A DNA stretch of 56,807 nt, filler included, from Catajapyx aquilonaris (Eukaryota), in the NCBI GenBank assembly GCA_000934665.2. It is 2 parts of 2 records of this genome, joined end to end, with 100 filler letters (N's around TTAATTAATTAA, not from the genome) between each part and the next. Parts side by side here need not be neighbours in the genome. Positions count along the whole stretch, not along the records: positions 28,660 to 56,807 come from JYFJ02004959.1; 1 more part is not named here. One strand, given 5' to 3'. The position numbers and the translations under genes were made by a program. Of the stretch, positions 1-56,807 are shown piece after piece; the stretch's first letter is position 1; each line of letters opens with the position of its first letter. The notes under the pieces are model-generated. The model was not told where the DNA came from. It searched no databases and saw only the letters and a program-made list of their open reading frames with translations.

Positions 1-3000
1 TGCATAATCGCATAGAAATTCAATGCGCTTAATATTGAAGTTCCTAATTTCATAAAACACTAATATGGAGTGGCTCATGGAAAATTAATGGGTGGAAATT
101 TCGTCGTACTACTATTACTTTTAACTATAGGTCTGTAGTTACTGCTAACTTAGCAGTATACCATTGCACTACACTGGTACTGCTAAGTTAGAAGTAGCTA
201 GTAGTACGACAGAAATTCCACAAATTTGTTTTCAGAAAGGAGATTTCATGAGTAGTAAATTGGTAATGGCTTGAGTAAGACCTATGGTACAGCTTAAATC
301 AATTGGTGAAGGTCTTACGTGCGCCTGCCTTGTTTCAGTACCTTCATTCCGCCGCGGAGGTCTTACTTCTCTTTTTTTTTACTGAAGGGAAAGTTTTTGA
401 TCTAATTATAACTAATGAGTAGACCTAATGACTTCTCAAAATGGTAATTTTTATATTAATTCAACATTTGGCACACAACATTAATTTGGTCGAACGAATC
501 GTGACTCTCCGTCAATTCCTGTCGTGTGACATTTTGTTCTTCACATATTCTTAACTGAAGATGTCATTTTGCACAGCTAGGGTAGGGTGTATAGGGTAGT
601 AGTATTTCAATTGCTTTCCAAATATGACATTTCCTCATGGTAGATTGCATGGCACATGACTGTGTAGGTGGAGACTTCCATGTGCAATATCACCAGCTCT
701 CCAACAAGACCAGATGTTGATGAGCTCCTTGTTGGTTCAGTTGGGGGTTCCTGAGATATTCCAGAACTTTCTGATGTATATATTCTGTCACAAACCTTCT
801 CAAGTAAGTTTCTCATAGGGCAATATTAACCAGTGATCTGCATTTTTTGACCTTTTCCATTTTTTAAAACCTAATTCCCAATAACAAAAGGCTTGAAATT
901 ATGAAGTGGCTGAAATGATGTGATTTTTGGCTTGTGACAAATCAGTATTTCGAATCTCGCGTTACGAATATTGTAACTGCTTGACTGAAACTGGTCGGCC
1001 TAGTAGATGATGGCTGCGTATGTGGTGTAACCTGGTGGCCAGCTGGGAAAGCTCATATGTTACATTGCCCATTGTTGGCGGTCATATTCCAAGTTTGCAC
1101 ACTGCGAGGATTTTTGGCTCTTCTTTCGATTACTTTCCAAACCACGTATAGATTTTGTCTTACGCGTAATCCGAAGATACGGACAAGATAATTACATACA
1201 AATAATAACAGCTGTACAGGTATTTACCCGTATTTACCCGTTCAGGGAAAACACTGTGAATGAGTCTGGAACAATTTTACTCGTCTATAGAAGTCCCTAA
1301 ATTAATTTTCAAAAAAAGTCTATAAAACCCGAAATTGGAGTACTGCCGACCAACTGTTAGGCTGATTTAATTATGAAATGCGTGAAAATATGCGGAATAA
1401 CAACCTTGAGAACCATGCCAGACGAATTTGCTGAAATCGTCGTACTTTGCGAGAAATAAATTAATACTTATTCGCAGCTGCCTATAGCCACTGGCGGCTT
1501 GGTGACCTGCAGTTCTGAATCACCTTGTACATTATTTTCCCGATGTTTACAGCGAACTCCTTCTGAAAAGCAAAGCCGACGCGACGCCCTCTGGCAGGCA
1601 CTCCCGGGGAGCCAGGTCCGATTAAAAGCGCCTTATTTAAGAAGGAATTAAGGTTAGGCGTACCGACCGGGTCAGACCTTTTCATCCATAATGATGACCC
1701 GTGATGATGACCGAGTCTAAAGGCTCTGGGAAAGTCAATGGAGGACCGGACAGAGAGTCTCTGAAAGATGAGGACCAGATCCCAGAGGTAGAGGGGAATG
1801 AGAAGAAAATGGCGAAGAAAGGCACCCGAAGAATGATATGAGAAAGAAAAGCCAGCAGTGCACAGAGGAAAAGATATATACCGGTATGTATATTGCTCTG
1901 GGAAATGTCAGGTAAAACAAAGTCATTTTTTTTTTTAAATCAATTTTCATTGTTGCACAATGTGGTGAACCTGGGGTGCGCCAAGAGGCGGTATGTTACA
2001 ATATGAATAATTGTAACACAGGTTCACATACCCCCACAAATTCATCGACAATATAATTTCAGCAATAAATTTCTGACTGACAGACATGGTATTGTTATCT
2101 TGAATTTACTGGCACTAGTACTGCATCAGATCCAAGAAAGTGCAGTGAAACTCCAAAAATATCCTAGGAGAATAGCCTGTGAGATGGTACACATTCTTTA
2201 AAGAAACGGGACAGAGGCTAGGTCAACAACTTTATTTAGTGCCTGGCCATAGGCCCATCGCAGACTTGTATAACAGTGTTCAGTGTAGGGAACCGCCAGA
2301 AAGACGCCGTGACATTATATGCAACAGGATGCATGGGTAAAGGTAGCTTCGCCAAGAAGAATATATTATTCGTCCTACACATAATGAGTTTCGACATGAC
2401 AGATGCTGTAAGTATAACATCTACTGTGTTTCATACCTTCTTCAATAATCTAACTGTATTCTACAATACGGTACATAAAAGCCACGAATTACATATATCT
2501 AAAAAAAATAATCGCAGACACAATAACCTATCTTTTAATACACTCTCTTGGTATGTGGGCTCGTAACCTTCAACTCGGCTCCCAACCCCACATCCAGACA
2601 TAACACTATTAACGTGCCATCTGACCCAAAAATAGTTCCCATGTGTTCTATTTGATTTATCGAGACCTTCTAGTAGCTACTTACAGTGTATTGCTGTAAA
2701 ACTGCTGATTTATGGTGTTATAATAATTGTGAAATGCCTAATAATCAAAATGAACTATCGAGCGCGTCTGACGGACCGTAACGTTTGATAGTAAATAATC
2801 ATAAAACTTATACATGAATATTTAAAAATGCCTCAGTCGCCCACAGCTACTAAGCAGCCTCAAGCCCACTAAAAATGTGTGTCAAAATGCAAACCACAAC
2901 GTAAGCAACCATAAATCCTGTCGTAAGTCACGTAAGGTATTACGCAATTTTCTAAATATTTTTAACTTTCAACTCAAAACTTAATCAATTTTTCCTGAAA

Positions 3001-3539
3001 TTTGGACACATTTTGCCTGATAAAACAACATTCTCTAAATTAATTTTTTTAACAGAACCTATCTGCCTATTTTGTGGTGTAATGTGCAGTGAACATAGTT
3101 ATCGCTATAATATAGATACTGCTTATCTACTCATAGTTTAGGCAGTCATTTTTCTATTGTTTGCCCCACTTACAATGTATCCTAATCACCTCAGCTTACG
3201 CTCACTGCCCCCGAAAACAATGCATAATATTATTTTAATCATTAAAAAATTTCTCTTCCTCCTCCACATATCTAGAAGAAAAAAATAGAGTTCACTCGCT
3301 TCACCCGACCTTAATTTTTGTGTGGTGTGTAGTGTACACTATATAAACCTTGGGATGATCCAAAATAAATATCGCTCCTCCCCATCCGCCCTCTTGCTCC
3401 ACTGTAGGGGGAAGGTGTTGGAAAGAGAAGAAAGAGAATCTAGAAACAGGTCTAAAATTAGTGCCTGTGCAGATTTTTTGGGCGAGTTGCCCACTAAACT
3501 TGAGTCTCACTCTTCTCGATTTGCCACAAGGATCGCCGC

Positions 3540-3640
3540 ACTTTTCTTCCAGCGATTACCTCAATGAGTGCCACCATCTAACAGCTTGGATCCAATAGGG
3601 GCTGATAGATAGGTGCGACTCATGAACGGATATTCCAAAG
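3540..3640 (+). other. Probable upstream (5' UTR) exon of the anoctamin gene; 5' boundary approximate
   Basis: Donor AAG|GTAAAA at 3640/3641. The first coding exon has an acceptor (cacttcag| at 4127) one base before its ATG, which implies an upstream exon. Confidence 0.45.
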
Positions 3641-4128
3641 GTAAAAAAAAAAAAGTGCTATTTATACCATTAATTATCCAGTACATCAGTGAGCTAACAC
3701 ACATTTAAAAACATTGTTATCAATCTGTTATCAATCTACAAACACGCCAAAATCTATTCTTAATCTGTGTTATCACGATATATTGCTTTACAATGGTCAT
3801 AAACGACTCATACCTGTATGCCGTCACTCAACGTCCTTGTTCACTTGGCACTCTCTGCAGTGTGTCACATTTAAAAACTGTAACTGATGGTTACAGCATA
3901 ATCGTAAGTACAGTAATAATTAAAACTGGTGCAAACAGTGATTATGAAACAAGTGACATGAGCCTTGGCATCCTGTGGATTGAGAGTCTAAAATTGTAGC
4001 TAAGTATAGGCAAGAATCAGGACAAGATGTTTCGACACCCGTATTAGTGAGTTGGCATCAGTATTTTGGCAGTACAGTACAGATACACGTATACGTTCGA
4101 CACCGACACACTGATTATACACTTCAGT

Positions 4129-7040
4129 ATGGAACATCTAACCGCAGACGTGTCGGAGGTTCCCGAAGATGAGGTGGATTTGGGGGAAGAGGAAGAAGGA
4201 TCTCCACAATTTCCGCAAACATGTGTGGTACTACGGCTTTCACCTACCATCAGACCAGAAGCACTTCGATGGTTGGTGAACAAAATCAGAGGCCGGAAGA
4301 GAGACGGAGGAGCAGAGTTGTTGGTTCGAAGAGAACCGGCAATAGACAACGACCCTGAACAGGTTAGAGGTTTAGACCAGACTGGTGTAACGGATAATGT
4401 CACCTTACTTTCAGGGTGTGGTTCTTCATGTGACTGCATCTCGAATCAAGTTGCTAGAAGTGGCTGAAGCTCAGGAGTTACGGAAGCGAGACCTTTCTGG
4501 ACGACTGCGGGAGTTCACAGTGGCTGATATGGATTCGTTTCTGCCAGAAGGAGCCCCATTGGATTGTTTACTAGGGTCAGCAGATAGGCAAATGATGGTA
4601 GCTCATGAGCTGGAAAATATGAGAGCCAATGAGCACGAACATCACATACCTGGATATCAAGGAGCGGAACTTTATTCGGGACAGCCTATTCGTGAGTATA
4701 ACTTACATTGTTGATGTCAACTTGTAACAATTTGTGTTTCAGTTCATATGTACATGAAAGAGGAGTTGATACGTGCTATGTACCCACTACATGACGATGA
4801 AATGTTGAAGAAGTTTGCAAGCAAGTGGTACTGGGCATTATTTCAAAGTCAGCCGTTTGGTAAGTGACGTCATTGTTATACCTACAAGTACAAACAATGA
4901 GGTACGGTACTATATTATACTGATTCCTTGCAGAGGATATCAGAGCCTACTTTGGAGAAGCAGTGGCCATGTACTTTAATTTTTTGGGCTTCTACACTGC
5001 TGCTCTGGTCATCCCAACTGTATTAGGACTCTTCTTCTGGCTGGTTGCCCCAGAAACTCCCTACATACTATCCATCTTCTGCGTCATCAACCTCATGTGG
5101 GCCACCATATTCCTGGAGGTGCGACGAAACCTCAGTGTTTCTCAGACGCGTTTTCTCTCTTATTTTTATTGCAGATGTGGAAACGACATTGCAGCGTGGT
5201 GGCCTATGGTTGGGGGACATTGACCTTATCCAAATGGGAGGAACCTAGACCTAATTATCATGGGCCGCAAGGAAAAGATCCTGTTACAGGTCGAATCCAA
5301 CCTATCTACCCATCATGGAAGACTACTGTTAAGGTAAGCTATTGTACTCATTGAAACCTGTCTATAACGGAATAGGCTACGAGTAACTTGGTTATTTGCA
5401 GGTGTATGTTGGATCCATGCCAGTTCTATTAGTTCTGCTTTATTTTAACTTCCGAATCATGATATTTTTCTTGAACATGGAAGAAACCTTGATGGAACAA
5501 AAATCTAGGTCTGGTAGTCAGGTGGCCGGAATTTTGGCATACCTACCAAGCATAGGTTACACAGTTTTTGTACTGGTGGCTAACATGGGATATCAGTGGC
5601 TGGCAGATGTGCTGACAGAATGGGGTACGTCCCAGGCTACATGTGTTGGCTTGTCAAGATCATGCATAAAGAATAGTCTGTTGCAGAAAACCACAAGACG
5701 CAGACAAAATTCGAAAATCATCGGACAGTGAAGCTGGTGGCATTCGAGTTTCTCAACACTTTCATGTCGTTGTTTTACATTGCATTTTACCTGCAAGATA
5801 TGGACCAGCTTAGGAGCGTAAGTTTTGCAATATAATATTACTCTCATTTACTTAAATTTTAATTTACTCGTAGCAACTTCTGACTATGTCCATCGTCCAT
5901 GCGTCTATCAACCAATTCGCTGAAGCTGTCCTTCCTTGTGTGCTGAGGGATGCTTACAATAAGGTATCTCTTAATCAATATTTATAAATATTCTGCAGAA
6001 GGGCCCACAAAGCCTTGCAGGTTAATGAAACGTATTATTATTTATTATTATTATATTTATAAATATTTAAATACACACTATCACATACCAAATATTTTAG
6101 GTTGATGAAGTGATCAGACATTATACTTCAAGACTGATTGAGCAAAAACCAACTCTCGGAAAGTGCCATGCAGAGTTGATCGATGGTAGTTACAGTTATT
6201 TGGATTTAGAAATGTTGGACAAGGATGACCCCAGGATTCAGGTGGCTCGAAAGGAAGCTGACAAAGAACCATATTTGGTAAGCAAATTTACTATCTGGTG
6301 GTCCATTGTGGCTGGGTCAAGTATAGATAATTAAGTAACATTATTTTCAGAGTACTTACGACGACTTCTTAGAACTGTTTCTTCAGTTTGGATACGTGTT
6401 CCTGTTCTCTGCAGTTTCTCCCCTGGCGTCTCTATTGGCGTTAGCTAACAATGTGTTGGAGATACGCGCAGATGCGTACAAACTATGTTGTGTGTTTCAA
6501 CGACCCATACCAAAGCGTGTGAAAAATATTGGAGCCTGGCAGGTATGGTGTAGTACATACAATTATATTTCATATCACTTTTTATGATTATTCCAATATA
6601 GAGAGCCTTTGAAGCCATGGGATTTCTGGCAGTGGTGACAAACAGTGCCCTTCTGTTTGTGTCACCACAAATGAGATCATTGGCAGTGGGTCTGAGCGAT
6701 GTTCATTGGCTGCTTCTCTTCGTGGTGGTGGAACATGCTCTGCTGTTCACTATCACTGCTCTGCACATCCTCATCCCTGATGTTCCAAAAGCAGTAGCAG
6801 ATGCACTCAAAAGGACAGAATATCTGTCCCATCTAGCACTCAGGCGAGAGGTATTTATCCATTGTAGTGTAAAATGTGGTCAAATAATACCACCACTTGT
6901 TTTCACAGCAATCCAGTAACACTCGACGCCAGCTATCTCGAAGATTCAAGTCAATCCATGTCCCGAGAATGCGTAACAAGACTGAAGATGTCCTCAAGCA
7001 TCGTTCTGTACATGTTAGCGGAAGGCCTAATTTGCATTAG
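4129..7040 (+). CDS. ANO10: Anoctamin-10/TMEM16K-like Ca2+-activated lipid scramblase/channel (Axs-like), 12 coding exons, ~721 aa
   Basis: Hand-spliced GT-AG model with consistent phases: 4129-4362, 4415-4691, 4743-4859, 4934-5118, 5175-5333, 5402-5624, 5687-5817, 5874-5963, 6101-6277, 6351-6542, 6602-6850, 6909-7040 (2166 nt, ends TAG). Anoctamin motifs: [101 protein letters not shown]. The short loop after YIAF ([11 protein letters not shown]) fits the ANO8/ANO10 clade, and the length favours ANO10. Confidence 0.93.
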
Positions 7041-8080
7041 AATGCTGATAGAACACCAATAGAATGTAACTCGAAAAAAGGCACATGTCCGTGGTTGGGA
7101 TATGGCGAATATTCTGACAGAGAGACTTTATTTCTGAAGACCAGATATGGTTTTGCAGTAGACTAGCGGTATCCACTTAAGAATGTAAAACTTTTTTATG
7201 TGAACACCAGTGTTTCGCCCCCAACTGATGTGCCCTTTGGCGAGTGGTTTTCTCACTTTGAATATCTAGAGAGTACCTTAACATACATAGTATACTAGGA
7301 AGCTATAAAAAGTTGGCTTCTGTACTTATGGCTTTCTGAATTTATTTCATTACTCTTATTCGTATTATGGTCTGGCAATGGATAAGTGGCATTCTCGTAA
7401 ATATTATTGTTGTTTTCAAAATATCGTGCGTTTTATTTGGTGGAAAGGCAATTGGCTGATTTTTCCCAGCAGGTAATCAAGATGTATAATATGACCCACA
7501 TGCCTAACTGTAAAGAGCATAATCATAGAGCTCAGTTAGGTGCTGATATATGAGAGCCATCCACAAAGATTTAAGCCCAACCATGAATGAGTGGAAGTCT
7601 TTGGGACGGAGGTCTAACAATTTTGTATTACAGGACTGGAGAAGTAGGTAAATGGTGGATAAGGTGCGGCAACATTTTAAGGGCACTGTTGGAACAAAAA
7701 ATATTTGCTATTGTGTAGCTCCTCTCTCTTAGTTTACAGACAGGCTTAGAACTTTGTGAATGTCTCTAACACATGGCAAGATGAAAATAAATCATATGCA
7801 CTTGCTAACATGATAGAACTGCAATATAAAATCCATTCAATTGTATTCAATAATGAAAGCAGTTTTATTAAAGCCCATGTACTTGTACATGTCACAATAC
7901 ATAATGTGCTTCCAGGCAACACAAAAATCTTAAGACATCGCAATCAAAATGAACAATACGGTATCTTCTTCCAGATGTGTCAAATTTTTCATACAAATTG
8001 TCAGGTGATTTAACCATCATCTACTAGAAACCTAAAAAGCATATTCCCTAAACAATTAGTCTTCACATGGTTATTATGTA

Positions 8081-8267
8081 CACCTGCGAGCGTAAAGATG
8101 GAGACGGCAGGCCCTCACCTTCGGCAGGCTGCTCTGCCAATCTCAGCTATTACGGTATCAAATATACTGTCATAAATACACGAACACACGCCTGAAGCAG
8201 CTAACTTGGTCCAAAAAGAGTTCATTAATTTGAGGGCCTGCCGTCTCCATCTTTATGCTCGCGGGGG
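8081..8267. mobile_element. Tc1/mariner-type MITE nested in the BEL fossil
   Basis: ~37-bp terminal inverted repeats CACCTGCGAGCGTAAAGATGGAGACGGCAGGCCCTCA / TGAGGGCCTGCCGTCTCCATCTTTATGCTCGCGGGGG, flanked by TA on both sides. Confidence 0.75.
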
Positions 8268-8525
8268 TACCTTGGTGTTACATCACATGCACTTCTGCTC
8301 ATGAACTGTTTTTGGCTTGAACTGTGCTCTGTTGATCAGATGGAATTAAGCTTGGAATGTTTTATGAAATGCTTATCACATATCACCCAGCATTAAAACT
8401 GAAAAACAAGTAAAACAATGACCACATTACAAGTATATCCCAACGTCTATTACATGAGAAATTAATGCAACTGCTGAGATAAATCTAAAACAATCCCCAT
8501 ATGACTATGCCAGACGCAAAAATTT

Positions 8526-8593
8526 TGGTGCCAGGGCTCGAACCTGGGTCTCCTGGCATGGGCCAGGTGTCTTCACCACTAGACCACACCAGC
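8526..8593 (-). pseudogene. tRNA-derived sequence (SINE head or tRNA pseudogene), copy 1
   Basis: Minus strand reads GCTGGTG TGGTCTAGTGG (A box) ... GGTTCGAGCCC (B box) ... CACCA. Anticodon arm CCTGG-6 nt-CCAGG; a 6-nt loop argues against a functional tRNA. Confidence 0.6.
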
Positions 8594-8761
8594 GACATTT
8601 ACGAATGGCTCAAGAAGACATTAGTTTTCTCAGCTGCAACATTAAAGCAATTTAATGGAAACATATATCATGCACAACACACAACACAACAGTAACAAAA
8701 CTCACATAGCATATGATATAACAAAAGGCAATTAATTAGAAAACCAATCGTAAAAGTTCCA

Positions 8762-8827
8762 GTGCCAGGAATTGAACCTGGCCCTCCTGACCATAGTCAG
8801 GTGTCCTCGCCACTAGACCACACCAGC
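8762..8827 (-). pseudogene. tRNA-derived sequence (SINE head or tRNA pseudogene), copy 2
   Basis: Same GCTGGTGTGGTCTAGTGG head, GGTTCAATTCC B box, CCTGA-6 nt-TCAGG arm; homologous to 8526-8593. Confidence 0.6.
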
Positions 8828-11800
8828 CAAATTTACGAATGGCATTTCGTTGGTAAACAATATATTTCCTTAGCATCATCTCTCCTAATGAGGGTACCAC
8901 AGTGACACACTTAATACCAACAGTGTTATTACCCAAACAGAAATGACATCATCCTAGGTTCTACACGGTATACCTTATTCCAATGCCACTTGAAATGCAG
9001 GTCACAACACTGTTGACAGTAAGTGGATAGTGCTTTAAAACTCATTTTAAAGTGCCACCAAATAAACCTGCCTTGCAACACTAATTCACACTGCCACCCC
9101 TACATGTGTCATGATGTTGGTAAGGGAAAGCTACCTCTTCAGGTATTCAGTATTACTGAAAAAGCAGTACAGAGTCTGTTGGGTTGTCTTTGTAATTTTT
9201 GGTCAGATTTGTACAATTTTTTCACTAGGCAATAATGCATGGGTGTAAGCATAATAGTTTGTTCATGATGCATGCATTTGCACTTCATAGCTTTACGTGA
9301 GTAGCTTGCTTTGAATCAAATCAATCCTCGAGTCACAAAAAATTCCCCTGGCAACTAAATAATAATCAAGGAGTCAAAATTTCCCTCTTTGCTACTGAAA
9401 AATACTACTTCTGTCAACCACTATACCATGAACACATTTTGTCACAACCTTGCCTGTGTACAGGAAGACAACGTTCTATCCCATGCCTGTCAATGTAACC
9501 AGTCTTTTAATGCGATAATGATCATAGATGAAAATGAAACATATATGGCATGATCCACAAAGGTGCACCCTCAAAGCATCCTAATGGTGTGTTAGCTGCC
9601 TCAACACATATACAAATTCACTAATGTGCAGCATACCACTGACTATGTCCGACACCAACTGCCACATGAAACTTGCATTAATAGGCTCACTGCATCTGCC
9701 ACTCTTAATGCAGACAATGCAAGAATCTATCAATCACATGGTTTCATGTTAGTTTCCAATTGAACCATAGATGGTGTTCATTTTGTTATATCTGACATGC
9801 CTCTTGCTGCACCTGCAGGTGTGACTGCTCCTGAAGTTATGAACATGGGAGGCACAGTGAGCCTAGATCTGGTCTCAGTGGGCCATCAATATGAAGACTG
9901 CATTATTAGCCCAATCGACACAACATGCCTTACTTTTCTTAGAATTAACCTCATGCAAATGAGCACATTGTCATCCCAGAGTCCATTAACATGCAAAACA
10001 ACAACATGAAGGCTATGCTGCTGGTGGTCTAGGCTCTAGGGTAATCATGTTACTCCCGATCTCTTCTGGCAAGCTGCTATTCATGTTGCACTGTGTGTTA
10101 AACCTTGCTTGGAAACTGGACCTACATGTATGCTCTTGGGAACTGAACTGACTGCATCACTAAATGAATTTTAATTTTTGTTGTTGAACCTGTTATGAAA
10201 TCAATTTTTAATTTCTTCTGACAGGCCAAGCTTTTGACAAAGACAGTCTGGCGTTTCAGTTGAAGGCTCTGATTGCTCTGTGAAAATGCTTCAATGAGAA
10301 CATGAACCTATGAAGGACTAAAAGTGGTTCTCTTATGCCATTTTTCAAATAATTCATCTTGAGTTAAATTTTGTGCTTCATTTTCCTGCCCTCTCCTGCT
10401 CCTATTCTTGTCCTTATCATCCCTGCTTGATTCAGGCTGACTATTCTCTAAAAAGTTGTTCCCAGACCACAACCATGTGACATCACAATTTTTTCCCTTG
10501 TCACCTCAGCATCAACAGAAGTATCAATTATTGGAACTACTTCTGGCAGCTACTCTCTCACTGGAAGTATGACCCGTACCCTTTGAATACAGTTTAGTAC
10601 CACTATTGACAAGCTTTACATTAACCAATTTGTTCCCAGAGTCCTATATACTGTATACGACGGTTGGGGAAAAAATTATTTCTTGAAGTTGTGCATATAC
10701 ATCATAGAATAAGCAAGCTGAACCACTTCATGAAAGTCTAATCTAGTGGGAGAATGCAGATACATCACATCTCACTGATTGCATCAACCCCAATTACAAG
10801 TTGAATTTTGGAAAATTTGCTAATTTCAGAACTGGCGCGATTGAGTAACTATTTCCTTGACTTATAAATACTTCTATAGCTTTGAAAAATAAATACAGTG
10901 TACGACTGTTGCAAGAAAGGTTGTGGGAAGCTACCACAAAATATTTACATTGTTGGCCTTCATGAGTGGCGAGTGGCAGCAAGGGAAACAATGGTGTCCT
11001 ACAATCCACTAATACTTAAAGATAGCCTTTAAAGTAACTGCTTAAATGATGTAGATTAGTGCCAACAACAGCCACAGAAATTGGAGAAGTATTTTAGATC
11101 ACCGTATAGCCATAGTGTAACATTGTGCAACTTGGGTCCCATACTTTCCAAGATGAAAAAATAGAAAGGCCTTCGAAAAATGTATGAAACTCGATATAAT
11201 GGGCTGAAACACCTGAATTTTTGGGTTCTAATAGGATTCCATCATTGCTACCAGCACTGCACCATTCAATGTGAGAATAACTGCCACATTTCATTGCATG
11301 TAAAGTGAAGCAATGAGTGGAAAAAAAATTATACGGATTGTCCTAGCATTCTATATAGGGCACCTTGCAACTTCTGTTGTAATTAAAATCCAGATCTTCC
11401 CCACATAAATCAGATTCAGCATCTGCTTTGCTATTACTCTTCTCACCTGCGGAACAATTGTACCATCTTCTTCCGCATCTTCTAGAAGTCCTCTGGAAAG
11501 GCATTGCTGCTCCCAGGAGCAAGCGATCATCGGGGCACACCAAGGTCACATTCAAGCATCTTCGTTCCTCCCGCAACTCCGCCAATTGCAGAGGCAGGTT
11601 CCACAACTTCAGCGCCATCGTTACTCTCCAAATGTTGAAACCTGCAAAAGAATGATTTATCACTAGATGCTCTAACATGCTCAGTCAGCAATGATGGTAC
11701 ATGAGTCATTGTAAATGTGACTTACACTACTTGTTCCATATAATGTTTTCTCGCTGTCTAAACATCAGATTATTATTTAAAGGACCAGACACCAATATTT

Positions 11801-12434
11801 TTCTGTCACTACCTCAGACTATTAATACCAGTTGACAACTGTGCCGACAACTGCATGCCATTGATCACATATGAGCAATGAAGGTCATAGCCTTGTAAAC
11901 CGTACAATGTCGTGATTCGTTTACCTAGCACTGCAAAAACTGCATTCCAAGTACTCAGGTAAAGCAATGAAGGTAACATCACCAACATGTTAAGTTCCAC
12001 GTGAAGTTTACATCCCAGTCCAGTCGCCATATTGACTAGTCCTCGAAATATAACAAAATTCAAATTACATCAAATGGTTCATGACATACGTTTGGTATAC
12101 ACTGTATGCAAATAAGTAATTTATATGAGGTTACATAAAAATAACAGGAACAGGCAACAGTCATTGACAAAAAAAAAAAGTTTTATTTCCAACCCCCAGA
12201 TATTTCCCATGTTACCGTACAACTAAATCAATACCGTATTGTGTTTGGATCAGCATCATTAAAGATGTCTAAGAAATTGGGGGTAAAATTGTAAAATCGC
12301 CAGGTAAATAATTTTACTTTATTTTAAATTAATAAAAAAACATTAGGTTGTGTCAGCTAGAACACAAGCCGCAGCTTTTGACGTGAATACGTCTTTAAAA
12401 TCGGATCAGTATTGGGGGGAGTGAATTGATTGCT

Positions 12435-12795
12435 TCTTTTATATTATTATTATTTTTTACGTTACCCCGTGATAAGGCTTAGCCTTTTTAAGGGGGGTGG
12501 GATACCACCATTTTCTCTCCGTTTAACTTCATACACCGGTGCAAGGAGTCTATATAGGATGTATAGGGTAGGGGTAGGGATTTTGCGGGGAGGGAACATT
12601 GGTGCAAGTGCAATGTCGGTAAAGGGGTCATGTGCTGTCCCCCCAGGAGGTTAGGTTGCCAGCTAGACACCTCCTTGGTGCAGGTGAGAGACCCTCCTGA
12701 CGCAGGTGAAAGGAAAGTTCCCCAGGCGGGGATCGAACCTGGGGCCTTTCACTCAGCAAGCCGTGACGTTACCATCACGGCCACCACACCTCCCC
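12435..12795 (-). mobile_element. tRNA-derived SINE, family A
   Basis: Head GGGGAGG.. TGGCCGTGATGG (A box), GGTTCGATCCC (B box), A/TAA-rich tail, target-site duplication TGATTGCT (12427-12434 / 12796-12803). Homologous along its length to 53163-53518. Confidence 0.85.
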
Positions 12796-12883
12796 TGATT
12801 GCTGATATTATCAGTATTGAAGTCTGGACACATTCACGGTGACACTCCTAAAAATTTCCCTACATGCCCCCCCCCCCCCCCCC

Positions 12884-13176
12884 NNNNNNNNNNNNNNNNN
12901 NNNNNNNNNNNNNNNNNNNNNNNNNNNNNNNNNNNNNNNNNNNNNNNNNNNNNNNNNNNNNNNNNNNNNNNNNNNNNNNNNNNNNNNNNNNNNNNNNNNN
13001 NNNNNNNNNNNNNNNNNNNNNNNNNNNNNNNNNNNNNNNNNNNNNNNNNNNNNNNNNNNNNNNNNNNNNNNNNNNNNNNNNNNNNNNNNNNNNNNNNNNN
13101 NNNNNNNNNNNNNNNNNNNNNNNNNNNNNNNNNNNNNNNNNNNNNNNNNNNNNNNNNNNNNNNNNNNNNNNNNNNG
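12884..13176. other. Assembly gap (293 N) flanked by poly-C and poly-G runs
   Basis: Run of N in the sequence. Confidence 0.99.
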
Positions 13177-13307
13177 GGGGGGGGGGGGGGAGCCTACGTA
13201 TAGATCCGGACTTACGTATTTGTTATGAAAAAAAAGAGAGAACGCAATATGTCACCGTCAATCATCTATTATATGCAATAAGAATCTAACAAGCAATAAG
13301 CAAAATA

Positions 13308-13593
13308 CAGGGTGGTAATCCTAACCGTGTCACCAGAAAAGGTGGTGGTAGAGGGCGCAGGTGTGAGCATTTTTGCATAAGGAACTAGGGATCGGAAACG
13401 CACCTGCCAAGCTCCCCTCACCCACTCATCCGCCGCGTGCCGCACGCCTCTTGCACACTGCATGCCGCAAACTTGAAAGGGGCGTAACTCGGTGAGGGTG
13501 CCTTTCTGACCCCTAGTTCCTTATGCAAAAATGCTCACACCTGCGCCCTCTACCACCACCTTTTCTGGTGACACGGTTAGGATTACCACCCTG
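13308..13593. mobile_element. Young Tc1/mariner-type MITE
   Basis: TA|CAGGGTG...CACCCTG|TA with ~83-bp identical terminal inverted repeats. Confidence 0.9.
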
Positions 13594-15604
13594 TAGATCT
13601 GGAGAGTCCGTATCTTACTTGCCAAGATCAATTATTTTCTCTTGAATACCCTGCCGAATTTCAAAAATGGCGAGTGGTCATCGGGCAAAAATGTTCATAT
13701 TGAACCCAAGATAAAAATAATTTTTATGCGTCCCAATTTTGTCATTCTTGATTTATAAGCAAAATTAATTGGGTGACATATTTTACAGTCGTCCATAAAA
13801 TTCCTCGGAGGATCTGATTGGCTCCGACTCTAAAATGGCCTATGAGTATAGTACTATGAGCGGTGTCTGATTGGATGGGAATCCAGCATGGTCGCATGTA
13901 AACAGACTCGTCTCCCATTGGCTCTAATCTAGTGCGGTATTTCCGCCAACTGCCATGCGTTCATGAGGCCCCGCGCCTGTACCCACCGGGGGGGGGGGGG
14001 GGGGGGGGGNGGGGGGGGTATATAGATACAACAACCGACATCGACATAAGTACGGGAGAAATTAAAAGTATTATTCTTAATGACCGCGTACTTTTGACTG
14101 GCTCACTTTTATATTAATGAACCTTGTTGAACAACGATACATGCAAAGGACATGACACCACTTCAAATTGAGGTTGCTCTTTTATTTTAATCTTGGTGCA
14201 ATATGAAATCACAATTGATTTTTTACAACTTAAAACTGTGCCTCTCACGCCAGGAAATTGGAACAGGAAGCAGTTTCCTTAGTTTAAAATGCAGTTTTGC
14301 AGTGGTTCTCTTCGAGTAACATGTAACTAAGCTACTTCATTGCCAACATGGTGTAAGCCGAAATGAGCAATGACAGGTTGAAGTAAATGAGATGAAATGC
14401 GGGTCAAGTCAACTAACGTAAGTTCACAGCGGTATTTGTCAGAAAGTGGCTTACTAATTAATGCTGTATGTTTTATTTTGAAGAACAAGGGTGACAACCA
14501 CATCCATGCAATGAATATTTCCGAGCGGTCTGTCACTCAAGTTACATATCTCACGATGCATTCACAGTAATGAGCAAAATAAATCATCACTCACCTTAAA
14601 GCGTCCAGAGATGAAGTGTGCAGCATGAAAAGAAATGCCATCAATCCACATGCACGAAGGCTGTAAGAAATGTAATTTATAAAACAACACATTTTAGACG
14701 AAAATGTGTAAGTTTTATTCTTACCTTCTAATACGGAAGGTAACCCCCTCAAAAAATTAAATAATAATAGTTTCTCCTGATGCATGCGACAGCATGCCAT
14801 CTGGTGGTCTTCTCACTGCAGACCCCCGTTGCGGCAAGTACGTTATCTTTACTAAGGAAATTATTAAAAGACACCTGAAATGAGCGTGATTCCATGCAGA
14901 GAAATGACGGAAGGAAAATGTCATCAAATTGTAACAAATTCATCGAGGAAAGGTTATAATTTGGAAAGAAAAAAAGTTCCACAATGCAAATCGAGACGTG
15001 TGTACTGTAACTGATCCTGAAATCCAATACCTTGAAATTAGTGTCACACAAACCTTACTGAAACGGATTCAAAGTTGGAAAAAAAAACTGAAACTTGACC
15101 ATTAGCTATCAGTAATTTGCTCGGAACTGCAAATGAAGCACAAGAATGCTCCACGAACGAACTATTTGTTTCCTGCAATTGATTAGAAATAGTGCACGTA
15201 TATTATTAGTTTGTGTCTCATGAATCCTGACAGTTGGGTGCAATTCACGCCCGTGGACTAGATCATCTGAAAAAATTATTTTGTATCAGCGGTCGTACTT
15301 TATGGTACTACCTCTCAGCAGTGTCACTCACTTTTCCCTTTCTGAGCATAAAGGAAATGCATACAAAATGTGTAAATTAATGCTGGACAAGAAATACCAG
15401 ATGGTACATTACTTTCATGAGCAAGTTTTAATAGCTATGTTATGAGAGATGAATGAGTTTATGTGAAAGTACTTGACCGGAGTGAGATGAGCGCCATTAC
15501 ACAAGTTAAATTAACAATGACACCCAATGAAGCCATCAGGCAGTAGGCGAAATAGAAAACAGCTGAATTTTAATGTGTGTGAAGGTAACACAAATGTTAT
15601 CTTA

Positions 15605-15808
15605 AGGGTGGTATCCACTCCTCAATATCAAGGGGTTTCAACCCGTTCAACCCCTTGAGGGGGCTTGAACCTACTTGATTCAACCCATTGGATCAAGGGG
15701 TTGAATCAAGTAGGGTCGTGCTCTACTCGGTTCAAGCCCGCTCAAGGGGTTGATTCAAGGGGTTGAACGGGTTGAAACCCCTTGATATTGAGCAGTGGAT
15801 ACCACCCT
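15605..15808. mobile_element. PIF/Harbinger (Tourist-like) MITE
   Basis: TTA|AGGGTGGTATCCACT...AGTGGATACCACCCT|TTA (3-bp TTA duplication); internally palindromic with TCAAGGGG/CCCTTGA subrepeats. Confidence 0.8.
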
Positions 15809-17869
15809 TTAGCCACTGTGCACCACACGATACGTCGAAATGAAAAGTCATACTGAGAGTTTAGTGTCGACAGGTTGTTCCTTTCGAGAGTAGGAAGGTG
15901 GCTGCCAGCACACAATCCGTCCACCAATACGTGTCCTTCCCTGTGGCTCGATCAAAGATGACAACATTACGTATCTTTCGCCTTGAAGCAGCTTTGAAAT
16001 GGAAGATGGAGTGATGCGAACAGTGAAAGTGTTGTGTTCTGAAAGGCGTCAACTCTGGTTTATGGAAATGATAAGAGTCTGTGATAAGCATCGTACGTTT
16101 CAACAGTCAGGTCAAATCCGAGAAAATCTCGCGTTCGTTCGCCTCGGCCTCCTGACCTGCAAAGTGTGGCAGCTGGGCACACAGAAAGCGAGCGTCCGCA
16201 ATATTTCCACCAGTATATGGATATGAGCTGACTTTCGACACGTGCAATATTTCCACACACTTTGAGCATTAAAAAAAAACTTGTACATCATCATCAAAAA
16301 GGACAAAGATTCAATGGTGGTGTTTACAAACACGAAAAAAAATCTCTCCGTTTTCTCTCTCTCTCTGGACCCAACTTTTATTTGAAAACATCTTGCAGAA
16401 CGCAGTACACTGCATGAAGAAAGATAAAACGGAAGTTAGACCTTGGCCCAGCTTGCAAAGTCAAGTAACAGTGACAAGAATTGCATGTTGATATAACATG
16501 TTAATAATATTTAAAAAAAAACAGTAACGCTGGTAATGGGAACAAATTGAAAGATAAAATTGCAGTCACCTTATATTATAGCCAAGATGTCACGCTTTGA
16601 GAGTGATAATACATACTTCCCTTGTGCTCCTCTCACTTGTCAAATTATTATGTACAAATCATCAACATGTAGGGTTACTGACAATCACTCTGAAACCTAC
16701 TACCCTATATCACAGTCGTTTCCAGTCTTATTCCGTGTGCTAGTATAGAACCCAAGAATTTTTCGTCACCCCCTCCCTCCCCCCCAACCAAGATTCATTC
16801 TTCCCCTAAAATGATAACAGCGCACGGAGGGGCTACCTCATTGAGAAGCTTCACACTGACAGATTCAGTTACTTAAAAAAAAGGAAAAGAGAACATGAAC
16901 ATCAGACGACACCAACATATGCCCCTATGGCTGATGACAACAATCTTTGACCATCCGTGCGGAGCATACAAGTAAACAATTGTCAATAACTCGTACGCGC
17001 CTACACAAATTGATTTGCAAAAAAAAAAAAAAAACTATACATCTATTATTTAAATCTCACCTTTGACAATAGTATCAACATTTCCCCCCCTCCTTATTCA
17101 TTATTGATTAGACAGTGCAAAGTTATGTATTGAATCAGCTATTTCCCTACGTACGTGGTGCAATAGGTTTGGTGATTTAAAGCATTTCAATCAATGGTAT
17201 TGCGTATCTCGAGTGGCAAATAAGTGCCCTAAAATACCACCTGCAGTGTGACATCTTGACTTAACAAATCCTCCCATTTTTCAGAAAAGGTGCAACTCCC
17301 AACACGGACAATATTATTTCGCGACCCTACAGTGAATTCCGTGGTAATACATGTTTACTACAAAAGCGGTGCATTTGAAATGGATTGAAGACAACAATAA
17401 TTCAAGACATACAAGTTATACATAGCAAATAAATTTGAGTTACAACCTTTTTCTGCCAGATCACTGTGTATACTACAATATTTATTGATGTAAACAGCTG
17501 CAAATGATTGCAAAAATGAACACAACAGAAATTGCAAAGCACCTCCAGCCTCAGTGCGCAAAGCGTCACCGTCGCCATCCTCAGCTACCACCAAGGTTTT
17601 TATTGCAATCGAAAAAAGTGGCGCACCACAATGAATATTGTTAAAATATAAGGCCCAATGATCACATGACTGTTACGCCTGTGCTGCGATCACTGCCCAG
17701 GAACCCAATTTACATAGGTCAAACCTACAAAGATCATCATCATTATTATTATCACAAACTCGCCTTACAACCAGTTACAGAACTCTCAGTCAAATCTTCG
17801 ACACACATGTAGCCACATATAGCTGAAAACAAGAACACACAAACCACTCGATATCTCAAACTAATTACA

Positions 17870-18248
17870 TCGACTAGCTCAAGTCCAGGTTTGACTGGCA
17901 CATAGGTAGCAGCAACACCAGTTAAAATTTCTGTGATAATTCGTATAGTAGATGGGGTGGGTGGATAGGTAGGTAGGTATAGGTACAGTTATAGGTACAG
18001 GTTGGGAGATGAAAGGCTGCATTTTTGAGCCACAGGAAAGGCCGCCGCCTCGCCCCGGCACATCACGGGGGGAAGGAGTGACCAAAAGGCAACCACTCAC
18101 CTCCCTCACCCTACATGTAGGCAAGGTAGGTAAGGTGGAGCAGGAACCAAACTGCTCCATCCCTTGTAGCAAGCTCAGTGATTGGGTTTACAATACTCCT
18201 GGTCGTCTCACAATTAGTTAACATTGGCATTATCATTATTATCATTAT
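17870..18248 (+). mobile_element. Degenerate SINE-like element (5' end approximate)
   Basis: Degenerate B box GGTTTGACT near 17888, GC-rich body, and a (CATTAT/TAT)n tail ending ~18248. Confidence 0.4.
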
Positions 18249-21200
18249 ACAAAACAATGGACTAAATCAATCTGAATGATTCACGATAACAGTAAACGGA
18301 GTCTGGCCTGACTGCCACCATGACACAGTTTTGCTCAACCTTTCTTTTTTCAAAAGAACAGATCATCTGGATGCATTTTGGAAGCCATCGAATCCACCTA
18401 ATTCGCAGTGATAAGCCCAAAGAAACCCACCACTGGGGTTGACATGACACATACCGTATTTCTCACCAACAAGTCACGGAGGAGTTATTAAATATCCGAA
18501 TATCACACTTAAGGTATTGCAGTCATATTCTCTCACCACGAATCAATATGGATACATGAAATCTCACTACACCTCGCAAGTCTTGTGCCAGAAAAGTTGT
18601 TGGAAGTCTGCTTAGCAAATACATGCACTGTACTACTGGCTATTGATTGATAAAAAGAATAAAGTGCATTTGTTAACACTTGTATAATCACATTGTGTCA
18701 TTATTACACATGAGCAAGAAAACACGTTATTAGTAGCTTATATAGACCTTCACAAAACATGAACAGGATGACATAAAATGGACCGACAGATTACATTACT
18801 TTCTTCGCACTACTTCAAGACTACGGTGCAAAAGGAAGAATCTGCTTACAAGTGTGCTCGTAATCAGTAAAAATGTGTAAATCTCCTCAAAGAAATATGG
18901 CTAATCCAAGTCTTGCCTCTGTCACACCAAATCAAGGGACAAACATGGTCAAATTTCATTCTACTTCCTTACAACAATAAGTCACTAGCTTATAGAGGCT
19001 TAAATTTATGCTTACAGCTCGTTCGCCTTAAGCATCTTGTCATTCGCTGCACATACAGTGTCACACAGACTACATCCACATATTTTCACAGTGGTACCAG
19101 TCTTAAAAGTCCCCCTCTCACATTGGAGGGCATAGGAAACGAGTGAAGCCCACAACTTTTCTGTCACACCTTGGTACATCACAACTCAATTGATATATTC
19201 AAGTGCCCATATCTAGAAAGGTGGAGAATAACATTCGTCTTATCACTTATTACGTTCACCCTGTCATTTGAAGACTGCAAGTAAAAAAAAAAATGGGGGG
19301 GGGGGGNGGGGAAGTAAAATGTACTACATTCTAGAACAAGTGAAGTATAAGTGCATCAACCCAAAAATTCGCGACAAAATTATGGTACTAATGTGACTCT
19401 GGCACTCTATTTTACTTGATCTTTCAATACTAACTGAGAATTTGAGTGGAATAGAATAGGCTTTTTGGACTGAATTTGCCTGGTTTCATCTTACATGAAC
19501 TTCGGATAGAGCCAGTGGTGCATTTAGTGTATGGCAGGAAAGAATGTTTCAAGCGAGCTTAAGATGCTATAATTATATTGTTTTGAAAATGGGCGAAAAC
19601 TTGAGGGATGATCTGTTCTTCTTCAACTTGAAATATGAGGGAATAGTGCACTGCACAACACGAAGGAAATTTGAATTATGTTCAATACTTAGGTTGGAGA
19701 CATTGGCAGTGATAAATGTGTTCTGCCTATACACAAATCATCAAGCATAATCTATAACACCATATCGCTCACAAATTTCACCCCTTTCTTCCCTTCAGGT
19801 TTATCCATTGGACGAAACCAACAAGTCGTGCGATGGACTAGTTGAATCCATTGTGTCGACATGGAATTGGTAGTAGCCTCTACTAGTATAGCAACGGGAA
19901 GAGTATAATCAAACGTTGAAGACACAACTCCTAGATCTAATGGCTACAAACACCATGATGAAAAATGATTCCAATGAGAACAGAAACCAAATGAGTGAGC
20001 ACACTGCTGCAGGGCTGGGAGGTTGTCTTGTTTGCCTGCCTGCCTGCCTGTTTGACCGTCTTGTCTGTCTGTCTGTCTCCTTCCACTTCAAGGCACCTTC
20101 AGAGCCGTCATACCAGTTGTACCACATCCTTACTCTTAAACGTACTTCAGTCTACTAAGAATCTGCAATGAATTGCTTATCACGGACACATGGTCAAACA
20201 TCACACTACAAGTTACGATCACACTCCAAGATCTCAGCCTATAAATCACATGGGTATCAAATACCACGTCTCGCACGCACAAACACACACCGTATCACAT
20301 AACTGTTGAAAGCACCATCGACAAGGGAGGGACCTTTCACCATCGACGCAACAATGGTATATAATTAGTATGTGGTATCCTTCGGTCCCCCACAGCCCTA
20401 ATGTCTTGTTACAGCCAAAAAGGGGAAATAAAGAAACAATGCAAAACTCCTTTGGAAAGGATTCTCAGAGGGACACTAATAGGATCACTGCAACTGTCTA
20501 ATACAGCTAATACTTTGGTTATGACTTTTACACATTTACTGGTTTCCTGTAAAATGGTAAAATAAATAATAGACTCTTAAACACTTTATGATAACATACA
20601 CAAAATAGCTTCCAGTGTAATTCCTTTATCCAAACCAATCAAATTTGTCACTCTCACTATTCATTTCACATAACTTCAGTCGTTGTTGCTAATAGCACTT
20701 GACCAGGGCTAGAGGGCAGGCTCTGGAATGTTCCTCATTCACTTGCAGATCCCCTTCCTCGCTACTTGTGTTGTCCATTAGAGATAATCAACCTGATCAC
20801 ATTAAAACCCTACACCCTACCATATCTAGAGGACAACTCTCAGACTAGGGCATAACTGCTTCTAAACAGTTAGCCTTTCCGAACAGTTTCATTGGCTTCC
20901 ACAACATTATTATAGCTAGTTGTGATTTTTCCAAACCACAACTTTATCACGTCCTATCCTACGGCCAGATGGATCTCACTAGGTGTAAAGGCAGGAGAAG
21001 TGGAATCTAATAAAATATTACAGACGAAAAAACTACTACAAGTCTCTGGCCAATTATTCTTTGCCCCATGCTCACCACTTCTTGGATACATGGCACAGCT
21101 TCGTATTGCTGATAAGGTAATGCTCCTGTCATCACTCCCTCTCATTTCAGCTGGTACAAAGTCGCAGCATGTCATGATTTGGTGTCATTATTATTGCTGC

Positions 21201-24200
21201 TAGATATTATTACATTTTAATATAACTTCTCACGGACACTGCTACTTATAAGATTCAGACCTACACCACACCTAAATTGACTGTTTCAAACGTATGTATT
21301 TTTGGCCCTCCAACTATCCAGTCTATCAGATTCCTCAAAACCTGATTATCACAATATATCTCAAAGCAAAATACCCTGATAAGTGACATAATATACGTGT
21401 TTAGCAATGCTATTTTTTAAAACTTCCTTCTTGAACAATCTTATAACCTACTACTGTAATGAGAAACTGGGAAACATTCATGTGCATTTTCACCCTTTGC
21501 TGAGCATCTCCCATGTACATATGAAATAACGACAGCAAGAAATAGTGGCCCACACAATGCACAACAGGTGATTTCACCACATCAAATTGTACAAAAAAAA
21601 GCACAATTATACACATGAATGTTACCCAAGTAGTTATATGCGACGAAGATTATTACTCATTAAAGTATTTTGATTGCCAATACATAGTGCTGTGCCTAGT
21701 CTTGCGAATTAATGTTAAATATTACTATTAAACAGTCCATATCGAAATGTAAAATAACATTAGTGCCTACAAACACATCTCACTTGTCAGTTCCTTCATC
21801 CCATATCATTATTATGCATTCACTTAATATCACATCACATTGGTCTCCCTTTGACTTTGCAGGTGGCAACCTCCCTTCCCTCTTTCACATACATGCATGA
21901 ACACACTAGACTTACTACATTTACATACAAACACGCGCACACACAGAGACTACGTAATATTTAGTATTGGAAAGAGAAGGCTTACAACACTCCTGCATGT
22001 CACGAAATTTCCGCGGTCATATCTCGATTCTGAGCTCTTTTTATATCAAGTGCCTGTAAGTCCCATCACACTCAATAACTTCAGTCTTCAACATAACATA
22101 ATGTGACATCAGTTAGTATAAATTCATAGAGATGGCATGAATGCACTAATCAGCTGCTGTGCTTGATCGGACTCAATCTCTTTTTGCCCTATGTCTGCCA
22201 ACTAATCGGTTTCTGACGCGCCCAGTAATTTGCAAATGAAAGGTCTTAAAGCACCATTAGCACCTAAACGGGTTGCCTGTGAAAACATAATATATCGGGC
22301 AGCATCTGGGTCAAAGGAAACTACAGCAGCAGCAGGATAACTCTGGACCTGGTCACTCACTCACCAATCTGTTACCCTGTTCCTATTCCTCCTGACCAAT
22401 ATGGGTTTAGTGATCACAAAAGTCGGTGTTGAAAAAACTCTTCAATGGCATTTGAAAATGATTGGCCATTCCAGAGTTATCGCTTAGCTACTTGTACACA
22501 CAACACAAGTGCAAGCTGAAGCACATGATTCCACCGAACTCAGCTTCATCATTACTTGCTTACTATGACCTGGTTCACACTTGGCAACTCGAACAGTAGA
22601 AACCACTCTCAAAACATCTTCTCCACAAATGATTTCCAGTGATGGAATAGTCTCAAGCCTTAGGTCCGCAATCTTACTACAAACATCACACTAGGAACAT
22701 TACACTGCTGATCAAAATTGGGGTTACGGATATGTTACGCAGTTCATATATTGCGGCAGGTGAAGTGGTTTTGTGTCAATTGCTACTGCAAATTTTTAAA
22801 GACTATAGTCAACCATTAATTTATGAAAGCAAATCTCTCAAATGCTGTGGCAATTTTAATACTGGATAAATTGATGTGCCCATGATGTTATTTTCCCACT
22901 ATAATGCATTCCATAGGTACACTAGTGGTGCCATGACCAGTCAAGATCCTTCCAGTGCATCCCATATCAAATAAACTACAAAATACAATTTCCTCCAAAA
23001 GAACAATGCAACAACTATTTGACATCTCTTTATGGAGGTTAGGCAAGTACTGCAGCTAGCTGCAATAGGCTATTGTTGAGCTTTACCACATGATGTCATG
23101 TTGACTACTGCCATAAAATCAACATAGCATCGAGAATATACAGCACTTTCAGGCATTATACATAGAGCACCAGAGACGAAATCATCTGAGCAATGATTCA
23201 CTTAATGTTGCAGTCTTATTCCAAAGCCCACCACCTACCCCATGCAAACTGTTATTCCTGTAACAGTCTTATTATATCACCAACACGGCCCAAATTCTAT
23301 CCACGTTCGCTAGCCCACCTGTGCAACGTCCCACATGGTTTGGATACTGCAATTGCACTTTAACATTCTCCAATTTTTTTATAGTTTTTTTTAGTAAAAA
23401 CAATCTTAAAGCTTTACTATCATTGAATACGTATTCCTACCCTGTTTTCCTCACTGTTTTCAAGCTTCCACTGGAAGCTCCTCACATCATAGTAAGTTGC
23501 TTTAGAGACAGAGAAACGAATGGAATAAAATGAGGGAAACAACTGCAGTTGCAGGACACTGAATGAGCACCAAAACATCTGCTAGGGAGCATGAACTGTT
23601 TCCCTAGTTAACTAGTGGAAATCAACTGTGAAATTGATCCCACACACTTTCTTTCATGGGGTTCCTCTTATTAACTGCTAATGACTATTGAAATACCCAG
23701 GCTGGATATTAGACCAGCAAAACATCCATTCCTAGATATTGAGCAGACAGTGCCTGCTAACAAGTGCTTCTTCATTGATGGCAGTGGAGCATAAGCTTTG
23801 CACCTGGGAACAATTATTATACTTTGTGAGAATTATTGCAAAATAGGATGTGCAACCTCATTATTTAGGGGAAAATGGCCCACGTTAGTCTTGAAGAATT
23901 ACAACAGCCGCATGCATGACTGCTGTTACAACCAACACTTGAGAGTTCAGAAGAAAACATTTTCACAGCGGTCCATAATGTAAATTGAGCAAACTTTACA
24001 AATGTCTCCAGGAGTAAGAAATCTAAAACTCCCTATCAGTTGTTGGAAAGAGAGAGAGAGAGAGAGAGTAATTTAAAAATTAAAGTTACTTTTCTTCAAA
24101 AATAAAATGTTAGTCAAGAAAGCCATTTCTGTAGCTGTCCAAACTGAGTCGACGCTATACAGAGCTCTCACTAAAAGGTTACAACTCCAATTAATTAAGC

Positions 24201-24595
24201 AAAGGATGCCAATAGAATTATGCATTTCCTTGCAAAATGCACCTAACTGCACTTTGTAATGAAGCCCACAAGTGACTGATAATGTGGTCTGGAAGAATAT
24301 GAAGGGCATTCATCACTCACACTGGGAAACTTTTGATAAACTTACATGCTGGAGACACTTCCATTAGAACAAGTGCAGAACAAAAAAGCAACTATACTCT
24401 ATTGTTAAACAATTGGAGAAAAGAAAAATCGCTTTCCCCATTTTTTCAAATTTTGAAGTCTAATTCAAAATGCTTAAAATGTGTTCGATTTTTAGTTGGA
24501 CTTGTGTATATTAGTGTTTTAATGATCTGAGCAGTTCCGAATAGGAACAGAGTACCACAGCCTTTTTTTATCTGTTACTTTAGACCTTCTTATTC

Positions 24596-25909
24596 TTATT
24601 TTGGTTTAATTTTGGCCCCTTCTGGTTTATGCTGACCCTTCTCATGGTGATAAAGGGAGCCTGAATGACTGAAAGCAGCTGTGCAGAATCGGCACTTGAA
24701 GGGCTTCTCGCCTGTGTGGGTGTTGATGTGTTGCTTGAGACAGATGGTCTTGGCGAAGCTCTTCCCACAGTACTCGCAGCGATAGGGCTTGTGGCAGGAA
24801 TGGGTCTTAACGTGCTGAGCCAGGTTGACCTCTTGCATGAAGGACTTGCCACATTGTTGGCACTTGAAGGGCTTCTTCCCACTCTTCTTTCGGCTGCCCC
24901 GCCGCTCCTCTGCCATCATCATACAGCCATCCATCTGCTTGTCCTCACCAGCATGAGTGTGCTGGTGCTGGACCAAGTGAGTTTCGTGCTTGAAGGTCTT
25001 TCCGCACAACTCGCATTCAAAAGGCTTCATGCCTGTGTGGCACTCTTCATGAGCAGAGCACTCGGTAGGGGAGCCAAAAGGCTTCAGGCAATATCTGCAC
25101 AAGTGAGGGCCGTTGGGCAAGTCCATTGGATTGCTCGGAGCTATCAGTTGTCCAGCAGTCAGGCTCAGTCCGAATTCCTCCCCCAGTTTCTGACGTTTTG
25201 AGCAAGCCGCACCCATTCCTTGGAAATCAGAAAAGCCACTTTCGAAAGGAAAGAGTCTTTTTTGGCTGCAGTTTTCTTGGCCAACGTGACTACTTTCGTT
25301 TCCTACGCTGATGCCAATCATTCTTCTGGGCCTGGGGCCCTGGACTCTCTTTCGTTGCAGCTCTTGTTTATCTAATCTGTCACGTGGGTATCTTCCATCA
25401 CAAATCTCGGCATTGCAGCAAATTCTCCTTCCCCGTGGAAAATATGGAGCACCTTTGGCCCTTGTAGGCAATGAGTGCATGCCTGGGCAGTGAAAAGGAT
25501 TCGTCTCAATCTCCAGGCTAGAATCGGACTTTGGAATAAGGAAATGGTCTAGGTGAATGTTATGAATACAATCACTACCAAAGTGCATGAGATTATGATC
25601 GATATCACAATTTGCTTGCAGCTGATCACAGTGAGCTTGGCCCGGGTGCTCTCTCATGTGTTGTTCTGCCTTATGATGGTCGGGTTGGATAGGCAAGAAC
25701 ACGTTATCCACATCCATCGACATTTTGACGGCTTCAGAAACGTCAGTGAACTTGAACATATTGGTGTCACTAGCCTTCTGGACTTCGCTGCACGATTCAG
25801 TCAGGAAAAGGGTCTTGCCACTTGGGACCATGTTTTCTGGATGAATGCAAAAGTGTTCATTGGTTGGTTCACGATCAGTCTTCAAAATCTGCAATCCAGT
25901 TTCAGCCAT
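24596..25909 (-). CDS. C2H2 (Kruppel-type) zinc-finger protein, 437 aa, five C-terminal fingers, intronless CDS
   Basis: Long ORF with fingers CRYC..HEECH, CELC..HQHTH, CQQC..HVKTH, CEYC..HINTH and CRFC..HEKGQH, and linkers TGMKPF and TGEKPF. An upstream acceptor (cttctcag| at 26013) and donor (aag|gtaggt at 26650) suggest 5' UTR exons. Confidence 0.92.
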   Translation of the reverse strand: MAETGLQILKTDREPTNEHFCIHPENMVPSGKTLFLTESCSEVQKASDTNMFKFTDVSEAVKMSMDVDNVFLPIQPDHHKAEQHMREHPGQAHCDQLQANCDIDHNLMHFGSDCIHNIHLDHFLIPKSDSSLEIETNPFHCPGMHSLPTRAKGAPYFPRGRRICCNAEICDGRYPRDRLDKQELQRKRVQGPRPRRMIGISVGNESSHVGQENCSQKRLFPFESGFSDFQGMGAACSKRQKLGEEFGLSLTAGQLIAPSNPMDLPNGPHLCRYCLKPFGSPTECSAHEECHTGMKPFECELCGKTFKHETHLVQHQHTHAGEDKQMDGCMMMAEERRGSRKKSGKKPFKCQQCGKSFMQEVNLAQHVKTHSCHKPYRCEYCGKSFAKTICLKQHINTHTGEKPFKCRFCTAAFSHSGSLYHHEKGQHKPEGAKIKPK

Positions 25910-27349
25910 GGTAAAAACGGGTCCGTCACCCCAAGACCAGTGAGATGCCGTGATTGCTAGTTATTTCCAACTTTTATCATTGAGATTGTTTTGTGGTGAC
26001 AAGACCGAGGAACCTGAGAAGCAGAAGGGGAACTCTTTGTAACTCAATGTCTTCACCACCTAAAAATCTAATGTAGGCCACAAAAAAACTTTGAAACACA
26101 GATCAAGGCCAACTAATTCTGTCTGTTCATATTACATTATACTTGCAACAGAAGCAGGCAATGTCTTGTGTGCATTTACCACAAACTACTTAGGCAAATG
26201 ACACAACATAGGCCTATAAGCTAGATTCAAGTAGCTACATCATGCGGCTAATTTCCGGACCATGTAGCACACTAGCATAAATTGATGACTTGCCTCATAG
26301 AACAAAAGTGTCACAACTTAAAAGACTATTATTCATCCTTATTTCAATTACTATATTGCTACAAGCAGCTTCAAGCCATGGCTGTCTAGAAGGCAGCAAG
26401 GTGCAGACCTGTTATGTCAGGGTGCACTCACAGTCTCATACAATCAAAGTGATAAAGGACCTTGTTAAGTATGAGCAAGTGCACTTTTTTGGTATGTTAT
26501 TCGTGAATTTTTAAAAACTGATGCGTAGGAAGCATTCTTAGCCAAGACGCCCCAACAATGAACCACGAACCTTTGCTTTCCTGAAGTTATGTTCAAATAA
26601 AATTGACACCAACTGGGATTGTTAAAGCAAGGTGAACATTACCACCTACCTTTGAGCCATTGCCGTCGTATAATCGGAAGCCCTCACTGAATTAACTAAT
26701 CAAAACCCACTCCAGCGAAATTAAACTACACTGAATGATTCTCAAGTACATCATGCCAGGTAGCAACAATCGTGATTTGATATATAGGGTGAGGGTTCCT
26801 ATCATTTTAAAAATGGCTATGATTTCCACAGATTTTTTTCCCACTTAAGCATTTGGGTTTACGCTACAGGAATTTTTCTGCCGACGTCTTCCCAGCAACC
26901 GGGGACAGAAAAATTTAAAAGTCAGTCCAGGCTGATATAATTTTAGTTCCTAATGGCACTCCAACCAATATTCATACTCAAGCATAGTGCCCCTACTCGT
27001 ACGAAGGATACTTCAAGCTCATATTGCACCAGAAAAATTACGAATGATACTATATTGTTACCTAGTTCTAAGCCACACATTCTGCCTCATGCCCCATAAA
27101 ATTGCCCGTAAAATCATGCCAGGAGGCAAACGATCAGTAATGACGTAACATAGCATTTTTTAAAAACAGTACTACAGTGTGGTTAACCCTGCATTTCTTG
27201 GATACTGTACCAGGAAGAATTTCTCGGTTTTAAATCACGGGTGAATCTATTTTCCGGACAGGTCTTCCATTTACGTCGTGACTCAGGGCTGGTTTAATGA
27301 ATAAAAATTAACAGATTCCGGCATTTTCTCGGCACAAAATTTCGCCTTA

Positions 27350-27960
27350 AACAGGAAAATGGCTGGGCGCACACTTGATCAAATCTCCAATGAAATATAC
27401 GCCTGAACGCAAATATCTCCCGAATTCCACCAATTTCCTGAGAGCGAACACCTCCCCAACTCGATTTACAGCTCGTTTTACAGCCGTATTTCCGCGTCGA
27501 TTGGCCAGAACTGCCAGACCTGCATCAAGGGGTGCTGGCACATCCGGACCGATCCCGGGGCGAAACCAGGGGTGAAAGAGACACGGCACATACAGTAATA
27601 ATAATAATTGCAAGAAAGATACAGTATCTTCCCACAATAACTAAATAATTAGCTCACTACCATTCTCTAAAATGTAAATATTGACATATTAATAGGGTTG
27701 CATTGATCGGATTCCCCTATGTTCATACGCGCTATTCCATAGTAATATGTGCAGAGATAGTTTATAAAACAAACTAGGCACAAACTTGCCAACATTAGGC
27801 AAAAAATTAGGCAAAAGTGTGAAAGTGAAGTTTGTACCGGAGAGAGAGAGACGCGCACCGCGACATCCGACGGTGATGTGCCGAAGTAAGCGAGTCAGCC
27901 GCACCAAGACCGTAACGCCACCCAGCCCGTAACGGCGTAAATGGGAATTCCGTGGCCGAC
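27350..27960 (-). promoter_or_regulatory. CpG-rich putative promoter/first-exon region of the zinc-finger gene
   Basis: Locally GC/CpG-rich segments upstream of the candidate UTR exons; the transcription start was not located. Confidence 0.35.
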
Positions 27961-28559
27961 TCTTATTTTTTTGCGATTTTTCCTTCTTTTGAGCTTTACG
28001 CCCCCCCCCCCCCCNCCCCCCCCCCCCTTATTGAAAATCTAGAAAACGCGGGCTAAATTTCGAGACCACTCCCAACGCTATACGCCGTACGGTGCGGGAG
28101 GAGTTGTGGCGACAGTCGGGTATTAATAATATAGATAGGCACAGAAGCAGGTCAAATAGATCCGTACTTGTACACCTCATTTTCCTAACGTAACTACTCA
28201 AGTGTGAAAATTTGTCAACTCTATCCTCACTTACGTGTTAGTGCAGTTCCTCAGTAATTCGAGGGAACATTTGAAATGCAGACTATATGATTGTAGCCTC
28301 TAAAATCCCATTTTGATTGCAATTTTAAACCCCATTTTTATGGCAACATTGCCTGGTACAATAATTTTCCAATCAAAACACAATCAATGGGCAAAATGGT
28401 CCCGAACAGCCCACAGACACTTATACTACGTTCTGGCGTTATCACCTGCCGAGGCATTTTGCAGCGAGTTCTCACCTGAGACCGCCATGAGACATTTCGG
28501 AGCCACGATAAGTGGCGACCCTACCGGACTAAGGCTGAACTTTATAGGTACGAAAGGGG

Positions 28560-28659
28560 NNNNNNNNNNNNNNNNNNNNNNNNNNNNNNNNNNNNNNNNN
28601 NNNTTAATTAATTAANNNNNNNNNNNNNNNNNNNNNNNNNNNNNNNNNNNNNNNNNNNN
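28560..28659. other. Artificial contig-joining linker N44-TTAATTAATTAA-N44
   Basis: Exactly 100 nt. The central 12-mer (28604-28615) is a palindrome giving stop codons in all six frames. Confidence 0.92.
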
Positions 28660-28906
28660 GGGAGGTGGGGGGACAAAAATTACTATAAACAAAGTATTTT
28701 CTACTCCTTACGTCTTTAGACAGCACTGACTGGACACCCAAGTTGGTGAATTTCATTAACTATATTATGCAAACATGAATTATGTAGAATTTCTGAAGCA
28801 CTCCTCTTGACAAAATTCACCAACTTGGGCGTCCAGTCAGTGCTGTCTAAAGACGTAAGGAGTAGAAAATACTTTGTTTATAGTAATTTTTGTCCCCCCA
28901 CCTCCC
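28660..28906. repeat. Near-perfect inverted repeat at the contig edge
   Basis: Arms of ~94 bp (28660-28753 / 28813-28906), one mismatch seen, ~60-nt spacer. Confidence 0.85.
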
Positions 28907-29487
28907 ACTCCCTTCCCTGAGAAGTACCCTTCATGTGCATAATTCATGATTTTCGGTTATGCCACTGTATTCCCCATCCCAAGAAACCTCTAGATCCCAA
29001 AAATCTCGCCACTAATGATAGCTTCCTCAGGGCCATCATAAAGTGGTCCATTCTTGGCCTTTTGACCCCTGTATCTCGAAAACGCTTGAGATCGAGGATT
29101 TCTCCAGAAGGGTGTTGTCCTTCCAGCTGATAAGGAACCCCAAAAAAATATTTCACCTTGAACTTCGAGTGACACTTCGAGAGGTTCCCTTAAGAGGGGA
29201 ACTCTTTCATGTAAAAAAACGCCATGAGTACAGGGTGAGTCCGTTGGGAGTTTCTCATAGTACAGTGTATAGTGATTATGTAAACTTGTCACGGTTATCG
29301 ACGTTATGCAAGCCAAATGATTCTTTAAAATGTATATTTAAAAGGCCCACCACGAATTAAAATGATTAATTTTGGCGCGAAGTTAATATCACGCCTCATC
29401 AAATTTTGGACAAAAATGAAGAAACAGCCCGAAAACCTGCCAAAAACTCAGCCGTCAACAGCCACATATTCCACACCATAGATGAGG

Positions 29488-29797
29488 TATCTAAGGACTG
29501 TTCACTCCCCCTCTTATCTCGTTGGGAGGGAAACGGGGAGGTAATGCACTACGGAACCAGAGGCGCCGTGCTGATCAGGGGCCAGACCGAAGAGAAGCAC
29601 ATCGCGTCTTATTTAAACCAATGAGCTGCTGGGCCCTGAGCGTGTTCTCTTTGAACTAGTCAACTAGTCATTGATGGCATCGATGCGACGTGCTTCTCTT
29701 CGGTCTGGCCCCTGATCAGTGCCTGTGGTTCCGGAGTGCATAACCTCCCTGGTTCCCTCCCAACGCAATAAGAGGGAGGGTGGCCAGTCCTTAGATA
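29488..29797. mobile_element. Foldback MITE-like element
   Basis: Imperfect inverted arms of ~120 bp: TATCTAAGGACTG...GGCCAGACCGAAGAGAAGCAC versus GTGCTTCTCTTCGGTCTGGCC...CAGTCCTTAGATA. Confidence 0.75.
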
Positions 29798-30125
29798 TAT
29801 AGTCCGTATTCCACACTAATACTCTCTCAATTGGGCTTGCTTGTACTACTCAAACCATAAATAACCTGATACTTAATATAGTCTACTAGTGTATTATGAT
29901 CGACAACAGTTAAGCAGCTGCAAAATGACTTGTCCAACAATTTTATACCCATGTTAAAAATCAGGAGCCCAGGCTTCACACACGCAACCAATTCATTCCC
30001 CTAAAACATATTTCATTTTCACTGGCCCCAATACCCCAACCTGGTAAGCTACAGGTCATTCCACATGACATCATCATGAGTATTAATTTTCAAATATTAT
30101 ACCTCGTCGGAGACATATTGATGTA

Positions 30126-30512
30126 CAGTACCGTTCATAAAGAAAGGTACGACTCTACATGGACGAAATGTTTAGTATTATGTTCCCAACCCCTGGGTCG
30201 CCAGCATGTTTTTAGGGGTCACGAGGAAGTCCGGGAAAAGGGAATCAAAATAAAAGAGAGAAGAAAAAAACAAAGGTAAGTAGGAAAATTTTAGGGGGGA
30301 AATTTGCATCAAATCTATGTAAGCATTGCACCGGGTTGAACATTTTGGTCATTAAAATTTTTATTTAATAATCGGGATGGGCCATACGGGTCACCAGAGG
30401 TCCAGACAAGGTTGTCCATTGGGTTTTGTCGAATTCAGGTTGGGAATAATGCTCGATAATCAGGATAAACATTTCGTCCATAGAGTCGTACCATTCTTTA
30501 TGAGCAGGACTG
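30126..30512. mobile_element. Tc1/mariner-type MITE
   Basis: TA|CAGTACCGTTCATAAAGAA...TTCTTTATGAGCAGGACTG|TA with ~48-bp imperfect TIRs. Confidence 0.75.
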
Positions 30513-30723
30513 TACCTGATCTCTCGTGAATTATTCAGCATTGTGCAATATATAAACTCTGAAAAATTATCACATTTTGAAGAAACCTCATTTTGGCCAT
30601 CATTGACACTCAAAAAAATGTCTGTGGGACAATGACTAAAAATCAGGAAGCGAGTTATTCGAAAAGCCCAAAACGTGGGTTTTCATAATAATCTTCCTGA
30701 TATATGATAATCGGGCTTGGATT

Positions 30724-31043
30724 AGAGAGGCGAAGTGATGCTGCAGTAATGTATGCGCCCACAGATGTAAAGGTCCTGGGTTCGATCCCAGCCCGGGGTT
30801 CCCCCTTCATCTCGTGCAGAGTTGGCCCATCTCTGGCTTCGTCTCGGCTGGAATTTCCATAAACTAATCCACCCAAGGGAGTTCACAAAATGACCACACC
30901 AACGACATTGCACTGCACTTTGCACATCCCCTCCTGTCATCTTGCCCGTGGGCCCAGGCATTACATAAAAAGGTTCTAATAAATGTACAGGACATAATAA
31001 AGGTCCATGCTATATACCCCCAATGAGGTCAAACACTACCCAG

Positions 31044-31074
<31 letters not shown>

Positions 31075-31122
31075 TATTGTTATTACTATTATTATTATTA
31101 TTATATTATTATTATTATTATT
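30724..31122 (+). mobile_element. tRNA-derived SINE, family B, with expanded (TTA)n tail
   Basis: B box GGTTCGATCCC; homologous throughout to 50414-50759; (TTA)n tail ~31043-31122. Confidence 0.85.
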
Positions 31123-31155
31123 GGGCCTGGAGAGATGGTAGGGCCTTTTGTTTGA

Positions 31156-31297
31156 AGGTATATCCGCCAGCAGCTGTGGCGTCTGTACCCGGTCATCGGA
31201 TGGCTTCGGACCGTGCTTAGGACTCCCCAGTGTTCTCCCGTGGGGGTAATATGATGGCCAGGTACAGACACCGCAGCTGCCAGTGGAAACATGCCTT
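31156..31297. repeat. Small imperfect inverted repeat (MITE remnant)
   Basis: ~43-bp arms: CAGCTGTGGCGTCTGTACCCGGTCATC versus GATGGCCAGGTACAGACACCGCAGCTG. Confidence 0.6.
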
Positions 31298-31636
31298 TTA
31301 TTTAATATCGAGCCCTGTGTTTGACTCTTAACAACTCCCAGGCAAATGATCCAAAAATTTAATGTTATACATCATTGTAAAGCTTGTTTACATCCACGTT
31401 ACATATGTGCGAGTTGTTTACCTATCATCAGAGTGTAATTTTTTATTGCAAGAAGAAGGTGTCCTCTTTAGACCAGTTGCTGACGTTACGCCACAAAAAA
31501 AAAATCTGACACTTCCCAGAGGCCAAAAAAATCCCTCTGTGAACCCGGGATAGTGCAAATCTTTGTCTATCTATTGATAAATTTGAAACTTTAAAATCGC
31601 CATTTGTGTAATCACAATGAAGTATATTGCACACAC

Positions 31637-31900
31637 GGCGGCACGGTGGCCGAGTGGTTAGCGCCTCAGCCTTCCACCTCTAAGGTCCCAAGTTCGATCC
31701 CCGGCTCAGACAGAGGGTACTTATGTGGATAGAGGTTCGAAGGGTTCTCTCCGTGTTCGCGTGGGTTTTCTCGGGGTTCTCCCGTTTCTTCCCACAATCA
31801 AAATCCATCACAGCGCAGGCAATGATTAAAGACAGGTATTTAAAAGATGATCCCCTAAGAGGCCCAAGGAGGCCTATCACAGGGTATCCATTATTATTAT
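31637..31900 (+). mobile_element. tRNA-derived SINE, family C, with V-SINE-like central domain
   Basis: A box TGGCCGAGTGG, B box GTTCGATCCC, central TTCTCTCCGTGTTCGCGTGGGTTTTCTCGGGGTTCTCCCGTTTCTTCCCACA, (ATT)n tail, 12-bp duplication TATATTGCACAC (31623-31634 / 31904-31915). Confidence 0.88.
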
Positions 31901-32586
31901 CACTATATTGCACACCTCTACTATCTCGTCCGTTTCTCGTCCGAATTACTTCGCTAATGTATCGATGGCAAGCCAGAAACGTGCTTGATAAAATTACCCA
32001 GTGCTCTATTACTACACTAAAATTTTTAAAAGTATTGTTTTACTAGGTTTAATAGACCAAGTACCCAGCCTGCTTTCTGGTGGGAATAGACGGCTTCTTG
32101 GCCCTCCTACCCCACTACAGAGAGCCGCAGGATCACCATCTATTCCTGCCAGAAAGCAGGATTGGTAGGCCTACTTGGTCTATTAAACTTACTAAAACAA
32201 TACTTTGAAATTTTTTAGTGTAATAGAGAACGGTGTAATTTTATCGTGCACATTTCTGCTTGCCGTTGATACATTCGCGAATTCGAACGAGAAATGGCCG
32301 AGATAACTGAGGTGTGCAATTAACTTATGATTACACAAATGGCGATTTTAAAGTTTCAAATATATAATTAGATAGACAAAGCTTTGCACTGTCCAGGGTT
32401 CACAGAGGGATTTTTTTGGCTTCCGGGAAGTGTCAGAAAAATATTCTTTTTGCGATCTAACGTCGGCAACTGGTCAAAAAAGGATACCTTTCTGCCTTCT
32501 TCGTGCGATAAAAAATTACACACTGATGATAGGAAAACAACTCGCACATATGTAATGTGGATTTAAACTAGCTTTCCAACGATATA

Positions 32587-33186
32587 CAGGTAAAATCTCA
32601 TTTTAGCGAATACCAATAAAACGAAATTTCAATAGAACGCAATAAAAATAAAATTTTGGTTGGCCAGCCGTAAGAGCAATGTATTTGTAATCCCGTTATT
32701 ACGAATTGCGTTAATAAGAAATTTTCAGTACGAGTACGAAAGGTGGTTCCCCGGCTAGTATTGAACCCGATATAACGAAATATGCACTAGTGCAATGCTC
32801 CGCCACACATGCTCCAGCACTGTCTAGCGATAAGCGAGTGTGTGGTTGTGCGTAACACCGTCAACAATCGTGAAATGATGGGGTAAAAGTTGCATCAAGG
32901 GGTAGGCAGTGTCTGTTTTGGGTAGTGACCAGGACACCGAAGACTCAGATGACCCTGACGACCTGTCTCTGTGGAGGTCCGTTGCTGAAAGCACCGGAGT
33001 GCCGGATGAAGTTACCTTCCACGATTTTGTAGCGGCAGATGACGACGTACATGTGTGCCAGGAGTTGACAGATTCGGACATACTTGCGGGAGATATAAAA
33101 ATAACCAGTCTCGATTTAACGAGATTCCGTTATTACGAAAAGATTTGCCCGGTCCCACGGGCTTCGTTGTAACGAGATTTTATCTG
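32587..33186 (+). mobile_element. Tigger/pogo internally deleted DNA transposon
   Basis: TA|CAGGTAAAATCTC...GAGATTTTATCTG|TA. Internal remnant VTPSTIVK*W...VTFHDFVAADDDVHVCQELTDSDIL resembles the acidic C-terminus of Tigger transposases. Confidence 0.78.
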
Positions 33187-33454
33187 TATAACATTAATTT
33201 TTTTGATCATATGGCTGGGAGTTGTTCCGAGTCAAACACAGGGCTCTATATTAAATAAGCAGATAGTATTCAAGGTTGCAGAGAGATATCCAACAGCAAA
33301 GAGAGCTAGGAAGTAGTGAGTTTGTCATGACGTGAGAGATGCAAGATGATGTGTTTTTTTTCGTGGCTCATAATTTTTTTCTCGGGTATTAAGGAATCCA
33401 GGTGTGCCATTTTTCATTTTGACAAAATCTTGCTTAGGAGTGGTGACATAAGTA

Positions 33455-33500
33455 TACCATGGGGTCCAAAAAGGACCCCACATTTCAAGGTAAGGGTTAA
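33455..33500. mobile_element. piggyBac-like terminus (one end only)
   Basis: Subterminal hairpin GGGGTCC-AAAAA-GGACCCC followed by ...AAGGG|TTAA; no partner end found. Confidence 0.4.
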
Positions 33501-34133
33501 GAAGCCTTAGACAGCCCAGAGGAGTTTCAGAAGTTAATAATTTTCATCACTGAACTTGACATTTCTGCTTTTCCTTGCCTCCTTGGTTTTAATCATAAGT
33601 AGTGGGGTGAATAAATGCATTATCCTTATCAATTGAAGAGGTCAGATTTTCAATCTAGAGCTTGGGCTCTTGATGGCTCACCACCATTGTGATAACCTGC
33701 TGCAATGAGAATTTGTGGAATGTGCAGCTGTTTGCATGACTACTTCAGAAGCAATAATGAATGTGCGTTTCAAGGGGGCTCACCAGGGGAACATGCTAAA
33801 ACCAGGACCCTTGAAAATAAATCAGGAGCCAATCTTATGCTCAAGCTTGATGGAAATTAACCATATGAGATGGTGTATGACATGGAATTTAATTTCTTCT
33901 AGTTTATAGACCTTGGCAGCATCTGGCAATATTTATCAGCAAATTATTTTTACAAATTCTGTTGGATTCAACTGTTACTATGAAAGTGCACTGAAAAACC
34001 TGACATGCAACTCCACGTCAAGGTCAGTCATGCAGCCCTCACTCCTACCTCCTTACAGGTGACATATTTTATATACCACCTTTAACATGAACCATGAAAT
34101 CATTATTCTTAATAAAATTTTCATAAAACAAAC

Positions 34134-36817
34134 CAGTGATGTAGAAGGATCAACATTTCGAGGAGACAGCCTGGTGTGGAGAGAATTGAACCAGGCGCAT
34201 AATTGATTATAGCTGTCCATAAAATGATTGAAGCCAAGGGAAACAGGTGACAAGGGGTGAAGCTCCCCGTTGGTATCCCGGCAGTTTTCTATCAGCTCAC
34301 TATCCATCAGAAAGTCGTAGTCAGACTTGAGGGCAGCCCAAAAATCTTCTTTGCTCTCATCTTCTCGGTTGCTGCCCCAAGACCACCGCCACCTTTCTTC
34401 TCTCTCACTCTCTCTAGCTCGCCTGCCAAAGAAACAATGCATGTTTTGTTTCGTTTGTACTACTCCACAATTATCACCCCTATACAATGCATCAGCGATT
34501 TAACCTGACTTTGAAAGTACTGTTAATTAAGGCCTACTGAAATTACAATCATTATGCAAATGAAGAGCAAGAAACTTGTTTTAGTGCTGGAGGAAATGAT
34601 GAGAAGTGTAGCCTAAACTGGACAATTTGTAGTGCTTTGAAGCAATAAGGGGGAAAGCTGTCACTCCAAATGCTTTCCGGTTGCAATGAATGAGCCTTTA
34701 GCATATCATTAGCATGTCACTGTCTGTACAATTACTTTGCAAATGCAGCACATCATGACTTCATATCATTACTTTATGGCACATCCCACAATATCAACTC
34801 AGTGCATATTTTTCCATGCAACTGAGAAGAAATGGAACATTAAATATTTAAAACAAAGTCCATGAGAATAACACCTACAGTTCAGCATAATATATCAACT
34901 AAATTCCACATCCTGCCAGATTGTGAATGGGAAATTTTCACACACATTTGAAAAACAAAGGGTCTCCAATCAAAATATACTCATTCTCGTCTCTCCAGTT
35001 AGTAATAGTGTAACATGCATTTTGTAGGTCACACTATAATACTGAAAATGCAATTTCATGCAATTGTTCCACACCATATGCAATCATGCTATTGGATGAC
35101 TTAACATCCAATAATAAAATTGCATGATGCATGCCATTCACAATCTTGTTTGTGGTGAGACAACTTGCTTCAGAAACCATTACATTGTATCCCACATTTG
35201 TCAGCCAAGCAACAGAATAAAAGTCAATCAGCAAGACACATGTGGGCAAACCAAGTTTTCATTTTGCACTAAGGCTCATCCCATACTTCCAATGTCTGCT
35301 AAGGAAGCACAGGCTATTAATTAGTGCACCACCACACCATACCCCACACCCCAGAACCTGGATAGGAAATCAACTCACCTAGATTTTTTGGTGAGGCTGT
35401 TGTATGGCCTCTGTACCCTCATCCTAACCTTCTCTGGAGTTTCATATCCTCCACTTCGAAGGCAGGAGAGAGAAAATGATGTCTTCAGCCCCCCACTGCT
35501 TGCCAAAGACTCGATATCTAAAGAAGCCAAGTTGCTGAATTATTATCAAATTGTCATTTGTCAAATGTTGGGAAAACTCGCAGGTAATTAAAATACAACT
35601 CTCACACCAATGAAAATTAAAATCAAAACTTAATAACATGGCATAATGTTAAGCTTCCACAATAAGTTACCTTCCGACAAATCTTGGAAAAACAAAACTG
35701 AAACTTTCAAGTAACACATCAAAGCTTGATGCAGTAGCAGTACTGCTTTGAACACACATCATTCAGTTAAGAATTAGAGGGAACTGTACACAACGCCTGA
35801 GGTGAGAACTTGAGTTGCAGTTAATCACCAGCCCATAAAAGGAGAAGTTTTGAAAGGAAGGCTCACCATGATTGACCAGTTGTTCCTGCCCATTGATTAG
35901 GGAGGAATTATTTTGATTGTTCTCCTGATGCATTTTAAGTGCCCTCCTTCGCCTGGTAGCTGGGTCAGTCGATGAAGGAGTGCTGCTGCAGCGTCTTCCG
36001 GCCCACCTCCTCTTCCACTTCTTGTGGCAGCGATAGTGGTGAGGAGTTTTGCACAGGCCAAGCAACTCACTAGCAGAGGAAGCCCGTTCTGACTCACTCA
36101 CAGAGCTCCATTCGGATGAGCTTGAAATTCCAGTCTTGTTGAGCCGATCTTCTTCATTCTCCTCTTCTCCCAGAGCGTTTTCTGGGTGTCCGAGGAGGAG
36201 GAAGCTCCACGATGATGGCACTTGGTTTCCGTTTCTTATGAGGCAGTCTTGTTCGCTCAGCAGTCCCGCTGATTTCTTACGCAGCTGTTTTTGAGTGCTA
36301 CAAGCCAGAGGCATCGTTAACGTTCCGTTCCACCAGTCAACTATTGTGCTGGACTCAAGTGAGCATAACTTTATGATGCAATAGGGTCTTTTAGAGAACA
36401 GTGCAAAAGATTAGAGGCCAATTGTATGAGCACTTCAGCAAACAATAGATCGTGGAAATACGCCAATGGGAAGCAAGATCACACCACACCAGATGCATTT
36501 ATGGCTCCAATAGGAAAATACTTAAAAGTTTGGCATGCCAGAAACAGGTGAGTCATTAAACTACAGTCCACTCCATAACAACTGGTAACACTGTTCTCTG
36601 CCTGATATGAAAAGCATACCAAGGCATGGCATATGCTGATGACAAGCACTAGCAATAAATCTCACAATTGCATCTCTTACCTGAGCAACAGATGCCAGTA
36701 TTCTTCTTCTCGCTGAGGTAGTGAATTTTTTTTGGTTGCAGTCTTACTTAAGGTTTTTCTCCATTCCTCTTCCACTCCATCCTCCTCAGCAGTTGTCCTT
36801 TTCTCCTCCCTAGTTTT
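34134..36817 (-). CDS. klar: Partial klarsicht-like (nesprin-related) gene, four exons visible
   Basis: Phase-compatible GT-AG exons 36817-36681, 36348-35867, 35517-35379 and 34422-34134 give one open frame. The last exon encodes EDFWAALKSDYDFLMDSELIENCRDTNGEL...FMDSYNQLCAWFNSL, which I recall as an arthropod klarsicht-family motif. The start codon and the downstream spectrin/KASH exons were not found. Confidence 0.6.
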
Positions 36818-39800
36818 CTGCAGAAAAAACGAAAATCCATTGGTTAAGTGGCGCCCAAAGCATGACTGCATCCTGCGGCAGTCTATGGAGGGGGTACCTT
36901 TTTCCAAGCCATTACCAAACGCACTTGAACGGCCAAAGCGTGAGCAAGGGAATGCACACGATTGACAAGAGCAGCGGGAAGAATGCTTTTTGCCCTCTCT
37001 CAAGGAAAGGGGTCAAATGGGAGTCAGGCACACGCAAATATATAAGTAGAAGAGAAAACTGGCAGCCAGAAAATAGAAGGAATAGAAAAACTGGGGGAGC
37101 TTCGCTTGCTCCTCTCTTCGTCTATGCTCCAAATCTGTCTGCCTCCTCCCCTGGTAGACAACACGCTCCCCCAATCAGCATCTCTTCTGCTTTTTTACTT
37201 CCACCTGCTTCCTCTGCCTCCTCATTTCCTCCTCCGGCACCTTGTTTTTTCTTTTCTTTTTTTTTTTTCTTTACCCCATTAGGCGGATGCATGGGGCCAT
37301 GAGTTGCACCCACAACTTATTCTGCCCTGTCGCATGTTCGTGACGGTTTAGAACATGTCCTGGTACCTCCTCAGAATTAAATCCAATTATGATCAGTGCC
37401 AACGCAGCAGATTCCAAGCAATATAACATCTTTCATCAGAGCAAGGTAAGGCACGTTGCAGCATTTGCCAGACGGAATATAAAAAATGCGCACATTTCCT
37501 TCCTAACATCAGGCCACAGCACACACATGACAATAGCATTTGAAAGTATAATCAGGTATGCACAACACCTGCAGGCCATACTAACTATAAGGAGTGGGAA
37601 GTCCAAAGTAAACACAACCCTACATTTCCATTGGTGGATCCTAAGCCCTCAAGTTATCTTACAGGTACAACATCTTCGGGAAGTCCTTGATTTTTTTTTT
37701 TTCCTGTCTCACCCCTTGGTCAACCCCTTCGCATTTAAGTGCATGACACGTTGGAATGTGGTTATCGCCATCTACAAGCCCTCTCGCCTTCCTTCTGTCC
37801 ACTTGGGAGGAATATTTGTCCCGCTGTTTAAAGAGGATCCTCCACCACCAGAATGATCGGCACAAGGTGGACAACCCCTCCCAGAAAAGTCAACCGTGAA
37901 AAAAATATACACATGTATCGCTCGGTGGCAAAATGGAAGATTCCCACGCCAAGAAGACATTAAGTGGGAATGTGCTCGCCCCCGACTCCCTTTCGGCCAC
38001 AAAAATTAATTTAATCTCACAGTTCCCCTAAGGGCAGGTACAAAAGGATGGGGCCATCACGACCACCCTCAGGCCATTTTAAACATCTGCCCCTGCGATC
38101 ATCCCAAGACCGCGCTTCCCAAACGAACACTATCGTTATTTTGTAACAGCCACAATAAAAAAACAATCGCAGAAAAGCCAGCAACCTTGACCTTCGGCTA
38201 AACCTGAACATGACAAACACATCCACCATATGTGAAATCACAACATGTCATGACCACCTTTTTTTTACTAGCCTCGTGCCACTAAATTACATGTCTGCGC
38301 ACCGATAAAAATGGCCAAAATGGTCCAACCTAATAGTGACCAGACTACAAGGCACGGCACGGAAATCGATCCTGCACAAAAACAAGTTCAAATTGTAGTT
38401 TGCGTAATTTATTGGCACGTGATAGCAGCCTTCAAATAGCAACAGAAACACATCGCTCGGGGCCCAGCCTCGCCCACTAATCTCCCCCACACGCCCTGCA
38501 AAGCCCACATATGGCGATAACCCCCCAGTCAAATCACACCATGAAGCAATTCTAATAATTGCACACCACTTATGCAAATCTCACCTAACAACGCTCCCAC
38601 ACACTTTCACCTTCGCATCCGCACATTCACTACCATACAAAAACTCTATAGAAAATACGAACTCGATAGAAAATAATAAAAAAATAAAATAAAATGCGTG
38701 CCGCACCTGCCCTAAATGACACGCACATTTTCGGGGTTAGGGGGAGTGACTCACTTTCCTGGAGGGTCTGGGTGGCTCTCCCGCCGCCGTCTTCCCCATT
38801 GACCGCACGCACACGCACAACCGCAAAGGCAAAAGCGCGCGTCCAAAGTGCCAACTGAATGGTTTTCAAATCAGGGTCGAGATGGGTTATGGGAAAGGGG
38901 TTGGACCGCAGATTATATAAGTAACGGGGTATGCAGCCTCCAGCTCAGGATCAAATGGCGGACTCTGGCACCTCTGACCTGAGACATGTCCTCACGCCGC
39001 ACGTCCCCTCCAAACCCCTATGGGAAAATGTGTCCCAAAACACGTGAGCCCAACACACACCGCCACCTATCGCATTTCAATGCGGAAATCGTCTAATGCA
39101 TGCATGTTCACTTACATAAAAAAAAGGAAGAACCGCATAGGCGAAAAATACCTTTCCCTTGCGGTGGAAAGTCTAGAAAGTGGACCTAAAGCAGTTCGGT
39201 TCCTACCAAGCCTGATGACATGATTGATAAGGCTTCCCCATCGAAGCCCAGCATCTCGATTTGGAAAGGCTGTAATTTCCGGGGCTACCACGAAAATTTT
39301 TCGTTCGATCGGGAGTCACGACCTTCCAACCCCTCCGGTTCTCCCAGTGAAAATCCACGCACAACTACGCACCCAGGACGCAGACGTAGCCCTCCCAGCC
39401 TCCCGATTAAAAACATATTTAAAAAAACCGTGTGTCCGACTGAGCGGAACATGTTTCTGTGGGAAAGAATGCCACAAAAAAAAAGATCAAAGTCCACCAT
39501 TATCATCCGTAACCGAGAGTAAAAGAGGGCATCAACGAGGGACAAAGTGCCGCCGATGCCGTCACCGCGGATTACTTAATGGCACCTGCACGCCTTTTTA
39601 CACGTTTATTGACCGGTGCCGTACCTGCACCATATAAAAATCCTTTCGGGCGGCCGCAGATAAAACTGTTGAAACCAACATTTACTTTAGGCCAACCTTG
39701 GCGTCCCTAGTGTTTACCCCCCACCGAATGATTTTCGGTCAACTAAGCCTATATCTCTGGTTGGATCAAGGGCAAAGTACACACAAAAACCCCTATATGG

Positions 39801-42800
39801 TGAATGAGGTTGTTTGTTAGCTTACCATCAGACCAGCAGCCATCCACGCATCAAAGTGGAGCTCATCTTCGCCTGGGCACCCCATGCAGATATACTAGGC
39901 CACACCCTATGCATGGTGCGGGTGAAAGGAAAAACCTCACCCAAATCCTTCCCAACCAAACGAACCCATCACTTACAGCACGTTTTTATGGGAAAGTGGA
40001 GTGGTCACTCGTGTCCACTGCTCATCTGAATTTTTCCACACATGCACCTCAACGTGTTCCTTTCACTTTCAAAAAAGAGGTGCTCAGGATCCTGTCAGGC
40101 TACCCTAAAGTGGACACTCAACAAAAGGGCAGGGCTGACCCTTGACCTGCGGAAGGCGGGAAGCGACGGAGGCAAAAATCAAAGCAAAGCGGCAAGCTTT
40201 TGTTGGGGCCATTGACCCAACTAACGGGAGAGCCGGTAAGGAAATATTCTAATGGGCCGGCCCGCTCCCGGCTGACCTCTACCAGCACCCGCATTTTCGG
40301 AAGTCATCTAATAATCCATGCTTATATGGGTCCAATGACCTAACTTACAAGTCCTCCCCTCCTTTTTTTTATATATACATATTCAAATTTAGTAGCTCGA
40401 AAATAGTTCATCCAGTCAACGACCTCCATTTCTCGTCTTCAAAGATCCGATTTGGCCCTGCCTCCTACCCTGCTCTTGAACCGCTTCCAAAATAGCTTAC
40501 AAAATACCCTCCCGCGCAATTGCTCCGCGCATTATTATGCAGTGTTTATTGCCGATGGGGTGATGTCAGCTCCTATCAGGATGCTTCCACGGTTACGTGG
40601 TTCGCAGAGATAAAAAGGCCTGATACCTGTCAACGTCTCTTGACATACACCAGACGTTTGAATGAAATTACCGGGTGAGCCCTGACCCCTTGCGTCACCT
40701 GACATATCCGATAAGAAGCAACGGCTTCAAACTTTCGTTTACTGCCCACATTCAAACACTGTTAGCTTCAAGCGGTAATTGCGACACGTTGCGACACCAC
40801 CACTGGGAAATGCACTAACTGATATGAACCACCATGAAAAATACCTGCGTAAAGATAAATATGCTGAAGACTAAAACAATGCCACTCTAGAGCAGACAGG
40901 TGAATTATTATAGGCGTGACCTCCCTTTTCAGGAGAAGGTATTTTTGTTGGATGAATGCGCTGAATGCATAATGAAGTTCCATCGCTCTTCCTGGTTAGT
41001 CTCTGACAAACCAAATTATTCTTAGTGCAAGGGGAGAGAGAACGAGTAGTCAATAAAACCTGACATGACCAGAACCTATTCGAAGCCATACCGCTTCCTG
41101 TGGTGAGTGATAAACAGGTGAGTCACCCATGCACGTGACCTTGCAACCCCGCTCGATTGGCCTCTACCCGAAATTTGGGCCAGTCAATAGTCTTCTTCCT
41201 CATATCCCATTCCACCCCCGCTTCCACTCTGTCTTTATTTTTAGGCCGCACTTGGGTCTCCCCCCGATGCTTTCTCGACTGTAGGGAAAGTGCCCGTACT
41301 TGTCCATTGGCAGAGACAAACCACGTGCGCGCCAATTTACGACCTCTTCCGCGTGATTACGACTAGTGGAGCTTCATGAAAAATCCGTTCTATAGATGAC
41401 AATCATCATATTGAGGCCAATTGCCCGGCCGGCTCTGGAAGTCGCCGATGCAAAATTTACAAATTAATCCGTCCTGAATTATTCAAAAGCGCCTACTCAT
41501 TAATTCATTGGAAAGCACTGGTCAGAAAAAAGGTTCTCCCATTACGAAACTCCCCCCTCTGTAACCCTGGCGTCACGCTCATATTGACCTGGATGACATC
41601 ATCATCTCGAGTGTTAATCGAAATGTATTTAGCCCGTCCCAGCATCGCACCGAGGAATCACACCGGTGACCAACAACCATACAATGACACCCCACCATTA
41701 TGCATGCATGAGCATTTCATTTGTGGGACCGCACGTCCAATATGAACCGTGTGTCCTACTGTCACGCACGCATTGCGAGCCTTGAATGGGGGGTAAAAAA
41801 AAAAAAAAGTGCGATCGAATCCTCCTTATGATACCGCCTGTTTGCCGTGACAAACCAGCATCATTTATTCACCGGACCTTGCTCATATCTATACTCACAC
41901 ATGTCCACTTCAAGCAGACCTTGGGCTTTGAAAACTACTCGCATGCAAGATTCCCGATACGGTTAGCATACCATATACCGTCTGGTCTCAAATAGGCCCG
42001 AATTGACGGAGGGAAAGGGTTAGTGTCCTACCAGGACCTTGGCTCGTATTTTTATCCCCCTCCACGCTGCTAGAGGAAATTGCTGGGCTTGAAACACAAT
42101 ACAGACTCACCTGTGGACCTTGCAGTCATTTGACTCATGAGGGAACGTGCCCGGTTGCGTGTGTCAATATTTTTGCCTACTGGGGGTCACATATCTCGCC
42201 TCTTTTCATATTGCTGTACGACTGTTTGTGCGTCCGTTACACACACAGAAAATAAACAAAAAAAGTAACGTCAGTTACAGAAATAGCTGTATAAAAACGG
42301 GCTCCCTCCACGCATGCGCTGACTTATGTTGCTTCAAGCACTGGCGGAAACTGCCGGTTTTCTTGGCCATTTTTTTGCACATAAGTTTTGCAATTGAAAT
42401 TGACGGAGCGGGAAAAATGGCGGTGTTGCCGTTCCGCTCGCATGTCAAGGACCAATCCATCAGTAGGCTTTTATTACCAAATTAGGAGATGCGCAAGATA
42501 GATGAAGTGATGGGCAAGCGGTCGTTCGCACCCGGTGTTAGGGAGACCCCGCGACCAGACTCTCGCGTCACCCTCCGACTGTTGCAGAGTTAAGCAATGT
42601 CCGGTGTTGCCACACCCAACACATTTCGTCATCACAGGTGGCCAACTAAGTGAGACATCCGTTTCTCATATGTGCCACGCACTAGTTTCTAATAATTCCT
42701 AGACAGGTCCTGCAAAGGTCATTTTTTGGGCGAAAAACGGCCTGGGAGAAATCAATGGATGGAGTCGAAGACCTTGGGCACCCAACATGCAACCCACTTC

Positions 42801-44489
42801 TAGAGCATGGTTAATTCCTTCCAGGCTGGTTGTATATGCATGACACGGAAATCTTTTGTCGCCATCGCTCCCAATTTGACATGTCAGGAAGGTCACGTCA
42901 GGCCACCAGGAAGGGCACAACCTGGATCAGACAATGCTCTCTTCTTCTCACATGGAAGAATATTTGGTCAACAGATGTGACATTGAGGACAGTGATTTAT
43001 ACACCTGTTCTTACCTGGCCTTATATTGTAGGCTACTTTTGTTGCAAGGTCACGCCACGTGAATGTGCGGTCAGTTCCAACATTGCTAAGGGCTTATGTA
43101 ATTTTTGAGCAATAAAAAGAATCGTGTAATTAACCGTATGGTTGTAGGTTAGACTTGCATGGTAATGGCAAATAACAGCTGACTCGGGAAATTGGGCTGC
43201 ACATCCCAATGAGTAGGCCAGTGGTTAGGAGTGGGTCACACAGTCACACACAAAGTCTAAACATGAAAGCTGGTTACTCAGGCAGATATTAAACAATGTC
43301 ATATGTTCGGTGCTAATCGTATATCTCGCACTTGGGGTACTGTGTCCGTCTGATAAGTACTGCATGCGCTTGGCCCTTGAAAGAACTGGCTGCAACATTT
43401 GAAAAAGTAGAGAGCAAATTCCACTTGGTGATACCAGTTCTGAATGACGCGTAAGGTTGAATCTGCAATTACTGAGGAGAATACGCTTGTGCTGTATCAT
43501 AAGCACACAACAGTTCAAACAGAAAATGCAGCTGAATTAGCATGGTTGCTGAGAATGGCCAGCAATCAAGTTCTATTATAAGCGTGTTTTGTAACTACAG
43601 TATATGACTACCTACATACCAAGCAATTGCATATACCATGAGAAGCAAAAAAAGTGCCTGAACAGTTTCTTGCGCTGCCCTCCATAGGCAAGAGAAAGGC
43701 ATCTGGGAATTCACAGTGTCTGGGCATGTTTCATTCATTGGATGTCACTACCATTAAATAAAAGGGGGGCATTTTGGAGGCTGGTCTGTTGCCTCAATGA
43801 AAACAACAACAAACTGCCATGACAAATAGCCTCATCTTTCTGTGTTTGCAGATGCAATTAAAATAAATAACGGTGGCCTTGTGCGCACTTTTTTCCTCTT
43901 CTAATAGCACACACATTTATAAGATATGCATGAGTAATGCTTCCATTCAAGTCTCATACATCATATGAAAGTACCAATAATCACACCCTGTGCCACATGA
44001 TTTGACTTAGTGCTAGGTCTACTCCACTCTTCTTGTACACTCGTTCAAAACTTTCTAATCTCCCTTTAAATTATGAACCAGCTTAAAGTTATAAACTGAC
44101 ACCAGGAATTGCGCCCCGTAGATATTAAGATGTGAATCTCATGACACAAGCCCTACTTATCCCATTTTTAGTGCTTCCTGTAATGGAGCCAGGCTGCAAT
44201 TTTTTAAAACCCTATGTTTACAATTCAACTGCCGAGACATGGTGCACCACTACAGTTAGAGCCATAAGTGGTGCGTTCAAATGCGCTTGAGGTTATAATT
44301 GCGCATGTAAATAATGTGCTTTACTTAGCCAACCATTTGTGCACTGTGGCTGAAGGTGAAAGGCATCATGGCTCAAGTACAGCATCAAGGAACTCAAGCA
44401 TGTCCCAGACCAAAGAACCGCACTGTGAGTCCCGAGGCCAGAATTCCCCCGATTCCAGGATACCCCCAATATGCATGCAAATGACTCAC

Positions 44490-44870
44490 CTAGCGTGTGT
44501 TGGATGAGAGCCATGGTGTTGGGTGCCCCTTGTCCAGCCCTAAGGTGGTCAGGGCTTCTACCAGGTGTGTACATCGTTTACTGTAATCTGAGGGTAGGCT
44601 TGCGGGCGGAATCTTTGGCCACCCTCTACTGCAGCTGGAGCGTACAGAGTGATGTGGTACGTTACGTTAGGTATTACCGGAAAGCAGCAACACCTGGTCC
44701 GGTGGCGAGGGCTGGCCCCCACTCCGTGGCTGGGCTCGTCTTCCTCCCGAGCCTAGAGCCTGGAGGCGCTAGCTAGACGTGGTTGGTTCCAACAACTGCT
44801 GCCAACCACCCTTGCAAGGAGCGAAGGACCAACCACCGCACCGGCGGATCCACAAGGAACTGATGTACAA
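44490..44870 (-). promoter_or_regulatory. Candidate first exon/core promoter of the minus-strand klarsicht-like gene
   Basis: GC-rich island, arthropod-type initiator TCAGTT (44863-44858 on minus), strong donor TAG|GTGAGT at 44490. Confidence 0.4.
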
Positions 44871-45521
44871 CCCATGCTTCCGCCATCTATCGCTATTCCT
44901 AGTAGCCTGCTCCAGACAGATGGCGCTCATAGCAATGGCGGGAGGGTCACAAGGTGGCAAGGTGGAGCAGCATGTACAGTACTGTACTAAAAACGCAACG
45001 ATCGTCAACTTGGGCAGACAAACATGACTTTTTTTAAAAATTGAAATTGAAATTTGGATTGGGCTTGCATATCTTACAAACCCACCCCATCATGTGGTCA
45101 CACAGGATGATCACAACATTATATTGTATCTGTAATTTTAATACAAGTTATTCTGTTAAAATACACTAATTTATTTACTAAAAGCTCATTAATCTGTATT
45201 CACATGCCTGCAATCAATTTTTTTACCCAGTAAGTAAGTAATTGTTTTATTTACCTGCCGGACTCTTATGGGCCCTTGTGCAGGGAGGAAGCACTCTGTA
45301 CACCATATGACTTATTGTAACACATTATACCAGTATTTGGATTAATCAACCTTACACTTACAATGATGACATTCCGTTATAGCTAGTAATAACAAAAAGA
45401 AAAAAAAGAAGAAAGAATTTTAAAAACCAGAACGAAGGAACCGATGTTTTTTTTAAATACCTATAGCTACTGTATACGTTATATATCATTCTGCATTGTA
45501 CTGATTGTAATGAAGCCTATA

Positions 45522-45741
45522 TGTTAGGCTCAAACCCCGAAAACGGCCATTGCGCGAAAAAACCGTCCATTCTGCAGAATGATCTGTGCCAAACCATCCA
45601 TTCTGCAGAATGGACGGTTTGACATGGAGCATTCTGCAGAATGCGCCATCCATTCTGCAGAATGGATGGTTTGGCACAGATCATTCTGCAGAATGAACGG
45701 TTTTTTCGCGCAATGGCCGTTTTCGGGGTTTGAGCCTAACA
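45522..45741. mobile_element. Foldback MITE with TGT...ACA ends and 4-bp TATA duplication (Ginger-like)
   Basis: TATA|TGTTAGGCTCAAACCCCG...CGGGGTTTGAGCCTAACA|TATA; near-perfect arms; five internal CATTCTGCAGAATG palindromes. Confidence 0.8.
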
Positions 45742-46348
45742 TATACATAGGAAGCATGATTATAGATTTATAGGTATATGGAAAGAGTAAAAGAAAAATA
45801 GTAGGCTACAACTTTAGCACTGGTGGATGATCTAAATGCAGGAAAATTATAATTTTAAAACTAGGAAAACCCTCGCTCCGCTCGCATTTTCCTAGGGCGC
45901 ACAGGCCTATAAAATCACTCGTTTGCCTCGCTCTTTTCTAGGCCTGCGGCCTGGGGTACCTATTAGGCGCACCATGTCGCCGGGGGAGGGTGTAACGTTA
46001 GCCCTCCAGCAGTCTTCGAACGGCCCTATATTTAGCGAGAAGTGAGAACATGTCTGTCCTGTGTCTGTCGTTCCATAAAGGGAACTGACTCTGTAAACAA
46101 CTTCACAGTAGTGCCAACTGGGCAACACTATACAGAGAAGTAATGGACAGTTTCCCCGGCAACCCAACAGAGGCATTGCGCATAAGTATAGAACGCGAGC
46201 CAATGGGGAGATGGCGGTAACAATATGCGGCGGACCAATCAGAGGGCTCGGCCAACTCCCGCAAGGATTTTAATATTATAGCGAAGGTGCTTGATCTCAA
46301 ATTCATCCTTTCAAATTGTTTTTAAGAAAGGGCAACAGAAGAGAGGAA

Positions 46349-46351
<3 letters not shown>

Positions 46352-46398
<47 letters not shown>
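46352..46398. repeat. (GA)n microsatellite
   Basis: Uninterrupted GA run; a shorter one lies at ~24049-24068. Confidence 0.95.
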
Positions 46399-46402
<4 letters not shown>

Positions 46403-47744
46403 CCAATGATGCTAAATGCAATTGACACATCAATTGGAACTTTTCAGTGTTCATACGAGTGTATGACAATCTGCAATCTCCCAAAAATAGTCTACATGTC
46501 CTCCACGGTCAGTTGAGAAGAAGTTAGTATATTTAGCATTAGGCCTATAATATGCTATTGTAACTATTTCTTGTACAATATTAAGGTACAGTGCGTTCTT
46601 GAGAGTAGGCTACGTTGGGCTACAAGAGGACGTAAAATCGTATGACTGCGTTTTTTGGTGTGTGGGCAACTTACTCGTTTTGTACCAAAAGGAGGAGCAC
46701 ACATTGACATACAATTTAGTAAAATAACAAACCCCCAGTAGGCCTATATATAGGAAAAGTGAAAATCTGAAATAAATATGGACAGGAACAGAATGATGGG
46801 AGCTAAACTGGAATCACAGTGGAACTGGAAATATAGTGGAGACCCACACCCATGACACGTTATACGTACAATGTTGCCTAGAATATCCCTTTACCATCCA
46901 CCAAAGCGAAAGCACGTTTTTCTGCACCCTGTATAAGTCTGATGTATCCACATAGGAGGGACTCATTGGTGACACCTTGGTGACACTGGCAGTGAGGGTT
47001 TAAAACTGAGACATCGATTGGGAATGTACGTGCACCTTTTGTAATATATTGAACCAGCATGCTATCACCTGAAAACAGCATTGAATTGGCAAGTAGGCTA
47101 TGCACTTGTTGCTTCCCTCACTATATAGGAGCGACCCATCAGAGACTTCAATGCTCGTCTTACCTCGAAAAATATTTTTAGCAATAGCTTACTGAACAAA
47201 AGTAGAGATTAATCACTGGGGTGGGACCAGGAGGACAGAGGACGCGTAATCCAGTTGGTATTCCTGCATTCACACTGGAATTGCTGACTTTTGGTTGTTG
47301 GCGATTGGAATCACCAGAACTGTATAGAAGCAGCTCAACGACGCGAAGCGACGGCTAAATCAGTGTGAACCAAACTTGGAATAGCCGACCAGTGCCATTT
47401 AGAACCAGAAAATCCTCACCCCGTTTTACGGTACCGTAAGTGACTGTGACTAACAAGTGACTAATCAGTTTTCACGCCATTATTATTTTCACTTTTTCTG
47501 AAACAAGCGCCAGTAGATGGCCACATATGTGGTGCCACCTAGCAGACAGCTGGGAAAGCTCCCACACCTCGCGCTTTGTTGGGGGTAATCTCGGGGGTAA
47601 TATTCCAAGTTTGCAAACTGCGAAGATTGTTGGCACTTCATCAGATTACTTTCCCTAACAGCGACCGGCATATACTTGCGAAGGTATTAAAATATATAAA
47701 TTATTTTGAAGACAAATACATTGGCTAAGAAATGATATCATATA

Positions 47745-47947
47745 CAGGGTGTTCCGAATTCGTGGGGCGTTTTTTATAACTGATATTGCCAGGTAGTAGT
47801 TTTTTTGTAGCTTGTTGTGCCCTTAGCCGTTGGGGGCGCAACAAGCTACAAAAAATAACTACTATCGTGCGATATCAAGGATGAAAGGACAAAGGACAAA
47901 ATCAAGGATGAAAACCTCGAAAACTGTCACAAAGACTTACGGCACCG
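47745..47947. mobile_element. Degenerate mariner-type MITE
   Basis: TA|CAGGGTG left end, internal hairpin 47781-47877, decayed right end. Confidence 0.45.
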
Positions 47948-48174
47948 TACGCAATACTTTTGATAAATTCCACTGACCGCCACTGACACAGTGAATGTAA
48001 CAAGGAATGTAAGCAAAGTAAGTATAACTGCTTAAAATTAAGCAGCTTAGTGTTGAAACTGGCTAACCAATAAGATAATATATTTTAATTCCTGCCATCC
48101 CAGAGGAATTCGAGTCTCTGATTGGTCCATTGGGCACAAGTCCCGGATGAAGCAACGGAAACTTGGGACGCCTT

Positions 48175-48233
48175 CGCTACGGGGTCCACAGCGCTAGGTC
48201 CACAATGCTACGGGGTCCACAACACTACGGGGT
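48175..48233. repeat. Short tandem repeat of a ~17-bp unit (CTACGGGGTCCACA...)
   Basis: Three to four imperfect copies. Confidence 0.65.
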
Positions 48234-48891
48234 CGTCTGCGTGGGTGTGTGTGTGGGTGTGAGGGAGAGAGAGTGTGTGTGCGTTTCTGTGTGTGTTTGT
48301 CTACAAGTCGTATTCCCCGTGTATCATCAATAACTCAAACCCATCAGCTGAAATGGACCCCCAGGTTAGTCTCCTGCTTTTGCGGTACCGCTTAAGGGTC
48401 GTGCTCCTTGAAGGAAGGCAGCAGTTGCGAGTATTCGCCACGTGATGCCAAGGATGCGAAAGTTTCTCCTTTTGCCTCGTCTGCCATAAGTTGCGGGAAC
48501 AAAATGGCGATGTCCGATGGGCGGCTTGTCCGCACAAGGCCGTGTGATGCCAAGCTGAAAATAATATATTATCCTTCTCCAGGACAGGGCCTTCAGTGCA
48601 TTATGTATTATCATTAGCTCTTGGTATTATCATAGTGTGGATATAAGGCAACTCTTTTAGAGCAGAGGATATCAAACCTGAAAGCAAGGCGCAGGGCCTT
48701 CTTTTACCATAAGTAACAATAGTTTTTTTAAAGGCCCTGCGTCGTGTGACTGCATCCCACCCTAGATATTATGATTGTCACTCTCAGGCTCATCATTGAT
48801 GCATTCTTGTGGGTTGTGGTAAGGTGTCTCATAGTCATAAATATTATGCTCTCCATTGCACAAGTAACATTGAAATTAAGAATTTAATATA

Positions 48892-49432
48892 CATGGTGAT
48901 CCAACTTTATGGCCCCAAAAGTTATTGGAAAAATCGCGAAAGCTGCTACTTTTTAAGCAGCTACTTTCTGAGAGTTACTTTCTCGAGTATCTGAAATAGC
49001 ACCTGCTGATATTATAGGAAAAGTTTGTTGATTACATTTGGTTGTTAAGGGGATGGAACATGGTTACTAGGGAAATGGAACATGGTGCAGACCATCAGAA
49101 GGCCAGCTATTACTTGTTAGTTATATATCTGTTGGCAACTGTTGTTGACTTTGTTGATTCATGCCTGCTCTTCCATCATTGGTTCCATCCCATCACTCTA
49201 ACAACCACCCGTTCCATTGTTCCATTTCCCTAACAACCACGTTCCATTTCCCTAGTAATCATGCTCCATCCCCTTAACAACCAAATGTAATCAACAAACT
49301 TTTCCTGTAATATATCAGCAGGTGCTATTTCAGATACTCGAAAAAGTAACTCTTTGCAAGTAGCTGCTTAAAAAGTAGCAGCTTGCGCGATTTTTCCAAT
49401 AACTGTTGGGGCCATAAAGTTGGATCACCCTG
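48892..49432. mobile_element. Tc1/mariner-type MITE with long (~190-bp) TIRs
   Basis: TA|CATGGTGATCCAACTTTATGGCCCC...GGGGCCATAAAGTTGGATCACCCTG|TA. Confidence 0.88.
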
Positions 49433-49829
49433 TATATATTTTTTGCCTTTATTGAGGAACCTCTGTGATATGGATTAGGCAACTAGTACTGAATAAGGTT
49501 GTTCAAATAAGTTGCAGACAGGAGTAGGACACAATAAAGTTATTACTTGAAATGATAACGAAATTGGCATCATGAAAAATCAGTCAGTTTGAGCAGGACT
49601 ACATCTATATATTCTTGATGACTATGATTAATGCAAAAAGAAATTAATTACAGATGGCGCTTTCGAAATATGGCAATATATTACTCTTTGAATATGCTTT
49701 TGATAGTTGACTGTTATCACTCACCTCTTGAAAGACCAGAAGAGGCTGTGCAGGCTGAAGTTATTGTGCACTTTAGGTCTCTGCTAGGTGTATAGAATGT
49801 AATAGAATGTATGAATGCATACCATAAAT

Positions 49830-50078
49830 GAGGGGTTGAGCACACGAATAGACTAAGCGCCGAGAGGTGCGAATGGAGATAATTAAACCTAAAGTTACAA
49901 ATCCTCTATGTCCGTAATGTAAATAGTCGGCGTGTTAATTAAATTTAGACAGGTAGGAGTTGAGTTATCATATTGAAAATTAGTGCATAAAATAGAAGAT
50001 TTTATTCTACGTTTGAAACTGCTGTTCACTCAAAATCAACGATTTTGACGGTTAGTCCATTCGTGCACACAACCCCTC
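49830..50078. mobile_element. Sola-like MITE
   Basis: AAAT|GAGGGGTTG...CAACCCCTC|AAAT: GAG/CTC termini, ~30-bp imperfect TIRs, 4-bp duplication. Confidence 0.65.
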
Positions 50079-50413
50079 AAATAGAAGGAATCATTCTGAA
50101 TCGAAGAGTTCTGATGCATATTAGCTAACAAACTATGCTTGCTTTTGGTGGTGCTTAATGTGTTTTATTCAAGTTTTAATGACGAATGGGCTACTTGAAA
50201 TATCAGGCGTAATTTACCACTGCACAGTGAATGTACAGTATATTAGAGTACAAAATAATATTGTGTATGGGGTACCTATCTCTCGTGATTTAAAGTGGGA
50301 AATATGGCAAAATTGTAAAGTTCAAGTGCATATTTCTGTAACCCCAGAATAATAGGGCAAAACTGAGATGAACATCTTCATCTAACATTATTAGGAACCA
50401 TTTCCATTAAAAG

Positions 50414-50759
50414 GGGGAGGCGGAGTGGTGCTGCGGTAACGTATGCGCCCACGGATGTTAAGGTCCCGGGTTCGATCCCAACCCGGGGACACCCCCTTCA
50501 TCTCGTGCAGAGTTCAGGGTCACATCTGGCTTCGTCTCGGGTGGTATTTCCACAGACTAAACCACCCGGGGGAGTTCACTAAAAATGGCCACGTTTAAGA
50601 CATTGCACTGCACCTTGCACATCCCCTCCTGTCATCCTGCCCGTGGGCCCGGGCGCTACGTAAAAAGGCTCAAATGTACTTGATATAATAAGTAAAGGTC
50701 CGTGCTGCATACCTCGGATGAGGTCAAGCACTACCCCGGATTATTATTTCTTTTAAAAA
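50414..50759 (+). mobile_element. tRNA-derived SINE, family B
   Basis: GGGGAGG head, B box GGTTCGATCCC, 11-bp duplication TCCATTAAAAG (50403-50413 / 50760-50770); homologous to 30724-31122. Confidence 0.88.
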
Positions 50760-51013
50760 TCCATTAAAAGTGGTGGTGGAACATGGCAAAACTACATAAT
50801 TATAGGAACAGATCCTTTGAAAATAAATTAATAAGTTCATGACTTTAAATGAAGAACAGTTTCAGTGAGACAGGATAAAGTGCTGATATTAAGATCCTTC
50901 TAATCAGCTTCTAAATATATCAGCATTCCACTTTTACAGAACTGTTATTTTATTTTATTTTTGTTGGTTTCAGTTTAATTATGTTCATTCTTTATTCTAA
51001 ATAATTCTCTATA

Positions 51014-51829
51014 CCGTATTACCTCTCATAAAGCGCGTGCCAGTATAACCCAGGGGTGGCCAGCATGGCACAATAACCGAGGTAGATTTCCATAATTTTG
51101 ATCCTTTCCAAATTTTTTGGAATGCTTCTGGTACCGTACGAAAATAATGTTACAATGAAAATTGCGGAGTGTACAGGCTGTGAGAATATGCAAGTTCTGT
51201 TGCACAGTGCATATAAAAAATGTAGAGTGTGTGACCAATCCCATCGTCAGCCTGCTTTGACATGGGGACCTCCTGCTCCCCTCCCTGCCAGTGTAGGCGA
51301 GGTCGACCAGTTTTTAGAAATGCATGATGTGGTGGCTATACCGGCATGCCGGTATAAGGCGAGGTTTTCACATAAGTTACATTATCTTTTCTGAACTTGA
51401 CATTTGCCTGAAAATCGAAATTCACGTAAAGGCTATCGAAAAGGCACATTTTCCAAATAGGGTACCTGTACCAGATATTGTTTTCAATATTGCAGGTGTT
51501 TGGCAATAATCTCTATTTAAACAGTATGTTAGAGCAGGGGGTTCCCCTGTCAAAGCAGGCTGACGATGAGATTGGTCAACATTTTTTTAATGCACTGTGC
51601 AACAGAACTTACATAATTATTCTCACAGTCTGTACACTCGCCCATTTTCATTGTAACATTATTTTAGTATGGTACCAGATTACCAGAAGCATTCAAAAAA
51701 ATTAGGCAAGGATCAAAATTATGGAAATCTACCTCGGTTATTGCTGCATGCCGGCCATCCCCGGGTTATACCGGCATGCTGGTCGACCTTGTTTTATACC
51801 GGCATGCCGCAATATGAGAGGTAATACGG
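51014..51829. mobile_element. pogo/Tc2-type MITE with long inverted arms
   Basis: TA|CCGTATTACCTCTCATA...TATGAGAGGTAATACGG|TA; internal arms ~51050-51265 versus ~51540-51775. Confidence 0.85.
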
Positions 51830-51856
51830 TACATTTTAGAAACTTGCAGAGAAGCA

Positions 51857-52140
51857 GGGCGACATGGTGGCGGAGTGGTTAGCACCACAGCCTTCTACCT
51901 CTAAGGTCCCGAGTTCGATCCCCGGATCAGACAGAGGACGATGCTTAATATAATTATGTGGATAGAGTTTAAATGGGTTCTCTCCGTGTTGGTGTGGGTT
52001 TTCTCGGGGTTCTCCCGTTTCCTCCCACATTCAAAACCCATCACAGGACAGGCAAATTAATAAAGTCGATGAATGAAAAGAAGATCCCCTAAAAGGCCCA
52101 AGGAGGCCTATCACAGGGTATCCATTATTATTATTATTAT
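51857..52140 (+). mobile_element. tRNA-derived SINE, family C (V-SINE-like)
   Basis: Homologous to 31637-31900, including the 3' GGCCCAAGGAGGCCTATCACAGGGTATCC and the (ATT)n tail. Confidence 0.88.
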
Positions 52141-52149
52141 AACATAATA

Positions 52150-52883
52150 CAGGGCTATTCATAAGTCTTGACCCTATTTTAAAAATTCACCAAAAATACA
52201 CTATACAACAGATAGTTGTAATTAATATGCCAAAAGAGCGAGAAAGGATCCGAGTTTTTTTTACAGCAAACCCCTCTCGTGTTGTAGCCTTGCTGTGCCG
52301 CTAGGAGGCAGTAGTTAGAAAATGATAAATTATACATTATAAATGAACATGGAGGATTACCTCTTTCAACAAGATGGTGCTCCACCTCATTTCCATACCC
52401 AGGTGCGATGGTACTTGAACCAAAACCTACCACGACGTTGGATTGGACGCACAAGTCCCGATGGATGACGAGGTGTTAATGCGGTGGCCACCCTGGTCAC
52501 CCGATTTAACTCGCTACTTTTTCTTACTGGGATTTGTGAACGACACTGTCGTTGTGCCTCCACTCACTGCCAATGTCCAGGAACTTCGCCACCGCATCAC
52601 CATGGCTGTCACAAACTCTCAATGATTGACCTAACAAAAATTTACTCCATTTCGCCCCATACGCGAGCAAGCATGTGGCATGCTTGCTCGCGTATGGGGC
52701 AAAATGGAGTATCGGCTAGATGTGTGACGCATCTCCAGAGGAGGACACATTGAACATTTGTAATGTGTGTAAAAAAAACTCGGATCCTTTCTCGCTCCTT
52801 TGGTATATTAATTACAACTATCTGTTGTGTTGTGTATTTTTGGTGAATTTTTAAAATAGGGTCAAGACTTATGAATAGCCCTG
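52150..52883 (+). mobile_element. Internally deleted Tc1/mariner transposon with transposase remnant
   Basis: TA|CAGGGCTATTCATAAGTC...GACTTATGAATAGCCCTG|TA with ~110-bp TIRs. Internal FQQDGAPPHFHTQVRWYLNQNLPRRWIGR, then frameshifted WPPWSPDLTRYFFLLG. Confidence 0.9.
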
Positions 52884-52936
52884 TATGTAGAGAAGTCCTC
52901 TAAATGACATTTTCTGCATTTCTTATCCATTTAAGG

Positions 52937-53110
52937 CAGGAGTTCTTAATCTTTTCGGGCCTCTGCACCCCTTTGAAGACAGTTGGTCCTTGTCGCACCC
53001 CCTATACCAGGGGTGATTGATTATTAAGTTCATAGTTAGACTAAGTCCAGAGGTGCACCTTGCTCGCATGGACAGGGAAGCCACCTCGCACCCCAGGTTA
53101 AGAACCGCTG
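52937..53110. mobile_element. hAT-like MITE
   Basis: Termini CAGGAGTTCTTAA...TTAAGAACCGCTG; the 8-bp duplication is not preserved. Confidence 0.5.
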
Positions 53111-53162
53111 ATAATGTGTAAATGATAAGCACTGTAATATAAGCCATATAATTATTATGATC

Positions 53163-53518
53163 GGGGAGGCACGGTGGCCGAGATGGTAACGTCTCGGCTT
53201 GCTATGCGAAAGGTCCCGGGTTCAAATTCCTACCCGGGAGCAAACCTTTCGCTTGTGTCATTGGGTCGTGACTCGTGACCCATGCCTAAGGAGGCGTCTT
53301 GGCAACTTGACCTCCTGGGGGACTGCACCTGGCCCCACCGTTGGACAATGCACCTGCACTTGTGTCCCCTCCCCAAATCCCCTCCCTTACCCAATTTCCT
53401 AGTATTCCTTGCACCGGAGATCGAAGAAAAAACCATTAGAAAGACTGAATGGTGGTAGACCACCCCCCTATAACGACCAAGAGGTTGTATCACGGGGTAA
53501 ATGAAAAATAAATAAATG
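53163..53518 (+). mobile_element. tRNA-derived SINE, family A
   Basis: A box TGGCCGAGATGG, B box GGTTCAAATTCC, A-rich tail, 13-bp duplication AATTATTATGATC (53150-53162 / 53519-53531). Confidence 0.9.
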
Positions 53519-54377
53519 AATTATTATGATCAATGTAAAAATAACAATGTCTTTTTTGGCAATGAAGGGGTATTTTTCTCTTCATTACTGTTCTTGAGTC
53601 CTCCGAGACACAGGGGTCTCGATTAAGTTTTACTGTAGTAAATAGGTGTATGTAGACATTTAAGAGTGCTCAGGGGAGTGAAAGTTTTGGGAGTAAAAGA
53701 CATGTGATAGCAAAAACAAGGCTTTTTTATAGATTTCCTCCAAAAGTGCATTCTCCTGAAGTATATTTCTTAGTGCTATAAAGAAATAAAGGGATTGTAA
53801 TAATTATAATCTCAAATGGACAAATTAATATTGAAATATTGCAATGTATTCAAACCAATTTCGTTAGAAGTTGTGACAGAAAAAAACAAAGTTTACCTTT
53901 TGCTTCAGGGACATGCTGCATCATAGTGAAAAGTTTCATTGGCGAATTAGATCCCACTCATGTTGTCCTCTCATGCCTTTGGTGCTGCAGCGAAAATTAA
54001 TATCCACTGCTGACATGGCCTTCTCTATGCTATCATAGCATAGAGATAGCCCTGTGTCATGCTGTTTCATTTTGGTTGAAACAGAGAGCAAGTATCACTA
54101 GCTACAGTGTCACTAGCCCAGCAACAATGGAGGCATTCATTTCCTAAGAAAAGGTGAATTCTCAATAGCACTTCCCATATATAACGAATTCCCGCTTATA
54201 ATGTTACTTTGGGTCGGTCCCTTGAATAAGAGTGTTATATCGAGGTTTTACTGTAATGAGAGAATTTTTTCTTCATTTGAACAGGCCTTGAATTGTAGTG
54301 TTGGTGTTTATTAGAGTAAGTTTCTTTAATATTTGTTAGTCCGAGTGCTTTTATTAAAATCCTTGATAAAGTACTTT

Positions 54378-55142
54378 TATTATCATATGTCAAGCCATTT
54401 AAAAAATAACACACTCCTAATCTTGCCTGCTTGAATAAGTAAATTGCACGTAAATTTTATCTTCAATAGCATCTCTGTACAGCTGGGGATGGCGCAGAAA
54501 AGAAGGCCGCACGGCCCCAGAGGGTTCGCATAGAGTATTGTGAAGACAGCTGCACCTCATCAGCCACCGGAAGTATTAGTGGAACTGTGTCGAAAGACCC
54601 TGAGCTTCTGAAGAAGCGCGCACAAAGATTCGGATCCATCAGCTCAAAATATCTGATGGTGGTACGTACATGAACTATAGTGGATGAAATGTTGGGAGAG
54701 ATTAATATTTTTGCAAGATGGTAAAGACTTCATTGGAACATCAATAATGCCTCAACTCCAAGCTTATATTATCATATGTCAAGCCATTTAAAAAAATTGC
54801 ACACTCTGCTTGAATAAGGAAATTGCATGTAAATTTTATCTTCAATAGCCTCTCCGCACAGCAGTAGATGGAGCAGAAAAGAAGGCCGCACGGGCCCAGC
54901 ACATTCCTGTAACGTCACCAGGAAACTGTTGCACCTATGCAACCACAGGAAGCATTGGTGGAACTGTGCCAAAAGACCCTGAGCTTCTGAAGAAGCGCGC
55001 ATTCCGATTTGGAACCATGTGCTCGAAAGATCTAATTGTGGTACGTACATGAACTATAGTGGATGAAATGTTGGGAGAGATTAATATTTTTGCAAGATGC
55101 CAAAGACTTCATTGGAACATCAATAATTCCTCAACTCCAAGC
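54378..55142 (+). repeat. Tandem duplication, two units of ~380-390 bp, each carrying an exon and its intron flanks
   Basis: Units start TATTATCATATGTCAAGCCATTTAAAAAA (~54378 and ~54767) and end CCTCAACTCCAAGC (54763 and 55142). Confidence 0.92.
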
Positions 55143-55393
55143 ATTACACAATACACATGTCTTCCTTGGAGCACAGATACCTTGTCCATTACACTTGTTA
55201 GAGCCAGGCAACATGAATATCCTTCATCATTTTGACCACTAGGGGACCCTGCACATATCATGAGTTCCTTCTCAGTAATGCTTACGAAAATTTAACATTT
55301 TCACAGCTGAAGGAGGAAGAGGAACTGCAAAAGTGGCGAGAACATTTTGACCGATGGGAGAAGGAGATGACATCCAAGAAGTCTCTAGAGTAG
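54470..55393 (+). CDS. Divergent SARNP/CIP29/Tho1-like gene fragment (C-terminal RFG-repeat region); may be a pseudogene
   Basis: Phase-0 GT-AG exons 54470-54661 (..EKKAARPQR..DPELLKKRAQRFGSISSK), 54849-55040 (..EKKAARAQ..DPELLKKRAFRFGTMCSK) and 55307-55393 (LKEEEELQKWREHF..stop). These are colinear with the SARNP pattern KKAARAARFG..DKLKERAQRFG..EDDEKLKKRKERFG. No SAP-domain exon or start codon was found. Confidence 0.65.
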
Positions 55394-55656
55394 GGTGGTA
55401 GAAAAGGGTAGGGGACACGGGACAGGGAGATGGAGGCCCGGAGGGGATGGTTGATGACGAGGTTTACGGTGACTTGCTGGGTGCGGGGGTGCGAGGAGCG
55501 GGATGGGACAGAAAAAGAATTTCACATGTATTCACTTTGCATTGCCCCCTCCCCGCCTAATTGGTCAGAGAAGGTTCACATTGTTGACATTGTCCTTCTT
55601 TCATTAAGACAGGCATTTAAACCACTAATAGCCTACATCAAACATGCAGCTTTGTA

Positions 55657-56101
55657 CAGTTGAATCCGGATATAACAGACTTCAAGGGGCCGTGGAGAAA
55701 AGTGTTATAACCGAGGTCTGTTATAGTCAAATTGCAGCTTTTGGAACGAATACAAAAAGTTTTCTGCTTTTCATATGTCTATAATGCACACTAGGTACTG
55801 CTAGTTGATTAATGAAATCCATAAAAAATGTAATATTAGCTCACCCGAAAATTATGCAAAAAAAAAAAGAAGAAAAAAAAAAGAAATTTTCTTCTGCCGT
55901 TTTTTTTTTTTGCCAATTTTATACCAGAAAAGGGACATTTTACTATCCCCGAGGGGCCGAGAAATGGTATGTTATACCCTAGGTGAGGTGAAAATGAGTC
56001 TGTTATGTCAGGAATAAAAATACACAAGGACTTATAACAGTGTGCCAAGACCAACTTTTCGAGTCTGTTGTAACAGAGGCGGTTATATCCGGATTCAACT
56101 G
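55657..56101. mobile_element. Tigger/pogo-type MITE
   Basis: TA|CAGTTGAATCCGGATATAAC...GTTATATCCGGATTCAACTG (20-bp perfect TIR); the right flank is CA rather than TA. Confidence 0.85.
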
Positions 56102-56807
56102 CATTAACCCATTGTTCCCAAGGTTGATCTACTTATGATATTTTAATAATATTCTCAGAATAAGAGGATAATAAGTGAAATACGCAGAAGCTAGAAAGGT
56201 CTCCCTTGCATTTTTCATCATCGTAGTCTCGGCTAGGAGAGTAAACTCTTGCGCAGGCCAATTCTATCATAGAGAAACAAGAACCACAAAATTCCATATG
56301 CACTTGACTGCCGATTATCCAGGTGCGGATTATCCGCGGTGCAGGTTATCTGTGCATCGCCAAAAACAAAGGTTAGAATCAGGGCTGCAAAAGGAAACTA
56401 AACTGAAAGAACCGTATGTCCTGCGTTTCTGTTAACAGAAACGATTCTGGAACCGAAACTAAATGCAGGAACAAAATGCTGGAAACGAAAGTCAAGGAAA
56501 CAATAAAACTTCGGGTTCTCGGAACGAAACAATTCGGGAATCGAAAGTGATTTAGGTAACCGAACCGATTTGGTTTCGTTTCCTGTGACATGAGCTATGA
56601 CGTAGCTGTAACCAGCGTGTCGTTCCATTACGGCCGCCGGGCCGCGTTGGGACGTACCGGTACCTGCGGTGTTGGCTGCCCGTGGTGAAGGAAGCCGACT
56701 TGCGACTCATGCTCGTGTTCTGGCCATGTTATTTATTTCCGTTCTCCTAACGTGTCACGGGCTTCACTGTTCGGAGTTCGGACGGGTTTGTGCCATGGAG
56801 GCAGTGG

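Follow-up and report, generated by a model that had tools for sequence, protein, structure and literature searches.

A tandem exon pair in Catajapyx aquilonaris that is more diverged than its flanking introns

Conversion between duplicated sequences, of the kind considered below, is described in the RH and MHC literature as well as for the opsin genes of primates. In the L/M opsins of gibbons, the exons were reported to be significantly more diverged than the introns, and the conversion tracts were mostly intronic (PMC3213168). For the Dscam genes of Daphnia and Drosophila, gene conversion between paralogous exons was not detected in the analysis described in PMC3236188. With respect to coding content, the closest described system is that of SARNP/Tho1, in which the DDX39B-interacting motif is defined as K1xxxR5xxR/K8F9G10 with R5 and F9 invariant (Xie et al., PMC10508174), and the orthologues considered there carry 2 to 6 such motifs each.

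Here we describe two tandem exons, A and B, in Catajapyx aquilonaris, which resemble each of these systems in part. Like the primate L/M opsins as described in PMC3213168, they are tandem duplicates in which the divergence of the exons, synonymous sites included, is significantly greater than that of the introns; unlike the opsins, where whole genes are concerned, the duplicated exons are single segments of 192 nt within one gene, with a period of 379 bp. Moreover, the opsin work draws on cross-species and polymorphism comparisons, whereas the Catajapyx pair is known from the comparison of A with B in one genome. The mutually exclusive clusters of arthropods, e.g., Dscam (PMC3236188), share with this locus the tandem arrangement of homologous exons of equal length and an arthropod-type genome, and differ from it in that no conversion was detected in the clusters analysed there, while in our case exclusivity is not enforced by the sequence.

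Architecture of the duplicated units and support from contigs

The DNA stretch analysed (hereafter the window) comprises 56,807 nt of C. aquilonaris, filler included (GCA_000934665.2), of which positions 28,660 to 56,807 come from JYFJ02004959.1. The region from position 54374 to 55142 is a head-to-tail duplication with a unit of about 380 nt, each unit consisting of an exon and its flanking intron. Tandem Repeats Finder returned a single array at 54427-55142 (period 379, 1.9 copies, 85% matches, score 1078), and a second repeat search gave the same register, with two long families spaced by 379 and a distal upstream block spaced by 389. Unit A (54374..54763, plus strand) is 390 nt long and contains 96 nt of upstream intron, exon A, and 102 nt of downstream intron; unit B (54763..55142, plus strand) is 380 nt long and contains 86 nt of upstream intron, exon B, and 102 nt of downstream intron. 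The base at 54763 (C) is common to both units, and the similarity ends at 55142. Searches with tblastn and blastn found no third copy within the window.

Exon A (54470..54661, plus strand) and exon B (54849..55040, plus strand) were predicted from the reading frame and the AG/GT sites, and each comprises 192 nt, that is, 64 codons in phase 0-0. These coordinates, together with the equal length, the open frames and the intact splice sites, reproduce the original prediction made from the sequence. Both exons are preceded by ...ttttatcttcaatag, which ends in caatag at the exon border, and are followed directly by gtacgt. In each exon a single frame is open, and it is open through both copies. The intron between them (54662..54848, plus strand, 187 nt) is wholly made of repeat-unit sequence and has no stable fold (z +1.6). 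An 11-nt segment upstream of exon A (54416..54426, plus strand) is absent from B and holds the word CTAAT, which we take to be branch-point-like on the basis of the consensus. A predicted last coding exon, called from the frame only, lies at 55307..55393 (plus strand; 28 codons plus a TAG stop); it follows ...ttttcacag and continues the frame of exon B. The strand opposite both exons is open too, at 54466-54729 (88 codons) and 54775-55053 (93 codons) on the minus strand. These two frames run partly through conserved intron, no family was matched by them (88 and 93 aa), and they were taken as a by-product of the composition of the coding strand.

The region was compared with Logan contigs from three DNA runs of one sample, which is possibly the assembly's own source, so that the comparison is a consistency check and not an independent one. 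The contigs reproduced the window over 53500-55680 with zero other letters. The contig depth was 31 over exon A, 30.3 over exon B, 24.9 over the downstream flank, and about 49 over the common identical piece of intron; depths of 25 to 31 for exons and flanks, with about 49 for the common piece, fit two copies at single-copy depth. In this one sample, the read-depth check that had been proposed for collapsed copies therefore showed two exons at single-copy depth and gave no indication of a collapsed array or of alleles assembled side by side. An assembly artefact, in which alleles or collapsed copies had been placed in tandem, might be suspected from the N gaps elsewhere in the window and from the contigs, which break within an identical stretch of 62 nt and nowhere else. 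These breaks are explained by the word length of the contigs, presumably 31, which is shorter than that stretch. On the other hand, one contig (54691-55067) runs from A's downstream intron with A's variants across the junction and through exon B. Moreover, a depth of 25 to 31 is found at either exon and in the flanks, and no third variant was seen; an artefact is scarcely credible on this evidence.

Several other features of the window were recorded. About 260 nt past the predicted stop codon, 55657-56101 is occupied by an element of 445 nt whose terminal inverted repeats (CAGTTGAATCCGGATATAAC) are 20 nt long and perfect; its contig depth rises to thousands, while the flanks lie at about 30, which marks it as a MITE-like repeat of very high abundance. 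The stretch 54088-54339, about 200-300 nt upstream of exon A, reaches a contig depth of 140-990 compared with about 30. In some contigs, position 54255 is joined to 55655, where the MITE-like element has its edge, and the stretch probably represents part of a related repeat. At 4924-6916 (plus strand), four open frames match Pfam Anoctamin PF04547 in profile order (E 2e-30 to 1.3e-6) and are exons of an anoctamin/TMEM16 gene. An open frame of 454 aa on the minus strand (24599-25960) encodes C2H2 zinc fingers within its 150 C-terminal residues (zf-H2C2_2, E 2e-17; zf-C2H2, E 6e-12). At the far end, 56600-56807 (plus strand) is G+C- and CpG-rich and ends in ...gccatggaggcagtgg with a frame that runs off the window; no Pfam family was matched by this frame, and the segment may represent the promoter of the next gene together with its first coding exon. 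Runs of N are located at 12884-13175 (292 nt), 28560-28603 (44 nt) and 28616-28659 (44 nt), none of them near the twin exons, and single N letters at 14010, 19307 and 28015.

Exon divergence exceeds intron divergence between the two units

The alignment of the two units revealed 47 differences in the 192 nt of the exons and 25 in their 64 amino acids (61% amino-acid identity), and both counts agree with those first obtained by hand. The downstream intron segments, 54662-54763 and 55041-55142, differ at 3 of 102 positions (54721, 54722, and 54749), the number given originally. In the upstream intron, where a few substitutions and one indel of about 10 nt had been noted, we counted 5 substitutions in 85 aligned columns, an 11-nt indel and a 1-nt one. 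Exon divergence (47/192) is far above that of the unit intron (8/187 aligned positions, the two indels aside; Fisher P = 9.5e-9), and the comparison restricted to ungapped blocks gave the same result (intron 6/178 vs. exon 47/192, P = 1.6e-9). The excess of exon over intron divergence that had been predicted between the tandem units thus holds on alignment.

Within the exons, the amino-acid changes are concentrated in codons 16-32 (A, 54515..54565; B, 54894-54944; plus strand), where 14 of the 17 residues differ, in line with the original prediction. The block KDPELLKKRA (codons 42-51) is unchanged between A and B and encloses the sequence DPELLKKRA, which had been named as invariant. Exactly eight codons differ by synonymous changes only (codons 5, 8, 33, 35, 53, 54, 59, and 62), where about eight had been estimated. 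All three positions are changed in 3 codons and two positions in 8 codons, and the outermost differences lie at base 2 of the exon and at the fourth base from its end.

The substitution rates and the intronic divergence, whose calculation had been suggested together with the prediction, were obtained by the Nei-Gojobori method for the exons, giving 17 synonymous differences in 47.2 sites and 30 non-synonymous differences in 144.8 sites for the whole exon (dN 0.24, dS 0.49, omega 0.49; pN vs. pS, P = 0.05). The intron distance is 0.034, and dS is about 14 times that value, so that the exons look old and the introns young. The synonymous differences (17/47.2) exceed those of the intron (6/178) at P = 8e-9. 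The 39 codons whose amino acid is shared by A and B contain 8 changes in 30.3 synonymous sites, whereas the intron rate would predict 1.0 (Poisson P = 1.2e-5). In codons 16-32, dN is 0.68 and dS is 0.73 (omega about 0.94), while omega is 0.30 in the exon outside these codons, which indicates that the exon has evolved as coding sequence. The 47 exon differences comprise 21 transitions and 26 transversions, and CpG is touched by only 9 of them; transitions that do not outnumber transversions, and the small share of differences touching CpG, fit old divergence rather than CpG decay.

These values bear on the proposal of a recent duplication followed by very fast evolution of the exons, either under positive selection or through an exon-specific mutation bias. 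The clustering of amino-acid changes in one segment, in 14 of 17 codons, is what such a history might leave. However, omega is 0.49 overall and only about 0.94 in codons 16-32, synonymous changes are in eightfold excess, and 3 codons have all three positions changed; a synonymous excess together with triple-changed codons could not have been gathered by selection on the protein in a recent duplicate. As for a mutation bias linked to transcription, the introns are transcribed with the exons, and both would be affected. Fast evolution of the exons is contradicted by dS, and we regard it as highly improbable and close to refuted. Diversifying selection, one of the causes put forward in the original prediction, is accordingly not supported as the cause of the contrast between exon and intron, since dS lies far above the intron distance; the accompanying warning that selection alone may not suffice, based on the synonymous differences, proved correct.

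The encoded module and its possible relatives

Both exons gave weak hits to Pfam PF18592 (Tho1_MOS11_C), exon A at residues 48-56 (15.4 bits, E 0.018) and exon B at residues 4-17 (16.3 bits, E 0.0094), and neither reached the gathering score of 26.8 bits. A search of PF18592 with pieces of 27-28 aa yielded no match. Among the nearest ESM Atlas clusters, PF18592 occurs in 46% and 31% of the members (score 0.87-0.88), which serves as a lead only. At the level of motifs, the exon resembles a SARNP/Tho1 module in which a linker would separate a decayed motif from an intact one. The putative decayed motif is formed by codons 11-20, which read KKAARPQRVR in exon A (54500..54529, plus strand), with K1, R5 and R8 kept, F9 replaced by V and G10 by R, and KKAARAQHIP in exon B (54879..54908, plus strand), with K1 and R5 kept, H at position 8, F9 replaced by I and G10 by P. 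The intact motif corresponds to codons 46-55, LLKKRAQRFG in exon A (54605..54634, plus strand) and LLKKRAFRFG in exon B (54984..55013, plus strand), in which R5, R8, F9 and G10 are all present and position 1 is L in place of K. An AlphaFold2 model built with the two-row alignment had a low mean pLDDT (55.9) and contained one helix, at residues 44-53, which ends just before the FG of codons 46-55.

Compared with the SARNP/Tho1/MOS11 motif arrays (PMC10508174), codons 46-55 fit at R5, R/K8, F9 and G10, and the variable number of motifs in the orthologues treated there means that a gain by exon duplication would fit the history of the family. The differences are that the otherwise invariant F9 is missing from the first motif of both exons, that the Pfam score is below the cut-off, and that a SAP domain was not found upstream within the window. 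Because of the Pfam score, membership of the SARNP/Tho1 family is not established. The SAP domain was searched for in 140 plus-strand frames of at least 30 aa from 41-54.4 kb and in 120 frames consisting of plus-strand frames of at least 45 aa and both-strand frames of at least 75 aa (24-41.4 kb) together with six anoctamin frames; neither set, from which short exons and any exons outside the window would escape, gave a match. Upstream of exon A, motif scans detected no further DDX39B-interacting motif, and neither Pfam scans nor motif scans detected upstream exons. Two Pfam matches were judged to be due to chance, namely HeH/Skp1_POZ at 47543-47725 (HeH, E 0.057), which has no start or splice context, and PBDC1 on the frame of the last exon (E 0.055).

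Wider homology searches returned nothing of use. With exon B, a larger protein search gave 49 candidates, none of which scored; with the A/B alignment, 780 candidates were obtained, none at E up to 10, and a search for near homologues gave no candidates. A search of representative proteins found 0 proteins at E up to 0.001, and the sequence matches in the PDB (E 1.6 and 4.8) were regarded as chance. These null results are no sign of novelty, because 64 aa with a single short motif make too weak a query for libraries of this kind.

One further sequence was found in an 848-nt contig from run X5, which carries the same species label and whose kind is unspecified. It matches the window only at 54856-54900, with 4 other letters in 45, and is unlike the window on both sides of this match. 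The contig aligned to B and not to A, which differ from each other at 7 positions in that stretch. Read by eye in the frame of the exon, its flanks encode a ...KFG motif ahead of the matching segment, and ...KKAARAQ is followed at once by an intact ...RFG. Over the next 15 nt, a count by eye gave 8 differences between the contig and A, 8 between the contig and B, and 9 between A and B. Since its motifs are intact, a more canonical SARNP-like sequence probably exists elsewhere, and this suggests that the gene in the window is a diverged paralogue, the module of which would have seen its first motif decay differently in A and in B.

The apparent existence of a paralogue raises the possibility of a recent 379-bp duplication, as judged from the intron divergence of 3-4%, in which the exon segments of one copy were subsequently overwritten from one or more diverged paralogues through ectopic gene conversion, with the conserved motif blocks as homology anchors. 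Codon differences of several nucleotides would be natural if they came from a donor, and the diverged codons 16-32 sit between two identical blocks. Yet B is only 41/45 identical to the contig of run X5, so that it was not recently converted from that sequence, and neither copy is close to it over the following 15 nt. The differences also extend to the second and the fourth-last bases of the exon, where a donor confined to the exon would have no flanking homology, and no further copy was found within the window. We consider an origin of this kind unlikely.

Proposed short-tract gene conversion, splicing and the probable age of the pair

The differences between the two units are distributed as a mosaic of identical and diverged blocks, also inside the exons. 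The two motif cores, at codons 9-15 and 42-51, contain 0 differences in 12.3 synonymous sites, while dS ranges from 0.55 to 1.2 in the other exon segments. A Sawyer-type runs test, in which the 52 differences were shuffled over 337 columns in 100000 trials, showed that the longest identical run, 62 nt at 54659-54720, was reached in 61 of the 100000 permutations (P = 0.0006); inside the exon, a 30-nt identical run had a P value of 0.004 (100000 permutations). The switch from low to high divergence lies at most 21 nt from the 5' edge of the exon and at most 3 nt from its 3' edge. Homogenisation of the introns by gene conversion had been among the original suggestions, along with a gene-conversion test. 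The significant clustering of differences and the precedent of the opsins speak in its favour, and from these we infer conversion as the process.

Our best reading, to which we assign a probability of about 0.45, is that an old exon pair has had its flanks and motif blocks homogenised by gene conversion in short tracts. Under this reading, a module of a SARNP/Tho1-like protein would have been duplicated long ago to give the two exons, in each of which a linker separates a decayed DDX39B/UAP56-interacting motif from an intact one. Repeated short non-allelic conversion between the adjacent units would have kept the rest of the 379-bp unit nearly identical, as in concerted evolution, and the homogenised part would include all the intron DNA of the unit and the two motif-coding blocks of the exon. 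Codons 1-8, 16-41, and 52-64 would have escaped, either because converted copies were selected against or because these segments had become too unlike for heteroduplex formation, and they would retain the old divergence at synonymous and non-synonymous sites alike. The similarity of the whole unit up to the common junction base is as expected of a tandem duplicate in which exchange never ceased.

Four points weigh against conversion. The presumed age of the pair depends on dS as its single measure, in the comparison of A with B only. An omega of about 0.94 in the hottest segment is no direct sign of protective selection. The motif blocks, of 21 nt and of 30-44 nt, would need very short tracts, or else an extra constraint on purine-rich words. 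Finally, the switch in divergence at the exon edges is sharper than a conversion model alone predicts.

A related but quite unlikely reading is that the pair is an old, maintained switch between alternative helicase-binding modules of a SARNP-like export factor, the two versions of which differ in the linker and in residues adjacent to the motifs; selection would then resist homogenisation of the exons while the introns evolve in concert. In a variant of it, two old balanced alleles would have been captured in tandem through unequal crossing-over.

The pair may also be viewed as old exons that are spliced alternatively, perhaps mutually exclusively, and whose introns are alike since they act as splicing-regulatory sequence constrained beside both exons. 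The equal length (192 nt) and phase (0-0) of the tandem homologous exons and their identical splice sites are as such a pair would have them, and the 11-nt indel, through which B alone lacks the CTAAT word in its upstream intron, could render the two acceptors unequal, so that they are spliced with different efficiency. Under this explanation, however, nearly all of the 187 intron positions would have to be constrained. Rfam gave no match at E up to 5, the intron folds were no more stable than shuffled sequences (z +1.6 and +0.9), and the best complementarity with the flanks was a 19-nt AT-rich pairing (79%), 1 of 29 pairs in the scan, so that docking/selector pairing is unconvincing. Folding of duplexes between the flanks and the unit intron produced long, loose duplexes that behaved inconsistently against shuffles, and this approach was discarded as uninformative. 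Nothing in the sequence enforces exclusivity: of the mechanisms considered (steric hindrance, U2/U12 incompatibility, frame shift with NMD, and docking/selector pairing), none was found in the sequence. The A-B intron is 187 nt long, and the donors of both exons are GTACGT, which we take to be U2-type by consensus. As 192 is a multiple of 3, the joint inclusion or joint skipping of the exons keeps the frame. A constrained intronic element, although it was among the original suggestions, is thus not borne out, and we hold this explanation to be very doubtful. Serial inclusion would be the simplest expectation; most likely, exons A and B are spliced in series, which would add one more predicted helicase-binding motif to the protein.

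Short-tract conversion between old exons, which we prefer, is a process known in kind from the opsins, and the case of Catajapyx would be unusual mainly in scale, with units of 379 bp and tracts of tens of bases. It implies that the similarity of introns can badly underestimate the age of an exon duplication, and that a high amino-acid difference in young-looking twin exons need not mean positive selection. If a maintained switch or balanced alleles were the true explanation, the locus would be an instance of selection that opposes gene conversion at the scale of an exon, in a class of genes from which this is not known. Provided that a functional SARNP-type factor is encoded here, the duplication would be one route by which the number of helicase-binding motifs changes.
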